64,000 bases of DNA from Rhizodiscina lignyota. Its lineage: Eukaryota. The notes under the pieces were generated by a model. That model ran no database searches. It had not been told where the DNA came from and saw only the letters and a program-made list of their open reading frames with translations. Shown in pieces: positions 1 through 64,000 of this stretch. The position numbers were made by a program, and so were the translations under genes. Within the stretch, counting starts at the first letter, position 1. The number at the start of each line of letters is the position of its first letter. Where the stretch lies: positions 2,418,001 through 2,482,000 of the forward strand of contig ML978123.1 of the NCBI GenBank assembly GCA_010015805.1. Reading direction: 5' to 3'.

Positions 1-829
1 CTGGCGAAGATAAGGAGTAAAAGGTCGCGTTGTGACAGAACCGAATTCACTCAAATTCAGATGTGTATGTAATTTTAGTCTACTTCGGGCTGAAAGACGT
101 GGAATGGATTGTCGAGCTCTTCGGTCGTCAAACCTCAATGCTATACAAAGACTTAACGTTCGTGCCCCTATGCCTCGCGCCCGTAGTACTGAAGGAGCAA
201 ACAACTCGCTGTTGAGACAGACATGAGAAATTCACTTTATTTTGGGTCAACGGGAAAGCTTAGGATGCAGTGCATTTTCATGCTCTTGATTCGTTCCGCT
301 TAGATATACCTCGGAGTTTGAGGATGACAGGCTTATCAGAAGATGAAAGGACGCCTTGGGGTCACGCCGCTAAAAGCCAAGTACATATTGATGCTTAGAT
401 AGCCAGTAAGTATCTCGAAGTTCTGAAAGACGATATGTTAGTGTATATTTCTTAAGCACAATTAGTGAAGTATTGGAATTAAAGGCTGCGATTTGAGACA
501 AAATTAAGTGGATTAGTCTAGCAGTCTATCAGATTGCTTTAATATACAACTTCGCTGCGATGACTTGTGACCCCATTTCTTCGAGCCCCGGAGGATGTCG
601 AGTACGCAAGCGGTGACAAAAGAGTTGGCCGCAGCTTTCAAGATACTAAGCAGCATCGGTGTTCTGCCTCTACGGATAAAGTAATAGACACGTTTTCAAA
701 TGGCTTGCTGTAATCTAATGCACTCCAGAGGCTACACAACTGAACTTTCAGAGATAGTCTCGATTACTGTGAGCTGGAAGAGCTATTAGCCACTGACTGT
801 AACACCCCCTGCTCGCTGCCAACTGAATT

Positions 830-1367
830 GTCACCCCGAGTGCCTCCATATCGTTCGACCATTGAGTCGAGGCTAGCCTTCGTATGAGCTTTCATCAATC
901 TCATCGTCGGACTCCTCTTCAGGAGCACCCTCTACCCCTTGGAGGTGTTCGGGGATTCCGACAGACGGGACGCTCCCAGGTTTCTTCTACCAAGAGCATT
1001 CGTCATGAATGCTGAGCAGATCCTCGAGCATCTCGTCATACAAGTTGCTATCGTAATTATGCTTTGCATGATTCGAGATCTGCAACTTGAACAGGATGTT
1101 ATTAAGGCTCTCGTCGTGATCGACGAGTGAGGTGGGAAAACTTGTCGTCTACCTAGTCCTCATCTGCATACTATGAACGAGATGCGTAATAACGAAGCAT
1201 AGACGATGTCTAGCATATATAGTCATCTCCAGCCAGAGAAGGGCATCCTTGCCCTTACATTGGACATACTGGACAACACATTCTAAGAATATGGTCTCCA
1301 CGGTGTCGAGGGTCTCCCAGTACTTGTTGCACCACCCGCTCATACGAGCGAGGCGCTCTGAAAACAC
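830..1367 (-). pseudogene. Degenerate coding remnant of unknown product, RIP-like nonsense mutations
   Basis: The frame of ORF 1149..1367 continues as protein-like sequence (…DHDESLNNILFKLQ…DEMLEDLLSIHDECSW*KKPG…PEEESDDEIDESSYEG*) through three in-frame TAG stops (1149-1151, 987-989, 873-875). Each is explicable as CAG->TAG. Confidence 0.55.
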
Positions 1368-1736
1368 TTTTCAAAGCTTGTACCAGTTCCAATTTGAGCG
1401 CTTAGACTTCTGATGGACAGAAAACGAGCGGACGCCAAGCAGTCTGGTTGAGAGGCTGTCCTATTCAACTGAACGGCTGTAGTAAAAACAAGTTTTATTC
1501 TTTAGCACGAGCGGGAGCGTCTCTGAGCGCTCGATTAGATATATTCTAGGGCTTATTCATCTAAAACGCGCAGCTTTAGTATATATAATCTATATTAACT
1601 GCTAAGGATATGCATCCCTGTAGTTCGATACATTGCAGCTATAACTTAACTATTTTATTACCCACTTGGTAGAGTCGCCGGCGAAGTCGTATCTCTTAAT
1701 GTAGAATAATGGCCGTACTCCTCGTCTAGGACGATT

Positions 1737-1810
1737 TATAAGAACGGTGTGCTATTCGCATACGTTTAGCTTTAATTGGTCAAAGCCGGGGAGAATTTGC
1801 TCACCGGAGT
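1737..1810 (-). pseudogene. Partial inverted copy of the tRNA-Ile(UAU) gene at 10337-10486
   Basis: Reverse complement of 1766-1810 matches 10337-10381 at 44/45 nt. After an unrelated 11-nt spacer comes TAGCACACCGTTCTTATA (16/18 to 10405-10422). No A box or B box. Confidence 0.85.
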
Positions 1811-1885
1811 ATGATGTCTCTCCTCTTGCCTTCGAGAGGTAATTCACACTGCGCTAGGTAGTGCCAATTTCAGCAGAGTTGCTAG

Positions 1886-2822
1886 ATCTGTATCGATCCG
1901 ATCCTGCAAATATCGTAAGGCTTGTATCCCTGCATATTACTTTGAGGATGACAAAATAGCAGGCCGCCTGGCACTTTGTAACGTTTAGGAGCAAGCAGCC
2001 CTCGCACTTCGATGCAAGTGAGACTATATCTGAAAGCTTAGTCCTATATTCCTTAGAGTGTATTTTGCAATATCGATCTTACTAGAAACTTTGTACAGTT
2101 TATTAAAAATAGAGGCTACTCACAATAGCTACCTAATGTCTTAAAGGAAGGCTGCTACGAGCATCTTCAACCCCCTTAAGTTGACTTTACTTCTCTCGGA
2201 TGACACTAGGTTACTATAATCTTATTACCCTATGCTACATTTCCGGGTCTAAATAACGTACAATTTTGCTACTACATCTGTATTAATCCGATCCTGTAGA
2301 TAAGGCATGTCTCTGCGAGACTGCGTCTTATGGCCGACTACCGGCCCCGTAAGCTGTAAGGTCCAAAAGCAAGCAGCTCTCACACTTCAAGGCAAGCGAG
2401 ACTATCTCCGAAGGCTTAGTTCTACATTATTTAGAGCGTATATATCAAAAGCATCCCGTTGATAGATCTGTATGTCTTGTCAATTAGACTCTGTAGCGGA
2501 CGGGTAATCGATAACGTCTTAAGGGCGAGTAGCACTTGCTTAAATTTCTCTTAAGGATAGGCGGGACTGTATCTAGAAGTTTAATTCCACGCTCTTTAGA
2601 GTGTATATAATTTGATCGCCGGGGAAGTTGTAATGTTTAACGGGAAACAGCTCTTACTCTTCCAGGTAGATAGGACTATCGTTGAAAATTTAATTATACT
2701 TTCTTTAGAGTGTATATAATTTGATCGCCCGGGAAGTTGTAATATTTAACAGAATACAGCTCTTGCTCTTCAAGGCAAATAGGACTATCATTGAAAATTT
2801 AATTATACTTTCTTTAGAGTAT
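1886..2822. repeat. Degenerate tandem repeat family, AT/TpA-rich
   Basis: CTTTAGAGT recurs at 2594, 2703 and 2812 (109-bp period, near-identical units). Related diverged units lie at ~1996-2065 and ~2374-2445, and TCTGTAT..ATCCGATCCTG occurs at ~1887 and ~2277. Confidence 0.8.
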
Positions 2823-2879
2823 TTATGATATATCTGTTCCTCGGCTCATTCAGACTCCTGTCTAGACCTCCGCTTGACC

Positions 2880-5421
2880 TCAATCGTCCTCAGCAGGCGG
2901 CTTATGCATACCAGAGAACTGGTAGACCTTCTCTTCATCCGGGTCCACGCAGAATAACTCCGGGTCCAAGCCTTCCCTAGAAGCGTCCTTCGATTGCATC
3001 CTCGACGTAAGGGCCCATATCATGGTCTCATTGCTCAGTAGTAGAGACTCACTGGTCCATGAGCAAGGACGACCAATATCTTTGCAGCGCGGACAGGTTT
3101 CTGTACCAGGAAGTTGTTTGCACTCAGGCTGAGCGCCGGTCGTCCTTTCATAGACGTAGCAGCTGTCGCACTCCCTTCTGTGTCCACTCGTGTTGCCTTT
3201 TCCTAATTTGTTCAAGCTAGCTCTTCCGAAAGCTCCTCCGATGTTCTCCAAGCCGACCTTTTTCATTTCTTCTATAATCTCATCCTCACTCTTGCGGTGC
3301 GCTTTCCACGGGATAGCCGACTTGCCAAGCTGCTCACTGAACCGATAAGTTTGGGTGAACCAATCGAACTCGGCCCTAATAACCCGTGCCATACCAAATG
3401 GTGGTCTCCATTCGTCACGCTCGGGATCCAACTCTCTGGAGTCCAACAAGTGTCGCTTCAGGTGCCGAATGATGCCAGTAGCGTCCACATACGGTTTGAG
3501 TGAGCCCGGTACATCGGGGTTGTACATCTGCGACACCCAAGTTAACACATTTAACTATATAATTCCGTTGATTAAAGTGCCTACCAATAGAGTTTGAGTG
3601 AACTGATAATATAGTTCCTTCCACTGTCCAGTTTTTAGGTCTTGCCACTCAAACCTTGCTCCGAGTCTAGCGGCATCGGACCAGTCGCTGAATGGTCCGA
3701 TATCTGGGAGCAATGCCAGAGGGTATGGATGCATCTGACCTTCCGGAACGATCTCGAATGTGGGGTATACCGGAGTTCCCTGCGGCGGCAACTCTCCTTC
3801 GTTGGTCTGGAAGTTGACAACGAATATTTTCTCTTTCGGGTCTCTTGGTGAATTTACGCGCAGAGTATAGAGCTGGTAGTGGTCGCAGTGATCTTTTCCA
3901 CCGTCCTCATGGTTTCGAAGTACTTTGCGACACTTGTATGGCACTCCTCGACGGTAGTTCTCGACTTTGCCGATACCAGGGAATTCCGCCTCGGTAAGCA
4001 CCCAGAGCCTCTTCTCGAAGCCAGACTCTTCGAAGATGGGGCTGGCTCTGTTCAACCCATCTGTGACACTCTGCTCTTGGCCGCAGAAGCTCGCTCGAGT
4101 GGTCGCACCTGGCCAACCAGAAATCATTTTTGCCTTGTCGGCGATGGCCTTCAGACGAATAGCACAGTCCGACATGTCCGCGTAAGTTGCCGTCCAAGCA
4201 CCGAGGTTTTGCTTGTGAGTCTCGTTGGTACTAGCGACTGTGCTGGGGCTGAGCTTCGGATTGAATAGCCTCGAGTTGTACGTCTCCATGAGCAGCATAC
4301 ACACTTGCTCCCTGACTTCTCGCTCGGATTTATCGTCGATTGTTTGTCGACAGAGTACAATAGCGAGCCTTGTCCTCGCAGCATGCATAACCTGTTCAAA
4401 CTGTGAGAGGGAATCTAATTGTACAGTGGGTAACGGTGGGATAATACCTTGTAGGGATAGAAATGCCAGTCTTTACGGTTCTCGTCGAAGCAATCATTCT
4501 TGTGTTGTTGCCACTGCAAGCTGAAGTTGTTTGTCGAACCGACATACTGCCGACTGGAACCATCAGGCCAGACTCCAGGAAGCTCGTCTGTCGGTACAAA
4601 GTCCGAATAGTCGCAAAGGTAAATACCATGATTGCCTAAAACCATATGAAGCAAATCAGAACAGGTCCCTATTCAAGCCATGAACCACAGGCCAACTTAC
4701 CCTTCTCGTTCTTCGAATCGATCTTCACTGCGGCTTCAAGGAGCTCTTCACGTGTGAAGTTGGGCTTGTTCAAGACATCCAGCACCCCTGCCTGTCTGAA
4801 GCCCTCGTGCATTTTGTAGACGAATTTTGGGATATTGGAACCGGTTTCGCCCATCTCGGACACCCATTTAGTTCCGACAATGTCCAGTCCTTCACCTCTT
4901 GCCGCGTGTATCGATCGAACGAGAGCGTCAAGTGCCTTGTACACTTGATCTTGGTCCGCAGGTATAGGTATGTCAAACTTCTTGCCTTCTCTCTCTTTTG
5001 CCAAATGCTCGAATTCTATCGAGAACTGTCCCGGAATAACCTTCACGCCCGGCTCGATGTCTTCATGCGAAACTTCAAATTTGTGGACATCGGGTTTGAT
5101 CTCTCCGGGGAGAATGCCTGATTCTGTTGCCGAGTGTTCGGGTGTCCGCTCCACTTGGACAACGCACGTCTTCTCCAGCTCGTTGTTCGTTAGAATTGTC
5201 CCCACATCGCCCTCAAAGATTTGGATTTCTCGCGTTTTTGCAGTTGTAGCAGTGAAACCTCGTTTAGCTCGGAATGTATAGTCTTTCTCGAACCGGGGTA
5301 TGTCCGATGAATGTGACATACTAGGCATAGAGCCATAGTCCGAGGATTCGAGGTTCGGGAAGGAGCCGTAGTCCGATGTATCGAGGTTCGGAAAGGAGTC
5401 GTAGTCTGATGTTTGAGACAT
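2880..5421 (-). CDS. 787-aa four-exon orphan protein with GIY-YIG nuclease-like domain and C-terminal Zn2Cys6-like cluster
   Basis: Exons 5421-4701, 4635-4448, 4391-3585, 3527-2880 are joined in frame by GT-AG introns of 65, 56 and 57 nt. Motifs: GIY…YVGSTNNFSLQWQQH…EREVREQ…YN and C-x2-C-x12-C-x8-C-x2-C-x6-C. Confidence 0.8.
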
Positions 5422-6625
5422 GCCTGTCTTGAGAGAGAGAGAGCATGCACAGGTACGTTGTTGCAAGTGCAAGGAGGAGTAGAGAATCGAGCGGAATTGA
5501 GATGCTTCTGCCTGCTTGCCGCCGTGTTGTGAATGATGTGGCTTCTGATGCAATGCACAAATGTGCGAATACTTTACCGACAGGATTCAAAGAGAGTTGA
5601 AACCGTTTGTGACAGTGGGCGGCAGAATACGTCGTGCGGTGGAGTTGGACGACGGGCAGGCACGACCTTCGGTGGAAGGAGCGACCTCACCATATATGCA
5701 GCACCCCAATACTAAGTATACATGTAAGCTAGCAGGGAATCATTAGCAGGATAATAGAAATGAGTTGCTGAGTACTCGGCAGGTCGCATTTGGAAGATGT
5801 ATTGGTTTCAACGTTGGCATACAATGCAACGTCACCTGGTTTGAGCCAGGCGACCAGGAGGCAGCTTGCGCGCACCAGACTGGATTTTCAAAGAACGCAT
5901 AAGAAGATACTGTCGAGAGATAGGTCTAGCCTAGTCTCTGTTACAAACCCATCATGGTCGCTAGTACAAGTTTCCAGTGCGGTGATTGGGTGTCGTTCGT
6001 CAGTCCTTCCTGTGCCGGTGTCTCCCAGATTCGGAAACTCCAAATTGCGCGAGATGAGTGCAGCTGCTGGAGAAGGGCACGAAATTGGCTTAAGTGCCTG
6101 CTGCTTCGATGCACGCTGACTGGCTTGGGTGCTCGCTAGCTGGCTTCAATGCGTGTGCTCGCTATTTGAGGCTATTTGCTTATCGTACGTTAAAAGTAAG
6201 CTTATAAGAGGTTCAGCAAAACATTGAACATACAACAAATAGCAAACGAGGGGATTGATGAACTGTTTACCATCTCGTAACTTAACTGAACTCAGTCTTA
6301 GCTTCGCCTCGACAACGAGACTACTAGTCCCCGACACCGTGCAACAATGAGAGCTGCTAGAGGTGCTGAGTTATCGCCGGGGTTGGCTTGTAACGTATAG
6401 TCACAAACAGAGCGTTCAGCAAATCAAAGTCTTTGACTAGTTCCGCTGCGCGCTGTAAATAGCAATGATAACAAGACACCATAAGTATGCTGTCATGGTT
6501 CTCACTGCTGAGCGAAGCCGTTAGCCGCATTTATTGGCTGAACGAAACGCTGGAAGGCTCGAGGCTATGATTGCCTGAACCTTAAGAAGCTAGCATGCAA
6601 AAAGGCGCTCGCATGGCTCGAGATG

Positions 6626-7309
6626 TCATGAGTCGTCAGTGCTTTCTTTAGGCTTCGGAGACTCCTTAGTCTCCTCATCTAAAGTCACCGTCACGTCTTC
6701 ATCTATAGGGTCAGAGTAACCGATAGATGACTCGCCCTGGGACATCGCACCACTCCATTCAAGTGATGCTGGAGCTGTGAGCTGAGAAGCAGTCTGAAGA
6801 GTAGGACCGACCGGCAGAGACTCCGTGTCGGAAGCCATATCCACATTGGAAGTCATGCCTACGTCCAATGCGTCCATGGCCTCTAGAAGATCATCCGTGA
6901 TTTCTGTATCACCTTGATCTTGCTCTTGATCTTGCTCTGCGGATGGTGAAGGCCTTGCCTCCAACTGATCGCCTGCAATATTGTCGAGACTCTGTCTCGC
7001 GGAGTCGAGCATGCGCTCTTGATCGGGAAACTGGTTTGCAATCTCGGAACCAAGAGGCCAACGCTGACGGATTTGCTGGTACACTCTTTCCGCCTCTAGA
7101 CGGTAGCTTTCAGCCCCATCCCAGTCGTCGACAGCGCAAGCTAGGATCATATTGACCCTTAGTCTTTCGCTGTAAGGAAGTTCGGGCTCCCAGAGCAGCT
7201 CCATGAGTTGCTCGACACACTCTTGATGACGTTCCGTATCGTAGAGCGCGTAAGCGGCACGTATTCGAAAGATGAAAGCAACCTCGACATTGTTGAAAGG
7301 TCTTAACAT
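6626..7309 (-). CDS. 227-aa hypothetical protein, helical N-terminal half and acidic disordered tail
   Basis: Open frame from ATG 7309 (MLRPFNNVEVAF…). A truncated paralog at 9643-9808 begins at the same ATG, which supports this start. Confidence 0.65.
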   Translation of the reverse strand: MLRPFNNVEVAFIFRIRAAYALYDTERHQECVEQLMELLWEPELPYSERLRVNMILACAVDDWDGAESYRLEAERVYQQIRQRWPLGSEIANQFPDQERMLDSARQSLDNIAGDQLEARPSPSAEQDQEQDQGDTEITDDLLEAMDALDVGMTSNVDMASDTESLPVGPTLQTASQLTAPASLEWSGAMSQGESSIGYSDPIDEDVTVTLDEETKESPKPKESTDDS

Positions 7310-7880
7310 CTTTTTTAAGACCGAAGCGTGAAGTGTTGATTGTATGTCGAGAAGATGAGTTGGATGACGCGAAACGAAGTAGAGGGTTAGTCGATAGCTC
7401 AATCTTACGCTAAGCCAATTTTGGATTGGCACCAAACCCAACTTCCGCATCGACGGCACGCCCACGACGCGGTGACAAAAGTTGAGCACGGCGAATTCAA
7501 CAGCCAGTAAGAGCAAGTTTTATCCTTTAGTATAAAACATGTTTCAGTGCAATTTTTCAACAAGATAATGGATATTGCTCTATTTGTTGCTACCATAATG
7601 CTACTTGGTCACTACTGTCATCTAAATGGGATGTACTATATACGAGGGAAGCTGTGACTTGTGTTGTATTGTGTGCAGATGTGCAGATGTGCAAAGCTGT
7701 AATTTTCAAGGCGGCTCAGTTAAATCAGTATCAATAGTTATGTCTAATTATTAGAAGAAATTGTGTTGAGTGCTCATCTTGGTTTCCCGTAAAGGTACTT
7801 ATCCCCAGCACCACGTAAAGGTGTGAGCACATCGCTGAGGTCTGCTCTATGAGCAGAGATTTTTTCCTGTGGGTTTACTC

Positions 7881-8738
7881 TCAGGAGTCCGGACCCGAGT
7901 CCCAGGGACCCGAGCCGCTACCGCGATGGGGTTCGCGGGGATGTAGCGTATGGAGTACGCTAAGAACTCCGTCGAGCTCCTCTGCGCTCGTGGCATGGCT
8001 TATGATATAGGCCATGTTCGTAGCGAAGTTCCCTGGAGCTTCTGGAACAGAAGCTGGAGCGGCTGCTGGGGCAGCTGCTGGAGAAGGGCACAGAGTTGCC
8101 TTCATGTGCCTGAAGCCGCAGTTGGTGCACACGGAAACGCGGCAACCATCTGGATTCGGCTTATGGAAGCCTTTGCAATCTTGGCAAAAGTTGCTCGGCT
8201 TCCTTCTCTTCTGCTGAGATGGGACACCAGAAGTATCCTCATCGAGAGAGCGCTTTGCGCCCTTCTTTGCATCCTTAGCAGCAATGGCAGCTGCCTGTTG
8301 GGCCTTGTTGGAGTCCTTCTGCTTGCGTTTAGCATCGCAGTTTTGGGACTCACAATAGCCTGGTGGATGAGGGAAGCCATAGGGACACTTGGGCTTACCA
8401 GCGGCAACCCAAGGCTTCCAATCTTCCGGGGCAAAGCGCAGATTCCGCGACTTTGTCGCGTCTTCTGCCGGCCCTGAGACGTCCTCTGGATCATTAGATC
8501 CATGAGTGGAGCCTTGAGAGCTGTTGAGGGGCCTTTTGGGCGCCGGAACAGGCTCTGTTGTTTCCTGAGAGGGGACGAGAGGCCTTTTAGGCGTCGCGTC
8601 ACGCTCTGGTGGTGGTAGAGAACGAGACCTTGTCCCATTCTCTGAAGGATGCTGTGGCACCCTTATAGTGTTTAGTGGAGTGGCTCTTCGCCACTCAACA
8701 AGTTGTGCGCATATATCGTGCGCGTTGTTGATGTCCAT
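7881..8738 (-). CDS. 285-aa hypothetical protein with CCHC-type zinc-knuckle motifs
   Basis: Intact ORF with CQDCKGFHKPNPDGC, CTNCGFRHMKATLC, a degenerate CPYGFPHPPGYC, and a basic KRRK stretch. Confidence 0.7.
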   Translation of the reverse strand: MDINNAHDICAQLVEWRRATPLNTIRVPQHPSENGTRSRSLPPPERDATPKRPLVPSQETTEPVPAPKRPLNSSQGSTHGSNDPEDVSGPAEDATKSRNLRFAPEDWKPWVAAGKPKCPYGFPHPPGYCESQNCDAKRKQKDSNKAQQAAAIAAKDAKKGAKRSLDEDTSGVPSQQKRRKPSNFCQDCKGFHKPNPDGCRVSVCTNCGFRHMKATLCPSPAAAPAAAPASVPEAPGNFATNMAYIISHATSAEELDGVLSVLHTLHPREPHRGSGSGPWDSGPDS

Positions 8739-9642
8739 GTTTTATGGTTCAACTGTGGAGAGGGAAAGGAAGAAAGCAGGAAGTCGAGTGAAAGCGAGAT
8801 ATTTAACTGCAGCCAGCGGCGGCCCGTGCATTTTAGACTTTCCCACAATCAAAGGTCATAACATCATTTCGGGCTCAAGTGACGCCGCAGACTTATCTTC
8901 ATACCTTAATGGGCACACTTTTCACTCTTCCTCTGTATAACCGTGCCAATACGCAAGAATTTGGCTCGATCATTCAACTTAATACGTGAATTGTTACTGT
9001 CCTCTCCAACAGTACTCTAAGCCGTCAGAACGCGGAGCCGTCCACGGGAATTGGTATTCGCCAAATCACTTTATAGAGCATGGTGTGAGTAGAATAGAGT
9101 GAAGCTGGCTAAGGTAGCTCCACGTTAAGATGGGAGCCCCAAATGGTCCCTCCCCCCCCACATATTTGTTAGCACATTCAATCTACCTCTGCAATGCCAC
9201 AAAGTCTTTTTGACGGCATGGGCTCGTGACCAGTGCATGCATTGCAATCCAAACGGCTCGGACAGGATGATAATCTGATCGCATTGCACGAAGGAGTTAG
9301 TTTCTTGTGAGGGAATGAGACCTGCAACGGCGTCTCTTTTCCGCCACCATAAGAAGTAAATCTTCTAAGGCAGGCCTGATAAGCTACTCCCTGACAATCT
9401 CGAATGTAAACTTACCACTATGTAGAAGCTTCTTAAACATGCTGAAGGCGACTGTAATATAGTAGCTCTGTAGACTGTTCAGTCGCAGCAAACTAGCGCC
9501 TTCGTAATAACATCTTAGTGAAGAAATTCTGTCCGCTCCGACCGTCTGCGATCGTAAGACAACGGTATCAGACACATGTGATTTTGACTGAAGAAGTCGT
9601 CCTTGTAGCCCGAATACCAGTTGGTTAGCGAGGCGTGCTTCT

Positions 9643-9808
9643 TCTAGACGATAGCTTTCAGCCTCGTTCCAGTCATCGACGGCGCGGGCTAGGATCATAT
9701 TGGCCCTCAGTCCTTCGCTGTAAGGAAGCTCCTGGATTACCAGAGCGCGTAAGTGGCCTGTATGCGAAACCTGAAAGTAACTTCGACGTTGTTGGAAGGC
9801 CTTAACAT
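9643..9808 (-). pseudogene. Truncated, internally deleted copy of the 5' part of the 6626-7309 gene
   Basis: MLRPSNNVEVTFRFRIQATYAL and MILARAVDDWNEAESYRLE match MLRPFNNVEVAFIFRIRAAYAL and MILACAVDDWDGAESYRLE. The intervening part is deleted or frameshifted. Confidence 0.85.
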
Positions 9809-10336
9809 TTAGGCAGATGTAGATGTGAATTCTGTGTGATCGAGGTGACGTTGAAATCTCGACTCCAGTGCGCCGGGGGGGTTGGGTTGGTGGGGCAGCA
9901 ACACAGTTGGGTCCGAGTCCTATGATTGCCGTATTATTTTATATTTCGCAACGGCGACGAGGAAAAAATTTATTATAAATTTGGAAAATATAACTTTAGT
10001 ATACTTAAATGTCTACTCTTAATTTTTTTTTAAATTATAATATCTTAATGTGGTGAGATATAAGCGATAGTCTCAAGACATATGCAAGTTCCGAAGAAAC
10101 GGCAGAAAACTGACTTTTTTATATTGTTATTACGTGCTCCCTAATAGTTATATTTTAATTATGAAAAGTGCATATTAGAACTGAGTAGCTAAAATATCCT
10201 TCTGACTTATTTTATTTACAAAAATACTACGGTGTTGTTCAATTATCTTCCCTGGGGCAAGGGAGGGTTTATTTAGTGATATTGTCATATCTATATGTAA
10301 TAGCAGCCTTTCCTAGTGGCTTGATTTTCAGGCCTG

Positions 10337-10486
10337 ACTCCGGTGAGCAAATTCTCCCCGGCTTTGACCAATCAAAGCTAATAAAAGGCCAGTTGGCGCA
10401 GAGGTAGCGCGCCGTTCTTATACTAGTCATTTGCACTCGTATGAATAGTCATGCGGATGTCACGGGTTCGAATCCCGTACGGAGTA
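10337..10486 (+). tRNA. tRNA-Ile(UAU) with two introns: putative spliceosomal intron 10343-10392 and canonical tRNA intron 10423-10450
   Basis: Spliced cloverleaf: acceptor ACTCCGT/ACGGAGT, D stem GCGC/GCGC, anticodon stem CCGTT/TGCGG, anticodon TAT at 10419-10421, T arm ACGGG-TTCGAAT-CCCGT, discriminator A at 10486. Confidence 0.88.
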
Positions 10487-10490
10487 TATC

Positions 10491-10495
10491 TTTTT
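10491..10495 (+). terminator. Pol III-type oligo-T terminator of the tRNA gene
   Basis: T5 run starting 5 nt after the discriminator base. Confidence 0.65.
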
Positions 10496-10779
10496 AAAAG
10501 TTGCATTTCCTATCATTCTGCAAATTTTAAATTAATTTTTTGGGCTGTAGTGGTGAAGAAAATACATTTTTGGTGGCGGTGGTGAGCCGGGCCACGGCGG
10601 GAACCTTTCTCCCATGGACGAAAACTCGGTGATTTTGTACAATAATCAGACAAATTCCAGTTAGGTATTAACAGAGGGATGAAATATTCCATCAGTAGCT
10701 TCTAGGTTTTTAGAAACTCACTCAAATTTAAGACCTAGAGCTCTTCTTCTTCTTCCGAAGCTGTGGCGGGGCTATATTT

Positions 10780-11330
10780 GTCGTTAGATGGATTCAACTT
10801 GCACGGACTACGAAGCTACCGGGCCAAAGTAGAAAACTCGAGTTGTGAGAGGACAAACTGAAATGGAACTCTCGAAAAATGTTACTATTGCGAAAAGCTT
10901 TCTTTGTTCTTTCTCGTCCTCCACCTTTTGCCCTTCTCCTTCTTCTCCTCCTTCTCCTCCACCTTCTCCTTTTGCTTTTCCTTTCTCAGTTACAAAGGAG
11001 CTAGTTTCCTACGAGCGAACAGTATAGAGCTACTCTATTATAGTTGCCTTCAGCACTTCTAAGGAGCTTCCGTATATCACGGAGTTTATATTCGATGTTA
11101 TATAAGAGTAGCTTATCAAGCCTACCCTAGAAGATTTGCTTCTTCTCGTTATAAAAAAGAGATGCTATTACAGGTCTCACACCCTTATATAAAACGAGGT
11201 CCTTCGTACTATCCCTACCTACTTAGCTATATAGGGGAGTGTCGGCGAAGCGAGCGTCGCCGCGGCAGCAGTAGGAGGAGGGGTTATAGGCGATTATAGG
11301 TAGAAATGGAGCTATGAAATACGTAAACAT
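10780..11330 (-). pseudogene. RIP-like degenerate coding remnant
   Basis: TpA-rich, stop-interrupted sequence with protein-like stretches on the minus strand (TEKGKAKGEGGGEGGEEGEGQKVEDEKEQRKLF; PITPPPTAAAATLASP). Confidence 0.4.
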
Positions 11331-11516
11331 TCACTATGCTAATTCATATCTGATTAAGCAAGACTTATATAGTGTATAACGGACGACATTATGTTGCTCT
11401 TACGTTACCAACGCTAGGAAGTGGGCAGAGGTCGCTATGGAAGATTTCAAATGAAGCTGTATCATTCAGAAAACACAAGATAGTGCTATAGATTCTTGGA
11501 TTCCCCAAAATCTCTT

Positions 11517-12326
11517 CTACAGCTTACTTACATTCACACCGAGCTTCTCAGCGGCGGTAACAAAGCCTTCATTGCCATCCTCCACCCAAACGTCGACCCA
11601 CCCATCCTTCCTTGCCTGCTCGACCTGATCAGCCGGCATGTCCTCCTCCTGTGGCCTCCATACGTAAACAGCTGCAAAACCCAAAGCCTTTGCCGCCTTG
11701 AGATCATAAAGATGAGCAGCAACCATTGCACATTCGTTAGGTTTAAGCCCCATCTTCTCTGCACCCCCGAGATATACTGTCGGTGAGGGCTTGTACGAAT
11801 TAAACATCTCTGCGCTGATAATATGCGTAAATGGTATGCGTGAATGCGTCCGCAGATCCTCAAGCAATGATGTGTTGCCATTGCTTAAGGTGCAGGTGTA
11901 GAATAGCTTGTTCATCTCGGCAATTCCTCTCACAGAATCCGACCAAGGGTCAAGCCGGTGCCAAATGAGGCTCAGGTCATGTAGCTCATCCGGTGTCCAC
12001 AAACCCTCCAATGCATGCTCTTGTAGTAGTTCAAGCAGACTATCGTAATGATGTTGATCGACGTTCTTGTATGGGATATCCGGATTCGCTGCCAGCTTTT
12101 TGGTAAACACCTTGTAGGTAGTCCGCCATTTCTGCGCAAAGGTACCCCAGTCACCCACTGTCATGTTTGAAGCCTTCATTCGCACCGCGGATGGGATTGA
12201 GGAGGTAGCGGCATTGAGAGCTTTGCTTGATGCATCTTCAAGGCCACGAGTGACTGTGCCGCGCCAGTCTACGCAGGTACCGAAGACGTCGAAGAAAAGA
12301 CCCTTGATAGGCTGCGAGGAAGACAT
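11517..12326 (-). CDS. Haloacid dehalogenase type II-like HAD hydrolase
   Basis: FFDVFGTCVDW motif I, LSNGN, YKPSP and MVAAHLYDL motifs. Likely ATG at 12326. Confidence 0.9.
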   Translation of the reverse strand: MSSSQPIKGLFFDVFGTCVDWRGTVTRGLEDASSKALNAATSSIPSAVRMKASNMTVGDWGTFAQKWRTTYKVFTKKLAANPDIPYKNVDQHHYDSLLELLQEHALEGLWTPDELHDLSLIWHRLDPWSDSVRGIAEMNKLFYTCTLSNGNTSLLEDLRTHSRIPFTHIISAEMFNSYKPSPTVYLGGAEKMGLKPNECAMVAAHLYDLKAAKALGFAAVYVWRPQEEDMPADQVEQARKDGWVDVWVEDGNEGFVTAAEKLGVNVSKL

Positions 12327-12990
12327 CTTAGCGTTCGGGAGCGTCTTGGAAGATATGAGAAGCGCACCATGAGGAGAGCATACACCTCGCTTTCTATACC
12401 TCGGAGAGCTCGACCATGCTGGAGCTAACCGATTGCGCCGGGTGAATGATGTCCAGGAATCTCTCAGCGGGGATTGAATGTCCGTTGCCAGTGATTTGAA
12501 TATGGACAAGTGACCATCAGGCCAGTTAACAAACTTAGAAATATCTGCATCCCCAAGGCTCAATGCCCAACCTATCTGTCGGGGTGGAGACTATGAAAAT
12601 AATACCAATGCATTGGCCTGTTGGGCGCATCGGAAGTGTGCAGATTCTACTGGGACCGACCGAGATGTGACTAGCGCCTTGAAAATAATAGACTAGGATA
12701 ATTCAGATCTCTTGGAATTAATTTGAGAAATTCCCCGCACGATCTGAGGATCTTACAGTTGAATGAAAGAATTGAAATATGAACTTCCCTATTCTCTTCT
12801 AATCTTGCCGTAATTCTTATTTTGAAGCTCAATGCAAGGCTTGTAGTTCCCTGATTGGGAAAGTAGCTTAAGATATGGTTTGTTCCGGAGCGTACGTTTA
12901 TCCGAACCCACACTGCCAACCGAAAACTTCAGAACGTCAAACAATTGAACTCGCGACAACCATCTCGAACCCATTCAACATCCAGTCGCC

Positions 12991-13735
12991 ATGGGTAAGT
13001 CACCAACTACCTATATATCCTCTGATTATTACTTAGATCCTCGAATCTGACAATATCTGCAGGTATCGACCTCGACAGACATCATGTGCGGGCCTCGCAC
13101 CGCAAGGCGCCCAAGAGCGACAACGTCTACGTCCGCCTGCTCGTGAAGCTCTACCGATTCCTTGCACGTACGTATTGAGGTTCTCTAATTCATAATGGTG
13201 TCTGATAAATCATTTGCAGGCCGCACCGACTCCAAATTCAACCAGGTCGTTCTCCGCCGCCTCTTCATGTCCCGCATCAACCGCCCTCCTATGTCTCTCT
13301 CCCGCATTGTCGTTAACGGTGCGAATCCGCACGCCGAGGAAGCCCACAAGGGCAAGACGATTGTGATTGTCGGCACTGTCACGGATGACAACAGGCTGAT
13401 GGAGGTTCCCAAGATGACCATCGCTGCGCTTCGCTTCACCGCGACTGCAAGGGCAAGGATTATCAAGGCTGGTGGAGAGTGTCTGACACTTGATGAGCTT
13501 GCTCTGAGGGCGCCGATGGGCCAGAATACGCTGTTGTTGAGAGGCCCGAAGAACGCTAGGGAGGCGGTTAAGCACTTCGGCTTTGGCCCGCATTCGCACA
13601 AGGTGGGTACATTGGGAGAAACTGCGACCATCGTTCTGATGCTGACAACTTTTACAGAAGCCATATGTCGAGAGCAAGGGCAGGAAGTTCGAGCGTGCCC
13701 GTGGCCGCAGACGATCGAGGGGTTTCAAGGTCTAG
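12991..13735 (+). CDS. RPL18: 60S ribosomal protein eL18 (4 exons)
   Basis: Exons 12991-12994, 13063-13167, 13220-13602, 13658-13735 give [11 protein letters not shown]…[15 protein letters not shown]…[25 protein letters not shown]. Confidence 0.97.
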
Positions 13736-13967
13736 TCGTGGACTTTCACACAAGTTTTACGTGGCGAACGTGGACACTTTCATCAGGCGAGGTCTTAGGT
13801 TTTGCATTGCGACAGAAGATCAATCAACGGTGTATTTACACAGTTTGCTTGTCATAACCAAATCAAGCATTTGAAAAAAAGCATTCGGAATCTTCTACAA
13901 CGACAATTCCGTCTCATCTAAATGACTGCAGGTGAACTTCAAAAAAGCGCAAAGCATAAGCCATACC

Positions 13968-15680
13968 TCAGCCCTTTTTCTCCATATAACTCTTCCAATT
14001 CCCTTCTCTCAATCTCTTGTCCTTCTCTCTAACTTCTTCATTGGCTTTCCTCGCATACTCCTCCACTAAGCCTCGTACTCTTAAATCGCTGACCCCCAGG
14101 ATCCTGGCCGCCAACAGCGCAGCATTCACACTGTTCCCTATCGCGACCGTTGCAACTGGTACCCCTCTTGGCATCTGCACGATGCTGTAAAGGCTGTCTT
14201 GTCCATCGAGACTACTGGCCTTTACAGGTACCCCGATGACTGGGAGACTCGTGTAGGCCGCAGCCATACCAGGCAAGTGCGCTGCACCCCCTGCAGCCGC
14301 AATGATCACACGAATACCGGTTGAGGCGGCCGTGGAGACAAATGATGCCATGACTTCTGGAGTGCGATGCGCAGAGGTAATGCGCACAGTATACGGAATT
14401 GCGAAGGTATCGAGGATGGTCAGACCGGGGGCGAGTGTAGGAAGATCAGAGTCAGAGCCCATAATCACTGCGATTTGCGGCACCTCTTTTCCGCCCTTGG
14501 CCCTTGAAGGTGTGGCTGAAGCAGGTTTCCTCCCAGAGTGCTTGTCGAATACATCGATGAGAGGCTGGATTAATTGCTCTGCTTCCGCCATTGTCTCAGC
14601 TGTGACTGTCACATGACCCATTTTACGCCCTGGAGTGGTGGCTGGACCTTTGCCATAAAGGTGGATGCTTGTTCTTGGATTGGATAGAGCGGCTGTGATG
14701 AAGGGGTCGATGGATCCACCAGTTGCAGATCCTAAAATGTTGAGCATGACTGCTGGTTCCCGCATCTCAAGGCTACTCGGTGGGATGGGAAGGTCCAAAA
14801 TAGCACGGAGATGGGCGTCGTACTGTGATATAGGACATGATTCTATCGTGTAATGACCCGAGTTATGCGGTCGTGGTGCGATTTCGTTGATGAGAAGTTG
14901 GTCGTTTTCAAGGAGGAACATTTCTACCCCAAATACGCCTTTCCCTTCGAATGCTGCAACTGCTTTCCTAGCTAGCTGCTGTGCCTTATCTGCTGTCGCT
15001 CGTGAGAGGTTCCGAGCTGGAGCGTACACGAGCTTGCATATGCTGTTCTCATGGACTGTCTCGACCGTAGGAAAGGACAGGACGCCATCCTTCGTCTTGA
15101 CGGCCATCACAGCAAGCTCGGCTTTGAAGGGAGCCCAACGCTCTGCATACACCTTTCGATCTTTGCAAAAGTCGCTGCCATGATCCAGGTCGTCCTTGGA
15201 CATGATGGGTAAGTTCCCTCGGCCATCGTATGCTTCTCTTCGCGATTTGAGCATAAAAGGAAAGTCGAAAACTTCAGCCACCCTCTTCAGCTCGTCCACA
15301 GAGCCAGAGTCCAGAGATATCGAGTCAGCTAACGCTATGCCGGCGCTCTTTAGGTGTTGCTTTTGATCAAATTTGTCTTGTATCGTTGCTACCGTTCGCC
15401 AATGAGGCTCGAAGATTACGCCGCTTTGTGTCAGTTCTTCCAGTACCAGGGTATCGATATGTTCGATTTCCGCCGTCAGAACGTCGCATTCTGCTGCCAG
15501 CTGACGGATAGCATGGGAGTCTTTGAATGAGCCTACGATGTGATTTGATGTGCCCAGGATCTGCTTGGCCGGAGCATTCTCCTTGTCGAGGATGAGGACT
15601 TTAATATTGAGACGGTTTGCCGCTTCAGCGAACATGCGGCCGAGCTGGCCACCGCCCAGGACCCCGACGGTCTTGTTCAT
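13968..15680 (-). CDS. ADE2: Phosphoribosylaminoimidazole carboxylase (PurK-PurE fusion)
   Basis: [36 protein letters not shown] and GGAAHLPG motifs. Confidence 0.97.
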
Positions 15681-16264
15681 ATTTTATAATGTGCTTGAGG
15701 TGAAGTGCGATGGAGTTGTGTAGACCTTGACGAATTGCGAGCGGTATGTTCCGGTGCAATACGAAATGTTGAATAGGCTCCCCAAAAATCTGAGGATGTA
15801 AGATACCTTAAGTAGCAACTTCAATGGACAGCCATTCAACGAAGTCGTTGCTTCCTTTATGGTTTTCCTTGTAATTGACTAACTTGGGGGGCTTCTTGAG
15901 ACAGTTGAGACATATCAATATGACGGAAATTCAAATATCTTTGTCAATTTTGACTATGTAGGGCAGGAAGTATAACTTGATGTTACTGTAGACGAATAAG
16001 CCACGCCTTGCATCAAACTCCAAAGACTTTCTTTCTGAGATGATTAAAGATCTTGTCTGATCTTTTCAACCAATCATACGCCTCAGCGGTGGGGCCATCA
16101 ATTGCCCGGAACGGAAAAACGAAGCTTCCACGATGCAGCGCAGGTCACTTCTACATGCCTGCATGAGCTACCTTACGCTGAAATCGCAAGCTGTTCAGAA
16201 AGGATAGACAACACAAATCTCTCAACTCCAAGCGCGAGCTCAAGCTCGCACCGTAACTGCCATT

Positions 16265-16922
16265 ATGGCGCCAAATATGTCACTCTTTTCCGTCAACGCC
16301 GTCCTCATCCTCTCCACCGACGACTCGCGAATCCTCACGAAATACTACTCACCTCCACACCCGCCAGCAGGCACTCCTGCAAACTCCACAAATTACCCAG
16401 GCGCAAATCCATACCCGAGTCTAAAGGATCAAAAAGCTTTTGAGAAGGGGCTGCTTGAGAAGACTGCAAAGCAAACCAGCGATATCATTTTATATGATAA
16501 TCGGGTAGTAGTCTTCAAGATGGAGAGTGACGTGATGCTGTATGTGGTGGGAGGCGTAGATGAGAATGAGATATTACTCTATAGCGTCATTCTGGCGTTG
16601 CGAGACTCATTGAACATTCTCCTCAAGTATGTTTGCAACCTTACGCTCATTTTGGCTCCATCCTAATGACATGCAAAGGAGCTCGGTAGACAAGCGGACG
16701 ATTATTGAAAACTACGACCTTGTTTCGCTCGCGATAGATGAGATTGTCGACGACGGCATTGTCCTCGAGACCGACCCAATCATTGTCGCAAGCAGAGTGA
16801 GCAGGCCCCCTGCGCAAGACATGGCCAGCATGAAGGGGATTGATCTGTCGGAACAAGGGTTATTGAACGCGTGGGAAATGGTAAAGGTGAAGGCAAAGGA
16901 GAGGATAAGAGACGGGTTATAA
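16265..16922 (+). CDS. RET3: Coatomer subunit zeta (intron 16627-16678)
   Basis: Longin-like sequence FEKGLLEKT…ENEILLY…VDKRTIIENYDLVSLAIDEIVDDGIVLETDP. Confidence 0.93.
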
Positions 16923-17603
16923 GTGAACGACAAATTTACGAGTTAGGAGCTGACGACTTGTGCTGGTCTATACCACGATCAACAAGATCGCACCGCCTTG
17001 GACCATAGCGAGGTTTGGCGTTTGGGCGCAGCTATGATAGATAAATTGAGGCGGGCTTTGCAAGGCCTCGGATTTGGGGGACGTGGATTCCATTGCGACG
17101 ATGCCAGTGGCTGCTGAAATAGTGACAGTATTGCAGACAACAAACTAGTCGCAATGATAGACGTCCCCCCACTTTCTGACATTTTGTTCGTGAGTGTTAT
17201 GTTCAACTTAGCGTGTGCGCTATGGCAGTGAGAGTAGTTATAATGTCCAGCAGGACTTGCTAACTTGACACTGGTCTCTTTGTGATCTTTATGTGGAAGA
17301 AAATATTAAGGAAGCTAATTTTACAATTTCGTAGAGCTCGAGCAAGGTCTATGTCATATGAAGCCTTTCGGAACTATCAATAGACTCAGAGCTGGAGTAA
17401 GTTTGACCAGAAGCCGGGCGTGATCCCTTAAATCGATTTGTGTGCGTCACCGTGGTTTCGACAAATCGACATTATAGCCATTGTGCACGTGTCAATCGCT
17501 CCGCACCTCTTAGGTATTTTGCATGACGCAACTCTATGAAACATCCACACTCTACAATCTAGGTTATACCCTTCACCATCACACTCTCCACCGACGTGCC
17601 ACC

Positions 17604-20600
17604 ATGAAGCAGCGGTTCTCCTCTTTGGACGTCAAAGTAATCGCTCACGAGCTGAATGCCACCCTACCTTCACTCCGTGTCACGAATATCTACGACCTTT
17701 CCACGCGCATCTTCCTAATAAAGTTCCACGCACCAAACCAGCGCGAACAGCTGGTAATAGACTCTGGCTTCCGATGCCACCTCTCCTCCTTTGCACGCAC
17801 AACTGCCGCTGCCCCGTCGCCGTTCGTTCAACGGCTTCGAAAGTTCCTCAAGACCAGGCGAGTAACGAAAGTCGCGCAAATCGGAACCGATCGCATAATT
17901 GAGCTACAGTTTTCAGATGGGCTCTACAGGCTATTCTTAGAGTTCTATGCGGCGGGCAACATCGTTCTCACAGATGCGGAGTTGAACGTTATTGCGTTGC
18001 AACGGATTGTTAGCGAGGGCGATGAGCAGGTCAAGCTGGGCGCAAAATACAATCTTGAAGGGAGGCAGAACTATGCCGGTGTGCCGGAGCTGACGAGGGA
18101 AAGTGTTGTGGAGCGGCTAAAAGCAGCTGTCGCAAAACAGAGTGAGGCGACGCAGGATGACGGGGCGAAGAAAGCAAAGTTCAAGAAGAAGGGCAAGGAT
18201 GCACTGAGGAAGACGCTAGCAGTGAGCTTGACAGAATACCCGCCAATGCTGCTAGATCATGGGTTGAGTGTTGTTGGGTTCGATAAAGAGACTAGCCCAG
18301 AAGAAGTGATCGAGAAGGACTCTGTAATGGAAAAGCTCATGGAAGCCTTACAGGAGGCCAGGAGAATCATCGATGAGGTCATGGCAGCATCAATAGTAAA
18401 GGGCTACATTCTAGCAAAGCCACTCAAGAAATCCGAGCAGGAGAAAGAGGCCAACAAAGAAAGTGGGGAAGGTTCAGACACGACATCGAACCTCATTTAC
18501 GACGACTTCCATCCGTTCAAGCCCCACCAATTCGAGAGTGATCCGTCAATACGATTCCTTGAATTTGAAGGCTTCAACAAGACAGTTGACGAATTCTTCT
18601 CATCTATAGAAGGGCAGAGGCTCGAATCACGACTTCACGAGCGCGAGGAGGCAGCAAAGCGGAAGCTAGATCAGGCACGAGCGGATCATGAGAAACGTAT
18701 CGACAGCTTGCAGCAGGTCCAGGTATCGAACGTACGGAAAGCCCAAGCAATCGAGGCAAACCTGGAGCGCGTTGAAGAGGCCAAAGCTGCGGTAAATGGG
18801 TTGATTGGGCAAGGAATGGACTGGGCCGATATCGCCAGGCTGATTGAGACAGAGCAGAAGAGAGGAAATCAAGTGGCGCAGATGATCAAGCTACCGCTCA
18901 AGCTGTACGAGAACACAGTGACACTGCTTCTAGCTGAGCCTAGCTTTGACGAAGACCCTGATGACGAAGGATATGAGACAGAGACCCATTCTTCCGACAG
19001 CGAGGATGAATTACCGACTACCACCAAGGGGAAAGAGCTCGCAGCAAAGGAGGAAGACAAGCGGCTTACTGTCGACATCGACCTTGGACTGTCCTCTTGG
19101 ACGAATGCGAGCCAGTACTACGATCAAAAGAAGAGCGCTGTTAAAAAGGAAGAGAAGACCGCCCAAGCCTCTGGCAAGGCTCTAAAGAGTGCACAGCTGA
19201 AGATTCAGGCCGATCTGAAGAAAGGCCTGAAGCAGGAGAAGGATGTGTTGAGGCCGGTAAGAAAGCAGTTTTGGTTTGAAAAGTTCCTTTATTTCATATC
19301 TTCAGAAGGCTACCTTGTCCTTGGTGGCAAAGACGCGCCTCAAAATGAACTGCTTTACCGAAAGCATCTTCGCAAAGGAGACGTCTACGTTCATGCGGAC
19401 TTGCATGGCGCTTCATCTGTCATCATAAAAAATAACCCTGCGACCCCGGATGCGCCGATTCCGCCGTCTACACTTTCACAAGCTGGTAACCTATCAGTGT
19501 GTACGTCCTCGGCCTGGGACTCAAAAGCCGTCATGTCGGCTTGGTGGGTAAACGCAGATCAGGTCTCGAAAACAGCGCCTACAGGGGAGTATCTCACCAC
19601 TGGCGGTTTCATGATCAGAGGTCAGAAAAACTTCTTGCCTCCTGCACAGCTGTTGCTTGGATTTGCCGTCATGTTTCAGATCAGCGAGGACAGCAAGAGC
19701 AGACATATCAAGCACCGCATTCTAGATTCCGATCCCACTGTGCTGGGTGCTGCAGAGGCTAAACCACCTGAGCCGGCGGAAGAGGCCGCTCCAGAGCCTG
19801 AGCCTGAACCTGAGCCAGCGGCCCCCACCCAAGATTCTGACGAGGAGGAGGACTTCCCAGATGTCAAAGTAACCGGACTTTCAATTGATTCCGATGAAGA
19901 TGAGGATTTCCCTGACGCGAAACTGGATGACAGCAATCCGGAAGCTGAAGACGAGGAAGAAGGAACCGCCACATACAACCCGCTTCAGGAAGGTACCTCA
20001 GAGGCCAAGGAGAATGAGGATGATGGTGACGACAATGAGAGCTATGCAGAGAATGAGGACGAAGTTGCAGATCCCACAAAGGGAGCTGAGAAAGCCCAAA
20101 GTTCCGAGAACGCGGCTGACGAAAAGTCACAAAAGGGCACCCGTCACCTTTCAGCGAAAGAGCGGCGTCTACTCCGCAAAGGCATCACCTCGTCCCAGCA
20201 ACCTTCTACAGCGGCCAGTGAATCCGACCCGGAACCACGGGACACCCGGCCATCAGCTCCGTCTCCTGCACCCACCTCTAGTAGCGCTTCTAAAGGCAAA
20301 CCACAGCCGGTACCCCGTGGTAAGCGCGGCAAGCAGAAGAAGCTGGCAGCCAAGTACGCCGACCAAGACGAGGAAGACCGCGAACTTGCCATGCGCATTC
20401 TTGGCTCAAAGACTGGGCAAGAGCAAGCAAAGGCCGAGGCCGAGGCCAGGAAGAAAAAGAAGGAGGAGGAAGAAGCGCAGAAGCAACGACGCAGAGAACA
20501 GCACCAGCGCGTCCAGGCCGCCGCAGAAGAGAAGCGCAGGAGGGCTGTAGACGGCGCCGCCCGTGCAGAAGGCGCACCAGAAGACGACGCAGACGAGACG

Positions 20601-21038
20601 CTTGAGAACGACGAGGAAGCCGCGCGTCTTGAAGCCGTCGGCCTTGATGCCTTCGTCGGACGGCCGCTGCCGGGCGACGAGCTGCTCGCTGCAATACCCA
20701 TGTGCGCGCCGTGGCAGGCGCTCGCGAACTACAAATACAAGGTCAAGATGCAGCCCGGCATGCAGAAGCGCGGGAAGGCGCTGAGGGAGATTCTGGGCCG
20801 GTGGGACGCAGATGCAAAGGTGGGCAGGAACGTGGACGAGAAGAGCGAGGATGGCGAGAAGATGTGGCCAAGGGAGATTGAGCTTGTGAGGGCGTGGAAG
20901 GAAGCCGAGGTCGTGGGCGTGCTGCCGGTTGGAAAGCTCAGGGTAATGCTGAGTGGAGGGGGTGGTGGGAAGGACGGTGGTAAAGGCAAAGGGAAGGCCC
21001 AGGCGAAGGGGAAGGGTGGGAAAGGTGGGAAGAAATAG
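17604..21038 (+). CDS. RQC2: Ribosome quality control complex subunit Rqc2/NEMF
   Basis: MKQRFSSLDV N-terminus, FWFEKF…GGKDAPQNE…YVHADLHGA (NFACT-R) and C-terminal CAPW…YKYKVKMQPG. Confidence 0.95.
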   Translation: MKQRFSSLDVKVIAHELNATLPSLRVTNIYDLSTRIFLIKFHAPNQREQLVIDSGFRCHLSSFARTTAAAPSPFVQRLRKFLKTRRVTKVAQIGTDRIIELQFSDGLYRLFLEFYAAGNIVLTDAELNVIALQRIVSEGDEQVKLGAKYNLEGRQNYAGVPELTRESVVERLKAAVAKQSEATQDDGAKKAKFKKKGKDALRKTLAVSLTEYPPMLLDHGLSVVGFDKETSPEEVIEKDSVMEKLMEALQEARRIIDEVMAASIVKGYILAKPLKKSEQEKEANKESGEGSDTTSNLIYDDFHPFKPHQFESDPSIRFLEFEGFNKTVDEFFSSIEGQRLESRLHEREEAAKRKLDQARADHEKRIDSLQQVQVSNVRKAQAIEANLERVEEAKAAVNGLIGQGMDWADIARLIETEQKRGNQVAQMIKLPLKLYENTVTLLLAEPSFDEDPDDEGYETETHSSDSEDELPTTTKGKELAAKEEDKRLTVDIDLGLSSWTNASQYYDQKKSAVKKEEKTAQASGKALKSAQLKIQADLKKGLKQEKDVLRPVRKQFWFEKFLYFISSEGYLVLGGKDAPQNELLYRKHLRKGDVYVHADLHGASSVIIKNNPATPDAPIPPSTLSQAGNLSVCTSSAWDSKAVMSAWWVNADQVSKTAPTGEYLTTGGFMIRGQKNFLPPAQLLLGFAVMFQISEDSKSRHIKHRILDSDPTVLGAAEAKPPEPAEEAAPEPEPEPEPAAPTQDSDEEEDFPDVKVTGLSIDSDEDEDFPDAKLDDSNPEAEDEEEGTATYNPLQEGTSEAKENEDDGDDNESYAENEDEVADPTKGAEKAQSSENAADEKSQKGTRHLSAKERRLLRKGITSSQQPSTAASESDPEPRDTRPSAPSPAPTSSSASKGKPQPVPRGKRGKQKKLAAKYADQDEEDRELAMRILGSKTGQEQAKAEAEARKKKKEEEEAQKQRRREQHQRVQAAAEEKRRRAVDGAARAEGAPEDDADETLENDEEAARLEAVGLDAFVGRPLPGDELLAAIPMCAPWQALANYKYKVKMQPGMQKRGKALREILGRWDADAKVGRNVDEKSEDGEKMWPREIELVRAWKEAEVVGVLPVGKLRVMLSGGGGGKDGGKGKGKAQAKGKGGKGGKK

Positions 21039-21866
21039 ATATGGCTTGCTCAGGGCGCGGTGGCCAGTGTTTCAGGAGCCCAAGAGAATTGTAAGCTGTA
21101 TCTTACATGCACTCTTAGACCGCACTGCTCAAATGGCAAATTTCCAAACCTTCCAACTACACAACTCTTGTCCTCGCTGTTCCTCATCCTGCGTCCTCAC
21201 TGATCAGCTCAAGACGCATAATTGTATCTTTTTGACGCCGGCTGTCTCTGCCACGACCAACAGCGCAGGGTGGAGCTCGCGGAAATGGTCTCTGAATGTG
21301 AAAATGGCGCTCAGGTTCGCCAATTGGTTGTCTAGCTGTCCAAGTCGGCTCATTTTCCAATTACCAGACAACTCTTAAATCAAGCAAATCCCATGATTCA
21401 ATTCGTCGGAACCGCGCGAGAAGAACGATGTTGAACAATCTGGTATTGAGAACGTCTCAAATCGAGAGATGGCTCAATTGAGAACAAGATGCTACCGCTG
21501 GCTGTGCTGCGCTATAGAGTACAGTTTGGATATCGAGCTTTCGCAAAAATGACATGATCCGATGGTAATGGTATCGCTGCTGGGCCTTCTTCAATTCTGC
21601 CCAGGTGATTGACGACCGAAAATAGAAAAGCGAGAGAGGAAGAGAAAGAAAAAGATTGCAACGCTGCCCCATGGTCCGGTGCCAATCCCCGGCTGTTCCC
21701 TATTCCAGCTTTCGCTGATTCCAAAAGAAAATTCCAAAAATGAGCTTTCGCTGGCATCTTGCCGAGTTATACGCCAAACAAAGGGACCATTTCCACCGAG
21801 GAATCTCACCCGAAACCATAGCAAAAGAGCGTGGTCCCAATAACTAGGAAAAGCTGCCTGCAACTA

Positions 21867-24626
21867 TCATCTCCAGACCTTCTTCCCGCCCTCTTCTTCC
21901 ACTGTTCCTACTCTTGACCTCGCAAGTGGCAGCATACTCACCCTGCGCCCAGCAACACTGCTCGGCCTCGATGGCTTGCTCGTCGTCCTCACGCTGGGGC
22001 TCTCGTCTTCTGCCTCCGCACCAGCGTCCGGTTCCATGGCCGGTGTTGTCGGCACTACGTTCGCGCTACTTGACCGTCTTGCGCTGGCAGCTGCGTGTGT
22101 AGATGAAGCCGACGGGATCGAAGACGACGACGCACGATTCGCCTTTGCGAGTTGAGTGACGCCAGCAGCTGGCCTTACTCTAGGCGCCGCCAACTTGCTC
22201 GTGGTGCCAGGCGCTTTGGAGTCCCCTTTTGAGCCAGCCATCGCGACGCTCGCGGCCGCAAGACTCAATCTACTTGGAGGCCGGGTACTCCGATTGCTCG
22301 CGTTGCTCGTCGAGCTGTCAGCACGGCTGCGTGAAGGTGGTCTGCCTAGCCCGAGCGGACTTGGAATTGGTAATGCTGATCGCGTAGATCTTAACACTGG
22401 CTTTTGTCCCGTCGGAGTGGGCGAGTCTCTGCGGTGTGGTGATGGCGTGGTAGCGGAGAGCGGCTTAAAGTTGTGGCCTATGACGGTGTCTTTCATGTTG
22501 GTGCTGGAGTTCCATCTCGGTTTAGACGGGTCCATACCGGCCGGACTCCTTCCCGGATTTCGTCTGTTGCCTGGAGTAGGTGTCGTTGAGCACGCAGAGA
22601 AGCGAGGCGAGAGCGGAGAGTCCGATCCAGTTTCGCTGACCGAACCAGACATTGAGCGATTTGTTGAGATTATTTTCTGGGAGTACGGCGAGGTGTAGTT
22701 CTGTCCATAATTCTTCGCAACAACTGGTAAACTCGAGTGCCGTCTGTTTGCCGTACCCTGAACCTGGGTCGTGCTACTAGCGAAGCTGCTTTGTCTTGAC
22801 TTCCCGTTAACACCAGGCGTACCGATTCCAGAATGTCCGTACTCGCTGCTCTTGCGTGACATAAGAACGACGGAGCTCGCAGGGCTCGATCCAGGTGTGT
22901 CGACTGCCGATGACGCAATACTGCGGTCCATGCTCAGTATCGTGGAGATTGAATCGCGCAAGTTGTTCTTGTTAATATTCAATTCCACCAGCACAAAGTC
23001 CATAGCCTTCATCTCAGCCTCCAGCTCCGACCACTTCTCTTTCATATCCTTCTGCAGGGTGAGAACTTCGCCGTTGACTGTGAGCCTATCTCGGACACCC
23101 TTGTCTATGATGGCAAGGACACGCTTGATGGCATCACCGTAATGCGTCTTCTTATCCTCGTAGCTTTGGATCTTCCTCGTCATGAGAGGCGGATTTGTAT
23201 GTTGCTCTCCCTGGTCAAGCGCTTCACGTAGCTTTCCCATGCTCCTGCTGACGCTTTCGCACATCTTGATCATTTGCCGCCCAGAATTGCGAAACAGGAC
23301 TACCCATTTGTCCTCACCCAGCTCTCGCCTCAGAGCCTCAACGTCAGAATCCAACTTCCCGTACTTTGCCTCCAACTGCTCACGTCTATGCTCCAAGTCC
23401 ACGCATGCCGTAGGAAACGTCTCCGATCCCCTGTTTGAAAAACCGGCGAGCCGCATGGGCAAAAAGTCCAATGACGCGCGTAGTGGTTGCATGCGCGCGA
23501 CCAATTGCACAATGTTTGCATTCTCCGCGTCGTCGTTTTCCTGGCTAGCCTGTGACTGCAGAGCTTGTGGTGGAAACTCGGCGATGCTGAATCGATTGTT
23601 CACCTTTGCACCATTCCGGCTCGGCGCCTCTTCAACAATGGTCTCCAGCTCTTTAAGGTCCAGCTTATTCTCGCCCATCACGTCCACCATAACCGCTCTA
23701 TGCCTCCGCTCTTCCATCTCATACACGAACCGACCCAGCGATTCCAGCTCCAAGCCAATCTCTCCCAAGACACTGTTCCAAAGCTCTTCCCATTCCATCG
23801 CCAATTCGACCTGCTCCTTCACCTCGTCCAAGCTCCTCTTGATATCTTCCCAATCATTGAGTATTGTCTCCATCCTTTCCACCAGCACCTCCAATTCCCT
23901 CGGTTCTAACGTTGATATGTCTGGCCGTAGCTGTACATTCTCAATCGCAATGACATATACCCCGATTAGGCTCTGAAATCGATTTATCGCAATGTCGACC
24001 TCGTCCAGTCCATCTCTCCCGCCCGCGGCAGCCCATTCGACGTCATCTTCCGCATCCAGGCCATTGAGGACTTCAGACGCCTTCTTTATCCACCGCTTTA
24101 TTTGGTCTGCGGCATCAGTCAGTGCTCTTGCGGCGGCAGTGCTCGAAGGTATGGCAGCGATGCTTGTGGACAGCGACGACGCGTCAGGTAGCTTTATTGA
24201 CGTGAGCTGGGCAATTTGGCTTGTAAATGACACTCTCGAGAGGGTGAAGACCGAGTTCGTTCGGTGCACGCCATAGGGATTGAAATAGCCAGTCGGATCG
24301 TAGGCGGTGCTGGACGCGCTGATTGCGCTATTCGGCTCGTCTTTCGGAGGGGGAGTCGGCGCTGGACCGTCTGGCGACAGTGGACTCGAGCTACTGTTGC
24401 TGTTGAAGTTGCTGTTGAAGTTGCTGTTGAAGTTGCTGTTGAAGTTCCCACTTAAAGGAAAGGGTATGCTTCGGGGATGCGCCCTCGTCTTGCCGTGCTC
24501 AGGGAGTCTGTATTTGAGCGTGTCGATGCCATCGCCTTCCGAGTCCGATGCCATGGGGCGCGAGCTGGTGCTTATGATGCTCGAGATGTCGCTGTCGAGC
24601 TGCGTCTCTGCCTCCATGGCGGGCAT
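21867..24626 (-). CDS. KAR9: Kar9-family karyogamy/spindle positioning protein
   Basis: Helical region with MEWEELWN, RASLDFLPMRL and RELGEDKWVVLFR, followed by an S/P-rich basic tail with KPRWN. Confidence 0.82.
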   Translation of the reverse strand: MPAMEAETQLDSDISSIISTSSRPMASDSEGDGIDTLKYRLPEHGKTRAHPRSIPFPLSGNFNSNFNSNFNSNFNSNSSSSPLSPDGPAPTPPPKDEPNSAISASSTAYDPTGYFNPYGVHRTNSVFTLSRVSFTSQIAQLTSIKLPDASSLSTSIAAIPSSTAAARALTDAADQIKRWIKKASEVLNGLDAEDDVEWAAAGGRDGLDEVDIAINRFQSLIGVYVIAIENVQLRPDISTLEPRELEVLVERMETILNDWEDIKRSLDEVKEQVELAMEWEELWNSVLGEIGLELESLGRFVYEMEERRHRAVMVDVMGENKLDLKELETIVEEAPSRNGAKVNNRFSIAEFPPQALQSQASQENDDAENANIVQLVARMQPLRASLDFLPMRLAGFSNRGSETFPTACVDLEHRREQLEAKYGKLDSDVEALRRELGEDKWVVLFRNSGRQMIKMCESVSRSMGKLREALDQGEQHTNPPLMTRKIQSYEDKKTHYGDAIKRVLAIIDKGVRDRLTVNGEVLTLQKDMKEKWSELEAEMKAMDFVLVELNINKNNLRDSISTILSMDRSIASSAVDTPGSSPASSVVLMSRKSSEYGHSGIGTPGVNGKSRQSSFASSTTQVQGTANRRHSSLPVVAKNYGQNYTSPYSQKIISTNRSMSGSVSETGSDSPLSPRFSACSTTPTPGNRRNPGRSPAGMDPSKPRWNSSTNMKDTVIGHNFKPLSATTPSPHRRDSPTPTGQKPVLRSTRSALPIPSPLGLGRPPSRSRADSSTSNASNRSTRPPSRLSLAAASVAMAGSKGDSKAPGTTSKLAAPRVRPAAGVTQLAKANRASSSSIPSASSTHAAASARRSSSANVVPTTPAMEPDAGAEAEDESPSVRTTSKPSRPSSVAGRRVSMLPLARSRVGTVEEEGGKKVWR
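24399..24446. repeat. Coding 12-bp tandem repeat x4 (NFNS) in KAR9
   Basis: GCTGTTGAAGTT at 24399, 24411, 24423 and 24435. Confidence 0.9.
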
Positions 24627-26047
24627 GTGTTGCCCTGACCGTCTCGTGTGTCCGACAGATCGCGACTACACTCGGGTCCCTGAGAGAAATCACGTCCGCC
24701 GGCGGCGCCGACCAGCGCCCAGAAGAAGAGCGCGAGGGTGAATTGTTGCCTGCAGCTTTGCAGAATGTTCTTTGGGACTTCTTCTTGCGGTGTCTGACTC
24801 GGGCAATCCACCGCTCTTCCGGCCGGGTGCAAGGTGACGTTGAAAGTCGACGTTCCCAGGCTCCAGGATTCCTCGAAAAAGCGACCAGGGCACGGTGTGT
24901 GAGAGAGGTGGTGGAAACGGTTTTGTCGGCTGAAACACTTGCACGCAATTAACTAATGACAGGTGCCTGCCAGCGGCCCGACTGGATGAGGAGGAGGCAG
25001 TTGGGGGGGTGGTGGTCACGGTGGTGAATTTTTGGCAGCGGCGTCCGTGGCTTGGTCACACCACAGCACAGGATTGGGAGGCCCGCGCGCCTTGATTCGA
25101 CAGCAGCAGCCACTTCCGATTCGGGCAGGGCAAAGCTCGTCACAGCGAGGCGTGCGGAGAGGAGGCTCAGGAGGTGAGCAACGAGCCTCAGATGGCGGGG
25201 CGGAGGGCAGTACACGACGACTCGAGCACGCAGAGCGGATGATTCGCGACGTTGGGGGAGATTGCAGCGGCAGGAATAGCTGGCAGAGCTAGCAGGGCCA
25301 GCGCGGTCAAGAGGCACCGAAAAGATGTAAGCGTGCAGCAAAAGCGAGCCTCACGACGCGCTGCAATTCGGCGGCGAGCGAGCGAGAGACGCGCCTTGCA
25401 TGCACCACGCTACCCGCAGACGCGTCCGTGGCCGCTCGATTGGGCCGCGACAGCAACAACAAAGAGCACTCTGGATATCACGGCAGGACGTGGTGCTCAG
25501 GAGGGCGGGCCAGGCGAAGAGCTCGCTAGGGCCAAATGGATATGGGCAGATGTTCTCTGCTCTGCTCTGCTCTGCTCGCCGAAGGAAGTGCAAGGGCGTC
25601 AGGGGTGGCTTGGTCCCTCCGCGTTTCATGTTTTCTGAGAGGCTGACTTAGCAGCTGCCATCCCGGCCGCCACGATAGAGCCTCCCTACCTAGGCCGTGT
25701 CCTTTCCGTGGTCTCGGGACTCACTTGTCAGTCTGGTGAAGACACGCTGTGGAGGAGGCTTGAGCTGCTTCGAAGCTGTCAATCATACTGTTCCTCTGCC
25801 TGCTGAATTGGTAGTTAAAGACTCTACGGGTATAACTAAGACGCATTACAAACATGTATGCAATGCTCGATGGCTCTTCAATTTCGTCCATCGGGGGAGC
25901 AGCATGCCCCTATGCCGTAAAGGCGTGGCCTCTCCAGCCAGCCAGAGATATCTTCCACCGCAAATACGCTGCGACAACGCCTTGCCAATGACATACGAAT
26001 AGACAATCAACAACTTATCCTCTCTCCTCCTGCATGTGTGAGGCTGG

Positions 26048-27730
26048 TCACTCTGCCTTTGCACCCATCTGGTTCTTCTCCCTCTCCTTCGCCTCCCAAT
26101 CTCGCACAATTTCTTCCCTTACGCTCTTACACCATTGCAGCAGCGCATCGTCGAAGCCCCTCCATGCCTTGTCGCACACCTCCTTGCCCTTGTCGTCACA
26201 CACGACGCCCATTACGTCCACGTTCATCTTGACATCCCACCTCCGCTCTGCAGCTTTGATCCAGTACCGCACATTCTCGGCGCAGCGATACGGCTTGGCT
26301 GTGTCGGTATGCCATTTCGTGATCTCCTCGAAGTGCCTCTTGGACGCTCGCACGGCCGCGTTGTGCGCGTGGACAAGCAGCACGCCAGTCCTGAACCTCG
26401 CCAGGAACGGCGTCGGCAGTGAACCTCCTTCTACTGGAGGCAGCTCCGGCCAATCTGGCAGCTCCTCCTCGCCACTGGGCATCAAGCTGTTCAGAAACAG
26501 CCGCTCCCTCTCCCTCTCTTTGCCTGTCCAATCGCCAGTCCTCCACCTCCACCGTTCCCGCTCTTCCTGCTCGCGCCTCTCCATGTCCTCCTCCGTCTTC
26601 AGCAAGTCGCTGATTCCTACGATCCATAGCAATATTGCGTTCTGCTCGCTCGCCTTGATGCCGCCCGCAAAGTTCCGCGCTGCCATGCGTTTGAGCACCT
26701 CCAGCACCTGGTACAGCTCTGCGCGGATGGCGCGTTCCGACTTGATGCTATATAGTCGCTGCGGCCGCTCGTGCGCTGTATAGTAATTCTTCGCGGCGCG
26801 GATCGCGAGCGTGGTGACATCGAGCAGGTGGAGGCCTTGGATCTCGTGAACTCCTTGAGCTTCGTCTTTTGGCTTGTCTGGCGTCGGCGTGCCGTGCGCA
26901 TTATTCGAGCTGGCGTCCTTCTTCGGTGTGCTGGGAGCGCTGGTTGGTTTCAATTTATGCAGCTCCTCAAGCACTTTACATGCATCCTCGACGGCTTGAA
27001 GCAATTCCTTCCGCAACGTCTTTACATCTGGTGGCGGTGGCACATATGCTGGTCTATAATTATATGTGCTCACAGTTGGCGGGAGCATTGCCGACGACTC
27101 TGTGTCCCAGTTTGGGTCCTCTTCCTGATCAACCGGGCTGTCCACAATCACGCTCGTCCCGTACGAATCGTCCATGGCTGCAGCTCCTACACTCTCCATT
27201 GCCATGGCGAGTATCTCCGGGTTTGATCCGAAGTAGACGGTATTTCTGTTGCTCTTGGGAAGCGAGGAGTCTCTCTGCTCGTCACCCTCAAAGCCACTTG
27301 ACCTTTTCCTTGCTAATTGCGCCCCTTTGCCGTCCAAAAGCCCAGTTCGTGCAAAGTAGTACTGCAGATGTGCGATGGAGCCCAAGCTCATCACACTTTC
27401 CCTGTTCTTTGCAGACGCAGCAAAGTTTGTGGCCTGTGGTCTCATGTAGCCCCTTCTCTTGTTCACTGCCAAGGACGGCCCTTCTGCTGTCGACAACCTC
27501 GAGCTCGTAGACGCACTGCCGGATATCGACGACGTGGCGGAGGATGCTGTGGACAACGATCGATCGAGTCCAGGACACGCGGATATTGCGAGAGAAGGCG
27601 TAAGCGAGGGCGGAGGAGAGGCGGAATCCGAACGCTCGATTATCGGCACGTCGATGGGGATGCTGTCTGCGCCATTTTCGTTCTCGTGCACGGCTGCCGC
27701 AGGTGGAGTGGGAGTGAGGATCTCAGCCAT
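26048..27730 (-). CDS. 560-aa fungal hypothetical protein
   Basis: Long intact ORF with ordered blocks (ESVMSLGSIAHLQYYFARTG; KPYRCAENVRYWIKAAE). Function not recognised. Confidence 0.8.
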   Translation of the reverse strand: MAEILTPTPPAAAVHENENGADSIPIDVPIIERSDSASPPPSLTPSLAISACPGLDRSLSTASSATSSISGSASTSSRLSTAEGPSLAVNKRRGYMRPQATNFAASAKNRESVMSLGSIAHLQYYFARTGLLDGKGAQLARKRSSGFEGDEQRDSSLPKSNRNTVYFGSNPEILAMAMESVGAAAMDDSYGTSVIVDSPVDQEEDPNWDTESSAMLPPTVSTYNYRPAYVPPPPDVKTLRKELLQAVEDACKVLEELHKLKPTSAPSTPKKDASSNNAHGTPTPDKPKDEAQGVHEIQGLHLLDVTTLAIRAAKNYYTAHERPQRLYSIKSERAIRAELYQVLEVLKRMAARNFAGGIKASEQNAILLWIVGISDLLKTEEDMERREQEERERWRWRTGDWTGKERERERLFLNSLMPSGEEELPDWPELPPVEGGSLPTPFLARFRTGVLLVHAHNAAVRASKRHFEEITKWHTDTAKPYRCAENVRYWIKAAERRWDVKMNVDVMGVVCDDKGKEVCDKAWRGFDDALLQWCKSVREEIVRDWEAKEREKNQMGAKAE

Positions 27731-28534
27731 GGTCGCGGTGCTGCTGCGGGAAGTGTGCAGCAGTTATATGCAGGCTGGCGGGCGCTACAGCAGGGAGATG
27801 AGATGCAGTGCCTGCACCTTGGCCCCGAACGTTTTATCGTACAGCCCAGGACGTCGGGTTGATCTGGAAACTTTGGCGAGCTTGGGGGAATGCCCCTGAA
27901 ATTCACCGTGTCCGCATGCGGGATGCCGCGATCACAAAGTTGTCTTTGGGCGCTGAAGGAGGTCGGTAGAGGAGGATGTGACACGGGAGAAGATACGCTA
28001 GGATTCGTGCCAATACGGACGAGAAAAATCAGGCTATCCAACAGTTCGTCGCGCGGTGGTTTGATCCCCCTTCAATGCGAGACGCGTGAGACGGCGGCCT
28101 GGATGTATAGGGCAAAGGGTCCAAGCGCGCGGGAGAGCAACCAGGTGGCGTCGTATGTTTATGCGGAAATTCTGGCAGTTTCCGACATCACCATTGCTGG
28201 ATTGAGAAAAGGTGAGGTGGAACAGGCAGAGAAATGGAAGCTGGCTGTACGTATGAACGATCCAGACGATGGTACGGCGTCTCGGGTCTTACAAGTTACA
28301 ACGCGTTGGTAGTCCCCTGGCAGCTCGTCCGGAGATGGAGATGCAGGGATCCGGATGCTAGACAGGGATGTCGAAGAAACGATATCCATGTTCTGGAAGA
28401 CGGATAGATCTGCACCATTACGACACGCGTTTTTGCCTCTCGAATTCTCACAATTGCATCACTGAAATCGCAATTCAAACTACAATTGCGCCCAGTTTCA
28501 TGGAATGAAAAGGCTATTCTCAAGCTTTGGAGCC

Positions 28535-29025
28535 ATGTCGAAAAGAGTACTCCATTCCGCGAATAATCGTTAAAGTGGCACAGTGGCTGATCTCAGTACA
28601 CAGATCTCATACAAGGTGGAAGGTGAAGTTCAAGGTAAGAAATTTCGTTTATCAGCAATTCAAACTTCAACTAACATATCATTCAGGTGTTTTCTTCCGG
28701 TATTTACGAACATCACCGTACCTCCCCAGGTACCGCTAACAGATCGCTCACAGCAAGTTCGCCGTGGAGCAAGCCAAAGCGGCAGGTGTAACGGGCTTCG
28801 TCAAGAATGCTTCAGATGGTTCTGTACGCAGTATCTGGTATTTGTATAATTAAAGCCGCCCACTGAATCCATATGCAGGTAACAGGAGAGGCACAAGGCT
28901 CTGAGGACTCCCTCAAGCAATTCGTGCAGCATTTGCATAATGGCCCGTCTGCCGCAGAGGTGCACAATGTGTCGCAGTCAGATATCCAAACGAAGTCGGG
29001 AGAGACTGGTTTTGGTCAGCATTAA
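28535..29025 (+). CDS. Acylphosphatase (5 short exons; not recovered intact by the ORF track)
   Basis: Splicing four GT-AG introns gives MSKRISYKVEGEVQGVFFRKFAVEQAKAAGVTGFVKNASDGSVTGEAQG…HLHNGPSAAEV…, with the VQGVxFR and GxVxN signatures. Confidence 0.9.
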
Positions 29026-29637
29026 GATCCGCAGGACAACGTAGTGACGAGGACTATGGCATGACCGGGCTGTCAATCTGATAGGACACCGAGGCACATT
29101 GACGGACACTCCAAAGACATCAAACCAATGCATGAACTTCCAAAAATATGTATACCAGCAATTAAAAAATCCCTACAAACTAAGAAATAGTACACACCTT
29201 TGACCAGATGGTTCCAGATGCCAAGTCTTCGTCAGCTGTGAAAATTCCAAGCCAGTGACTGTGCTCAATGGAGTGACTGTAATTTAATGGCTCGATGTAT
29301 TGTACCCATGGCTCAATTTTCTGGTCGTCCTGGAACATTTACTGGCTTCCAAAGACATTTTCGAGCAAATCAGATTTTGTATCTCGATGATTGAGTACCT
29401 AGAATACAAGGCGTCTAAGTGTCTGCGCCATATTCTCACTCCCATGTTTTGAAGCTAACTGCAAGTCCATCATAATGCTGCAACCTAATGCAATGCGGCA
29501 TGAAAGCCATTTATGAAGGGTATGCTGCAAGCCAGTAAGGAAGCATCAGAAAGCATGTGCAAAATCAATGGTGTCTATGCATCCATTGAACATCCGACTC
29601 CACAGAAATACTCGCTCCCACACCTGGTACTCATGAC

Positions 29638-31053
29638 TCAGGCCTTCGCTGAATACATTTTCTTTTTCCTCGTCATCGCCTTCTCGATGGCCTCTCCGAG
29701 TCCATAGGCCACCTTGCTCTCCCCATAACGCCATATCATCCTTGGGTGCGAAATCACCTTTGCCTCATCCGCCTTGATAGCCGTCAAGGCAGCCAGGAAT
29801 CGATCGTCCGTCTTCGTCAACATTCGGCGGCCCACGAACGCCAGCTTGATGCTTCGCAATTCTCCATGCTGGGTGAAGATGCGAAAGCATTCAATGAGAT
29901 TAGGATCGTGAACGAAGCGGCGTTCCTCGTTGGTAAGGCCCGGGGTAGTACTAGGCATAGCATCATCGCAGACGAACGTGACATCCCGTATTAGGGACAA
30001 GTTCTTGTGTCCGATAGATGAGAGGAATAGACGAACATCCTTGAAGCCAATCTCCTTGCCCTCGGCAGACCAGTAAGGTGAGCGGGGCATTCTATTCCTC
30101 TCGAAACTGAACGAATTCTCGCAATACAGGATCTCCCGGCCCTCGGATAAGATTTGTTTGCAAGTGCGGAGGAATTGTCCGGAGAGTTTGAAGTGTATGG
30201 GATGGTAAAAGTCGACTGTATTGTCGGGCTGATAGAAGACTAGATGGTATATGCGATTGCGAATTTCTGCTGGAAGAGTTGGCCAACCCCAGGGGGTAGA
30301 AGTGGCCGAAGAATTCGTGTTGAGCCCGTGAGACAGCGGGTGAGTGGCGCTGAAGGATGTTGGCGCGACGGGAGAGGAGCTATTGCTAAAATAGTCCGAG
30401 GTACGAGAGCGTTTGCGGAGCTGATCATTTGATGTAACGAACGAGGAAAGGGGGATTTCGATGCGAAGCGGACCTTGAAAGCCAGCAGCAATGTTGAAGG
30501 TCAGGCTGAGTACCTCTGGAGTGGATGAGCTTTGTCCGTTGCGCTCCTTCTCTTCACTCGCCACGTTATCGAATGTCTGCATGTTCGTCGGCATCCGTCC
30601 TAATTCATCAAGTGTTGAGTTGAAATCGGGCGGCGCAGGCGAGAGAGGAGATAGAAGTGGACTTGGGCTGCGATCTTTTCTTTTGCGTTGTTTCCGGGTG
30701 AGTTCAGCGATAAGGTCAGACTTTGGCTTGACCTTGACGCAGTCCTCATCGTATAGAGATTCGTAGCCAGTCGTGTCGCTACCTGCGTCCAATTCGAGGG
30801 AGTCTTGATAGTCTGGATTGAGACTCCTGCGGCCGGCTGACTCTCTTATCGGGCGACCAGTGCGTTTGTTGTAGCGCACAGCGAACTCACCTTCGCCGAG
30901 CTCTTCACTCGGCTTTCGCGGCAGGCGAAGATTCGCTTGATGGTTCGATTGGTGTTTGCCATGATGATTTGGTGTCTGCTTGGATGGCAAAGTCGATGGA
31001 TATTTGGAGGGTCGACGAAACGACGTGAAGTCTGAGCTTTCTGACGACGACAT
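29638..31053 (-). CDS. Hypothetical protein with F-box-like LPxEIRxxIY motif and fungal C-terminal domain
   Basis: Intact ORF with disordered N-half, then LPAEIRNRIYHLVF…FLRTCKQILSEGREILYCENSFSF. Likely ATG at 31053. Confidence 0.75.
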   Translation of the reverse strand: MSSSESSDFTSFRRPSKYPSTLPSKQTPNHHGKHQSNHQANLRLPRKPSEELGEGEFAVRYNKRTGRPIRESAGRRSLNPDYQDSLELDAGSDTTGYESLYDEDCVKVKPKSDLIAELTRKQRKRKDRSPSPLLSPLSPAPPDFNSTLDELGRMPTNMQTFDNVASEEKERNGQSSSTPEVLSLTFNIAAGFQGPLRIEIPLSSFVTSNDQLRKRSRTSDYFSNSSSPVAPTSFSATHPLSHGLNTNSSATSTPWGWPTLPAEIRNRIYHLVFYQPDNTVDFYHPIHFKLSGQFLRTCKQILSEGREILYCENSFSFERNRMPRSPYWSAEGKEIGFKDVRLFLSSIGHKNLSLIRDVTFVCDDAMPSTTPGLTNEERRFVHDPNLIECFRIFTQHGELRSIKLAFVGRRMLTKTDDRFLAALTAIKADEAKVISHPRMIWRYGESKVAYGLGEAIEKAMTRKKKMYSAKA

Positions 31054-32113
31054 TTTCACACGGCGCTGAAGCTGAGCAGAGTCATACGAGGACGACTCAA
31101 TTTTTGACGAAATGCTCGTGTTTGTTCCGATGATGAAGTTGGTATATGGAATCGTGATGGCGAGGAACGATCGTGCAGGAGGGTTCTTTTGAAGTGGAAG
31201 AGGCACCGTTGCCTGGTGTTTGGTTGGGTGGTCTAATTTAGAGCGTTGGGTACCATCGCGACTGCGGAAGGCGCGCCTCCTGGAAGGTGGAGGTGGAGCA
31301 CTGCGTGCCTACTCTTTACATCGCGCATGCCAACACGAAGAATTAACCTTTTTGGATCACATTACACAATTGAGAAAGACTACGCTAAACCGTGGCGCTT
31401 GCGGAAGGTGTACCAAAGTCGAGATTGCTCAAAGAAAGCAAGGTCGCACGGGAAGCAGTAAGAGACAATGAGAAATCGACAACCGCGGACGGTCTCTACA
31501 TCGCACCATCGCAGGGAACTCGGCTACTAGGAATTGGCCACGGCCATTGTATTCATTATTGGCCTAGACAGCGTCGTTAAGTACAAATAGTGGCAGCCGC
31601 ACTGCGCGCAACGCGGCCAATACAAACCGCGACGTGGCCAACATATATCCATCCCTTTCTTAATTGCTCCTTTCCCATCTCGTCAGCAGATTCAAGTATC
31701 ATGCTTGCCGCGCCAGAGGTCTGCGGTGCTGAATGCAATGCCCAATCTGATGCCAGCAGAATGCCGGGCACACAACGATGATTCCGGTCAGAAAGCGTCA
31801 CATTGTCTCTTGAAAGGTGGTGAAGTTGGCCCCGAGACATGTTCCAGCAGACACCCGCTGCGCCCGGCAGTGCCGAGTACAGCAGACGTACGTATGCCGC
31901 AAAGGCCATTCATCCCTCCGGATAATAGTTGTGTGAAGAAGGGAAAGGGAAGAGTCCGCGTTCCTGCAAATTTCAGCCTCCAAGAAGCTCCTCGGCCCTA
32001 AACCTCTTTGGGCCCTCGGTCCAAGCGAGTCATGTATTATTCCAATGCACACACATCACTCGTGTGACTGTGCGAAGCTTTCTCTTCAACAGCGTTGCAT
32101 GCTGAGATAAGAC

Positions 32114-33899
32114 ATGTCGTCTTTCAGGAGCAGCTGTCAGGCCTCTCGCTCCCTTCTCTATGCGAGCAGCAAGAGACCAATTGCGAGGAGATGTCAACTC
32201 CAGCGATTGCCCGCACGATGGCGGGGTATGGCAATGTCGATGGACAGCCAGCACAAGGTAACTTGAATTGAGTTGAGACGGAGGTGCTACATGCTAATTA
32301 TGCCATGGCAGATTCTCTCTGCCCACCTTGAAGATGCTGATCCTGCCGTCTACGAAATCGTCCAGAAGGTACGCCAGAAACGACTCCTTCACAGACCCGT
32401 TCTAACCACGCGACACTGCATCACAGGAGAGAAGAAGACAGCAGCATTTCATAAACCTCATACCTTCCGAAAATTTCACATCACAAGCCGTCTTGGACGC
32501 ACTGGGCAGCGTTATGCAAAGTTTGTTGCCACTGTCTACGCTGCGAGGGACAATAATTGACGCGGTTCAGATAAATACTCTGAAGGATATCCGGGGGCCA
32601 GATACTATGGCGGCAATCAGTTTATCGACCAGGCCGAGCGACTATGCCAACAGAGAGCGCTACAGACTTTTGGTCTCCCAGAAGACGAATGGGGTGTCAA
32701 TGTCCAACGTACGACCTCCATTCGGTCGGTATCGAACCTAAGCTGACCATCCTACCTTAGCACTCTCCGGCTCCCCAGCAAATCTAATGGCCTATTCAGC
32801 GCTCCTCGAAACGCACGATCGAATCATGGGTCTCGACCTGCCCCATGGTGGTCATCTTTCCCACGGCTACCAGACTCCTACGAAGAAGATATCTGCCATA
32901 TCAAAGTACTTCGAGACACTTCCATATCGACTAGATGAGAAGACTGGGTTAATCGACTATGACAAGTTGGAAGAGATGGCGTCATTGTATAGGCCTAAGC
33001 TCATCATCGCAGGTACATCAGCGTATAGCAGACTGATCGACTATCCTCGGATGCGGCAAATATGTGACAGCGTCGGCGCGTACTTTCTCTCAGATATGGC
33101 CCATATCTCCGGTCTCGTCGCCGCAGGCGTTATTCCGTCTCCCTTTGCGTACTCAGATGTTGTGACCACTACGACGCACAAATCCCTCCGTGGTCCTAGA
33201 GGTGCTATGATATTCTTCCGAAAAGGTGTTCGCCGTGTCGATAAGAAAGGGGTCGAAGAAAAATGGGATCTTGAGTCCAAGATCAATGCATCCGTCTTTC
33301 CTGGGCATCAAGGTGGTCCACACAACCACACCATCACTGCACTGGCGGTCGCATTGCACCAGGCGCAGACGCCAGAATTCAAGGAGTACCAAAAGACAGT
33401 TCTGGAGAACGCAAAAGCCCTTGCTGAACGACTTGGATCATCTAGAGAGCGCGGCGGCTATGGTTACAATATTGTAGGTGGAGGCACAGATAACCATCTT
33501 GTGCTTGTCGATTTGAAGGACAAAGGCGTCGACGGTGCAAGAGTAGAGCGGGTCCTTGAACTCGTAGGGGTGGCGAGTAACAAAAACACTGTTCCTGGTG
33601 ATAAGTCTGCCATGAAGCCCGGTGGATTGCGTATGGGCAGTCCCGCAATGACTACGAGAGGCTTTGGCCCTGACGACTTCAGACGGGTGGCAGACATCGT
33701 TCACAGAGCGTGCACGATCACACAGAGGGTTGATCCGGAGATGAAGGCAAAGGCTGAAAGCTCAGGTAGGAAGAATCCCGGCAGCGTTAAGGCGTTCCAG
33801 GAGATGCTTGGAGAGGGTGAAGATGTGCTGGATATCGTTCAGCTAAGAAAGGAGGTTGAGGATTGGGTTGGCACGTTTAGCCTGCCATGGGAGAAATGA
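32114..33899 (+). CDS. SHM1: Serine hydroxymethyltransferase, mitochondrial type (5 exons)
   Basis: Arg/Ser-rich presequence, then [29 protein letters not shown] and the PLP-binding [13 protein letters not shown]. Confidence 0.95.
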
Positions 33900-34311
33900 G
33901 AGCAAGGAAGAGTCGCATGCGCTATAGCACGACTTTAATGGTGATGCAAATATGAATGAGGACCATTTGGTCATCAAGGTTTGGGACTTGCGTCTGTGTT
34001 TGGTGCATCTATGGTGTTTGGAGTCACGCGCGCCTGCTCTCCTCAGGTCTTGGCGATCTCTGAATCGGCGCGAAGGCACAATATCAAGTCTTCTCTTATT
34101 GTATCTATCCGAATGCTGGTCCCTAAGACACCTCTCCTCCGGATTTCTTTAAGCGACTTCTGTGTTGTTCAAATTTTCTACGTTAGGTTGCAGCCCAGTG
34201 TTGCCCTTCACAGATTGCCACTCGAGTCCTGGAGATTTATATTCGCTTCTGCCTCTCTTGTCAACTCAATAACCTCAATAACTTATTCACCACGACGTCA
34301 TCACGATCGAT

Positions 34312-35241
34312 ATGGCACCAATTCTCCAAGGACTCGTTTGCCTCTTCGCACTCACGTCCTCATGCCATGAACCTTCAAGTTCTGAAAAGAGGGCATTCGG
34401 GCTAGAACACTTTGTACGAGATCGGATCTCAGCAAACGAGCCGCAACTCCCAGACGTCGACGCGCAACTCCTTACGCGAATCAATCCGGCACTCATGACC
34501 ACGACGTCGAGTCTAGAGATCAGAGACAATAACGTCGTTGCTCAAGGTACTACTGAGCAGGCGAACCCTGGTGGCCTTCTAGCTTTTCAAGATAGCGGAA
34601 CACCAACAGCAGACAATGTTACTCCCACTCCTACGCAAACCAGCAATGGAAGTCCGACAGGCAAGTCGAATCACTACGGTCTCCCCACACATACCTTCAC
34701 TACGAACCTCATGAACCTCACGAACCTCACGAAACAAGCTTGGTTCCCAGTGGTGCACTTCGCTGTATGGGTATACGTGATTGGTAGTGCATTCCTATTG
34801 GCTTGGTTATGGTGCATTGGTGCCATTGACGCGAGGCTGAATGTAAGCTGCCACAATTCCTACTCTCTGAAATCGTTATACTGAACAGAAATGCAGCCAC
34901 GACCTCGTAACACCGCCGTTCCCCAACGTTTCTCTCGTCGAAACTCTCGCTTTAGTATTCCACACTTTCGTTTCGTACGCCAAGTCGAGCGACAACGGAG
35001 CGACAGCACGACGACGCAATGGCCACGACCTATCATTGGAGAACAGGAGGAATATGATGTGAGGGATGCAGATGGAGCTGGCACGGGGGAAAGTATCCGC
35101 ATGGAAGTACTGAACTTGAATCGAATGGATGAAAGTCTTCGGCGGTTGCATAGCGAGAGGCGTCAATCACGGGATTCCAGTGCCACAGCATCCGTGTCGC
35201 GCTACATTGAGAGGGAGAGAGCCTTCATGGGATTGGTATAA
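34312..35241 (+). CDS. Hypothetical signal-peptide/single-TM protein (intron ~34844-34888)
   Basis: Hydrophobic N-terminus, T/P-rich ectodomain, TM-like VVHFAVWVYVIGSAFLLAWLWCIG and a GTAAGC…CTGAACAG intron. Confidence 0.55.
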
Positions 35242-36434
35242 TTGGGAATGGTATAGCGATTGAGATACTGTAACTTCCCGTGCCATTGGACGGTGACAAG
35301 TAGAGCACAACGAAATAATAAGATATACCCTCTGCGGTTAACATACGTTCTGCAAATTGAAGCTGTGCATTCTCCATGTGCACTACCGAGTCGTATTAAA
35401 TCAAACCTTCTCAAATGCTCTCGCTCCTCTTGAAGAGGAGAGCATGTTGTTACAGCACCACTTCGGTTTGATTGGGTTCAGGGATTCCTCGTATATACGA
35501 ACAAAGAGCTACAAGACCGCTACGCAGTCTGAACATAAGGGAAGAGACCAAACTTGAGCGGGGTCGGTGCTTGAATTACCGTGCAAGCTGGATGGGAGAC
35601 AACATTTAATCTTACAATATGATCAATGTTTGCGTCTGAACGGATGACCGAAGAAATGTCTCCAGCGACATAACAGATACTTTTAGGTAACTTAACGCGT
35701 ACATTGCATAGAAGAAGCGCTTAGGCGATGCAATTGATAGTCGAGGAAGTGTATAGCCTGAACGGAAGAACAGCAAATTTCAAGACGGCCACGGACGAGG
35801 CATTATTGGAAATCAAACAGGTGCTGGAGCATTGCCTGCCATTCTTGGAGGAAAGGTGACATTGGGGTACGTAGTCTGTTATCGTAAGATACATGGATGT
35901 TTGCATGTTCTCGAACTTCTAGCGACCCTGATGATGATATCAATGGATGCATACAATATGTCGCAAGGTGAATTTCTCCGACATGTTATTTCCGCCTCTC
36001 AGGAGAAGCCCTCTCGGGCCTCTAAGGTGTGCTTTGCCGTACCGACATGACAAACTTTCGGAAGCGATCGTTCAAGCGAGTCATGGTTCATAGTCTTTAC
36101 CCGATACATGTTTCATATTACTCCTTTCGTGATGTGGGGCATAAAATAATGTTCCTGAATGAGGCGCAGAACCCGGAACGCGACATGCCAATTCCAGAAG
36201 TCCGGCGCTCGTTCTGTGCTGAAACTCAGCAGGGATCGTCAGGAACAAATATTCCAAGACGCACGTACCTATAACAGTGATATTATAGGAGCAAGGTCCA
36301 ACTTCTCGTGTTGCGATGCGCCAATCCTAGGTAGCAATCCGCCACATGACGATCCAGTCGGGGATCCATACTGTATGCATGGGCAGAGCCGCAGCCCTAG
36401 GGTTGGGAATCTTAACGGTGCACAAAAGGAGTAT

Positions 36435-37682
36435 CTATGTTCTCGGAGGAAGCCGTTTCTTGACCTCCTCAATCCACTCGGCGGCTTTTGATTTTGGAAT
36501 GACGTGTATTCTGAGCAGTCCATCCTCAATTTCGATCCTTTTGTCTTCCAAGATTTTGATGAGCGATAACTTCTTGCCCACCTTGACGAGACCGGCGCCA
36601 GCAAACACGTAGCAGTTCACATTGTCAGGCTTGTACTCTCCGGCCTCATCCCAAGGCAAAGGCTCTTCGAGAATATAGTTCAGGTGCTCCTGGAGAGTTT
36701 CATGCTCTTTCACAGACTTGATGAGGTCTGTCTGCAGATGAACGGAATACATAAGCATAACGGGTATGCTCAGCGTCGACTTCTTATCCAGCGGGTCCAT
36801 GAGCTGCATTTCTGCGTCCTCTAAATCCGGCTTATTGCTCGTAGTCTTAGTCTTGATTCCCCTCTCCTTTAGTGCAATTCTAAGCGTCCGCTCCTTCATC
36901 ACTTTGCGCTCTTCTCGCTCCTGTCGTTCTCTTTCGATTCTAGCTATATCCCCCTTTCTCTTAGCGATATCTTCCGAGAGACGGCTGAGCGCTTTGTTAG
37001 AAGGCTCGACCTCCAGTCCACGAGAACAAGCGTCCTCAGCTTCTGGGATTTTGTCTAGAGCGAGGCAAGCGGAGGCAGAGCGATACCAGGCTTTGACGTT
37101 GCGTTCATTCAGGCGAAGGGTGGCTGCGCAATCAAGGTTACACGAGCGGTAGTTTTCTATGTAATTACGGTTAGTCCTATGGAAAGAAAGATAATCGCGT
37201 GGAATGAGTGTACTTTTCTCCAAGTTGCACAAAGCTCGATTAGTATAGCAAGCTTCTGCTATTTCCTTCTCCTTGTTCAATTCAACTTCTTCATCTTTGA
37301 TCTCCTCCCATTCTTCCTCCTTTCGAGGTGATTTCAGGGCAGCCAGAGCCTTGTCATAGAATTCCCTGGCATCCAACCATCTTTTCAGCTTCGCCTGGTC
37401 GTTTCCCTGCTCGCGAAAGTTCTGCGCTACCTCAGCTCGAGTGCCTTCATACGCAAGGGCTTTCAGCGCTTCTAATTCAACATTTTCGCCTCCCTCGCCG
37501 TCTGTCTCGTCCAGCTCGGTCATAAAGAGGGGCATGCGATTCATCATCTGGACAACTTCGTCGACGGTGTGGCGTTTTGACTCAGCCATGGCGGGAGGGA
37601 GGGCCGGCACGGCGACGTTTGCAACGGTGTCGCCATCCTGTTCTGATTTCTCTGGCTCTGAGCCTGCAGGGTTGCCTGCCAT
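36435..37682 (-). CDS. CNS1: Hsp70/Hsp90 TPR co-chaperone Cns1/TTC4
   Basis: MNRMPLFMTELD…LEALKALAYEG…AQNFREQGN and TPR repeats. Probable small in-frame intron near 37159-37212. Confidence 0.9.
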   Translation of the reverse strand: MAGNPAGSEPEKSEQDGDTVANVAVPALPPAMAESKRHTVDEVVQMMNRMPLFMTELDETDGEGGENVELEALKALAYEGTRAEVAQNFREQGNDQAKLKRWLDAREFYDKALAALKSPRKEEEWEEIKDEEVELNKEKEIAEACYTNRALCNLEKSTLIPRDYLSFHRTNRNYIENYRSCNLDCAATLRLNERNVKAWYRSASACLALDKIPEAEDACSRGLEVEPSNKALSRLSEDIAKRKGDIARIERERQEREERKVMKERTLRIALKERGIKTKTTSNKPDLEDAEMQLMDPLDKKSTLSIPVMLMYSVHLQTDLIKSVKEHETLQEHLNYILEEPLPWDEAGEYKPDNVNCYVFAGAGLVKVGKKLSLIKILEDKRIEIEDGLLRIHVIPKSKAAEWIEEVKKRLPPRT

Positions 37683-40352
37683 ATCGTTGCCGCTATACAA
37701 AATGCTCGAAAGGACCTATCGTGAAGGTGCCAGCTAATTGCCGAATTCACCAGTCAACGGGGAAAAGTGTGTTTGCCGAATATTTGCTCTTATCGATAAG
37801 AGTGCCAAGAACCTCGAATGGTCTTTCCTTCAACGGCGAACGTCTAACCGACCACCATACAACCCCTGACCATGCCCTTGACATTGCCCCATGTTCAACG
37901 TTGTGTTCTTTTCAGAAGCTAATAAAAATACCTTGAACCCTGAAAAGCTTCTCTAACGACGACATCTGATGAAAGCTGAGGACGGGTCGTCTCCCTATTT
38001 CTGCCTACGCTGCCTTCGGTAGTCGCGATCTTCGCTTTGCGGCTTTAAGGGCTCGAGTGAGGCTGGAGTGCTCACCCAATCGGGTAGGTAGGACTCCTTT
38101 GGCGCACTTTTAGAGCCGTGAGGCTCTTGGACGCGACGAGTATACGGCTAGCGTGACAGGAGGCTGCTGTAAAGGTTGCTTACAGCTGTTCTGCGAATGG
38201 AACTGTAGCGCCTTGTCAGATCATCAGATGGAAGTTGGAATCCTGCACAAGATCCCGAACTATGTTACAGAAACAATTTCCAAGATCTGGCACCACTTGA
38301 GGTGCGCATGCTCGGCCCCAGGACAGTCGATCAGCACGGCTTGAGGCCTGCAAGCTCCACTGTTGCATCTCTCATCCACGTGTCAGCGACGCTTTGCGAG
38401 AAGAAGCAATTGCCCAGCCAGGGTTCTTGCAGAAAACCAGGCTGTCCTTTCATCATTATCCAGAGAAATTGTCATGACCCGTGACGGCATGTGATGAGAT
38501 GTGCATTCCCCAACACGAGGGGAACGCGGAGGATTGCTCGTGGACGCGGGCGCGGATGAGATGCACGCTGCATAACGGAAGCTTTGACGACAGCCACTGC
38601 TTGCACCACACGCGAAAATGGGCGTCAACTGGGCAAATGAGAAAATTTGAAAGATGATCAGGGTTCTCAATGGCTGGCTGGGGATAAAATCGTGGCCCCC
38701 GGCGACCTGCCTAATCCTCGCCGTCAGCAGGAGTCACGATTAATTCGTCCGGAAGCCAAATGTTTCAAAAGTCTGCGACCCGTTTCCAAAGGTGCCTCCA
38801 CTGTGCCTCTTGTTCCGCATTTCCTGTGTGCGTGGCCCATGTCATCCGTACGGGCCGTTGGTGTCAGTTTGATGGGCTACCGTTCCCTTCCAACATGCTG
38901 TGGCTGTCGCTTCTGCTGCTAATTGACTGAAGCGAGTCGAAGGTGGTGTATCTGCCTTTGCTGCTGCCCGACACGGTTGTCAGGCGACCTGTAACGTTAA
39001 AAAGCGGGTGTCCAACATGGGTGATGAGGGCTCCCTGTCGTGCTGTGCCAGGCACGCCTGTGGAGCAAGTGACGATCAGAGGGTGATGGCAGGCATTGAC
39101 TCGGAGAAATCTTCCATTTGGTGATGAAATCAATGGCCACTATGCTGAGTGCGGCGTGGTGCCAGGCTGGCGCTGGGCATGGCTTCGAGGACCGCGCTCC
39201 CGCGATGGGGATCTTCTGCTCCAAGCGTGCGGATGTGTGCAGGTCGCTGTTGCACGAGCCCATGCAATTTTCCCTGTCGCCGTTCGAGGACGAGTCGCTC
39301 GCTCATTTCTTTTCCAATCTGCTGCCGGCGGCCAGCCCTTCCCATTCGTCTGCAAGCGGTCCGCGGGCCCTTGACCATGCTTCTTGCGGACTCGGGCCGT
39401 GCTTGGGGTAGCTCCTGCGAGGCCAAACCACCCTATGGGCGTTTTGTGCCGCCAGGAACAGGCAGAGAGGGTACGGAGTAGGAAAGGGTAGAGATGCAGC
39501 GCATGGACGACCTCGCATCATCTGGAAGGGAGAGCAGTGGGCAATCAGCGCCAGCTGCGAGCAGCACTGTGCGGCGCGACCGTTTCCCGAAACCCTCTCC
39601 TCGTCTTGCTGCGTCCCCGTCTTTGCATCTCTTCAAACTTCCGCGCGTGTTGGCGCGTATGGTCGCTCTTTTCCATGTTGCTGTCGTGTCTGGTTTCAAC
39701 CTGAATTGCAATTGACGCCTGTCTTGGTTTTTGCCGTCTAATCGAAAGCTTGGAATCTCATCCCGCTCTCCGAACGCTGTACAGATCGGTACGTTCTCCT
39801 GGATCGTTGCCGCAGTCTCGACATTGCCCACGACGTCGTCCACGCAGAGATCCTACAATTCATACTGACATATCTAATAGCTTGTCCCATACTGTCACTT
39901 CTGTGAATTGGCCGTCGCGTGCATACATTCTCGTTGCGCGTGAGAATTGAATTATAATCAATACGTCCGCTGGGTCCGGAATCAACAGTCTCTTGACTCG
40001 AAAGCCGGGCATAAACTCTGTCAACACTTCCAACTTGCACGTAGAAGTCGACCGATACAGCCCAGGAAAGCGAATTGGATCCCCGCCGCGTCTAAAGGAA
40101 ATACGCGTCCAATTGCACAGTCAGTGCTTCACGTACGTCAAACGTTCAATTCCATAAGCGATTACCCAGTCGCTCGGCTGCCCATCACTGGATATTGCAA
40201 ATTTCTTCGCTCTGAAGGCTAACTCGGAAGCAGCTACTATGCCCCGGAATACATAGCGGAGATCGAGTCTGTGACTCTCACTTTCCAGCGTGCAGGGCAA
40301 GCAAATTCGAGCCTCAATCTGAGCTGCCAATGCTACGATAGGAGCTTAGACA

Positions 40353-43300
40353 ATGGCTCCGAGCGACTACTTTGCAGATTACGAGGGCAGTGGCTATGTC
40401 CAGCCACTGCCTAGTCCTGGAGAAACACCATATCAGACTCCACCAACTTCAATGTCCAGACGTTCTTCAGGAAGAGGCACCTCTTCGCCCCCATTGTCAT
40501 CTTCTCCTCCCCCTCCACTGCCCGAAGATACAAAGCGCAATTCGAGGGACTCAGCAACTGATGAGAACATCTCGATATTGGACCCAAGAAGATTTACACC
40601 AACACTGCACGCATCTTTAGTATCGGAGATCCTTTCGTTACGTCGAGACCTGGAGGGAAAACACAAGTACATTGAGGACCTTGAATCAACCCTCCACAGC
40701 TCCAAGTCAGAAAATGAGACCCTGTCGAGAAAGCTGTCGCAGAGCAATAAAGAGGGCCGAAGTGTAAAACGTCAATTTCAGCAACTTGAGAATGGGACTT
40801 TGGCAGCATTGGAAGAGCTGGCTAGGGACCGGGACGAATGGAAAGGAACTTCTGATGACTTGAAGGAAAAGGTCGAAAAGTTGGAAAGGAAGATTAAGAG
40901 CCAAGAAGATGAAGCCGAGAGAACTCAAAGGCTTTGGGATCGTGATCGGGAGACTTGGGACAATCAGAAACGAACTCTCGAGCGAAAGGTACATGTCAGC
41001 GAGTCGCGACTAAAGAATGTTCTTGCAGAGCTTGCTGCGGAGCATGCGGCTGAGCAAGAGCATCACAATGGTCAAGACAGCGAAGATGAAGATACACGCG
41101 ACAGTGGCCTTGGAAATGACAGCGACACGAACAGTGTCCAATCCAGCGGCCACGCTCCAAAGCGGACGCCAAGCAGAAGATCTACCAGACGCGGACACGC
41201 TCGGAATATGAGCAGCGCCAGTCAGCGCAGTTTGAATCGCCCTTATCGCTTCTCGACTCAATCAGATGCTGGAAAATTGGGTGGCCTCAGTCTTGCGGAG
41301 GAGCTCGACTTTGACGGAGAAGACGAGGAAGTATTGGATGAGATCGATGAGGATGAGGAGGAAGATTTCCCAGAGCATGAAGTACATGCAAGAAGAGCGC
41401 TCAGCTCCCGAAGCTCTTTCGAGGCAGACTTCAAAGCTAAGCGTGTCCTTGGTCTTGCGCAGGACGGCAAGCAATTGCCAACAGTAAGCGAAACTGGCTC
41501 TCTGCATACCACAGCCCTCCAGTCGCCGGACAGCGAATCGTTCACTGGAAGACCATCCGATTTGAGCAGGACCGATTCCATCAAAGTTATGCATAGGAGA
41601 AACCGCTCTTCTGAGGTCCCGGTGGAATATGTTGATTCTGGCGTCCAATACTCCCCACCTCCATCGCCTCAGCTGGCATCAGTACGAGCCGAGTCGGCTG
41701 GAACTTTCTACGATGACATGACAGATATAACAGACAGTGCGGTCAACAGCCGAGTACAATCGTTAGCATCGCCAACACCAACGTCGCCCACACCAACCCC
41801 ATATGACGCCGAGGCAATGACTATAACTCAAGAGAGACCAGCGGTTATTATGGTCTCGGCTGCCGCACAAACAACGGATGAACCTCTGAGTCCCCCAGAA
41901 ACACCGAAGGTGTCACAACAGCCCACATTTGACCCTATGGAAGACACTCCAGGCCCCAGTAGGACATCAGCTGATCGAGAAGCTGAAGAAGAACCAAAGC
42001 CAGAGCCGGAACCTGAGGCGGAAATGTTCACTGTGGGGACTCAAACAGATCCACTTCAGGAACTTTCACCATTGGGCAAACCTTCTTCGTCACTGAAACG
42101 GGAGAACAAACCTGCACCCGTAACTATTCCTTCGATCGCAATTCACCCTGCATCTGCGCCACCTTCGCCGCCTTCACCGAGAGAGACGATGCTTCCGCCT
42201 GGAACGAAGAACGTGAGCACGCAGACAAAGACAGAGGAACTCGTTTCCACACGATCAATTTCCATACAAACAGATGAGATCAGAATTGATCGACGCTTAA
42301 TGAAGCTACCGCCTCATTTACTTCCATCCGCAATCAAATCAACTCCTGCCTCACCAGAAGTTTCTCTACCAGGGCGATATGGCACTCCAGAACAAGGCGA
42401 CGACGAACTGGACGGAGTGTCCATTCCGACAGCTACCCCTAAACAATTGTCCGAGAAAGCTCTCGGAAAATCGCCACTGTTGCGCTCCGATATCCCGTCT
42501 TCGCCGCCACAGCCGATGGTCATGTCGGACACTGATACGGAAGATAGGTACCCCGGTAACAACGATAATGGACCTCTTCAGCCTGGAAATAGAGAACAAG
42601 GGATTAGGAGGCCATTCAGAAAAGCGAGTCTTTTTGCGGGTTTCGAAGACGACAACAACGATGAGAAGCAAGGCGATGCCGACGATGAAGACATTCCGGA
42701 CATCCAATCTGCGCCTGTTCCATATTCAACGTCTTCCTTCCCAAAGAGGAGCCTGAGGGACTTGAGAGACGGACGTTCGTATCCAAAGCCTCCCACACCA
42801 GTACCAGAAGATAAGGAGGTCACTTCCCGCGGAAGCAGTGAAAGCACGAGGCAGAGAAACCAGTCCGGCAGAGTCTCTGCACGCAACTCACTCGAAAACG
42901 CACGAGTGTCGAAGAGGCAGCCGAGTATCAGACGCTCGACACTTATCAAGGGTGGTGCCGCGGCCCACATGCAGCGATCGCGTAGCCCGAGCTTGCAAAG
43001 CGGCTCAAGCCAAAGAAGCAGTCTGCAAGGCCCTCCCATTCCGCCACCACCGTTTCCAATCCCGAACCGCGCCAGTTCACGGAGGCTGTTCCCCATTAGC
43101 AAGAGCGATGGTGCCCAAAGCCCGACACCTCGCGCCAACGGCATCTATTCCGGCCGCAGGAAAGAGAAGGGGAAACATATTGCTCGCAATGAGAGCCTGC
43201 GAAAGGTCAAATCAGCGGCTGTCATACCACGACGTAGTGGTGAGCGCTCTAGGAGCCGTTCGCCGCCAGCACCGCACCGAGATTCTGGTCCGCCACCGAT

Positions 43301-44622
43301 GCCGCAAGACATCATTACTCGGTCACAGTTTGTATATGCGCCTCAAAGGCTCAGCAGCCATAGCCAGACACAGCCTTCTCAGTCAGCGGAGACTGAAGGT
43401 GGGCAACCGACGGTCGTGGATGCAATTGCGGCTACGATGGTGGGCGAGTGGATGTGGAAGTACGTACGGAGAAGAAAGTCATTCAATGCTCATGAGGCAC
43501 CGGAAGATTTGAGCCGTACCGCACAGGATGGTTCTATCAATGTCACGGGCAACGGCGTACGACATAAGAGATGGGTCTGGATCTCGCCCTATGAGCGAAG
43601 CGTCATGTGGAGCAGCAAGCAACCTGCGTCAGGTACCGCATTGTTGGGCAAGAGCGGCAGGAAACGTAAGTTAACATTATGGGTGATTATGACTCTCAAA
43701 GACATGCTGACGATTTTTAGTGCTCATCCAATCTGTTCTGGACGTCAAAGACGACACACCGCTTCCGCGCGGATCGGGAATACAGCCATTCAACCGTTCT
43801 ATTCTCATATTGACTCCCGCACGTGCCTTGAAGTTTACAGCAATATCTCAGGAGCGTCACTATCTCTGGCTAACAGCGCTCTCCTTCTTAGCGCATGCCA
43901 GCGTCGGTGCCCCCGAACTCGCCGCCATTCCACCTGTACCTCAAGGGGAGCCTGAACCCTCCTCTTCATCTGCTTTCTCCCGCCGCACGCCTATCCGCGA
44001 TTCTGTTCGGCTCACCAAGGACAAGCAGCGCCCGTCTGCCCTATCCAGTCTCACCTCTCGCGACTCTAATAGCCGTAAAGGGGCTATGCTCAGTCCAACC
44101 ATCCATACTGAAGGGCCACTCCCCAACGCTGCCGACGCACCGAGTATCCCTCGCTACACCAACCACGCCCGCAAGCGCAGTATGACTGGCCCCCGCATCC
44201 CGCCTGCCCCAGCAACGCTTCGCAATTTCTCCTCCCCTAATGTCCCGCCCTGTGCAAACTACAGCATAGGCAACGGTCCCGGCTCCGTTGGTGACACATT
44301 CAGTTTTGGCGGACTTAGCCAGCCCGCGAGTCTCTATCAGGGCTCAGGACGTACATCTGAGGCGACCAATGCAAGCGCGCGGACACAGTACGTCGACCAT
44401 GTTGGCACTGTCAGGATGGAAGCATTTGTTGCCTCACGACGGAGCAACGACACAAGTACCACTGGCAGTGTCATGGCACCCAGCAGGATGAGAGCAGGGT
44501 TTGGGATTGGTACGCGTGCGAGGGGAAATACTCAGTGGAGCAGCAGCACCGGAGATCCGAGGAGGAGCGGGATGATTGTTATGGATGAATTTGATGCATT
44601 TGACCCGTTCAAGGGGTTCTAA
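40353..44622 (+). CDS. Coiled-coil protein with C-terminal Num1/Mcp5/ApsA-type PH domain (intron 43666-43720)
   Basis: N-terminal coiled coil, QT-containing repeats and TMVGEWMWKYVRR…RHKRWVWISPYERSVMWS…ILTPARALKFTA…HYLWLTAL. Confidence 0.85.
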
Positions 44623-45919
44623 AATCCTTGATGGCGAAAAGTGGTACCGGACCTTTCGAACCGGAAGAGCTTGGATATTTTACAGCGACGACTTGCACCC
44701 GTTTACACCCACGACCCGTGTCAATGCTGATGCCTACGAGAAAGTGCTCCTTTCACAGCGTTGATTTTTTACTCTGTCAGTATGTATGTCCGATCCTTTT
44801 GGGGGATTCCTTTTGTTGCTACTCTGTTCATTGTACGCATTTTGATTTGTCACACTGCACTTCAGCTGGGCATCCTGTCGAAAAGCAACGCGCTGATATT
44901 GGAGCGGGCGTCTTCACGACCGCAAGGGCTCAAGTGCTTAAGGGGGACGGACTGTTGAAAGGGGGTTTTCTCATCTGGGTTTTCGGCGCGTCTCTCAGGA
45001 TCGTTGGAAACTCGGTTCGATTCATTAAGGTTGGATACCACTTTGTACGATGCGCATTAGATACCTTTTGCTTCCTCAGGGATTACTGTACTTAAGTTTC
45101 GTATCTCAGATGGTCGACGGGAGCTTGTAAAGCGTAATGTAACATCTCATCATTGAGATTAGCTCTGAATCTTTATGTCCTCTCCGCGATGCAATCCGTG
45201 ACCCATTGAGTGCCAACAATTTCAGGGACGTGGCTTACTCTACACCAAAAGATATATTGATGAAAGCCGGAGCATGGCTATTCAAATATATCTCTACAGG
45301 TAGCGTAGCTTCTTATAATCCCTCAGAACACATCAAACAAGAGGTATATCAAATAGGAGATCTTGAAGGCATAGGCAAGCGATGGGCAACTGGATTTTGC
45401 TAACATTCTTCCTTGGAGATGGACCCGCGAGACTGGTATTTCAAACCTCACTCTTTAAAGCCTCAAACAGGGTCACATGATCAGGGCTGTGAGGAAATGC
45501 CCAAGAACACACCTGAGATCGAGAGCCTGCTTAACACGAGAGCTCTGTGGGAGGTGAAAGTCGAATGCTGGTTGTACACGCCCAGATCCCAGATCCCGGT
45601 CACTGTTCAAAGTGATGCTCGTAGTAACGTGTTACAGAGACAGCTGAACAGTTTGCATCAACTACATCTACTCCGCCAGAACCGTTTGAGGCACTGCTAG
45701 ACGATCTGCACGGCATGGAGCGTGGAGAGGATGAAGCAACCTACCAAACACAAGAGACTATAAATAATGTGATTTATGAGATTTGCAAGATCCATGAGAA
45801 TGTAACAAACAAGCTGACGATGGAGGCGCACGGATACAAGCATGAGATGAAAGGCATCATCGATCATGTTTGCTACAGCCACTATGTCAACTTCTCGGAA
45901 GAGCTATTCTGCTCGAACG

Positions 45920-46016
45920 AATTGATGCTCCATATGTGGTGCCAACTTCAGAGAGGACGGGGTTGTTCTGACCTAATTGATGCTCCATATGTGGTGCCAA
46001 CATCAGAGAGGAAGGG
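45920..46016. repeat. ~41-bp direct repeat, 55-bp period
   Basis: AATTGATGCTCCATATGTGGTGCCAAC(T/A)TCAGAGAGGA at 45920 and 45975. Confidence 0.85.
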
Positions 46017-46644
46017 TCTGTCTGATGACGTTGATGCTGGAACCACCGAGTGATGGTGGCGGAAGAGTTACCTTCCATGCTGTACACAGGCCTCCAGACA
46101 CAAAGCGGTCTCGAGGGAAGAGCCTGCGCCGACTGCTACAGCAGTGCTCGCGATTTCCGAAAAACCGACGCTGTGTATGCAGTTTGCCGATATTTCAAGA
46201 TTCATGATCTCGTAAAGAGGTTGATGCCCAAACGACAAATGGATAACTATAAAGTTTCCCGCCAGATCTCACGACGACACATTACCACGTTCGGGCTAGC
46301 GCCGCGCAAATCAGCCACTGACACCACCGCCGAATCTAATCAACCTCGGCACCTAGCGGCTCTAACGAACCCACACCACCATTTGCTCTATCATCCGGGG
46401 TTCGAAGAACCTCGCTTCTTCTCCCGCCTCCAAAACCACCTATTCCCTTCATCCCATTCCCAGCATTTGTGTCCTTCGCAATCAGCGTCCAATTCCACCA
46501 TCCCCGACCGCGAGACTGCCCACCATCCTAAGCATTCAGGCCCTCATCCGAACCCACCTCGGCCGTCACACTACCGCATAGACACCGCCTCGGAACGAGC
46601 GCCCATCTCATCCCCATCCCCATCACAGATCCCAATCACGCAAA

Positions 46645-46975
46645 ATGTCGGAGCAGTTCAGCACCAAGGACGTCGCGTCGCACAACACGGTCGACAACGG
46701 GCTGTACATCATCATCGACGGCAACGTGTACGGGATGGCGGGCTTCGTAGACGAGCACCCGGGCGGCGCGAAGATCCTGAAGCGCGTGGGCGGCAAGGAC
46801 GCGAGCAAGCAGTTTTGGAAGGTATGTGTATTTTCTCTGTGCATAGGGGAGAGTGGCCGGTGCCAGGAAGTATACTGATTTGTGTGCGATTGCGCAGTAC
46901 CATAATGAGAACGTGCTGAAGAAGTATTCGGATCGGCTGAAGATTGGCACGGTGAAGGAGGAGGCGAAGCTGTAG
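46645..46975 (+). CDS. Small soluble cytochrome b5-like heme protein (intron 46822-46897)
   Basis: FVDEHPGGAKIL…GKDASKQFWKYH…KIGTV, ending in EEAKL. Confidence 0.92.
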
Positions 46976-47761
46976 ATATTGAAGGGCTTGTGGGTATATA
47001 GTATAGACGGGAGATGTGGAGGCGGGTTGTGCATAGTTTGAGTTGGTGGTTTGGGCACTCGCAAGATACACACTTTGCTGGCTAGAAATCGTATTCGCGC
47101 TCTGTTTTGTTGTGTCGTCTTCGTTCACACCTGCATTAGCGACATGTATCGTGGTCAACTATAGAAGGTTGTGCATACTTTCGCGCTGCTCAGAAGACTT
47201 GCCTTGATTAGAGTTTCTGACCGACCTGTGGCAATGAATCCTACCCACACAGCGCTGCCATTGAATGGCACTGGAGAATGGAATCGCATCAGTTCAAGCC
47301 CAAGATTACAGACATGTATTGTGAAGAATTGATTGAAAGAAGGACGAGAGTCCTCATGGATACCGACTGTCTCCACTTCTGAGAGGGACAGCGGTGTGCT
47401 CCATGTTACTACTAGTACAGTACAGAAGGCCGTGAAACACGTGCAAAGCGTGTAAATCATCGCATCTAATGCCCCATGCGCCAGATTTGCAACCCCGTCC
47501 GTGCATTGATGCTGATCAAAAGAACCTGAGGCGCCGGGCTGCATGCTTCCTTGGTAGACACCGTTAAACCATACGCCGAGCTAAAAAGCAATTTTGGAGA
47601 CTTCAGAGAAAGCCGAGCAAGAAAGGAAGGTCTAGTCTCCGTTGTAGGAGGGGTTTCGGCCGCTTCTGATGCGTTGCCGATCGCTTCGGGCAAATAGCAA
47701 GGACAAACGAAAAGTGAAGATAGGCTCTCAGAAAGAGCAAGTTGACAAGAGAGCCGGAGAC

Positions 47762-49261
47762 TCAGGTTGTCGGCTTGTTGAATCTCCCATCCAGCGCCGC
47801 AATAGCCATCATATCTTGTCTGCAACTGCCCTTGTCTCCGGGTAAGTCTCTCAGTTGTGGGCCTGCAGGGCCCGATGCATGCGCACTGTTCGGACTCCTG
47901 CTATCGGCCCTGCTCACACCATTGACATTCGTCTCCCCGTTTCGCTGCTGCTCGCCAGAAGATGTAGCAGGTGGTGGTGTCTGCGGAGTGGAGTCCGAAT
48001 TGATGAGAGCACCGATGGTGGGAAGGACTTTGCCGCTCGTTGTGGCACCGTTTGGTAAGGATGCATCGCTAGAATGCGGTCGTTCCGCTGCGGTCGCAGT
48101 GTTTGAGGAGGATGGTGGAGGCGTTAGAGGCTTGCTGCCGTTGGTGAGTGGCGCAGGGATCTGGAGCGACGGAGGAGGGTGAGAAACGGTCATTTGCGGT
48201 TCGCCCATTGAAGGCGCTGGTCCGGGCGAGGGAAGATGAGATCGTGGATCGACGTTTCCGGTGTAGTAATTTGGCTGCGGGCCAGAGATGTGAGGAGACA
48301 TGGCTGATGGTAAAGGTGGTCGGCCTGGAGGTTGCTGATACATAGGGACAAGATGTTGTGGTTGATGGCCGTTCGGATATGCAGATTGCGGAGGCGGGAG
48401 ATGAGATGGGTGTGGTGGGCGATCGTTTGGAGGCATGGCATACGGATGATATCCGTATGGGTGAGGTTGGTGTGGCGAGTGCATGGGATGACTCGGGGGT
48501 GGCGGATGTGCATAATAGGCGTATTGAGGAGCTCCAACCGGACTTCCTGGCCAGCTTGCGGGAGGGTAACCTGGAGGTGGATAGCCTTGCGGGACTAAAG
48601 CATGACCATATGGCGGGGCAACGGCAATCTGCTGTGGAGCTGTCGGATATGGAGAGCCAGGCATTGGGCCTCGAGTAACGGCTGGTACATTGGTCGCCTC
48701 ATTGACCGTTGCTTCTGGGTACATGCCTTTTGCGGGGCGAATGTGTCGAAGAGTTGGGTCGTTCGATGGCTGCTTCAGCGGAGCTTGTGTTGGCTGGGAC
48801 CGCGCATAGTAGCTAATGAGGTGCAGGTGCTGACCGCTGTTGGTAGTTATGCTGAAGGACTGCTTCATTAGTCCATCAGGCTTGTAGCGGTAGCCATCTG
48901 GTCCGTCCTCTCCACTGTCGCCGTCACCCTCTCCGCTTCGCGATCCATCGTTGCTCATGCGCGAGCTGCTCTTCTTAACAGGCTGCGAGGTAGGAAAGCC
49001 ATTGCCACCACGCTTGCCCTCCATCTCGCGGTATGTTAGGAAGCTGCCAGAGACTCTTGATGCACTCCATGATTTGCCATCGGTCCATCGTCGCATGCCA
49101 GCTTCTCTCTCGTCCCACACAAACACGGAGCCCGAGCGGATCTGCTGTCGTTCTTTCTCCGACAATCTCCTCTGGACGCGAGGAAGCACGCCTAGGCGAC
49201 AAGCTTCAAAGAGTATGATTGCATCTTGAGGCGTTCGGACGTGCCCGTTGTACGTCTCCAT
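47762..49261 (-). CDS. PAC2: Gti1/Pac2 (WOPR) family transcription factor, Pac2 clade
   Basis: METYNGHVRTPQDAIILFEAC…IRSGSVFVWDEREAGMRRWTDGKSWSASR…GLMKQSFS…HLISYY. Confidence 0.92.
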   Translation of the reverse strand: METYNGHVRTPQDAIILFEACRLGVLPRVQRRLSEKERQQIRSGSVFVWDEREAGMRRWTDGKSWSASRVSGSFLTYREMEGKRGGNGFPTSQPVKKSSSRMSNDGSRSGEGDGDSGEDGPDGYRYKPDGLMKQSFSITTNSGQHLHLISYYARSQPTQAPLKQPSNDPTLRHIRPAKGMYPEATVNEATNVPAVTRGPMPGSPYPTAPQQIAVAPPYGHALVPQGYPPPGYPPASWPGSPVGAPQYAYYAHPPPPSHPMHSPHQPHPYGYHPYAMPPNDRPPHPSHLPPPQSAYPNGHQPQHLVPMYQQPPGRPPLPSAMSPHISGPQPNYYTGNVDPRSHLPSPGPAPSMGEPQMTVSHPPPSLQIPAPLTNGSKPLTPPPSSSNTATAAERPHSSDASLPNGATTSGKVLPTIGALINSDSTPQTPPPATSSGEQQRNGETNVNGVSRADSRSPNSAHASGPAGPQLRDLPGDKGSCRQDMMAIAALDGRFNKPTT

Positions 49262-52200
49262 GTTGTACTCCAGCTACACGGTCTCGGACGCTCTTGAGCG
49301 CATATGGATTCTCGCTAATAATGAAGTGAGGCTTAAAGCCGGAGGAGATTTGAAAACACGATAGAGAGTGGATCTGCTGATGGCTCGTGTTAGTGGATGT
49401 GAGGCTAAAATCAATGTTTGACAGGGTAAGGCGTTCGTGTCTAAGCATAGCACAAAATTAAGCACAGCGCAGGGGAATTTAAGGAGGCTCGCAAAACAAA
49501 GAGTAATGTGGGGACATGGTAAGATAATCTTTTCCATGAGCGCATTGCTAAATTGGGAAGATTCGTATTCAATGGCGACTCCTGGAAAGTTGATGGAGAC
49601 ACTGACCTAGCGTGGGTGGAGAGACAAGAGGCCGAGTCAGTAAGCGCAGAACTAAAATGCGAGACGAATCGGCACTGGGCCGGCTAATGAGGAAGACAGC
49701 TTCGATGCAGATTCTCGATGGAGTGCGCAGAATTAACTTTGCGCTGTTGGCCTGATGGGAATGCGGTCATTTGAGGGCGTAGCTGGTGGTGGGTTGCACA
49801 GCTCGATAGCGCCGAGATGCGTGCGACGCAGAACGTTCGATTCGAGACTTGGATGTGGCGCCGTCGAAGTTTGGATGGACTCAGTGCGTCTGTGATGGAG
49901 AAGGTCGAGTGAGGAGAGGGCGATGGGGAGCAGGCAGAAGAGTTGCGCAGTGCGGAGGAATGCTCTTGCTTTGTAGTGCTTGGCGGCGATGGAGGGTGCT
50001 GCTTCCAAGGCTGGGTGGAGCGATCTTGTGGCGTGGCGGCTTTGGCGAGAAGTTCCGGTAGGCTAGGGAAGCTAGGGAAGGCGCACTTTATTTATTGGGC
50101 CAAGCCCAAGCTTTTTCCCTGTGCGACGCTGTCGGCTTGGGACGTCTTGCTCCCTTCAGCAGCAGATACTCTCGCTGCGGAAGCAGGAGCGAGTCCCGCG
50201 TTAGCAATGGCCGTTCCCAGGCATTCATGCGCGCGTTGCATACGGCACAAGATCTTCTCATCATCTAATCTTCCTCACCACCGTCATCGTAATCCGAATA
50301 AGCACAAGGCAGATCGTCGCGCGGCCGGGGCAGGCCAAGGGAGCAGAGCCTTGTCTTATGGCGCAGGGATGCGAACCTTACTCCCAGCGACGCCCTAAGC
50401 AGTGGAAAAGCGAGTGTTTCCATCCACGACAGACAAGCCTTTCGGCTAAGTCCATCCCCCAAGCAGGCGTGGTCCGCGCCAGCCGTGCGTTCGTCAAGTG
50501 CTGCCCCCTGGCCCACTCATCTATTTCGTGCCTGCTCTGCTTGCTGTATTCCTCATCTTCTAACGTGTCCCCATCAGGCCAATTTACGAGCATTCCATTA
50601 CCCAATCACCCCCGCCCACTCCGCCGCAGCGAGGAAGCATGGTGCCCGGCCCAGCGGTGCGCGAGCCAAGGCTGGTGGTGAGTCGCGCCTCGCACAGCAG
50701 ATGGCAATTGAGCGGCGACTAACGGCCGGCTGCCCCGCCGGAAAGCAGCGCGGTGGGCGCTCAATCGTCATGCTCGTCGCGTCCTGGGCCAGCGATTCGC
50801 TGTCGTTGCAAATGCACAGCGAGTAGCGACGACGCAGCCAAGCGTCTGGCACTGGGCGCGCCGAGAGCGGCTAGTCCCACCCGCCTGACTCGTCGCGCCT
50901 CGCAGCCCGAAGCGCTCTAGCGTGCCGATTCGCATTTTATGCTTATCTGCTCCTGGTCGCGCTTGTCCTCCAACTTTATCCTGCCTCGACAAGGCCTGCC
51001 GAAGGAGCGGTGCTGTGCTGTGCTGCTCCAACACCCTCTGCCCTGCCCTTTTGCCGTCTGTGTCGCCGCAGCAGCCCACATCCACCCTCCGTCTGCGCAA
51101 ATGAAAAGGTGTCCTCAAGCCCATTATCCGTCTTTGCAAAAGTCGCCGTCTGCTTGCTGACACGCGGCCTCCGACCTGTTCCAGCCCACGCCATCTTCTC
51201 CGCAATAACTAACTAGCAGTGCCCTAACTTAACTCTCCAAGAAGCTTAAGTGGTGCGTCGGACGGATTCCTTAGCATGTGCCCGCCGTGAGTCGTGCTGC
51301 CCACCCAGCCTTTGCGTGCCACCCCCAACTGCCGTCTGCGCGTGGCTTCAGGCACGCGAGACGCGAAGAACTGCCCTCTTCTCCAGTCTTGCAAGCGAGC
51401 CTTGTCAGAGACTCACCGGCCTGGCGGATGCATTCGCTGTATCACCTCAGCGTCCAAAAGCGGGTGCAGCAGCTGCCAAAACGTCGCAAAACACCCCAAG
51501 GCATGGCGTTTCACCGTGGTGGTGGGTGAGATTATGCTTACTTTCTGGCGGCGCGCCTAATTTGACCTCTTGTCTTGGCTTTTTCTCCTTTGCTCTGCCC
51601 CCGGCCCCTGTTCCCTGCCCGGCTCCTTGGTCCTTGGAGCACCGCTCCACGACTTTGCATGGCTTGCATCATCGATGAAGCTTTTGATCGCGTGGCAGCT
51701 TGGCATGCTTGGTGCTGCTTCTAGCCTTTGTGCGTAGAGCCAGTCGCCTTTCTTGTGCGAAGCTGGACCAGTCCCGTATAAAAGACAATAGCTGAAAAGC
51801 GTCGCATGACCATGACCTGACCCTCTGTCTGGAAACTGAACTTGGGCTGTGGAAACCCGCCGGTCAACCAAACTTTCAATGCCACCACTTCAGCCCACGC
51901 ATTTTGACAAGCGGGACTTGTCATAGGGAGGCAATCTATTATCCCGAAAAATGACTCGGAGACGGCCCGTTTAACACCGTGGCACGAGAGCAGGCTAAGG
52001 ACCCATTCAGAAATTGTCCTTTTTGTTTTCACCCATGGACCACCTGGCCAATTACCAAAGTTGGAGCTGACTCCAGTGGCGATCAGATCTGTCTCTACAC
52101 CGATTGAGCCAATAATGGCACGTACTTGCACTTTCACAAGCTAATTAATGACATACTCGAGGCTATTCCATAGCAATCGTGTGTCTAGTATTCCAGATTT

Positions 52201-54439
52201 CTCTCCATCAGGACATATGTTTCACTCAACGCTTTTCAGGCCGATTGAGAGAGGCATCCGCAGGAAATTTCCAGCCCCAGGCATTCAATCTATCTATCAC
52301 GCGATCTCATGTCCGTGGAGCGCCGTGGCCCGTCTCATACTCAAGAGCCAAGGCCGAAAAAGCATGCAGCAGGCAAAAGGGACTCGGCTTCAGCCAAATT
52401 CGCTGGTCCCTATCGCCGACGCCTCAAGGAACTGGGCAAGTGAGTTAAAGTTGGCCAAGCATTGGCTGGCCCCGAATGCATCTCGAGACGTCTACTTCTC
52501 TTGGCTGGGTTGCTTAGGGGCTCGACATCTTGGTGCCGCGGAGACAACAGCTCGCTCAATCTTCCACCAAAAATACACAGAGCAGCTGACGTTGGAGATG
52601 CTCAATCATGTGCTTGCGACATCGCAACAGTAGCCGACGTACCTCATCGTAATGCACACCCCAGTCGCACAATAATACCGAACAACATCCGATGAGAGTG
52701 CTGTTGAACTGGAAATCAAACTCCTGCTTCTCCGCATGAAGACCTTCGCGAGATCATGTCAGAGGCAATACTAATAAGCAGTACGAGACCCCAGGAGCAC
52801 TAAACAAGGGTAGTACTAGAATGCACAGAATCTACAACTCTATGCGCCACAATCACTATAAACTCGAGACCTGATGACTGTATCCCGGAAGTCCATCTCA
52901 ACGATTGTGGACGGACCTGCGGCTCCCGCGCTAAATGGTAGTTAATTAAGACCCAGCTACACGATAATCGAAGTTCGTGGGATGCCATTTTTGTTTTGTT
53001 AATTGCTGTTCTCACTAAGCCGTAGAGCTACTCGGAATTCCTCGCGAAGTAACGCAAAGGGGCAGTTGGGACACCCGAGATTCGCGACGTCAAACGTGAC
53101 ATTCGGCACCTCCGACGGTACGATTCCATTTTCATCAAGTCAGGGGACACTTTGGTCCTCTGTAAGTGGAAATCTGCAAGATCATGGTTGAATATGACTA
53201 TCCTCGTCAAGGAGATCCGCAGACGGTCACGGACAGCAAATGCGTCCCAGTACGGAGTAGTGTACCTCGCAAGTAACAACCTGGTCTCTGTATATGTAAC
53301 GCATTGGTCTCGGGCTCCCAATTGAACAATGCCACTGTATCTGACAACATCATAGACATTAAGATTGCCGTCTTTAACAATGTCTCTTTCGCACATTAGA
53401 AATCCTGCAAGGCTTGGGTACCTTGATTTGATACTTCGTCAAACTTTTCCTTATGTGTACGCATGTACTCATCCATTGCCATCCAATCCTCATTCTTCTA
53501 AAGGCCTACCCTGCTCTGATCTCCCACGATTCTGGGTTATTCCCTTATTCCGGGTTCCTAATCGTTACTTACGTCAGATTCTTATAATCTTACACGACTG
53601 CCTAACCCCAATCAGACCGCGCCTAACCGTCAAAGGCACTGTACTAGGCAAATGCAGCATTTGTATACCCCTCCACCGCTTATTATGACTGACGAAGCAT
53701 CGACAATGACTCGACGTTGGCGATCATGCCATTCCACATCGTGCTCTCGCAAACTCCACACTAGAATCAGCAGGACTCCGTAAAAGATAACTTACTAAAC
53801 GTCGCCTGAGAATCCGTTGCCATTTCTACCATGGCGAAGGCAGGTGAAACGCATCTATCCCAGCGTCTGGGGCCATGGTCTGACTCGCTTAACTTACCAT
53901 GCTTGAATTTAGAGTTACTACCGGTCAGCCAGCGGCCGCTGCAGCGGGCGCCCATACATAAGCGGAGACATTGCACTTCCGCTGAATCACACAATCCAGA
54001 TAATTGCCCCGTTCGGTAGTGGATGGACACTTTCATCCTTACTGACGATGCTGGGGAATACCTATCAAGGCCTCGCAGCTCGAACGCGCCGTTCAAGTGA
54101 CACGTCGAGAATGACACGGAGTAGTTACTAATTGTGGAAAGAGAGGCTCTTGAATTGGCCCGAGCAATGTCTCCGTATGGACGCGGTCGTCAGTTGCCCC
54201 TGGCTGTGGGGACGGGAATTTGAGAAAGATTACAAATTCGCTTGCTCCACAAGCTTTGCGAATAAGCTTTCCAGTTCCGCGACTGGTAAATCGTTATTCA
54301 TCTACTTGTGCGGAACCGGTACCAATATCCACACACATTAGTAGCTAACTCCGACAAATGCTTAGATCATATGCCATTCCAGAACGCCGTGCAGATGCGA
54401 TTTGATATCCGCCCCATTGAGTCCAAAGCAGGAAGCAAA

Positions 54440-55835
54440 TCACTGCTCTGTCGCAAGAACCATCTTCTCTCTCTCCGCTCTTCTCTTGACCTTCCCCTTC
54501 TTGGAGTGCTTCCGCTCGTTCTCCTCTCTCCTCCTCAAGGCCATCAGCTCCTCCTTCTTGATTTCGCCCGCTTTCTTCACGTTCTTCGGTATGTGGCGGT
54601 GTCTGCTGATCCTGCGAATCTCAGGCATGTGACCCCACCGCTTCCTGAGCTCCTCGTCGTATTCGAGCTGCTGCCTCTGGCGCGCAGTCTTGACGCCTTG
54701 CCGTTTCGACGCCTGCGCTCGCCACAAGCGCACATTCCCGTCGTCGCTGCCGGACAGGACAAAGTCATTGTCGGGAGTCCAGGCACAGGCGAAGACGCGC
54801 TGCATGCGTTTGGTGTGATAAATGTCTCTGCTGTGGCCGCGGTCGCGGTTCCACAGGCGAATGGTGCGGTCGTAACTCGCCGTGACGAGCTCTTCGCCCG
54901 TAGGCGAGAAATCCACGTCCATGACCGCTGCGACATGGTCGCGGAGCACGTTCAGTGCACGCTTCATCTGCCGCATGTCGAATAAATAGACGTTGTGGTC
55001 TTCGCTTGCGGCGGCGAAGTTGAATGGCTCAACTGGATTCCAGGCCAGACTGTTTGTGGCGAGCGTCAGGACGGTTCGGTGTAATGGCGAGGACGTTCGA
55101 AGATCGTAGAGCACCAGTGAGCGATCCGTTCCAGCGGAAACGATAATAGATGTCTCGGACTGGTTGAAAGCGCAGTTTGTGATGGTGTCGACAGTTGTAG
55201 GCCATTGCAATGTTTGCGAGGGAGCGGAGCTTGGTCTGCTCGTGTCGTAGATGGAGATGACGCTAGATGCGACAGCGAATGACGGTAGATGCCTGTGATG
55301 TGAAATACTCGTGAAGGCGCCAGAGCCAAAGAACGTCGTGGTTGGAGCGGAATCGGAAGGTGTGTTGTATGGATCATAGAGTTTGACAGTCTTGTCGGCG
55401 GCACAAGTCAGAAGCTGCTTGTCGCGCGTCCATGCCATGCCCTTGACAACATTGTCATGCGCCTTGGTCTGCCATATCTCTTCTCTGCTGCCCAAATCCC
55501 ACACCTTTGCCACGCCGTCGCCCGAGCCGCTCGCGAAGCGCTCCAGCGACTCGGGATCCTTTGCGATGCTGTACACACCATCTACATGGCCTCTGCCGAG
55601 CTGAGCCACGAAGGGCGCAGCAAACATGCGCTCCAATTTGGTCGCATTGAGGGCGCGCGTGTATTCTCGAGCTCGCTCGAAAGGATGCAACGCCGGGTCG
55701 AGATTTCGAGGCTGGTGGGCGACGCTGGAGCCAGGTGTTTGTATAGACGACGCCGAGCGCGTCAGAGCTTTTATCTTCTGCATCGCATGTCAGTAACAAG
55801 CATAGGTCATGCAGGGATTTTGATCTGCCTACCAT
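54440..55835 (-). CDS. SOF1: U3 snoRNP WD40 protein Sof1/DCAF13 (ATG-only first coding exon, intron 55778-55832)
   Basis: MKIKALTRS…LHPFERAREYTRALNATKLERMFA, WD40 repeats, YHTKRMQRVF and RISRHRHIPK. Confidence 0.96.
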
Positions 55836-56244
55836 TTTCTGCGGTCGAAATGCATCCTGATGCTGGCGAATCCGTCGACTGAAATTTTGGTGGAGTAAGT
55901 CTCGAAATCTTGGCATCCGTATTCCCGAGAATCAGCCGGTTGCCAGCCGGTTGCCAGGGTCTCAGGAGTCCAGTGACGCTTGTTTACGGCCAGACCTCGC
56001 GCGGTTAAGTGCGAACAACGCACCTCCGCTACGACCACCCGCACTCCACCACGACTTCAAAGCAGCATATTTAATCGCGCTCTTGTTTACTATCGCGCTT
56101 TCAAGCTGCTGTCGTGCTTTACAGCTCTCTCTTCACAACTACTCGCTTGATTGAGAGAGAATGCCACTGACATAGCTGTCGGCGCCTGCACAATCGTTTC
56201 CCAAGCACATCCACATTCCACGCGACAACAAGCAGGTCTTGACG

Positions 56245-59200
56245 ATGCCATCTGTCGACAGGGAAACGTCTCGCGAGTCCCGCGACCGAGATGCGATCGT
56301 CAAGCACAAGCATTCTTCTTCAGAAATCATTGCGGGAAGAGCAATTCCTATGTAAGGACTGGAGCACTTTGCATCATCTCTTCTTGTTTATAAAAATACT
56401 TGTCTACGAACCATGACACTGACCGCCCGTCTCCGCTCTCTCAGGTGGGATAGCTCTGACCCTGATCGCGCTCCTCCTCCACTCCCTTTAAATCCGAATC
56501 CAAATTCTCCCATCACGACTCGCGCCGGTACATCAGCGGCAATCGCAGAGACCGCGAGGCTCCTCCAAGAGAAGGCAACAGAGAGTGTCTCCCCAAGCAA
56601 ATACACTTCGAATCCCCTCCCAGAATCCTCGCCCGAAAAGTCGCCTGAGCGTTCATTAATCAAAGGAGTGCAGCATCGACGCCTCCAATCTCTGCAAACT
56701 TCGAGTAACAGTGATCTACGAACGTTCCTCAGTGGCAATGGCGCCAGATCCCCAGAGCGATCCCCAGAGCGACCACTGTCTCTTGGAAATCTCGACTCCC
56801 TCTCCAGGCCAGCATCTCCTGAGAAAGCCCCCTCGCGGGCGACCACACCTACACCAAGTGTAAAGCGTTCCCCTCCCAAGCCTATTTTGGGAGAAAACAC
56901 TCCTCCTTCCTCGACCATGCTGGCTCTTCAAGCGATGTCTGCTCGAGACTTCCAGGAAGGTCCGCCATTGTCAAACATTACAAATACTGCTTCGTCCTCT
57001 TCTGTCCGCAGTCCTCCCTCGACGACCCCCGGACCAGAGTTTGGAAGCCTTCATACACACATCCTTTCCCTTACGACCATTGCCACGAATCTTCAACGGG
57101 AGATGCAGAATCTCTCCCGCCGATCAAAAGACAATGCGACCGACTTGATCAGCCTCAAAGAGGCTACCAATGCCCGTGATGAGGACATTCGTAAATCATT
57201 GCGCGAGCTCGTCCTCAAGGTTAGCGATGGCATTGGATCACGCTCAACAGGCCCTTTCGGCATTCCATTCCTCGACAACGCTGAGCCACACTTAACACCC
57301 AAGTCGAACAAGTCTTACTCGCTCCCTCGCATTCCCAGCCCCGGTACGTTGTTCGACGATGGTGGGCGCAGTCCTTCACCTTATTCAGTCGAGGGAGCTG
57401 CAAGCGTCGCGATGCTCGAGAAAATCATTCGCGAGATGGTCACGAAGGAAGGACAAGATAGACTTCTCAGCCAGTTGTCTACACTTTTTGAGAAGGCTCA
57501 GAAGGAGTCCGGCGACACCGCACAGAAAGTCTCAGAGCTGGTCGAATTCATCAAGGACAGTAGCAACAGTCAAGCACTCGTTCGACGTCAGGGTGAAAAT
57601 GGATCTGGCAACGGCGGACCACCCCGAATCGGTGACGGAGATTTCGACAAGTCTGCAATGCCTGGTCCTCTTACTGTGGCAAAGAGTGAAGCTGGGAATG
57701 GAAAGCCTTATACCTCCCCCCGAGCAGCAGATTTTGTCACAAACGATATTATCAAGATGCTCAAGAAAATGATGGACGCCGTGACCAATACAGGCGGACT
57801 AACAGGCGAGGTTAAAGCTGCCCAGCATATCCTCCGTGGTGAAGTCTTGCATATGGGCCGAGATTTGGCGCGTAAGATTGACGAAGCACACCAAGCGAAG
57901 GACATGTCACGGGCGATTGAGGACGGTGCCAGCAAACAGGACATCGCCGCCATCGTTGAACAAGGCCTTGCAGACTTGAAGTTACACCTTGATAGCGTTA
58001 TGCGCGAAAAGCGACGACAGAGCACTTCGACCATCGTCAGCAGGAGCTCGGTCGACAACCAGCAAGTATATGATGTAGTCAAGCATGCTCTTGCCGAGCG
58101 TGACTTAGACCAAGCACAAGCCGGAAACATGTCACTTGCAGAAACCGATAAGGACGCCATTCTCCAAGCAGTGAGAGATGCATATGAGACTTACCAGCCG
58201 GAAGTCAAGATCGAACAATTCGGGCTAGAAAGAGACGAGATCCTGCAATGTCTCAAGGAAGGCCTGGATGATTATCGAGAATCCGCAGCTGCTCCTGCTG
58301 TCGACAAACAAGACATTTTGGACGCAGTGCATGATGGCATGCAGCACTTCCAACCGCCACCTCCGATGAATGAGATGCGAGAGCTACGCGACGAGATGCT
58401 TGCTGCTCTGCATGAGTCTCTTAGCCAACTTCAGCCGAGCCAGCGCGAGCAGATCAACCGCGAGACGGAGATCATGCGCAATACCATCATCGATGTGGTG
58501 CGAGATACGCTCCGCACCCACGCCAATGGTGGGCCTCAGGAAATATCCATCTCCCGAGAGGACTTGTTCGAGGCTGTTCAGAATGGACTTGCAAGCAGCG
58601 GCACACCGTTTGGCCGCTATGGTGAACAAGTGGTGAATCTGATCCACGAACTTCTGAACGACATGCGTGCCGAGTTCAAGGACTACAGTACTGCCAATGG
58701 CCGTGACACCGAGCAAGTACTCGATGCGATGAAAGATGGACTTGAGAGTCTGCGAGGCGAAATCGAGAGCTATGTCGACAGGAGCCAGGACGTGACCGGT
58801 AAGAGCGAGATTATCGACGCAGTGAGATCTGGACTGGACAACCTCAGAATGGATGTCGAGCAATTCGTGTCAGAAGGGATCAAGAGTGATAACGCTGTTA
58901 GCGTCCCCAACATGATCACCTACATCAAGTCAGAATTTGAGCAGTTGCACGAAGCCATCAGGAACCAAGACCACGCGGCGAATGAGCAGACTATTATGAA
59001 CGCGCTCCACGCAGGATTCGAATCTCTCCGCGCTAATGTTGGCACTCGCGGTCTGGGGGATGATGACGGCGAAGAGCTAAACGGCGCGATGAAGGAAGAG
59101 TTCGAGCGGCTCAAGGAGACTGTGCTCGTTGGAACTACTACCAACCGCGACGATGTGCTTGCAACACTCAGGGAAGGATTTGGCGAGATCAACGGTCGTC

Positions 59201-62200
59201 TTGAAGCTTTACCCGCGCCAGATGGAATGGATATGGCGAGCTTGAAGGAGGAGCTGGAGCATCTTCGTACCACATTGGGCAGTTCGATGATTCGCTCTGG
59301 AGGTGCGGATAAAGATGAAATCATTGAAGCCGTCCGCGAAGCCGTAGAGGCTATTCGTCCCCAAGCCGTTCCCGAGCGCAGTGCGGAGGAGATGGAAACT
59401 CTGCAGGCTATTCAAGACGACATCACACGCTTGCGAGAATCATTCAGCTCTGGACTCGTTCCATCCAATCCCAGCCCTGATAAAGAGGAGCTGATTCAGG
59501 TGCTCAAACAAGGTCTGGACGAGATTCGAGCCACTGCAGGCAACGGCGGACTCAATGGCGCATTCATAGAGGCTCTCCAAGGGCAGTTCGACCAACTCCG
59601 ACAAACCATTGCAAATACCGGCGCATCTCGCGCGGACGGTACCGAGGAGATTCTTGATACTGTGCGCCTCGGCCTTGACGATCTTCAATCCCATATGGAC
59701 AAGAAGCTCGAGAACCGGGACGGTCAAATGTCTGCGACCGGCGAATTTCTAGATGCGCTCAACGAGGGCCTGGAGAATCTTAGAGCCGACCTGCTGAAGA
59801 CAGTTGACAAGCCCGTCGATATGACTGTGTCATATGAGATCCTAGACACGTTGAAGAGCGGCATTGCAGAGCTGCGAGCTGAAATGGACAAACTCAAAGG
59901 CAGAGGCGATCTCAAGGACACCAATCGTCCTGGCAATGAGATTGTGCTTGCTGATGCCAGTGATGTTGGTCTTTCCCGTGACATCCAAGACGTTCCAGAG
60001 ACGGCTATGACGACAGATGTGCTTCGCCGCAACGACTTGGAAAAGGTGGAGGTCATGCTAGCGCAGCTTCAAATCAAAGTTGAAGCTATGGATGCCAATA
60101 TTCAAAGCACGCCTATTCCGCCACCTGCAGCAGAGCGAGAGATACCAATAGAACCAAGAGAGCCCGCAGAGCCGGCTCCTGGAACCGTTACGAAGGACGA
60201 TCTAGCCTCCATTGAGGACATCCTGAGGGATCTTCAAGCGATGGTCAGTGTCGTTGCCACTCGGGAAGACCCTGAGGGTGTGGCAAAGAAGGAGGACACC
60301 GACGCAATTGAGACTCTGCTCAGGAATACGAAGGCTCAAATAGAAGACAGCTTCCCCAACCCCGAAACTGCGGTTACAAAAGAGGGGATTGATGCCATCG
60401 AAACTATCGTTCGCAATACGAGCGACAGGCTAGAATCCATTAACACTACCATCGAAGAGCTACCCTCGAAAACCGATGTGACAGTCGTCGAAGTTCTAGT
60501 CCATGACATAAAGAAGCTTGCAGAGGACATGAAAGAAAAACTGGAAGCAGTCGACAACAGCGATGAGAAAATCCAGAAGAAGGATATCGACTTGGTTGGC
60601 GAGACGTGCATGGAGATCAGGAACAAGCTCGCGGATATCCTCCCTGCCGATAGCTCAGTCGCAACAAAGGATGCCGTCGAGCAGCTTACCGGCCTCCTGA
60701 ACGACTTCCGTGAGAGTCATGACAAGATGAGAGACACGTATGAGAATGATCTCGGTGTCACTGCTCAGGCCTTTGACGACCGCAAGAAGGAAGCCGAGGA
60801 AGTGATGCTGTCCATCACAGCGGTCAAAATATTCTTGGAGGAAGTCAAGGAAGAGCTGAAAGCAAAGGTCGAGGAAGGAAGTGAAGGCGTCAACGGTCTT
60901 TCCGAGGCTGTCAAAAATCTCGAGTCGACTATGGTTGTTGGAATTGGCCCAGTTTCTGACGACGTGAAAGCCCTTGTCGAGACTGTGAATAACGAATTCG
61001 AAAAGGCCAACAGCTCGATTCAATTCCTCAAGGAACATCAGGAAGAAAAGGCTGCCATTCATATCGAGAAGCTGGATGAACACAAGACGGCTGTCGTTTC
61101 TGAGTTCACTACCAAGCTGGATGAGCACTTTGCCACTCTCATGTCCAAATACGACGATGCGCAAGTCCAAATGGAAATCCAAGGCAGATCGATCGAAGAG
61201 AAAACTGCAGAGCAATCGGCCCTTCTAACGGGTACCAAAGAGATGGCAGAAGAACTTCGTCTGACCATTGATACGCTTGGCAGCGCCGTGACAAGTATGC
61301 AAGAGACGTTCAACGAGACTGCCCAGAAGCTGGGTGACGATTCTCCTTTCAAGACTCTGTTTGAGAAGATCGATGAGACGACTACGAAAATGGACGACGT
61401 CGCGACGGAAGTTAAAGTCGACGGCCAGCTCACGCGCGAAAGTCTTCAGGAGAGTCTTCGCGACGAGATTGCCAAGGCTGTTACTGCCGTCAACAGTTTG
61501 CAGGGAGAAGTCAACAATTTGCAGGGAGGAGTGGACAGCTTGCAGGGCGGAGTCAACAATTTGCAAGGAGAAGTCACGGAGTATCATCCGCAGTTTCTGG
61601 TCACTCTCCGCGAAATCCAGGCCCTCGTCAATCAGCATTATGAGCACTCGCAAAAGGCTCAAGAAGCAGCTGAAGAGGCTGCTAAAGCCGCTGCAGAAGA
61701 GTCGAGATCGCACGCGGAGGAAATCAAGAGCAGCTTTTCCGCTCTGCCCGCGCTGATGCCAGCACCTCCACCGCTCCCAGCGATAGAGCCGGTGGTGGTG
61801 GAGAAGTACAATGATGCCGAGATCCAGGAGAAACTCAACAGGCTCATGGAAATCGCAAGCGTTTCTCAGACTTCTGAAGTGCAGCTCCAACGTCTCGATA
61901 AGATTCACGAACAGGTCATGGCAAATGCTGCAGAGTTTTCGGCCTTTGTCGCCTCACAGACAAGACTGATTGAAGAAAACCATGAGAGCAGAGAGAAGGA
62001 GGCAGAAGAAGCGCGTCTTTTGCTGGAGCGCCGAGAGAAAGAGGCAGAAGAGATACGTCTTTTGCTTGAGCGCCGCCAGAGCGAGATGGAGCACCGCCAG
62101 AGCGAAAAGGAGCAGCTCGACAGCGAGATTCAGAATATGGCTTCCGACAAAGCATCCTTGGCGGAGGAGATCGAACACCTCCGTTATGATCGTGATGCCC

Positions 62201-63621
62201 TGCTAGCCCACAAGAGTCGCCTCGCTGCCGATGTCTCGTCCATTGAGACTGCTCTTCATATCCGACGTGAAGAGCTCCATACCATGGACGCCAAAGCCGA
62301 TGCATTGGAACGTCGCATCCTCAACGGCATCATGGACCACTCTCGGGCCCTACTCATGCAGCGATCCCTGAAGGCTCAAACAATCAAGGAAAGTCAGGGC
62401 CAGAGAGCGAGCATGCCACAGCGGAATATCAGCACTGCATCACACAGCACTATCTCATCGCTCCCACCGCCAAGCGCTGCTGTCCAAGGTCTCAGTATGG
62501 CTCTGAAGACTCGGCCCGGCGCGAAGCGCAATGGGCCAATGTACAGCGGCAATGGTGGTGGTGCCAATGACGGCCACACGGCTCGCCGTATCATGTCTCT
62601 GAGTCAAATTACTGGAAACGCTGTCAGCGGCGCAAAGCCGTACTATGGACAGAGCATAGCTCCCCAACAAGGAAACCTAAGCGGCGGTATGAAGCGGAGC
62701 CACTCGGTGAAAACTCAATGGCCAAGGAAACCTTCTTGGAACACTGAAAAGGCACCCAAGAGCCGAGTTGTGTCCGTTTCAGAGATTGAGGAGGACAAGG
62801 AGAACGCAGCTGAAGAAATGGATGCAGACGCGGATGCCACTGCCCTCGTTCTTGCGAATCCAGCACTTGCTCTTGTCCCACCGCCGGAGACCGAGCCAGA
62901 GACTGTTGAGGTCTACGCTGAAGCCGAGACAGAGCGTGAACTAGAGCAGTTTGATGAGGCTAGCGAGGCAGGCACGGAACGGCACACCAACCATGACGAC
63001 GAGACGATAACCGAACTTGAGACCGAGAGCGCTTATCCCGCGTCTACTATGGACCATACTGAGGCAGAGCGTAGCGAGGCAGAGACGCCAAGTGAGGATC
63101 GGCGGTCGAGCTACGGCACTGTAGTCACTGGCTCGAGAGAGTCGGACGTCTCGTACAGCACTGGTTCATACTTTACGGAGACTGAGACGGAAACAGAGCG
63201 AGCCAGCTCTGTTCTGGGTGCAGTCACCGCACAGCATGACGAGGATGAAGAGGACGAGAGCGAAGGCAGCGAAGGCAGCGAGGAAGGGAGCGCGGACGGG
63301 TCGGACGGCGAAGGGTCCGAGGTCAGTGAAGATGCAGAGACTGAAGGACACACGCATGAGGATCATGAGCACGCGGAAGTGGAGAGTGCTATGAGCGGAG
63401 AAGAATCGCATCTTACGGAAACGGAGACTCATGTCGAGGCGGCTCCGAGCGCGGGTGGTGAGCACCAGCACACGAAGGAGTTCATGATCTTCAATACTCC
63501 TGCTCCTAGCGATAGCGGCCTGGGCTCGGACCTGCCGACGGCAGCAATGATGAGTGGTTCAGAGACTGATTACTTTAGGCGTGCAGCGGAGGACGCTACG
63601 TCGGCGTTGTCGGGCAAGTAG
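56245..63621 (+). CDS. Very large (~2,430 aa) fungal coiled-coil protein (intron 56352-56444)
   Basis: A short first exon (MPSVDRE…AIPM) splices in frame to WDSSDPDRAPPPLPLNP. It is followed by a 7.2-kb open exon with extensive heptad/helical repeats and an acidic tail. Confidence 0.85.
61489..61575. repeat. Coding 21-bp heptad repeat x4 (VNSLQGE/VNNLQGG)
   Basis: GTCAACA(G/A)TTTGCAGGGAG(A/G)A-like units in tandem. Confidence 0.85.
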
Positions 63622-63845
63622 GTTGATGGTATTGTTTGTGCTATCCTTCTTTTACTGGTTGAATGTACATTCTTCTGCCGAGTGATCGGTCGAGTATGAT
63701 TTGGACGTTTCCCCTTCTGGATCAACCTGCTCCCGTCAGGGTGCCTGTTGGTCAAATGATAACGATGCTTAACAATAGCAAAATTGTAGCTCTCATTTCA
63801 GGGGACAAGATTAGTGGATCACAGTGTCTGTCTCATTTCATCATG

Positions 63846-64000
63846 CTACTGGAAATACGGCCCACACATCGCCTCGAAATTCTTCACGTCTCCGTTGTGC
63901 GCGACGATGCCATGATCTCCAAATTTCCTTACCATGTCATTGCTCTTTGTGAATTGGGCCCAATTCTGCGAGGCAAGGCCGCCGTGCGGATCGTTCACGA
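63846..64000 (-). CDS. Possible 3' end of a gene entering from beyond the window
   Basis: Open frame from the window edge: VNDPHGGLASQNWAQFTKSNDMVRKFGDHGIVAHNGDVKNFEAMCGPYFQ*. Confidence 0.35.
   Translation of the reverse strand, partial: VNDPHGGLASQNWAQFTKSNDMVRKFGDHGIVAHNGDVKNFEAMCGPYFQ

Follow-up and report, generated by a model that had tools for sequence, protein, structure and literature searches.

During break repair in yeast, short tracts copied from other loci can be pasted into the break while the donor remains in place; in the available text of PMC11724301 these copy-paste insertions originate from fragile sites and R-loops, carry microhomology and in some cases consist of two fragments, which mostly derive from one locus in inverted orientation. 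An RNA-based counterpart is provided by the tailless retropseudogenes of therian mammals, which, in the portions of PMC5322556 drawn on here, contain the 5' part of a tRNA, may be unprocessed, have no A tail, are cut in a loop, insert at targets complementary to their last 2-18 nt and are flanked by target-site duplications of 8-35 nt. A third kind of chimera, described in excerpts of PMC2104539, comprises the Magnaporthe LINE retrogenes MINE and WEIRD-MgSINE-MGL, in which a full-length 5' part is joined to a LINE or SINE end at the 3' side, the whole being enclosed by flanking direct repeats.

The locus analysed here, a small inverted piece of a tRNA gene within a window of 64,000 nt (the whole stretch of Rhizodiscina lignyota DNA under study), has likenesses to each of these systems. 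Short tracts, retained donors, microhomology (here at the junction between the two patches) and a two-fragment composition are common to it and to the yeast insertions; however, as far as the available text of PMC11724301 goes, the latter followed an induced break and their two-fragment donors are mostly one inverted locus, whereas here the event is natural and old, two loci contributed and one end falls exactly at tRNA position +1. With the tailless retropseudogenes, as presented in those portions of PMC5322556, it has in common the 5' part of a tRNA that may be unprocessed, the missing A tail, the cut in a loop and the complementarity between its end and the target; unlike them it is fungal (the word 'fungi' occurs 0 times in the main text of that article), has a replaced internal tract, lies 8.5 kb from its parent and lacks a target-site duplication, so that it fails membership of the class yet may have formed likewise. 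Finally, like the MINE-type chimeras of PMC2104539, as excerpted, it occurs in a filamentous fungus with LINEs and fuses a copy of a non-coding RNA directly to a repeat, but its 5' part is half a tRNA, its 3' part is intergenic DNA plus a MITE, and direct repeats are absent, so that membership fails here as well. No report of templated insertions in filamentous fungi was found in the literature searched, nor, in a search covering few subscription journals, any report of fungal tRNA retrocopies of such a shape.

Anatomy and copy number of the fragment

The fragment consists of two blocks of tRNA gene sequence separated by a linker:

1766..1810, minus strand: block 1, copy of tRNA-Ile(UAU) +1..+6 plus the first 39 nt of a 50-nt GT-AG insert, 44/45 identical to 10337-10381
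1755..1765, minus strand: linker of 11 nt, replacing 23 nt of the gene (10382-10404)
1737..1754, minus strand: block 2, copy of tRNA positions 20-37, from the 3' strand of the D arm to the anticodon loop, 16/18 identical to 10405-10422

This confirms the description in the earlier note, made from the letters alone, of a promoter-less, inverted fragment of the same tRNA gene about 8.5 kb away, in which a 44/45 match on the minus strand to the plus-strand gene is followed by 11 unrelated nucleotides in place of the 3' splice site and A box and then by a second tRNA block. The homology runs, as that note had also proposed, from mature +1 to nucleotide 37, and its ends are exact, the first nucleotide being +1 itself and the last A37. 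A repeat finder run on the window independently reports 1766-1810 and 10337-10381 as a 45-nt inverted pair with 98% complementarity. The last nucleotide of block 1 is the branch-point A of CTAAT (10381), and the 23 gene nucleotides missing from the fragment comprise the 3' splice site, positions +7..+19 and the A box. All three differences from the gene are transitions, namely one C>T in a CpA in block 1 and two G>A in CpG in block 2. Block 2 is not a chance match, since the window contains on either strand no other 18-mer within 4 mismatches of 10405-10422.

Used as a query against the 33.4-Mb genome, the tRNA gene matches at least two places, both inside the window; the copy count suggested in the earlier note thus argues against the terminus of a multicopy transposon. 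The fragment lacks both internal promoter boxes (A and B), the 3' half, the terminator, an upstream TATA and the 3' splice site, ARAGORN returns 0 tRNAs in the window, and alignment of the tRNA 3' half to the 11.7 kb beyond the fragment scores 11, within the 10-13 obtained from 30 shuffles. As judged from these comparisons, the fragment copies part of the tRNA-Ile(UAU) gene without its promoter; because it has neither A box, B box, 3' half, promoter nor 3' splice site, it is presumably dead, would make no tRNA and likely has no function. As for the linker, none of its 10- or 11-mers has a match in 93 kb of nearby DNA. An alignment of the linker to the canonical tRNA intron, with 11 matches and a 2-nt gap, was not accepted (p 0.067 with random and 0.080 with shuffled linkers).

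The parent gene and its introns

Two introns interrupt the gene from which the fragment was copied:

10337..10486, plus strand: parent (donor) gene, tRNA-Ile(UAU), with an Rfam tRNA match of 32.6 bits at 10387-10486, and with a 7/7 acceptor stem and a 72-nt cloverleaf without both introns
10343..10392, plus strand: 50-nt insert in the acceptor stem, a candidate spliceosomal-type intron with GTGAGC donor, CTAAT branch site and CAG acceptor
10423..10450, plus strand: canonical tRNA intron after position 37, its 3' edge placed from the fold; absent from the fragment

As it stands, the Rfam match is weak and its acceptor stem broken. Removal of 10343-10392 in silico renders all seven acceptor-stem pairs Watson-Crick, and the cloverleaf is obtained when the canonical intron is taken out as well. 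The label Met that ARAGORN attaches to the parent gene reflects a misplaced canonical intron, the anticodon loop reading UAU. The insert is not a repeat, according to a genome search, and comparable GT-AG inserts of 51-53 nt occupy the 5' part of four further genes among 28 genome tRNA matches (a set of at least 28, with 63 of 935 candidates scored):

G000:C1:1273950-1274330: tRNA-Trp(CCA), GT-AG insert in the 5' acceptor strand
G000:C8:734950-735260: tRNA-Ala(UGC), GT-AG insert in the 5' acceptor strand
G000:C6:860130-860420: tRNA-Arg(CCU), GT-AG insert in the 5' acceptor strand
G000:C12:593500-593800: tRNA-Asp(GUC), GT-AG insert after position 13

The 50-nt insert would therefore not be a transposon footprint, being one of a class of GT-AG inserts in tRNA genes; it behaves as a spliceosomal-type intron whose splicing is predicted from its signals. 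The splice consensus applied to it is the standard one. No report of a spliceosomal intron in a tRNA gene was found in a literature search that covered few subscription journals. mRNA-type introns have reportedly been described in fungal U6 snRNA genes (PMC5855946), where, as in the parent gene, spliceosomal signals lie inside a Pol III gene; here, by contrast, the host is a tRNA acceptor stem and splicing is a prediction.

Orthologues were collected from metagenomes with a D arm plus anticodon pattern, which yielded 36 loci, or 26 distinct ones after 10 near-duplicates had been dropped. All 26 continue into the 3' half, 20 start with A, and in 21 the heptamer found where it is expected forms 7/7 pairs with another further downstream, G-U pairs being accepted and the best of many positions taken. 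Together with the 7/7 acceptor stem of the gene itself, this makes +1 at 10337 secure without the fragment; the start of the fragment at ACTCCG, put forward earlier as support for that position, is indeed exact, but the stem and the orthologues fix +1 better. A GT-branch-AG expression matches the 3' half of 14 of the 26 distinct tRNA-Ile(UAU) orthologues, at sites that vary between the variable loop, the T arm and the 3' acceptor strand; an insert in the 5' acceptor strand occurs in 0/26, and a metagenome scan for a gene or fragment with an intron at the same site gave 0 matches.

A D-arm/anticodon pattern, which would miss a copy whose D-arm/anticodon stretch is split by an intron, hits the genome at 8 places against 19 in a control, and reveals no second intact tRNA-Ile(UAU) gene: two of the places are those in the window, and the other six yielded no Ile(UAU) gene. 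A scan with a B-box pattern was too noisy (175 places, 136 in the control). Elsewhere in the genome, two atypical tRNA-like units with CAT and GAT anticodons lie 5 nt apart at G000:C12:600025-600173, and a similar odd unit lies at C7:652300-652370; these are possibly SINE-like or decayed.

A second copied segment adjoins the fragment

Directly after nucleotide 37 the sequence passes into a further copied segment, with which the last 5 nt of block 2, TTATA, are held in common:

1456..1741, minus strand: second patch, 286 bp, composed of ~70 bp of intergenic DNA and a 3'-cut copy of a ~234-bp MITE; matches G000:C3:2517644-2517935
1464..1669, minus strand: MITE part of the second patch; intact copies have terminal inverted repeats and 5-bp target duplications

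The matching C3 place lies 98 kb away on the same contig and is 80% identical over 294 columns, end to end, with the same 70-bp flank on one side and the same cut MITE end on the other. Over the 71 nt outside the MITE the identity to G000:C3:2517865-2517935 rises to 92%, these 70 bp being present at only the two places, and no piece of tRNA is found at C3:2517865-2517935. Homology between the two places begins at TTATA, upstream of which they are unrelated. The microhomology at the junction between tRNA piece and second patch amounts to 5 nt when exact and to 7 nt with one transition; the chance of 5 or more is about 1e-3.

The stop of the tRNA homology at nucleotide 37 is thus accounted for by a TTATA microhomology junction with a second copied segment, and loses the value as independent evidence of the intron boundary that had been given to it. 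Likewise, what the earlier note had read as a faint echo of the tRNA 3' end at ~1716-1736 is the first 20 nt of the second patch, as indicated by the 92% match over 71 nt to the tRNA-free place at C3.

The distant copy occupies intergenic DNA before a DEAD_2 helicase gene, and no other match to the tested repeats occurs in 19 kb. Since intergenic DNA plus MITE stands there in an otherwise repeat-free 19 kb, we take this copy to be the donor of the second patch, probably the original and unlikely to have served as an RNA template. For the right flank at 860-1462, a donor search gave self matches only.

The query 1400-2100 retrieves at least 40 matches to the repeat at 1464-1669 (40 of 40 scored, of 79 candidates). 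Among 29 copies fetched, 18 have both ends, and 12 of these 18 show a 5-bp duplication (4-5 of 5 matching); the repeat is, by these termini, a MITE. A solo LTR, another candidate for this neighbour of ~205 bp, was rejected in view of the terminal inverted repeats and the 5-bp MITE duplications. Two MITE-like families with related inverted-repeat ends are present, at 1464-1669 and at about 1940-2830, the first numbering dozens of copies, with target duplications of 5 bp. In these duplications and in its CA...TG ends, this first family presumably resembles Transib-type elements.

Flanks and neighbourhood

On the opposite side, the fragment is bordered by single-copy DNA and then by repeats:

1811..1881, minus strand: left flank of the fragment, single-copy, unlike the leader of the gene, no TATA
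1882..2117, no strand assigned: one unit of a ~390-bp tandem duplication, containing the end of the second repeat family and its flank; partner at about 2272-2492

At E<=10 the stretch 1806-1945 has one genome match, itself, and beyond 1811-1881 the tandem duplication is followed by more remnants of the second repeat family. When a target-site duplication was sought, nothing better than a 6-nt ungapped match emerged, GAGGAG in either flank, which is at chance level (0.38), and there is no poly(A) tail. The TpA/ApT ratio is 1.34 in the neighbouring repeat DNA and 0.60 in a gene-rich stretch, a dinucleotide skew that we take to be RIP.

Several further duplications lie in the vicinity. A ~220-bp repeat in two inverted copies (75%), 9288-9507 and 10990-11207, flanks the tRNA gene, and between fragment and gene there are duplicated pieces of predicted reading frames (7095-7309 and 9643-9808; 6060-6100 and 8071-8112). 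The interval 6060-9808 forms a rearranged island beside conserved-looking genes from 11517 on.

Origin of the fragment

The likelihoods given below in words are judgements, not computed values. The copy number, the two donors, the common junction and the missing parts are observed; a DNA template, the direction of copying and a single event for both patches are inferred. On this reading the fragment would be filler DNA from a DNA-level templated insertion, an ordinary repair scar, a reading to which we give roughly an even chance. A break or stalled fork in this repeat-rich, rearranged stretch would have started repair synthesis on two templates within the one contig, with a first short tract, inverted, taken from the tRNA-Ile gene ~8.5 kb away and a second from the intergenic MITE remnant 98 kb away, with a template switch between them at the common TTATA. 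The loss of 23 nt and the 11-nt filler may represent a further slip of the same event or a later repair scar, and the copy would subsequently have gained its three C>T/G>A changes, as its RIP-marked neighbours did.

Both donor sequences are kept at their own loci, in the copy-paste manner, and both are close: in 33.4 Mb, the probability of such proximity by chance is about 5e-4 for 8.6 kb and about 6e-3 for 98 kb. The divergence from the donors, 3/63 for the tRNA part and 6/71 for the non-MITE portion of the second patch, allows a single age for both (Fisher p 0.5), and local duplications elsewhere in the neighbourhood fit copying at the DNA level. In its favour also count the microhomology between the patches, the lack of a target-site duplication and of a tail, and the 0/2 stray copies of other intron-bearing tRNA genes reported below. 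Against DNA copying stands the coincidence of three breakpoints out of four with sites of RNA processing (+1, the branch A and 37), for which random breakpoints give p of about 1e-4 to 2.5e-4 (six landmarks per edge, 150-200 nt), values to be read with the landmarks having been picked after the data were seen and the finding itself having been selected for neat ends. A start at exactly +1 is not predicted by this mechanism either; at the 5' junction neither a donor nor microhomology is apparent, and the second patch differs from its donor at 55 of 293 aligned positions (15 transversions), its MITE part being more diverged than the tRNA part. The lines of evidence for DNA and for RNA are similar in size and opposite in direction. 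A DNA origin is favoured over an RNA origin because the second patch needs a DNA event anyway and has a common junction with the tRNA piece.

Among the three origins that had been offered in the earlier note, a reverse-transcribed processing intermediate holds up as a possibility, second to the local DNA patch, which was not on that list; the decayed paralog is weak and the mobile-element fragment lacks support. A copy derived from RNA, in the manner of a tailless retropseudogene, is a possible but clearly less probable origin than a repair patch. Its route can tentatively be drawn as follows: a genomic 3' end, paired with UUAUA of the anticodon loop, would have primed reverse transcription of a pre-tRNA that had been cut at +1 and kept the acceptor-stem intron, and the enzyme, in an equally tentative step, would have jumped out of the D loop onto the branch point before running to the 5' end of the RNA. 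Such a route accounts for the exact +1 start without leader, the end in a loop and the 5-nt microhomology to the target, an anatomy that matches features given for tailless retropseudogenes, processed or unprocessed, in those portions of PMC5322556, and it also accommodates the stop of block 1 on the branch A; the complementarity of TTATA to the target is equally expected from a DNA template switch. Template jumps of LINEs have been described in a fungus (PMC2104539, excerpts), and the present genome contains a broken LINE with endonuclease and reverse-transcriptase pieces. This element, a near full-length non-LTR retrotransposon at about 16700-21400 of G000:C26, with stops, frameshifts and little RIP signal, is called a LINE by virtue of its endonuclease and reverse-transcriptase matches and would need to have been active when the fragment was inserted; it is followed by very AT-rich DNA with CCCTAA-like motifs.

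The RNA route is opposed by the missing target-site duplication and by the closeness of the two copies, since for a diffusible RNA the probability of inserting within 8.6 kb of the parent gene is about 5e-4. In addition, the right flank's second copy does not represent a pre-insertion site of the left flank, so that a target deletion must be added; stray copies were found for 0/2 of the other intron-bearing tRNA genes searched, Ala(UGC) and Trp; and LINE endonuclease matches in the genome numbered just 1, a lower bound. In its full form, as a cDNA fossil of a pre-tRNA that had been cut at +1, kept its spliceosomal-type intron and was copied by a reverse transcriptase that skipped to the branch A, the proposal is doubtful, somewhat more so than an RNA origin as such.

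Unlikely, next, is the decay of a second tRNA-Ile(UAU) gene, which gene conversion would have kept similar to the parent and which the arrival of the second patch would later have cut at TTATA. In gene families the common sequence begins at +1 and flanks are unrelated, and a nearby paralog would explain both the proximity and the +1 start. However, a TATA is present upstream of 20/28 tRNA loci and absent upstream of the fragment, where an A+T share of 0.51 lies close to the lowest values of those loci, and no 3' half is found nearby. The tRNA set, moreover, looks single-copy, anticodons being unrepeated among the 28 matches listed except for two CAT, and strong homogenisation is not seen, the two tRNA-Ala genes being only 83% alike.

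Less likely still, the fragment could be a scar left when 1811-10336 was inverted through staggered cuts in the tRNA gene. Staggered-cut inversion leaves inverted duplicates, here one at the far breakpoint, and the geometry fits, the two inverted copies having both 5' ends facing the segment between them; yet such an event predicts the native leader on the fragment and a foreign one on the gene, whereas the TATA-bearing leader is on the intact gene, and it leaves the second patch unexplained.

Very improbable is a target-homology piece or terminus of a mobile element aiming at tRNA genes, with the 50-nt insert as its footprint: although MITE remnants lie on both sides within 70-130 bp, the 45-mer is found twice and carried by no multicopy family, the tRNA piece appears among the aligned loci only in the window's own copy and the parent gene, tRNAs were detected in 0/29 (ARAGORN) and 0/20 (Rfam) MITE loci, and the insert has splice signals and restores the stem exactly on removal.

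One public run contains the locus, and 0 RNA data sets are listed with it. The contigs of that run cover all four flanks, with no differences listed, and break at the 36-nt identical core, where depth is 325 and on the flanking contigs 152-160 (read-derived contigs of that one run, in which depth is no copy number and flank is not phased with tail); depth and contig breaks are the pattern of a true two-copy repeat. An assembly artefact, which the earlier note had named as a possible refutation, is hardly credible: that single run may be the source of the assembly, but both copies are present in its contigs, which span the four flanks without difference, the core has about twice the depth, and the two copies differ by 3 substitutions and the replaced tract.

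Discussion

If the fragment is a repair scar, the reading that we prefer, it matters little, as yet another small templated patch in rearranged DNA next to a tRNA gene. It is of indirect use in showing that the 50-nt insert is no transposon footprint and predates the copying. Were RNA its template, the fragment would preserve the order in which a tRNA with a spliceosomal-type intron is processed; as a cDNA fossil in the full sense, it would be the only molecular trace so far of transcription through the acceptor-stem intron and of 5' maturation before splicing. To the reading of that insert as an intron the fragment adds little, and greater importance attaches to the intron-bearing tRNA genes as such.

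Follow-up and report, generated by a model that had tools for sequence, protein, structure and literature searches.

A probable spliceosomal intron in the acceptor stem of a nuclear tRNA-Ile(UAU) gene of Rhizodiscina lignyota

In Schizosaccharomyces pombe, RNA polymerase III transcribes the single U6 gene, which has an intron that the spliceosome excises and in which the B block of the gene lies (PMC5855946). Spliceosomal introns are also reported from ascomycete rDNA (Bhattacharya et al. 2000, as cited in PMC5855946). For tRNA genes, a 2023 review places eukaryotic introns between N37 and N38 and brings in the spliceosome only as a contrast (PMC10275265). Introns outside the anticodon loop are described for Cyanidioschyzon merolae, whose tRNA-Ile(UAU) has introns at 12/13, 37/38 and 53/54, the ectopic ones being excised before that of the anticodon loop (PMC9602550). 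A literature search, with subscription journals largely outside its reach, found no published description of a spliceosomal intron in a tRNA gene, and the sequence-only reading that drew attention to the present locus likewise named none.

The locus lies in a window of 64,000 nucleotides from Rhizodiscina lignyota, the window being the whole stretch of DNA that was analysed. The gene occupies positions 10337-10486 and is divided into three exons by two inserts, which are listed here together with the neighbouring features:

10292..10297, + strand: TATATG, a candidate TFIIIB/TATA element by presumed function, 45 nt 5' of exon 1
10337..10342, + strand: exon 1, tRNA positions 1-6, ACTCCG, 5' strand of the acceptor stem
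10343..10392, + strand: spliceosome-type insert of 50 nt between tRNA positions 6 and 7
10343-10348, + strand: 5' splice site of the insert, GTGAGC, which fits the fungal consensus GTRNGY
10360-10379, + strand: 8-bp hairpin within the insert
10377-10382, + strand: branch motif of the insert, GCTAAT, which fits CTRAY, with A10381 lying 11 nt from the insert end
10390-10392, + strand: 3' splice site of the insert, CAG, of the YAG form (the insert end reads CCAG)
10393..10422, + strand: exon 2, tRNA positions 7-37 (Rfam alignment)
10423..10450, + strand: canonical anticodon-loop intron of 28 nt at positions 37/38, of the tRNA splicing endonuclease type
10451..10486, + strand: exon 3, tRNA positions 38-73
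10491..10495, + strand: T5 run, a candidate RNA polymerase III terminator, 5 nt past the discriminator
1737..1810, - strand: degenerate partial duplicate of the gene, 8.5 kb away

Exon 2 holds T10393, the D arm with the A box TGGCGCAGAGG, the 5' strand of the anticodon stem, UAU at 10419-10421 and A37, while exon 3 holds the 3' strand of the anticodon stem, the variable loop, the T arm with the B box GGTTCGAATCC, ACGGAGT at 10479-10485 and the discriminator A73 at 10486. In the Rfam alignment the anticodon loop is CUUAUA, with the intron after A37; the boundaries of the 28-nt intron were placed by hand from the anticodon stem, and the Rfam alignment gives a 30-nt insert after CUUAU. The predicted isoacceptor is Ile(UAU), based on the Rfam alignment and on homology to eukaryotic tRNA-Ile(UAU) loci; ARAGORN puts the second intron in the wrong place and for that reason labels the window gene, once spliced, Met(cat).

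The strand contiguous with the D arm, GGCCAGT, forms 3 Watson-Crick pairs and one G-U against the 3' acceptor strand, and acceptor pairs 2, 3 and 5 are non-standard in this form according to the Rfam tRNA model. With the insert removed in silico, exon 1 and T10393 pair 7/7 with 10479-10485, and all stems, the A box, the B box and the T5 terminator are intact. The contiguous form (10387-10486) scores 32.6 bits with Rfam RF00005, for which the gathering score is 29; related genes that lack an extra insert reach 47.0-54.4 bits (7/7). ARAGORN finds no tRNA in the genomic sequence, whereas deletion of 10343-10392 yields a tRNA starting at 10337. The minimum-energy fold of the exon-joined 72-nt form is the cloverleaf, at -26.5 kcal/mol, and the cloverleaf of the contiguous form, at -15.1 kcal/mol, differs from the minimum-energy fold of that form; removing the insert stabilises the cloverleaf by about 10.7 kcal/mol. 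The boundaries proposed in the sequence-only reading (ACTCCG, the 50-nt insert, T10393, and ACGGAGT with A73), its three insert signals and its contrast between the contiguous and the joined stem were all confirmed; the 28-nt anticodon-loop intron, which that reading left unmentioned, is a refinement of it. The spliced junction would join ACTCCG to TTGGCG, whereas an unspliced gene would have its mature 5' end at GGCCAGTTGG or within the insert.

Copy number was assessed in run X1 (15,746 contigs, 34.2 Mb, likeness of at least 80), which is the only run containing this genome and may be the source of the assembly. Four records match the locus, and the locus together with the partial duplicate at 1766-1810 accounts for all of them. 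For the tRNA body (10382-10510) there is a single layer of coverage with the depth of one copy, and no further copies of it were found at 80% likeness or more, which for a single run falls short of proving absence. As the body was found once in this run, the locus may be the only tRNA-Ile(UAU) gene of the genome; the second such gene for which the sequence-only reading had suggested a search did not appear in run X1. In the duplicate, a stretch made up of exon 1 and the insert's first 39 nt (1810-1766) agrees at 44/45 positions and is followed by an 18-nt gap and an 11-nt piece of the anticodon arm, CCGTTCTTATA (1747-1737), with neither D arm nor T arm, and Rfam reports no tRNA at 1737..1810. 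Over 10337-10372 run X1 shows twice the depth, which agrees with the presence of two copies, the gene and its duplicate. This decayed duplicate is the sole other copy of exon 1 plus insert, and dead copies thus exist. No other interrupted tRNA was found in the window, as a permissive Rfam scan of all 64 kb gave one tRNA hit only.

Related genes were sought by scanning metagenomes with the tRNA-Ile(UAU) body only, which returned 39 loci, 37 of them eukaryotic. The body of the window gene differs by one base from the body common to the 37 eukaryotic loci, all of which carry the anticodon-loop (37/38) insert. An extra GT..AG insert of 49-57 nt is present in 23 of the 39 loci, at six positions other than 6/7: after about position 43 (4 loci), 54 (2), 58 (5), 59 (8), 60 (3) and 68 (1). 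Removal of the extra insert restores the T arm and leaves the acceptor strands complementary except in L006 and L036, both with the insert after position 54, which keep a C3-A70 mismatch that occurs in insert-free loci too. Before insert removal ARAGORN recognised 5 of 24 genes, each with a differing intron or end placement, and after removal it recognised all 24; Rfam misses 10 of the 13 insert-bearing genes tested. The extra inserts of the metagenome loci comprise 18 distinct sequences, and all of them start GTNNGY (19/19 with the window insert), contain CTAAC, CTAAT, CTGAC or TTGAC 9-16 nt before the end (18/18) and end in YAG, with the exception of one AAG (17/18, or 18/19 with the window insert). 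In six related genes with an insert after position 59 the exons are identical, and the invariant columns of these inserts amount to 5/6 among the first 6, 4/19 in columns 7-25 and 23/32 in the last 32, the branch and acceptor region. A1-U72 is found in 24 of 29 distinct genes of the family, and one metagenome group keeps a B-box-like motif within its T-loop inserts. An orthologue of the 6/7 insert of the window gene, an insert on the 5' side and the D loop of the window gene are each absent from all 39 loci. The insert carriers are several uncultured eukaryotes, probably fungal.

The frequency with which such an arrangement arises by chance was estimated by taking each window position on either strand as an anchor for 400 random 7-mer targets. 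A split GT..AG arrangement completed a 7-mer stem at 1.2e-4 per anchor and, with GTRNGY and a CTRAY branch motif included, at 6e-7 per anchor. With the real target, one place with full signals was counted in the window, which is taken to be the 10337-10486 locus. Candidate introns that join ORFs in the window are mostly 45-126 nt long (e.g. 52, 55, 60 and 65 nt), start GTAAGT, GTATGT, GTACGT or GTGAGC and have internal motifs CTAAT, CTGAC or CTAAC; this set is heuristic and was made without a check against protein homologues. In size and signal class the 50-nt insert matches these heuristic candidates, in line with the likeness to the mRNA introns of the window that the sequence-only reading had seen. 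The insert site at 6/7 departs from the 37/38 position of tRNA-endonuclease introns, at which the 28-nt intron does lie. In a simple test, made without a dedicated bulge-helix-bulge (BHB) program, the central-helix complementarity of the window insert was only 2/4, and 4/4 pairing occurred in none of the 19 distinct inserts (maximum 3/4); the BHB motif is also absent from the minimum-energy fold of the window insert. The idea of an introner-like repeat was rejected, blastn-short of the insert against the window having returned only the partial duplicate at 1766-1810 and the contigs of run X1 only two copies.

As for transcription, the 80 nt that precede exon 1 contain TATATG as their sole TATA-like motif, and none lies closer to 10387. 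The longest T run in the 50-nt insert is 3, and there is none above 3 within the window gene. In the family, a run of at least four T begins 1-21 nt past the discriminator in all 28 parsed distinct genes, and none of these 28 has an internal T run above 4. Of the 29 distinct metagenome upstream regions, 17 have a TATA-like motif, whose distance to the mature 5' end is 28-35 nt in 9 loci and 51-57 nt in 8. As a signal, the terminator runs that follow the genes carry more weight than the avoidance of T runs inside the inserts, which was set aside as weak evidence, as the absence of T5 from 19 short inserts is not significant by a rough estimate. In locus L039 a T5 run, judged by eye, starts about 26 nt past the discriminator. 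With the insert placed 5' of the A box, the geometry of the start site is awkward for a polymerase III gene: were transcription to begin as close to the A box as is usual, it would begin within the insert and exon 1 would be lost, and the TATATG that would set a start upstream of exon 1 is a weak match. A 5' exon of 6 nt plus a short and probably uncapped leader would also be an unusually small one on which to assemble a spliceosome. No ORF on the + strand extends across the locus, nor does an obvious host gene.

The explanation that we regard as likely is that 10337-10486 is a working three-exon nuclear tRNA-Ile(UAU) gene with a spliceosomal intron in a pre-tRNA probably made by RNA polymerase III, a counterpart of the U6 intron of fission yeast. 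The precursor would begin upstream of 10337, end in the T5 run (10491-10495) and most likely be made by RNA polymerase III, since the gene has an intact A box and B box and a TATA-like motif 45 nt before exon 1, and no internal T run exceeds 3. The spliceosome would remove the 50-nt U2-type (GT-AG) intron and join G6 to U7, and the 7-bp acceptor stem would form only after this removal. RNase P, RNase Z and, for the 28-nt intron, the tRNA splicing endonuclease and ligase would act once the acceptor stem is present. Two different splicing machineries thus probably act on one tRNA precursor, given that tRNA-Ile(UAU) genes of other, uncultured eukaryotes have similar inserts at six further positions. 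The sequence-only reading had proposed a spliceosome-type intron whose removal is needed for the acceptor stem, and this proposal gains support from the likeness of its splice signals to those of the intron candidates in the window, the ARAGORN and folding results, the lack of a BHB motif in the simple test, the single-copy body in run X1 and the 23 of 39 loci with analogous inserts. The splicing, the spliceosome as its agent, the identity of the polymerase and the order of the steps are inferred. In a wider form, it seems reasonably probable that spliceosomal introns have repeatedly colonised the nuclear low-copy tRNA-Ile(UAU) gene, at seven or more positions (6/7, about 43/44, 54/55, 58/59, 59/60, 60/61 and 68/69) and in several probably fungal lineages. 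The polymerase III precursor would pass first to the spliceosome and then to the tRNA endonuclease, an intron that splits the B box may supply a replacement B box, and standard tRNA finders would miss such genes, so that tRNA-Ile(UAU) seems absent.

The intron could instead belong to a longer non-coding host transcript made by RNA polymerase II, from which the tRNA would be cut out in the manner of snoRNAs or mascRNA-like tRNA mimics. The spliceosome is as a rule recruited in connection with polymerase II and the cap, a first exon of 6 nt would be spliced more readily as part of a longer capped one, and exon 1 would be missed if polymerase III began at its normal distance from the A box. These points notwithstanding, the possibility is small, as neither the A box nor the B box is damaged, the locus lies within no + strand ORF and no obvious host gene, the T5 run lies 5 nt past the gene, and the family has its T runs shortly past all 28 parsed genes with none above 4 inside and its TATA-like motifs at fixed short distances in 17 of 29 upstream regions; a spliced polymerase III transcript is moreover known in S. 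pombe U6 (PMC5855946). The awkward start-site geometry would also suit a dead gene, in which intron-like DNA or a rearrangement broke the 5' acceptor strand and nothing is spliced, AUA being read by an undetected tRNA-Ile(UAU) copy or by an inosine-34 tRNA-Ile. The decayed partial copy of exon 1 plus insert 8.5 kb away and the low Rfam score of 32.6 bits fit this reading too, yet it is rather improbable in view of the stems, boxes and T5 terminator that are intact after insert removal, the lack of a second body copy in run X1 at 80% likeness or more and the chance rate of only 6e-7 per site for full splice signals. Moreover, 23 of 39 related loci share the architecture, their signals being kept and their interiors diverged, and dead genes would not show this.

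It is very improbable that the tRNA splicing endonuclease and ligase excise the insert as they do the ectopic BHB introns of Cyanidioschyzon merolae and archaea, with no spliceosome involved. The same enzyme would already act on this precursor at 37/38; nevertheless, the four exon bases 5' of the first cut and the four intron bases 5' of the second cut pair only 2/4, and never 4/4 among the 19 inserts in the simple test, the minimum-energy fold has no BHB motif, and an endonuclease intron has no reason to keep the GT, branch motif and AG that are found in 19/19 inserts. An ordinary tRNA pseudogene with a decayed acceptor stem, beside which ACTCCG and intron-like signals happen to lie upstream, is the kind of rare coincidence that gets picked up when very many windows are scanned, but it is extremely unlikely at 6e-7 per anchor with signals, with a duplicate that keeps exon 1 and insert linked to an anticodon-arm fragment and with analogous inserts in 23 related loci. 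The pseudogene label was rejected as such, the stems, boxes and terminator being intact after removal and no other body copy being present at 80% likeness or more in run X1, the one run searched. A mature tRNA that keeps the insert as an extra arm was dropped because the GT, branch and AG signals would stay unexplained. Known 5' editing repairs tRNA positions 1-3, and editing of the contiguous stem was likewise dropped, as the mismatch at position 5 would persist.

If the spliceosomal reading of the locus is true, mRNA-type tRNA introns would break the textbook rule, stated also in the 2023 review, that tRNA introns lie at 37/38 only and are removed by the tRNA endonuclease (PMC10275265). A tRNA would join snRNAs and rRNA on the short list of non-coding hosts of spliceosomal introns, and the gene would offer a natural system in which the spliceosome engages a short uncapped polymerase III transcript and in which the order of two splicing pathways on one RNA is open to study. 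Studies of intron gain, for example by reverse splicing into abundant structured RNAs, would have compact material in the seven insertion sites of a single 72-nt RNA. As ARAGORN misses 19/24 and Rfam 10/13 of such genes, annotations of some fungal genomes are likely to list the essential AUA-decoding tRNA as a pseudogene or as absent.

Among the known systems, S. pombe U6 offers a parallel to the T-loop inserts of one metagenome group, in which a B-box-like motif lies within the insert as the B block does in the U6 intron. Splicing of S. pombe U6 has been proven experimentally, whereas that of the window tRNA is predicted from its DNA. The locus also differs from the fungal U6, U1, U2 and U5 genes with introns in that the host is a tRNA and the precursor carries an endonuclease-type intron as well. 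Introns of snRNA genes are usually explained by reverse splicing into the RNA at the catalytic centre, an explanation that does not apply directly to a tRNA host. Like the ascomycete rDNA, the present loci would combine mRNA-type introns with abundant structured non-coding RNA genes that are not transcribed by polymerase II, although the rDNA host is a polymerase I transcript and the host here is a tRNA. The C. merolae gene is the same tRNA species and has introns outside the anticodon loop, the T arm included, as the loci described here do; its introns have hBHBh' motifs and are substrates of the tRNA endonuclease, whereas the present inserts have GT, branch and AG signals and lack the BHB central helix. 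With eukaryotic tRNA genes in general the window gene shares the canonical 37/38 intron, and its 50-nt insert departs from them in both its 6/7 site and its mRNA-type signals.

The tRNA-Ile(UAU) gene is set between two minus-strand genes, and an ORF check of the locus found no long plus-strand ORF across it. In reading the sequence from 10200 to 10620, each element claimed by the sequence-only reading was located, namely exon 1, the 50-nt insert with its GTGAGC, GCTAAT and CCAG signals, T10393 and the 3' strand ACGGAGT followed by A. The features of the gene are as follows.

10337-10342, plus strand: exon 1, ACTCCG
10343-10392, plus strand: insert of 50 nt, starting GTGAGC and ending CCAG
10377-10382, plus strand: branch-type motif GCTAAT in the insert
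From T10393, plus strand: tRNA body up to the 3' acceptor strand ACGGAGT (10479-10485) and A10486
Within the gene, plus strand: intact A and B boxes, TGGCGCAGAGG and GGTTCGAATCC
10423-10450, plus strand: anticodon-loop intron of 28 nt, boundaries placed by hand
10491-10495, plus strand: T5 run, 5 nt past the gene end

The single Rfam tRNA match in the whole window covers 10387-10486 (32.6 bits, where the gathering threshold is 29), and no further tRNA was found in a permissive Rfam scan of all 64 kb. The alignment flags acceptor pairs 2, 3 and 5 of this contiguous form as non-standard and places a 30-nt insertion in the anticodon loop following CUUAU, which makes the locus a tRNA-Ile(UAU) gene whose usual intron follows position 37. 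A U-U pair (both T) lies at positions 31/39, at the bottom of the anticodon stem, in the window (10416/10452) and in all eukaryotic loci described below. With default settings ARAGORN detects no tRNA in the window; with its intron option, the untouched sequence gives none and a tRNA starting at 10337 appears once 10343-10392 is scripted out. As ARAGORN labels the insert-free gene Met(cat) through wrong placement of the second intron, the UAU reading is taken from the Rfam alignment and the relatives. With both inserts out, the 72-nt product has a cloverleaf as its minimum-energy structure at -26.5 kcal/mol (imposed cloverleaf, -25.8); the contiguous GGCCAGT version has another minimum fold, and its cloverleaf reaches -15.1 kcal/mol.

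The insert is real and is not a chance pattern. Taking every window position on both strands as an anchor and 400 random 7-mers as targets, stem completion over a 30-120-nt GT..AG gap occurs at 1.2e-4 per anchor, and completion with a GTRNGY start and CTRAY 6-40 nt before the end at 6e-7. With the real stem as target, 14 completions lacking the signals occur in the window, in line with chance expectation, and one that has them all, taken to be the 10337 locus. The claimed likeness to the mRNA introns of the window is borne out by ORF-joining GT..AG candidates elsewhere in it, a heuristic set without protein-homologue verification; examples from it measure 52, 55, 60 and 65 nt and carry similar signals, starting GTATGT or GTAAGT and containing CTAAT, CTGAC or CTGAT. 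The window comes from a fungus; among its gene products are a fused ADE2-type AIR carboxylase, an NFACT protein and a HAD hydrolase, and the protein-atlas cluster nearest to ADE2 is mostly Ascomycota.

The main new evidence on the insert comes from extra inserts in relatives. Metagenome contigs were scanned with the tRNA body, positions 8-37, with six free positions, and 39 loci (L001-L039) were recovered.

Metagenome loci matching the tRNA body, and position of the extra insert
Bacterial-looking, no intron whatever, 2 loci: L016, L026
Truncated at the end of the contig, 2 loci: L002, L019 (insert start visible in L019)
Eukaryotic-type, anticodon-loop intron only, 12 loci: L001, L010, L017, L018, L020, L023, L025, L029, L030, L032, L033, L035
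Eukaryotic-type carrying a further GT..AG insert, 49-57 nt long, 23 loci:
after about position 43: L012, L022, L027, L037
after position 54: L006, L036
after position 58: L003, L034, L031, L038, L039
after position 59: L007, L008, L011, L013, L014, L015, L021, L024
after position 60: L004, L009, L028
after position 68, within the 3' acceptor strand: L005

Nineteen of the 23 inserts were parsed automatically; the four after about position 43 were recognized by eye and then captured by rule. Removal gives back a 5-bp T stem and 7-nt T loop in all 23 loci and also restores an acceptor 3' strand complementary to the 5' strand, save for a C3-A70 mismatch in L006 and L036; this mismatch is common to L006, L017, L019, L033 and L036, with or without an extra insert. 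With the window's gene added and the inserts in place, ARAGORN detects 5/24 genes, each with an intron or an end positioned differently from the manual parse; once the inserts are removed it detects 24/24 (18 called Ile(tat), 6 mislabelled via a misplaced second intron). At E<=0.01, Rfam matches 7/7 genes without an extra insert, at 47.0-54.4 bits, and only 3/13 genes with one, at 40.0-42.3 bits.

Among the 23 loci there are 18 different insert sequences, and identical inserts occur in separate contigs (L003 = L034, L004 = L009, L008 = L014, L012 = L022, L013 = L024), so they are not assembly accidents. All 18 start GTNNGY and, 9-16 nt ahead of their 3' end, carry CTAAC, CTAAT, CTGAC or TTGAC; the last three bases are YAG in 17 and AAG in one. 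With a near-identical tRNA body and TACTAAC-type signals, the contigs are probably fungal. All 39 loci lack a 5'-side insert, and all differ from the window in the D loop (AGAGGTA versus AGTGGTA). The intron-less L016 and L026, which matched the search pattern, have a TAT anticodon, and the ORF downstream of L026 resembles, by eye, a short L36-type ribosomal protein.

Conservation was measured in six distinct genes whose insert follows position 59; in these the exons are identical (6/6) and the anticodon-loop intron has a mean pairwise identity of 98%. In the extra insert, 5 of the first 6 columns, 4/19 of columns 7-25 and 23/32 of the last 32 are invariant; a drifting interior with retained signals is the signature expected of spliced introns. 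The anticipated pattern of conserved signals and diverging interior thus holds for this analogous insert, but no orthologue of the window's own 6/7 insert was found among the 39 loci. Identical acceptor sequences occur in genes without and with an extra insert (L001/L010 versus L005; L017/L033 versus L006/L019), which points to recent gain or loss of the inserts, on a short time scale. The anticodon-loop introns within each of these sets are also similar.

Transcription signals can be followed across the same genes. T runs longer than four are found inside 0/29 distinct genes (28 metagenome and the window's), introns included; the first run of at least four T begins 1-21 nt past the discriminator in 28/28 genes parsed by script, and in L039, outside that set, a T5 run begins about 26 nt past it, by eye. 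The window's gene and its relatives are thus probably polymerase III units. The precursor may instead be a polymerase II host transcript, a possibility against which this terminator pattern argues. Since the 6/7 insert precedes the A box, a transcript can include exon 1 only if it begins more than 57 nt 5' of that box. The TATA-like motif TATATG at 10292-10297 lies 45 nt before exon 1, with none found nearer 10387, and would fit a TATA-directed start just 5' of exon 1. In relatives, the distance from such a motif to the mature 5' end is 28-35 nt (9 loci), 51-57 nt (8 loci) or 74-75 nt (2); 10/29 distinct upstream regions have none. A1-U72, supplied by exon 1 in the window, is the family norm (24/29 distinct genes; G1 in 5).

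A leader element, (A/C)AGTCCA(G/A)GGAC, is conserved about 8-20 nt ahead of the mature 5' end in L002, L007, L008, L011, L013, L014, L015, L021, L024, L038 and L039; it resembles their own acceptor 5' strand AGTCCTG, and the TATA-like motif, where present, is farther upstream (51-57 nt). In L007, L008, L011, L013, L015 and L021, the genomic B box is split by the insert after position 59, and a B-box-like motif (e.g. GATTCGAGTCC, GTTCGATTTCC) is conserved within those six inserts, just 5' of TTTACTAAC.

Copy number was read from contigs of X1, the only public run with the stretch (34.2 Mb, 15,746 records), by matching 10280-10510 at 80% likeness or more. Four records match, all explained by the main locus and a second copy of 10337-10381; depth is doubled (325 versus about 157-160) solely across the part common to both. 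Coverage of the tRNA body is onefold, at the depth of a single copy, which bears on whether the genome has another tRNA-Ile(UAU): within the limits of one run, maybe the assembly's own source, the interrupted gene is the only one, which argues that it must work. The second copy belongs to a degenerate duplicate.

1810-1766, minus strand: partial duplicate, copy of 10337-10381, 44/45 match
1737-1810, minus strand: whole degenerate duplicate of the tRNA unit, with exon 1 and the first 39 nt of the insert, a gap of 18 unrelated bases, and the 11-nt anticodon-arm piece CCGTTCTTATA (1747-1737)

The D and T arms are absent from the duplicate, with no Rfam match there; its layout shows at least that exon 1, insert and tRNA body were apparently duplicated as one unit. 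Its single change preserves the insert hairpin as a G-U pair, and a portion of the 18-nt gap is similar to the 3' part of the anticodon-loop intron in the main gene.

Other readings of the insert were weighed against this evidence. A repeated introner-like element is excluded by copy number in the window and X1. An endonuclease-type ectopic intron needs a bulge-helix-bulge (BHB) motif; the central helix is 2/4 paired in the window's insert, 4/4 pairs (four exon versus four intron bases) are reached in none of the 19 distinct inserts, and the minimum-energy fold of the precursor has an 8-bp hairpin inside the insert (10360-10379) and no BHB. A dead gene is a possible but less likely reading, fitting poorly with an intact body, a single copy and an architecture that is recurrent and selected in relatives.

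The reading that best fits the insert is a spliceosomal intron between tRNA positions 6 and 7, its splicing being what we infer from these signals, and one of a set of mRNA-type introns in tRNA-Ile(UAU) genes that had not been described before. A full-text literature search, whose coverage leaves out most subscription journals, turned up no paper that describes a tRNA gene with a spliceosomal intron. In the portions consulted, a 2023 review places eukaryotic tRNA introns between N37 and N38 and mentions the spliceosome as contrast only (PMC10275265); ectopic tRNA introns with hBHBh' motifs are described in C. merolae, whose tRNA-Ile(UAU) has three, at 12/13, 37/38 and 53/54 (PMC9602550, in part). 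The consulted sections of a 2018 U6 review name U1, U2 and U5 snRNA genes and rRNA genes as other hosts of spliceosomal introns, with tRNA unnamed there, and report as many as four spliceosomal introns, variously placed, in fungal U6 genes (PMC5855946). By the same sections, the sole U6 gene of S. pombe is transcribed by polymerase III and has its B block inside an intron removed by the spliceosome (PMC5855946), an arrangement to which the B-box-like motif within the metagenome inserts after position 59 can be likened.

Follow-up and report, generated by a model that had tools for sequence, protein, structure and literature searches.

The tRNA-Ile(UAU) gene at positions 10337–10486 (+) raises the question of whether a single nuclear tRNA can be interrupted by introns of both eukaryotic splicing systems. 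The gene belongs to a Dothideomycete fungus and lies in the window, that is, the whole stretch of 64,000 nucleotides of Rhizodiscina lignyota DNA analysed here. It is divided into five pieces, three exons and two inserts, and the answer depends on what the inserts are, whether the first exon is transcribed, and whether the gene is alive.

Genomic setting and anatomy of the gene

The open reading frames of the window are those of nuclear DNA from a filamentous ascomycete and include a fused PurK/PurE Ade2, a Gti1/Pac2 regulator, NFACT, Sof1, KAR9, and SHMT. The best named relatives of the SHMT are from Dothideomycetes, with 85–87% identity, and the three coding pieces of RPL18 are identical to the Rhizodiscina lignyota protein, except for residues at the intron borders. 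The RPL18 gene (12991–13732, +) has three short introns, the first of which (68 nt) directly follows ATGG. As this intron splits off the start codon, the first exon is missed by simple lists of open reading frames. The SHMT gene, which is of the mitochondrial type (32114–33899, +), has four introns of 50–58 nt within its first 650 bases. The Pfam domain Mcp5_PH (43660–43720, +) is split across two reading frames, which contain profile positions 2–63 and 64–118, respectively, and this indicates one more short intron.

Exon 1 of the tRNA gene (10337–10342, +) has the sequence ACTCCG, represents tRNA nucleotides 1–6 in the 5′ strand of the acceptor stem, and is complementary to positions 10480–10485. 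It is followed by intron 1 (10343–10392, +), a 50-nt insert with spliceosomal-type signals located between nucleotides 6 and 7. Exon 2 (10393–10422, +) corresponds to nucleotides 7–37, as determined from the Rfam alignment and by ARAGORN from the spliced sequence. It contains the A-box-like element TGGCGCAGAGG (10394–10404), the D arm, and the 5′ half of the anticodon stem, together with the anticodon TAT at 10419–10421. Intron 2 (10423–10450, +) is 28 nt long and occupies the canonical position 37/38, directly after A37 of the CUUAUAA loop. Exon 3 (10451–10486, +), which was delimited by the Rfam alignment, ARAGORN, and a B-box match, corresponds to nucleotides 38–73 and comprises the 3′ part of the anticodon stem, the variable loop, the T arm, the 3′ acceptor strand ACGGAGT, and the discriminator A. 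The B box, GGTTCGAATCC (10465–10475, +), is the sole B-box match within the window. A TTTTT tract resembling a Pol III terminator (10491–10495, +) is positioned 5 nt past the discriminator, and there are no runs of at least four T inside 10337–10486.

When both inserts are cut out by their coordinates, the remaining 72 nt are identified by ARAGORN as tRNA-Ile(tat), and the minimum free energy structure calculated by RNAfold is a cloverleaf of −26.5 kcal/mol. The original prediction of a 50-nt GT-AG insert and a 28-nt insert at 10423–10450 is thus exact in both coordinates and lengths. All seven pairs of the acceptor stem of the spliced tRNA are Watson–Crick. The tRNA furthermore has a GCGC/GCGC D stem, a five-pair T stem, G18G19, a TTCGAAT loop, U33, A37, and A73, and 19 of its 21 stem positions are Watson–Crick pairs, with one G-U and one U-U (31–39). 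Only the removal of both 10343–10392 and 10423–10450 yields the complete cloverleaf, with its acceptor stem of 7 bp and its UAU anticodon. From the unspliced gene ARAGORN makes no call, with or without its intron mode, except for one with a spurious 2.4-kb “intron”. The Rfam model RF00005 matches the contiguous gene only from 10387 to 10486, where it scores 32.6 bits (gathering threshold, 29). The alignment marks three non-standard acceptor pairs (2–71, 3–70, and 5–68) and places a 30-nt insertion in the anticodon loop of the model. Standard tRNA finders miss exon 1, and the gene would come out as a weak or pseudo tRNA.

The sequence AGGCCTG, just 5′ of exon 1 (10330–10336), is nearly repeated in the last seven nucleotides of the insert, AGGCCAG (10386–10392), which enables Rfam to align GGCCAGT as a pseudo-acceptor strand. 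The near-repeat may be due to chance, or it may be a trace of the origin of the insert.

The complementarity of exon 1 to the 3′ acceptor strand was evaluated in a control in which the 160 nt upstream of tRNA position 8 were shuffled 20,000 times with preservation of dinucleotides. Any upstream block that completed a 7-bp Watson–Crick acceptor stem across a gap of 20–120 nt was counted as a rescue. Such blocks were present in 177 of the 20,000 shuffles, and in none of the 20,000 was the rescue combined with GT-AG ends. In the real sequence, ACTCCG is the sole Watson–Crick solution in the 160 nt upstream, apart from a one-base slide that results from a repeated G, and only two boundaries are permitted by the tRNA. 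The failure of all the shuffles to produce a rescue with GT-AG ends, together with the uniqueness of the real solution, shows that a once-continuous tRNA gene has been interrupted between nucleotides 6 and 7. The contig set X1, which is independent of the window, though possibly its own source data, has zero differences, indels, or joints relative to positions 10200–10600.

Signals of the two inserts

Intron 2 contains the segment GTATGAA (10439–10445), which pairs antiparallel with TTCTTAT (10415–10421), nucleotides 30–36 with the anticodon included, in six of seven positions, one of them a G-U. This bears out the partial complementarity of the segment to the anticodon loop noticed in the original prediction. 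The combination of position 37/38 with anticodon–intron pairing is found in intron 2 only, as intron 1 is located at 6/7. The intron of yeast tRNA-Ile(UAU) is about 60 nt long, whereas intron 2 has 28 nt; the two share the isoacceptor, the 37/38 site, and the anticodon–intron helix. In a passage of PMC11408192, the canonical intron of yeast tRNA-Ile(UAU) is described as being required for the Pus1-dependent pseudouridines 34 and 36, and Pus1 as needing the anticodon–intron helix on the precursor. Judged by its position and pairing, intron 2 is an ordinary protein-spliced tRNA intron of the TSEN type.

Intron 1 starts with GTGAGC after an exonic G, contains the branch motif CTAAT (10378–10382) with the branch A at 10381, 11 nt before its end, and terminates in CAG. 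As a reference, we used seven introns of the window that were mapped by homology, four of them in SHMT (32258–32311, 32369–32426, 32521–32570, and 32709–32760) and three in RPL18 (12995–13062, 13168–13219, and 13603–13657). The reference introns have lengths of 50, 52, 52, 54, 55, 58, and 68 nt, and their 5′ sites are GTAACT, GTACGC, GTTTGT, GTACGA, GTAAGT, GTACGT, and GTGGGT. Their branch motifs, of the form YTRAY, are CTAAT, CTAAC, TTGAC, CTGAC, or CTGAT, with the branch A located 10–21 nt from the end, and the 3′ end is CAG in six of the seven and TAG in one. Intron 1 agrees with these U2-type properties in its GTRNGY-like 5′ site and YAG end, in the spacing of the YTRAY motif, and in its length (50 nt versus 50–68 nt), and its GTGAGC is a better match to U1 than the 5′ sites of most of the seven. 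The full set of signals occurs in 25 of the 1,662,505 segments of 45–70 nt on the whole plus strand of the window, the real introns included. The lack of a run of four T in the 50-nt insert is uninformative about Pol III, since 56,690 of 63,949 intervals of 50 nt also lack one.

A BHB-type structure of intron 1 was considered and rejected: two of the four pairs of the central helix can form, or three after a one-base shift of the boundaries, and a relaxed solution does not exist either. The claim that the two inserts represent different intron classes holds at the level of their signals, in that one has the 37/38 position and the anticodon pairing, whereas the other has no bulge-helix-bulge (BHB) and has spliceosomal signals like those of the window's own introns.

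Intron 1 also contains an 8-bp hairpin (10360–10379), the strands of which are GGCTTTGA and TCAAAGCT, and the stem takes in the first two bases of the CTAAT motif. The stability of the hairpin is −9.1 kcal/mol with a z-score of −1.16, which is the lowest per nucleotide among eight introns and not significant. The loop and stem of the hairpin spell GACCAATCA, a word similar to the CCAAT box.

In our searches of open-access papers and bioRxiv, no published description of a spliceosomal-type intron in a tRNA gene was found. A passage of PMC5855946 lists fungal spliceosomal introns outside mRNA genes, namely in the gene for U6 of S. pombe and, in other fungi, in genes for U1, U2, U5, and rRNA; it cites Tani and Ohshima (1989, 1991), Takahashi (1993, 1996), and Bhattacharya (2000). 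Like these introns of snRNA and rRNA genes, intron 1 is short, has GT-AG ends and a branch site, and interrupts the gene of a structural RNA. However, unlike the snRNAs, its tRNA host is not a component of the spliceosome and has no obvious proximity to the active site. Intron 1 differs from the U6-type cases in that the A box is located downstream of the intron and that the same gene contains a second, tRNA-type intron; moreover, the splicing of intron 1 is a prediction.

Ectopic and multiple tRNA introns are described, in sections of PMC3728597 and PMC4090602, from Cyanidioschyzon merolae and from cryptophyte and chlorarachniophyte nucleomorphs. The gene analysed here resembles them in that it is a nuclear gene for a eukaryotic tRNA and has multiple introns, one of them outside 37/38. 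However, the introns of those organisms depend on a BHB or are very short, and they are excised by the tRNA endonuclease, whereas intron 1 lacks a BHB, has spliceosomal signals, and is inserted in the acceptor stem of a fungal tRNA. The non-canonical insertion in a nuclear tRNA gene is also a likeness to the eukaryotic tRNA pseudogenes with insertions in their arms that are mentioned in part of PMC4090602. A pseudogene of this kind usually has many synonymous copies beside it, whereas here exon 3 is unique in X1 and the intron signals are complete.

The decayed copy and the number of genes

Comparison of sequences within the window identified a second, decayed copy of the gene, copy B (1700–1810, −), in addition to the gene described above (copy A). 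Positions 1810–1766 (−) of copy B are identical to 10337–10381 in 44 of 45 nucleotides, which cover exon 1 and the first 39 nt of intron 1. tRNA position +1 is precisely where the homology begins; further upstream, the flanks of the two copies are unrelated. Because copy B keeps both exon 1 and the insert, starting at +1, these two pieces form one gene unit. The “insert” of copy B is 53 nt long and has the form GTGAGC...GCTAAAC...TAG. The remnant TAGCACACCGTTCTTATA corresponds to the D arm and the 5′ half of the anticodon arm, matches the end of exon 2 in 16 of 18 positions, and is then followed by ...GGAGTA. The T arm, the B box, and an Rfam tRNA match are all absent from copy B, and no simple deletion or permutation was found by which copy B would derive from copy A. 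With a lowered Rfam threshold, the surroundings of copies A and B yielded no further tRNA and nothing else credible.

The intact state of copy A is not trivially expected, because copy B is a dead member of the same family. Retro-copying of 5′-processed precursors is known, and given that the homology starts at +1, copy B could be a retro-copy of a 5′-processed, intron-containing intermediate. The 45 nearly identical nucleotides beside the decay in the rest of copy B, where sequence is rearranged or deleted, may be the result of recent gene conversion, which would weaken the argument for an old intron. Gene conversion between tRNA genes is known from a passage of PMC4090602. Retro-copying could account for the contrast equally.

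In X1, the 36-mer 10337–10372 forms a separate contig with a depth of 325, compared to about 157 in its flanks, which indicates two copies of the 36-mer. The X1 contig across 10343–10600 is unbroken and of single depth, and therefore no other X1 locus shares a 31-mer with exon 2, intron 2, or exon 3. A second gene with an identical 36-nt exon 3 would have broken this contig, as the 36-nt repeat did, from which we infer that there is no identical paralogue. Copy A is probably the only gene for tRNA-Ile(UAU), although a diverged paralogue may exist. The contig graph fits the earlier characterization of the tRNA as low-copy: only exon 1 and the start of the insert occur twice, and exon 3 is on the unbroken single-depth contig. 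ATA accounts for 61 of the 307 isoleucine codons (20%) in nine open reading frames of the window, which implies that a decoder of AUA is needed.

Membership of the insert in a family of introner-like elements was considered as well. As described in a section of PMC4457414, introner-like elements of Dothideomycetes are short introns that spread to new sites. The insert has in common with them the fungal class and its shortness. However, introner-like elements form multi-copy families, whereas the present sequence occurs twice in X1, and both copies are tRNA-Ile-derived. We rejected a multi-copy introner because the depth in X1 and the matches in the window give two copies only.

Searches for relatives in other DNA returned bacterial sequences. 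The pattern of anticodon arm and T arm had one match in a metagenome scan, a bacterial tmRNA-like 3′ end that is not a relative. The contigs of prokaryote genomes contained no match to 27 nt of exon 2, and the 26-mer of the T arm and acceptor had 37 loci in them, all of which are bacterial tRNAs. These 26 nt, the T arm with the 3′ acceptor strand, recur without change in tRNA genes from numerous genomes of Bacteroidota, Streptococcus, and Actinomycetota. A 26-mer this common among bacterial tRNAs makes short tRNA words unsuitable as lineage-specific probes.

Transcription, competing explanations, and order of processing

The start of transcription is the weak point in the case for a functional intron 1. 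In tRNA-type Pol III promoters, transcription usually starts about 20 bp upstream of the A box. Since the A box of this gene (10394–10404) is downstream of the insert, the rule places the start at about 10374, inside the insert, and exon 1 would be left untranscribed unless the start is set by a TATA-like element or by another polymerase. A TATA-like element, TATATGTA, can be read at 10292–10299 (+), 38–45 nt upstream of +1. This candidate upstream promoter could direct a start ahead of exon 1. With a start near 10322–10327, the transcript would have a 5′ exon of only some 10–20 nt. Pol III transcripts are reportedly not substrates for splicing in animal cells, a result said to come from Sisodia et al. 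in 1987. The Pol III-transcribed U6 gene of S. pombe contains a spliceosomal intron according to a passage of PMC5855946, and a Pol III host is therefore possible.

The sequence TTTCCTAGTGG (10309–10319), located downstream of the TATA-like element and some 20 nt before exon 1, agrees in 9 of 11 positions with the A-box consensus TRGCNNAGTGG. It is followed by a TTTT run at 10325–10328.

Two explanations that dispense with the spliceosome carry little weight. If there was no intron, the occurrence of ACTCCG would be coincidental, and the functional molecule would be the contiguous tRNA 10387–10486, the mismatched acceptor stem of which is either tolerated or edited at the 5′ end. The contiguous form does score above the Rfam gathering threshold (32.6 versus 29 bits); however, the mismatches 2–71, 3–70, and 5–68 would break the acceptor helix, a Watson–Crick rescue with GT-AG ends was produced by none of the 20,000 shuffles, and copy B keeps ACTCCG and the insert as a unit from +1. 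The known cases of 5′ editing are limited to the first three positions of mitochondrial tRNAs, which also counts against this explanation, and we regard it as the most improbable of those considered. It is only marginally more probable that the intron is real and is removed by the tRNA splicing endonuclease or another endonuclease together with tRNA ligase, the GT-AG ends being incidental. The eukaryotic tRNA splicing endonuclease measures from the mature body of the tRNA to position 37/38, the junctions of intron 1 lack a bulge-helix-bulge, and a full set of spliceosomal signals at the genome's own spacing is very unlikely to be incidental. What speaks for removal by proteins is the predicted precursor, in which exon 1 stays paired with the 3′ acceptor strand, and the precedent of the endonuclease-removed ectopic and multiple introns of Cyanidioschyzon merolae and nucleomorphs in the cited sections of PMC4090602 and PMC3728597.

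A more serious competitor is that an intron or another 50-nt piece was inserted in the acceptor stem and the gene is dead. Pol III would then start inside the insert, exon 1 would never be part of the RNA, the acceptor stem would be crippled, and AUA would be read by another tRNA-Ile or by an inosine-bearing one. The position of the A box downstream of the insert and the three non-standard acceptor pairs in the Rfam alignment of the contiguous form are in line with a dead gene, and the decay of copy B shows that this family yields pseudogenes here. In addition, non-canonical insertions in eukaryotic tRNA genes are generally taken as pseudogenes, as stated in a passage of PMC4090602. However, the rest of copy A is intact, including the stems, the conserved bases of the D and T loops, the B box, and the T5 tract, whereas copy B, which has the same insert, is decayed. 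No other locus in X1 shares a 31-mer with exon 3 and could replace the gene in an identical form, ATA makes up a fifth of the isoleucine codons, and the TATA-like element is placed where a start ahead of exon 1 is possible. The quality of the intron signals does not discriminate here, because an intron that arrived by reverse splicing would have flawless signals even in a gene that died afterwards. For this reason, the sequence signals give only a slight preference to the view that the insert at 6/7 is a genuine intron of the spliceosomal type, next to the canonical TSEN intron at 37/38 of the tRNA gene, and a dead gene, although unlikely, has to be reckoned with.

If the insert is a working spliceosomal intron, the precursor would start upstream of 10337 and include exon 1. 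U1 would bind at GUGAGC behind the exonic G and U2 at CUAAU, and the spliceosome would remove the 50 nt up to the CAG 3′ end in the nucleus. The removal of intron 1 would join ACUCCG to U7 and thereby complete the acceptor stem. The ends of the RNA would then be trimmed, and TSEN would cut out the 28 nt of intron 2 to give the mature tRNA.

The original prediction stated that this processing must be ordered, most simply with the spliceosome first. Structure prediction for the full precursor retains both the T arm and the pairing of exon 1 with the 3′ acceptor strand, so that structure alone imposes no order, and the “must” does not stand. The sequence of events itself is plausible on the grounds of compartments. 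In budding yeast, the precursor of tRNA-Ile(UAU) receives its pseudouridines in the nucleus and loses its intron in the cytoplasm, near mitochondria, according to a passage of PMC11408192. If the TSEN step is cytoplasmic in this fungus also, as extrapolated from budding yeast, it would impose the spliceosome-first order.

We consider it possible, though somewhat short of an even chance, that the transcript of the sole tRNA-Ile(UAU) gene needs both the spliceosome, acting at 6/7 in the nucleus, and the tRNA splicing endonuclease, acting at 37/38, before it can read AUA. A splicing gate on AUA decoding is a conjecture. If the first insert is spliced, the spliceosome is able to act on a tRNA precursor, and tRNAs would join the short list of spliceosomal introns in non-mRNA genes. 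Two machineries that are in separate compartments in yeast would act in sequence on one RNA of 150 nt, and the insert would represent a fresh, datable gain of an intron by reverse splicing into a non-spliceosomal transcript, a pre-tRNA. If true, this would be the first tRNA known to require both eukaryotic splicing systems, and the locus would be a natural record of the reverse splicing of an mRNA intron into a pre-tRNA.
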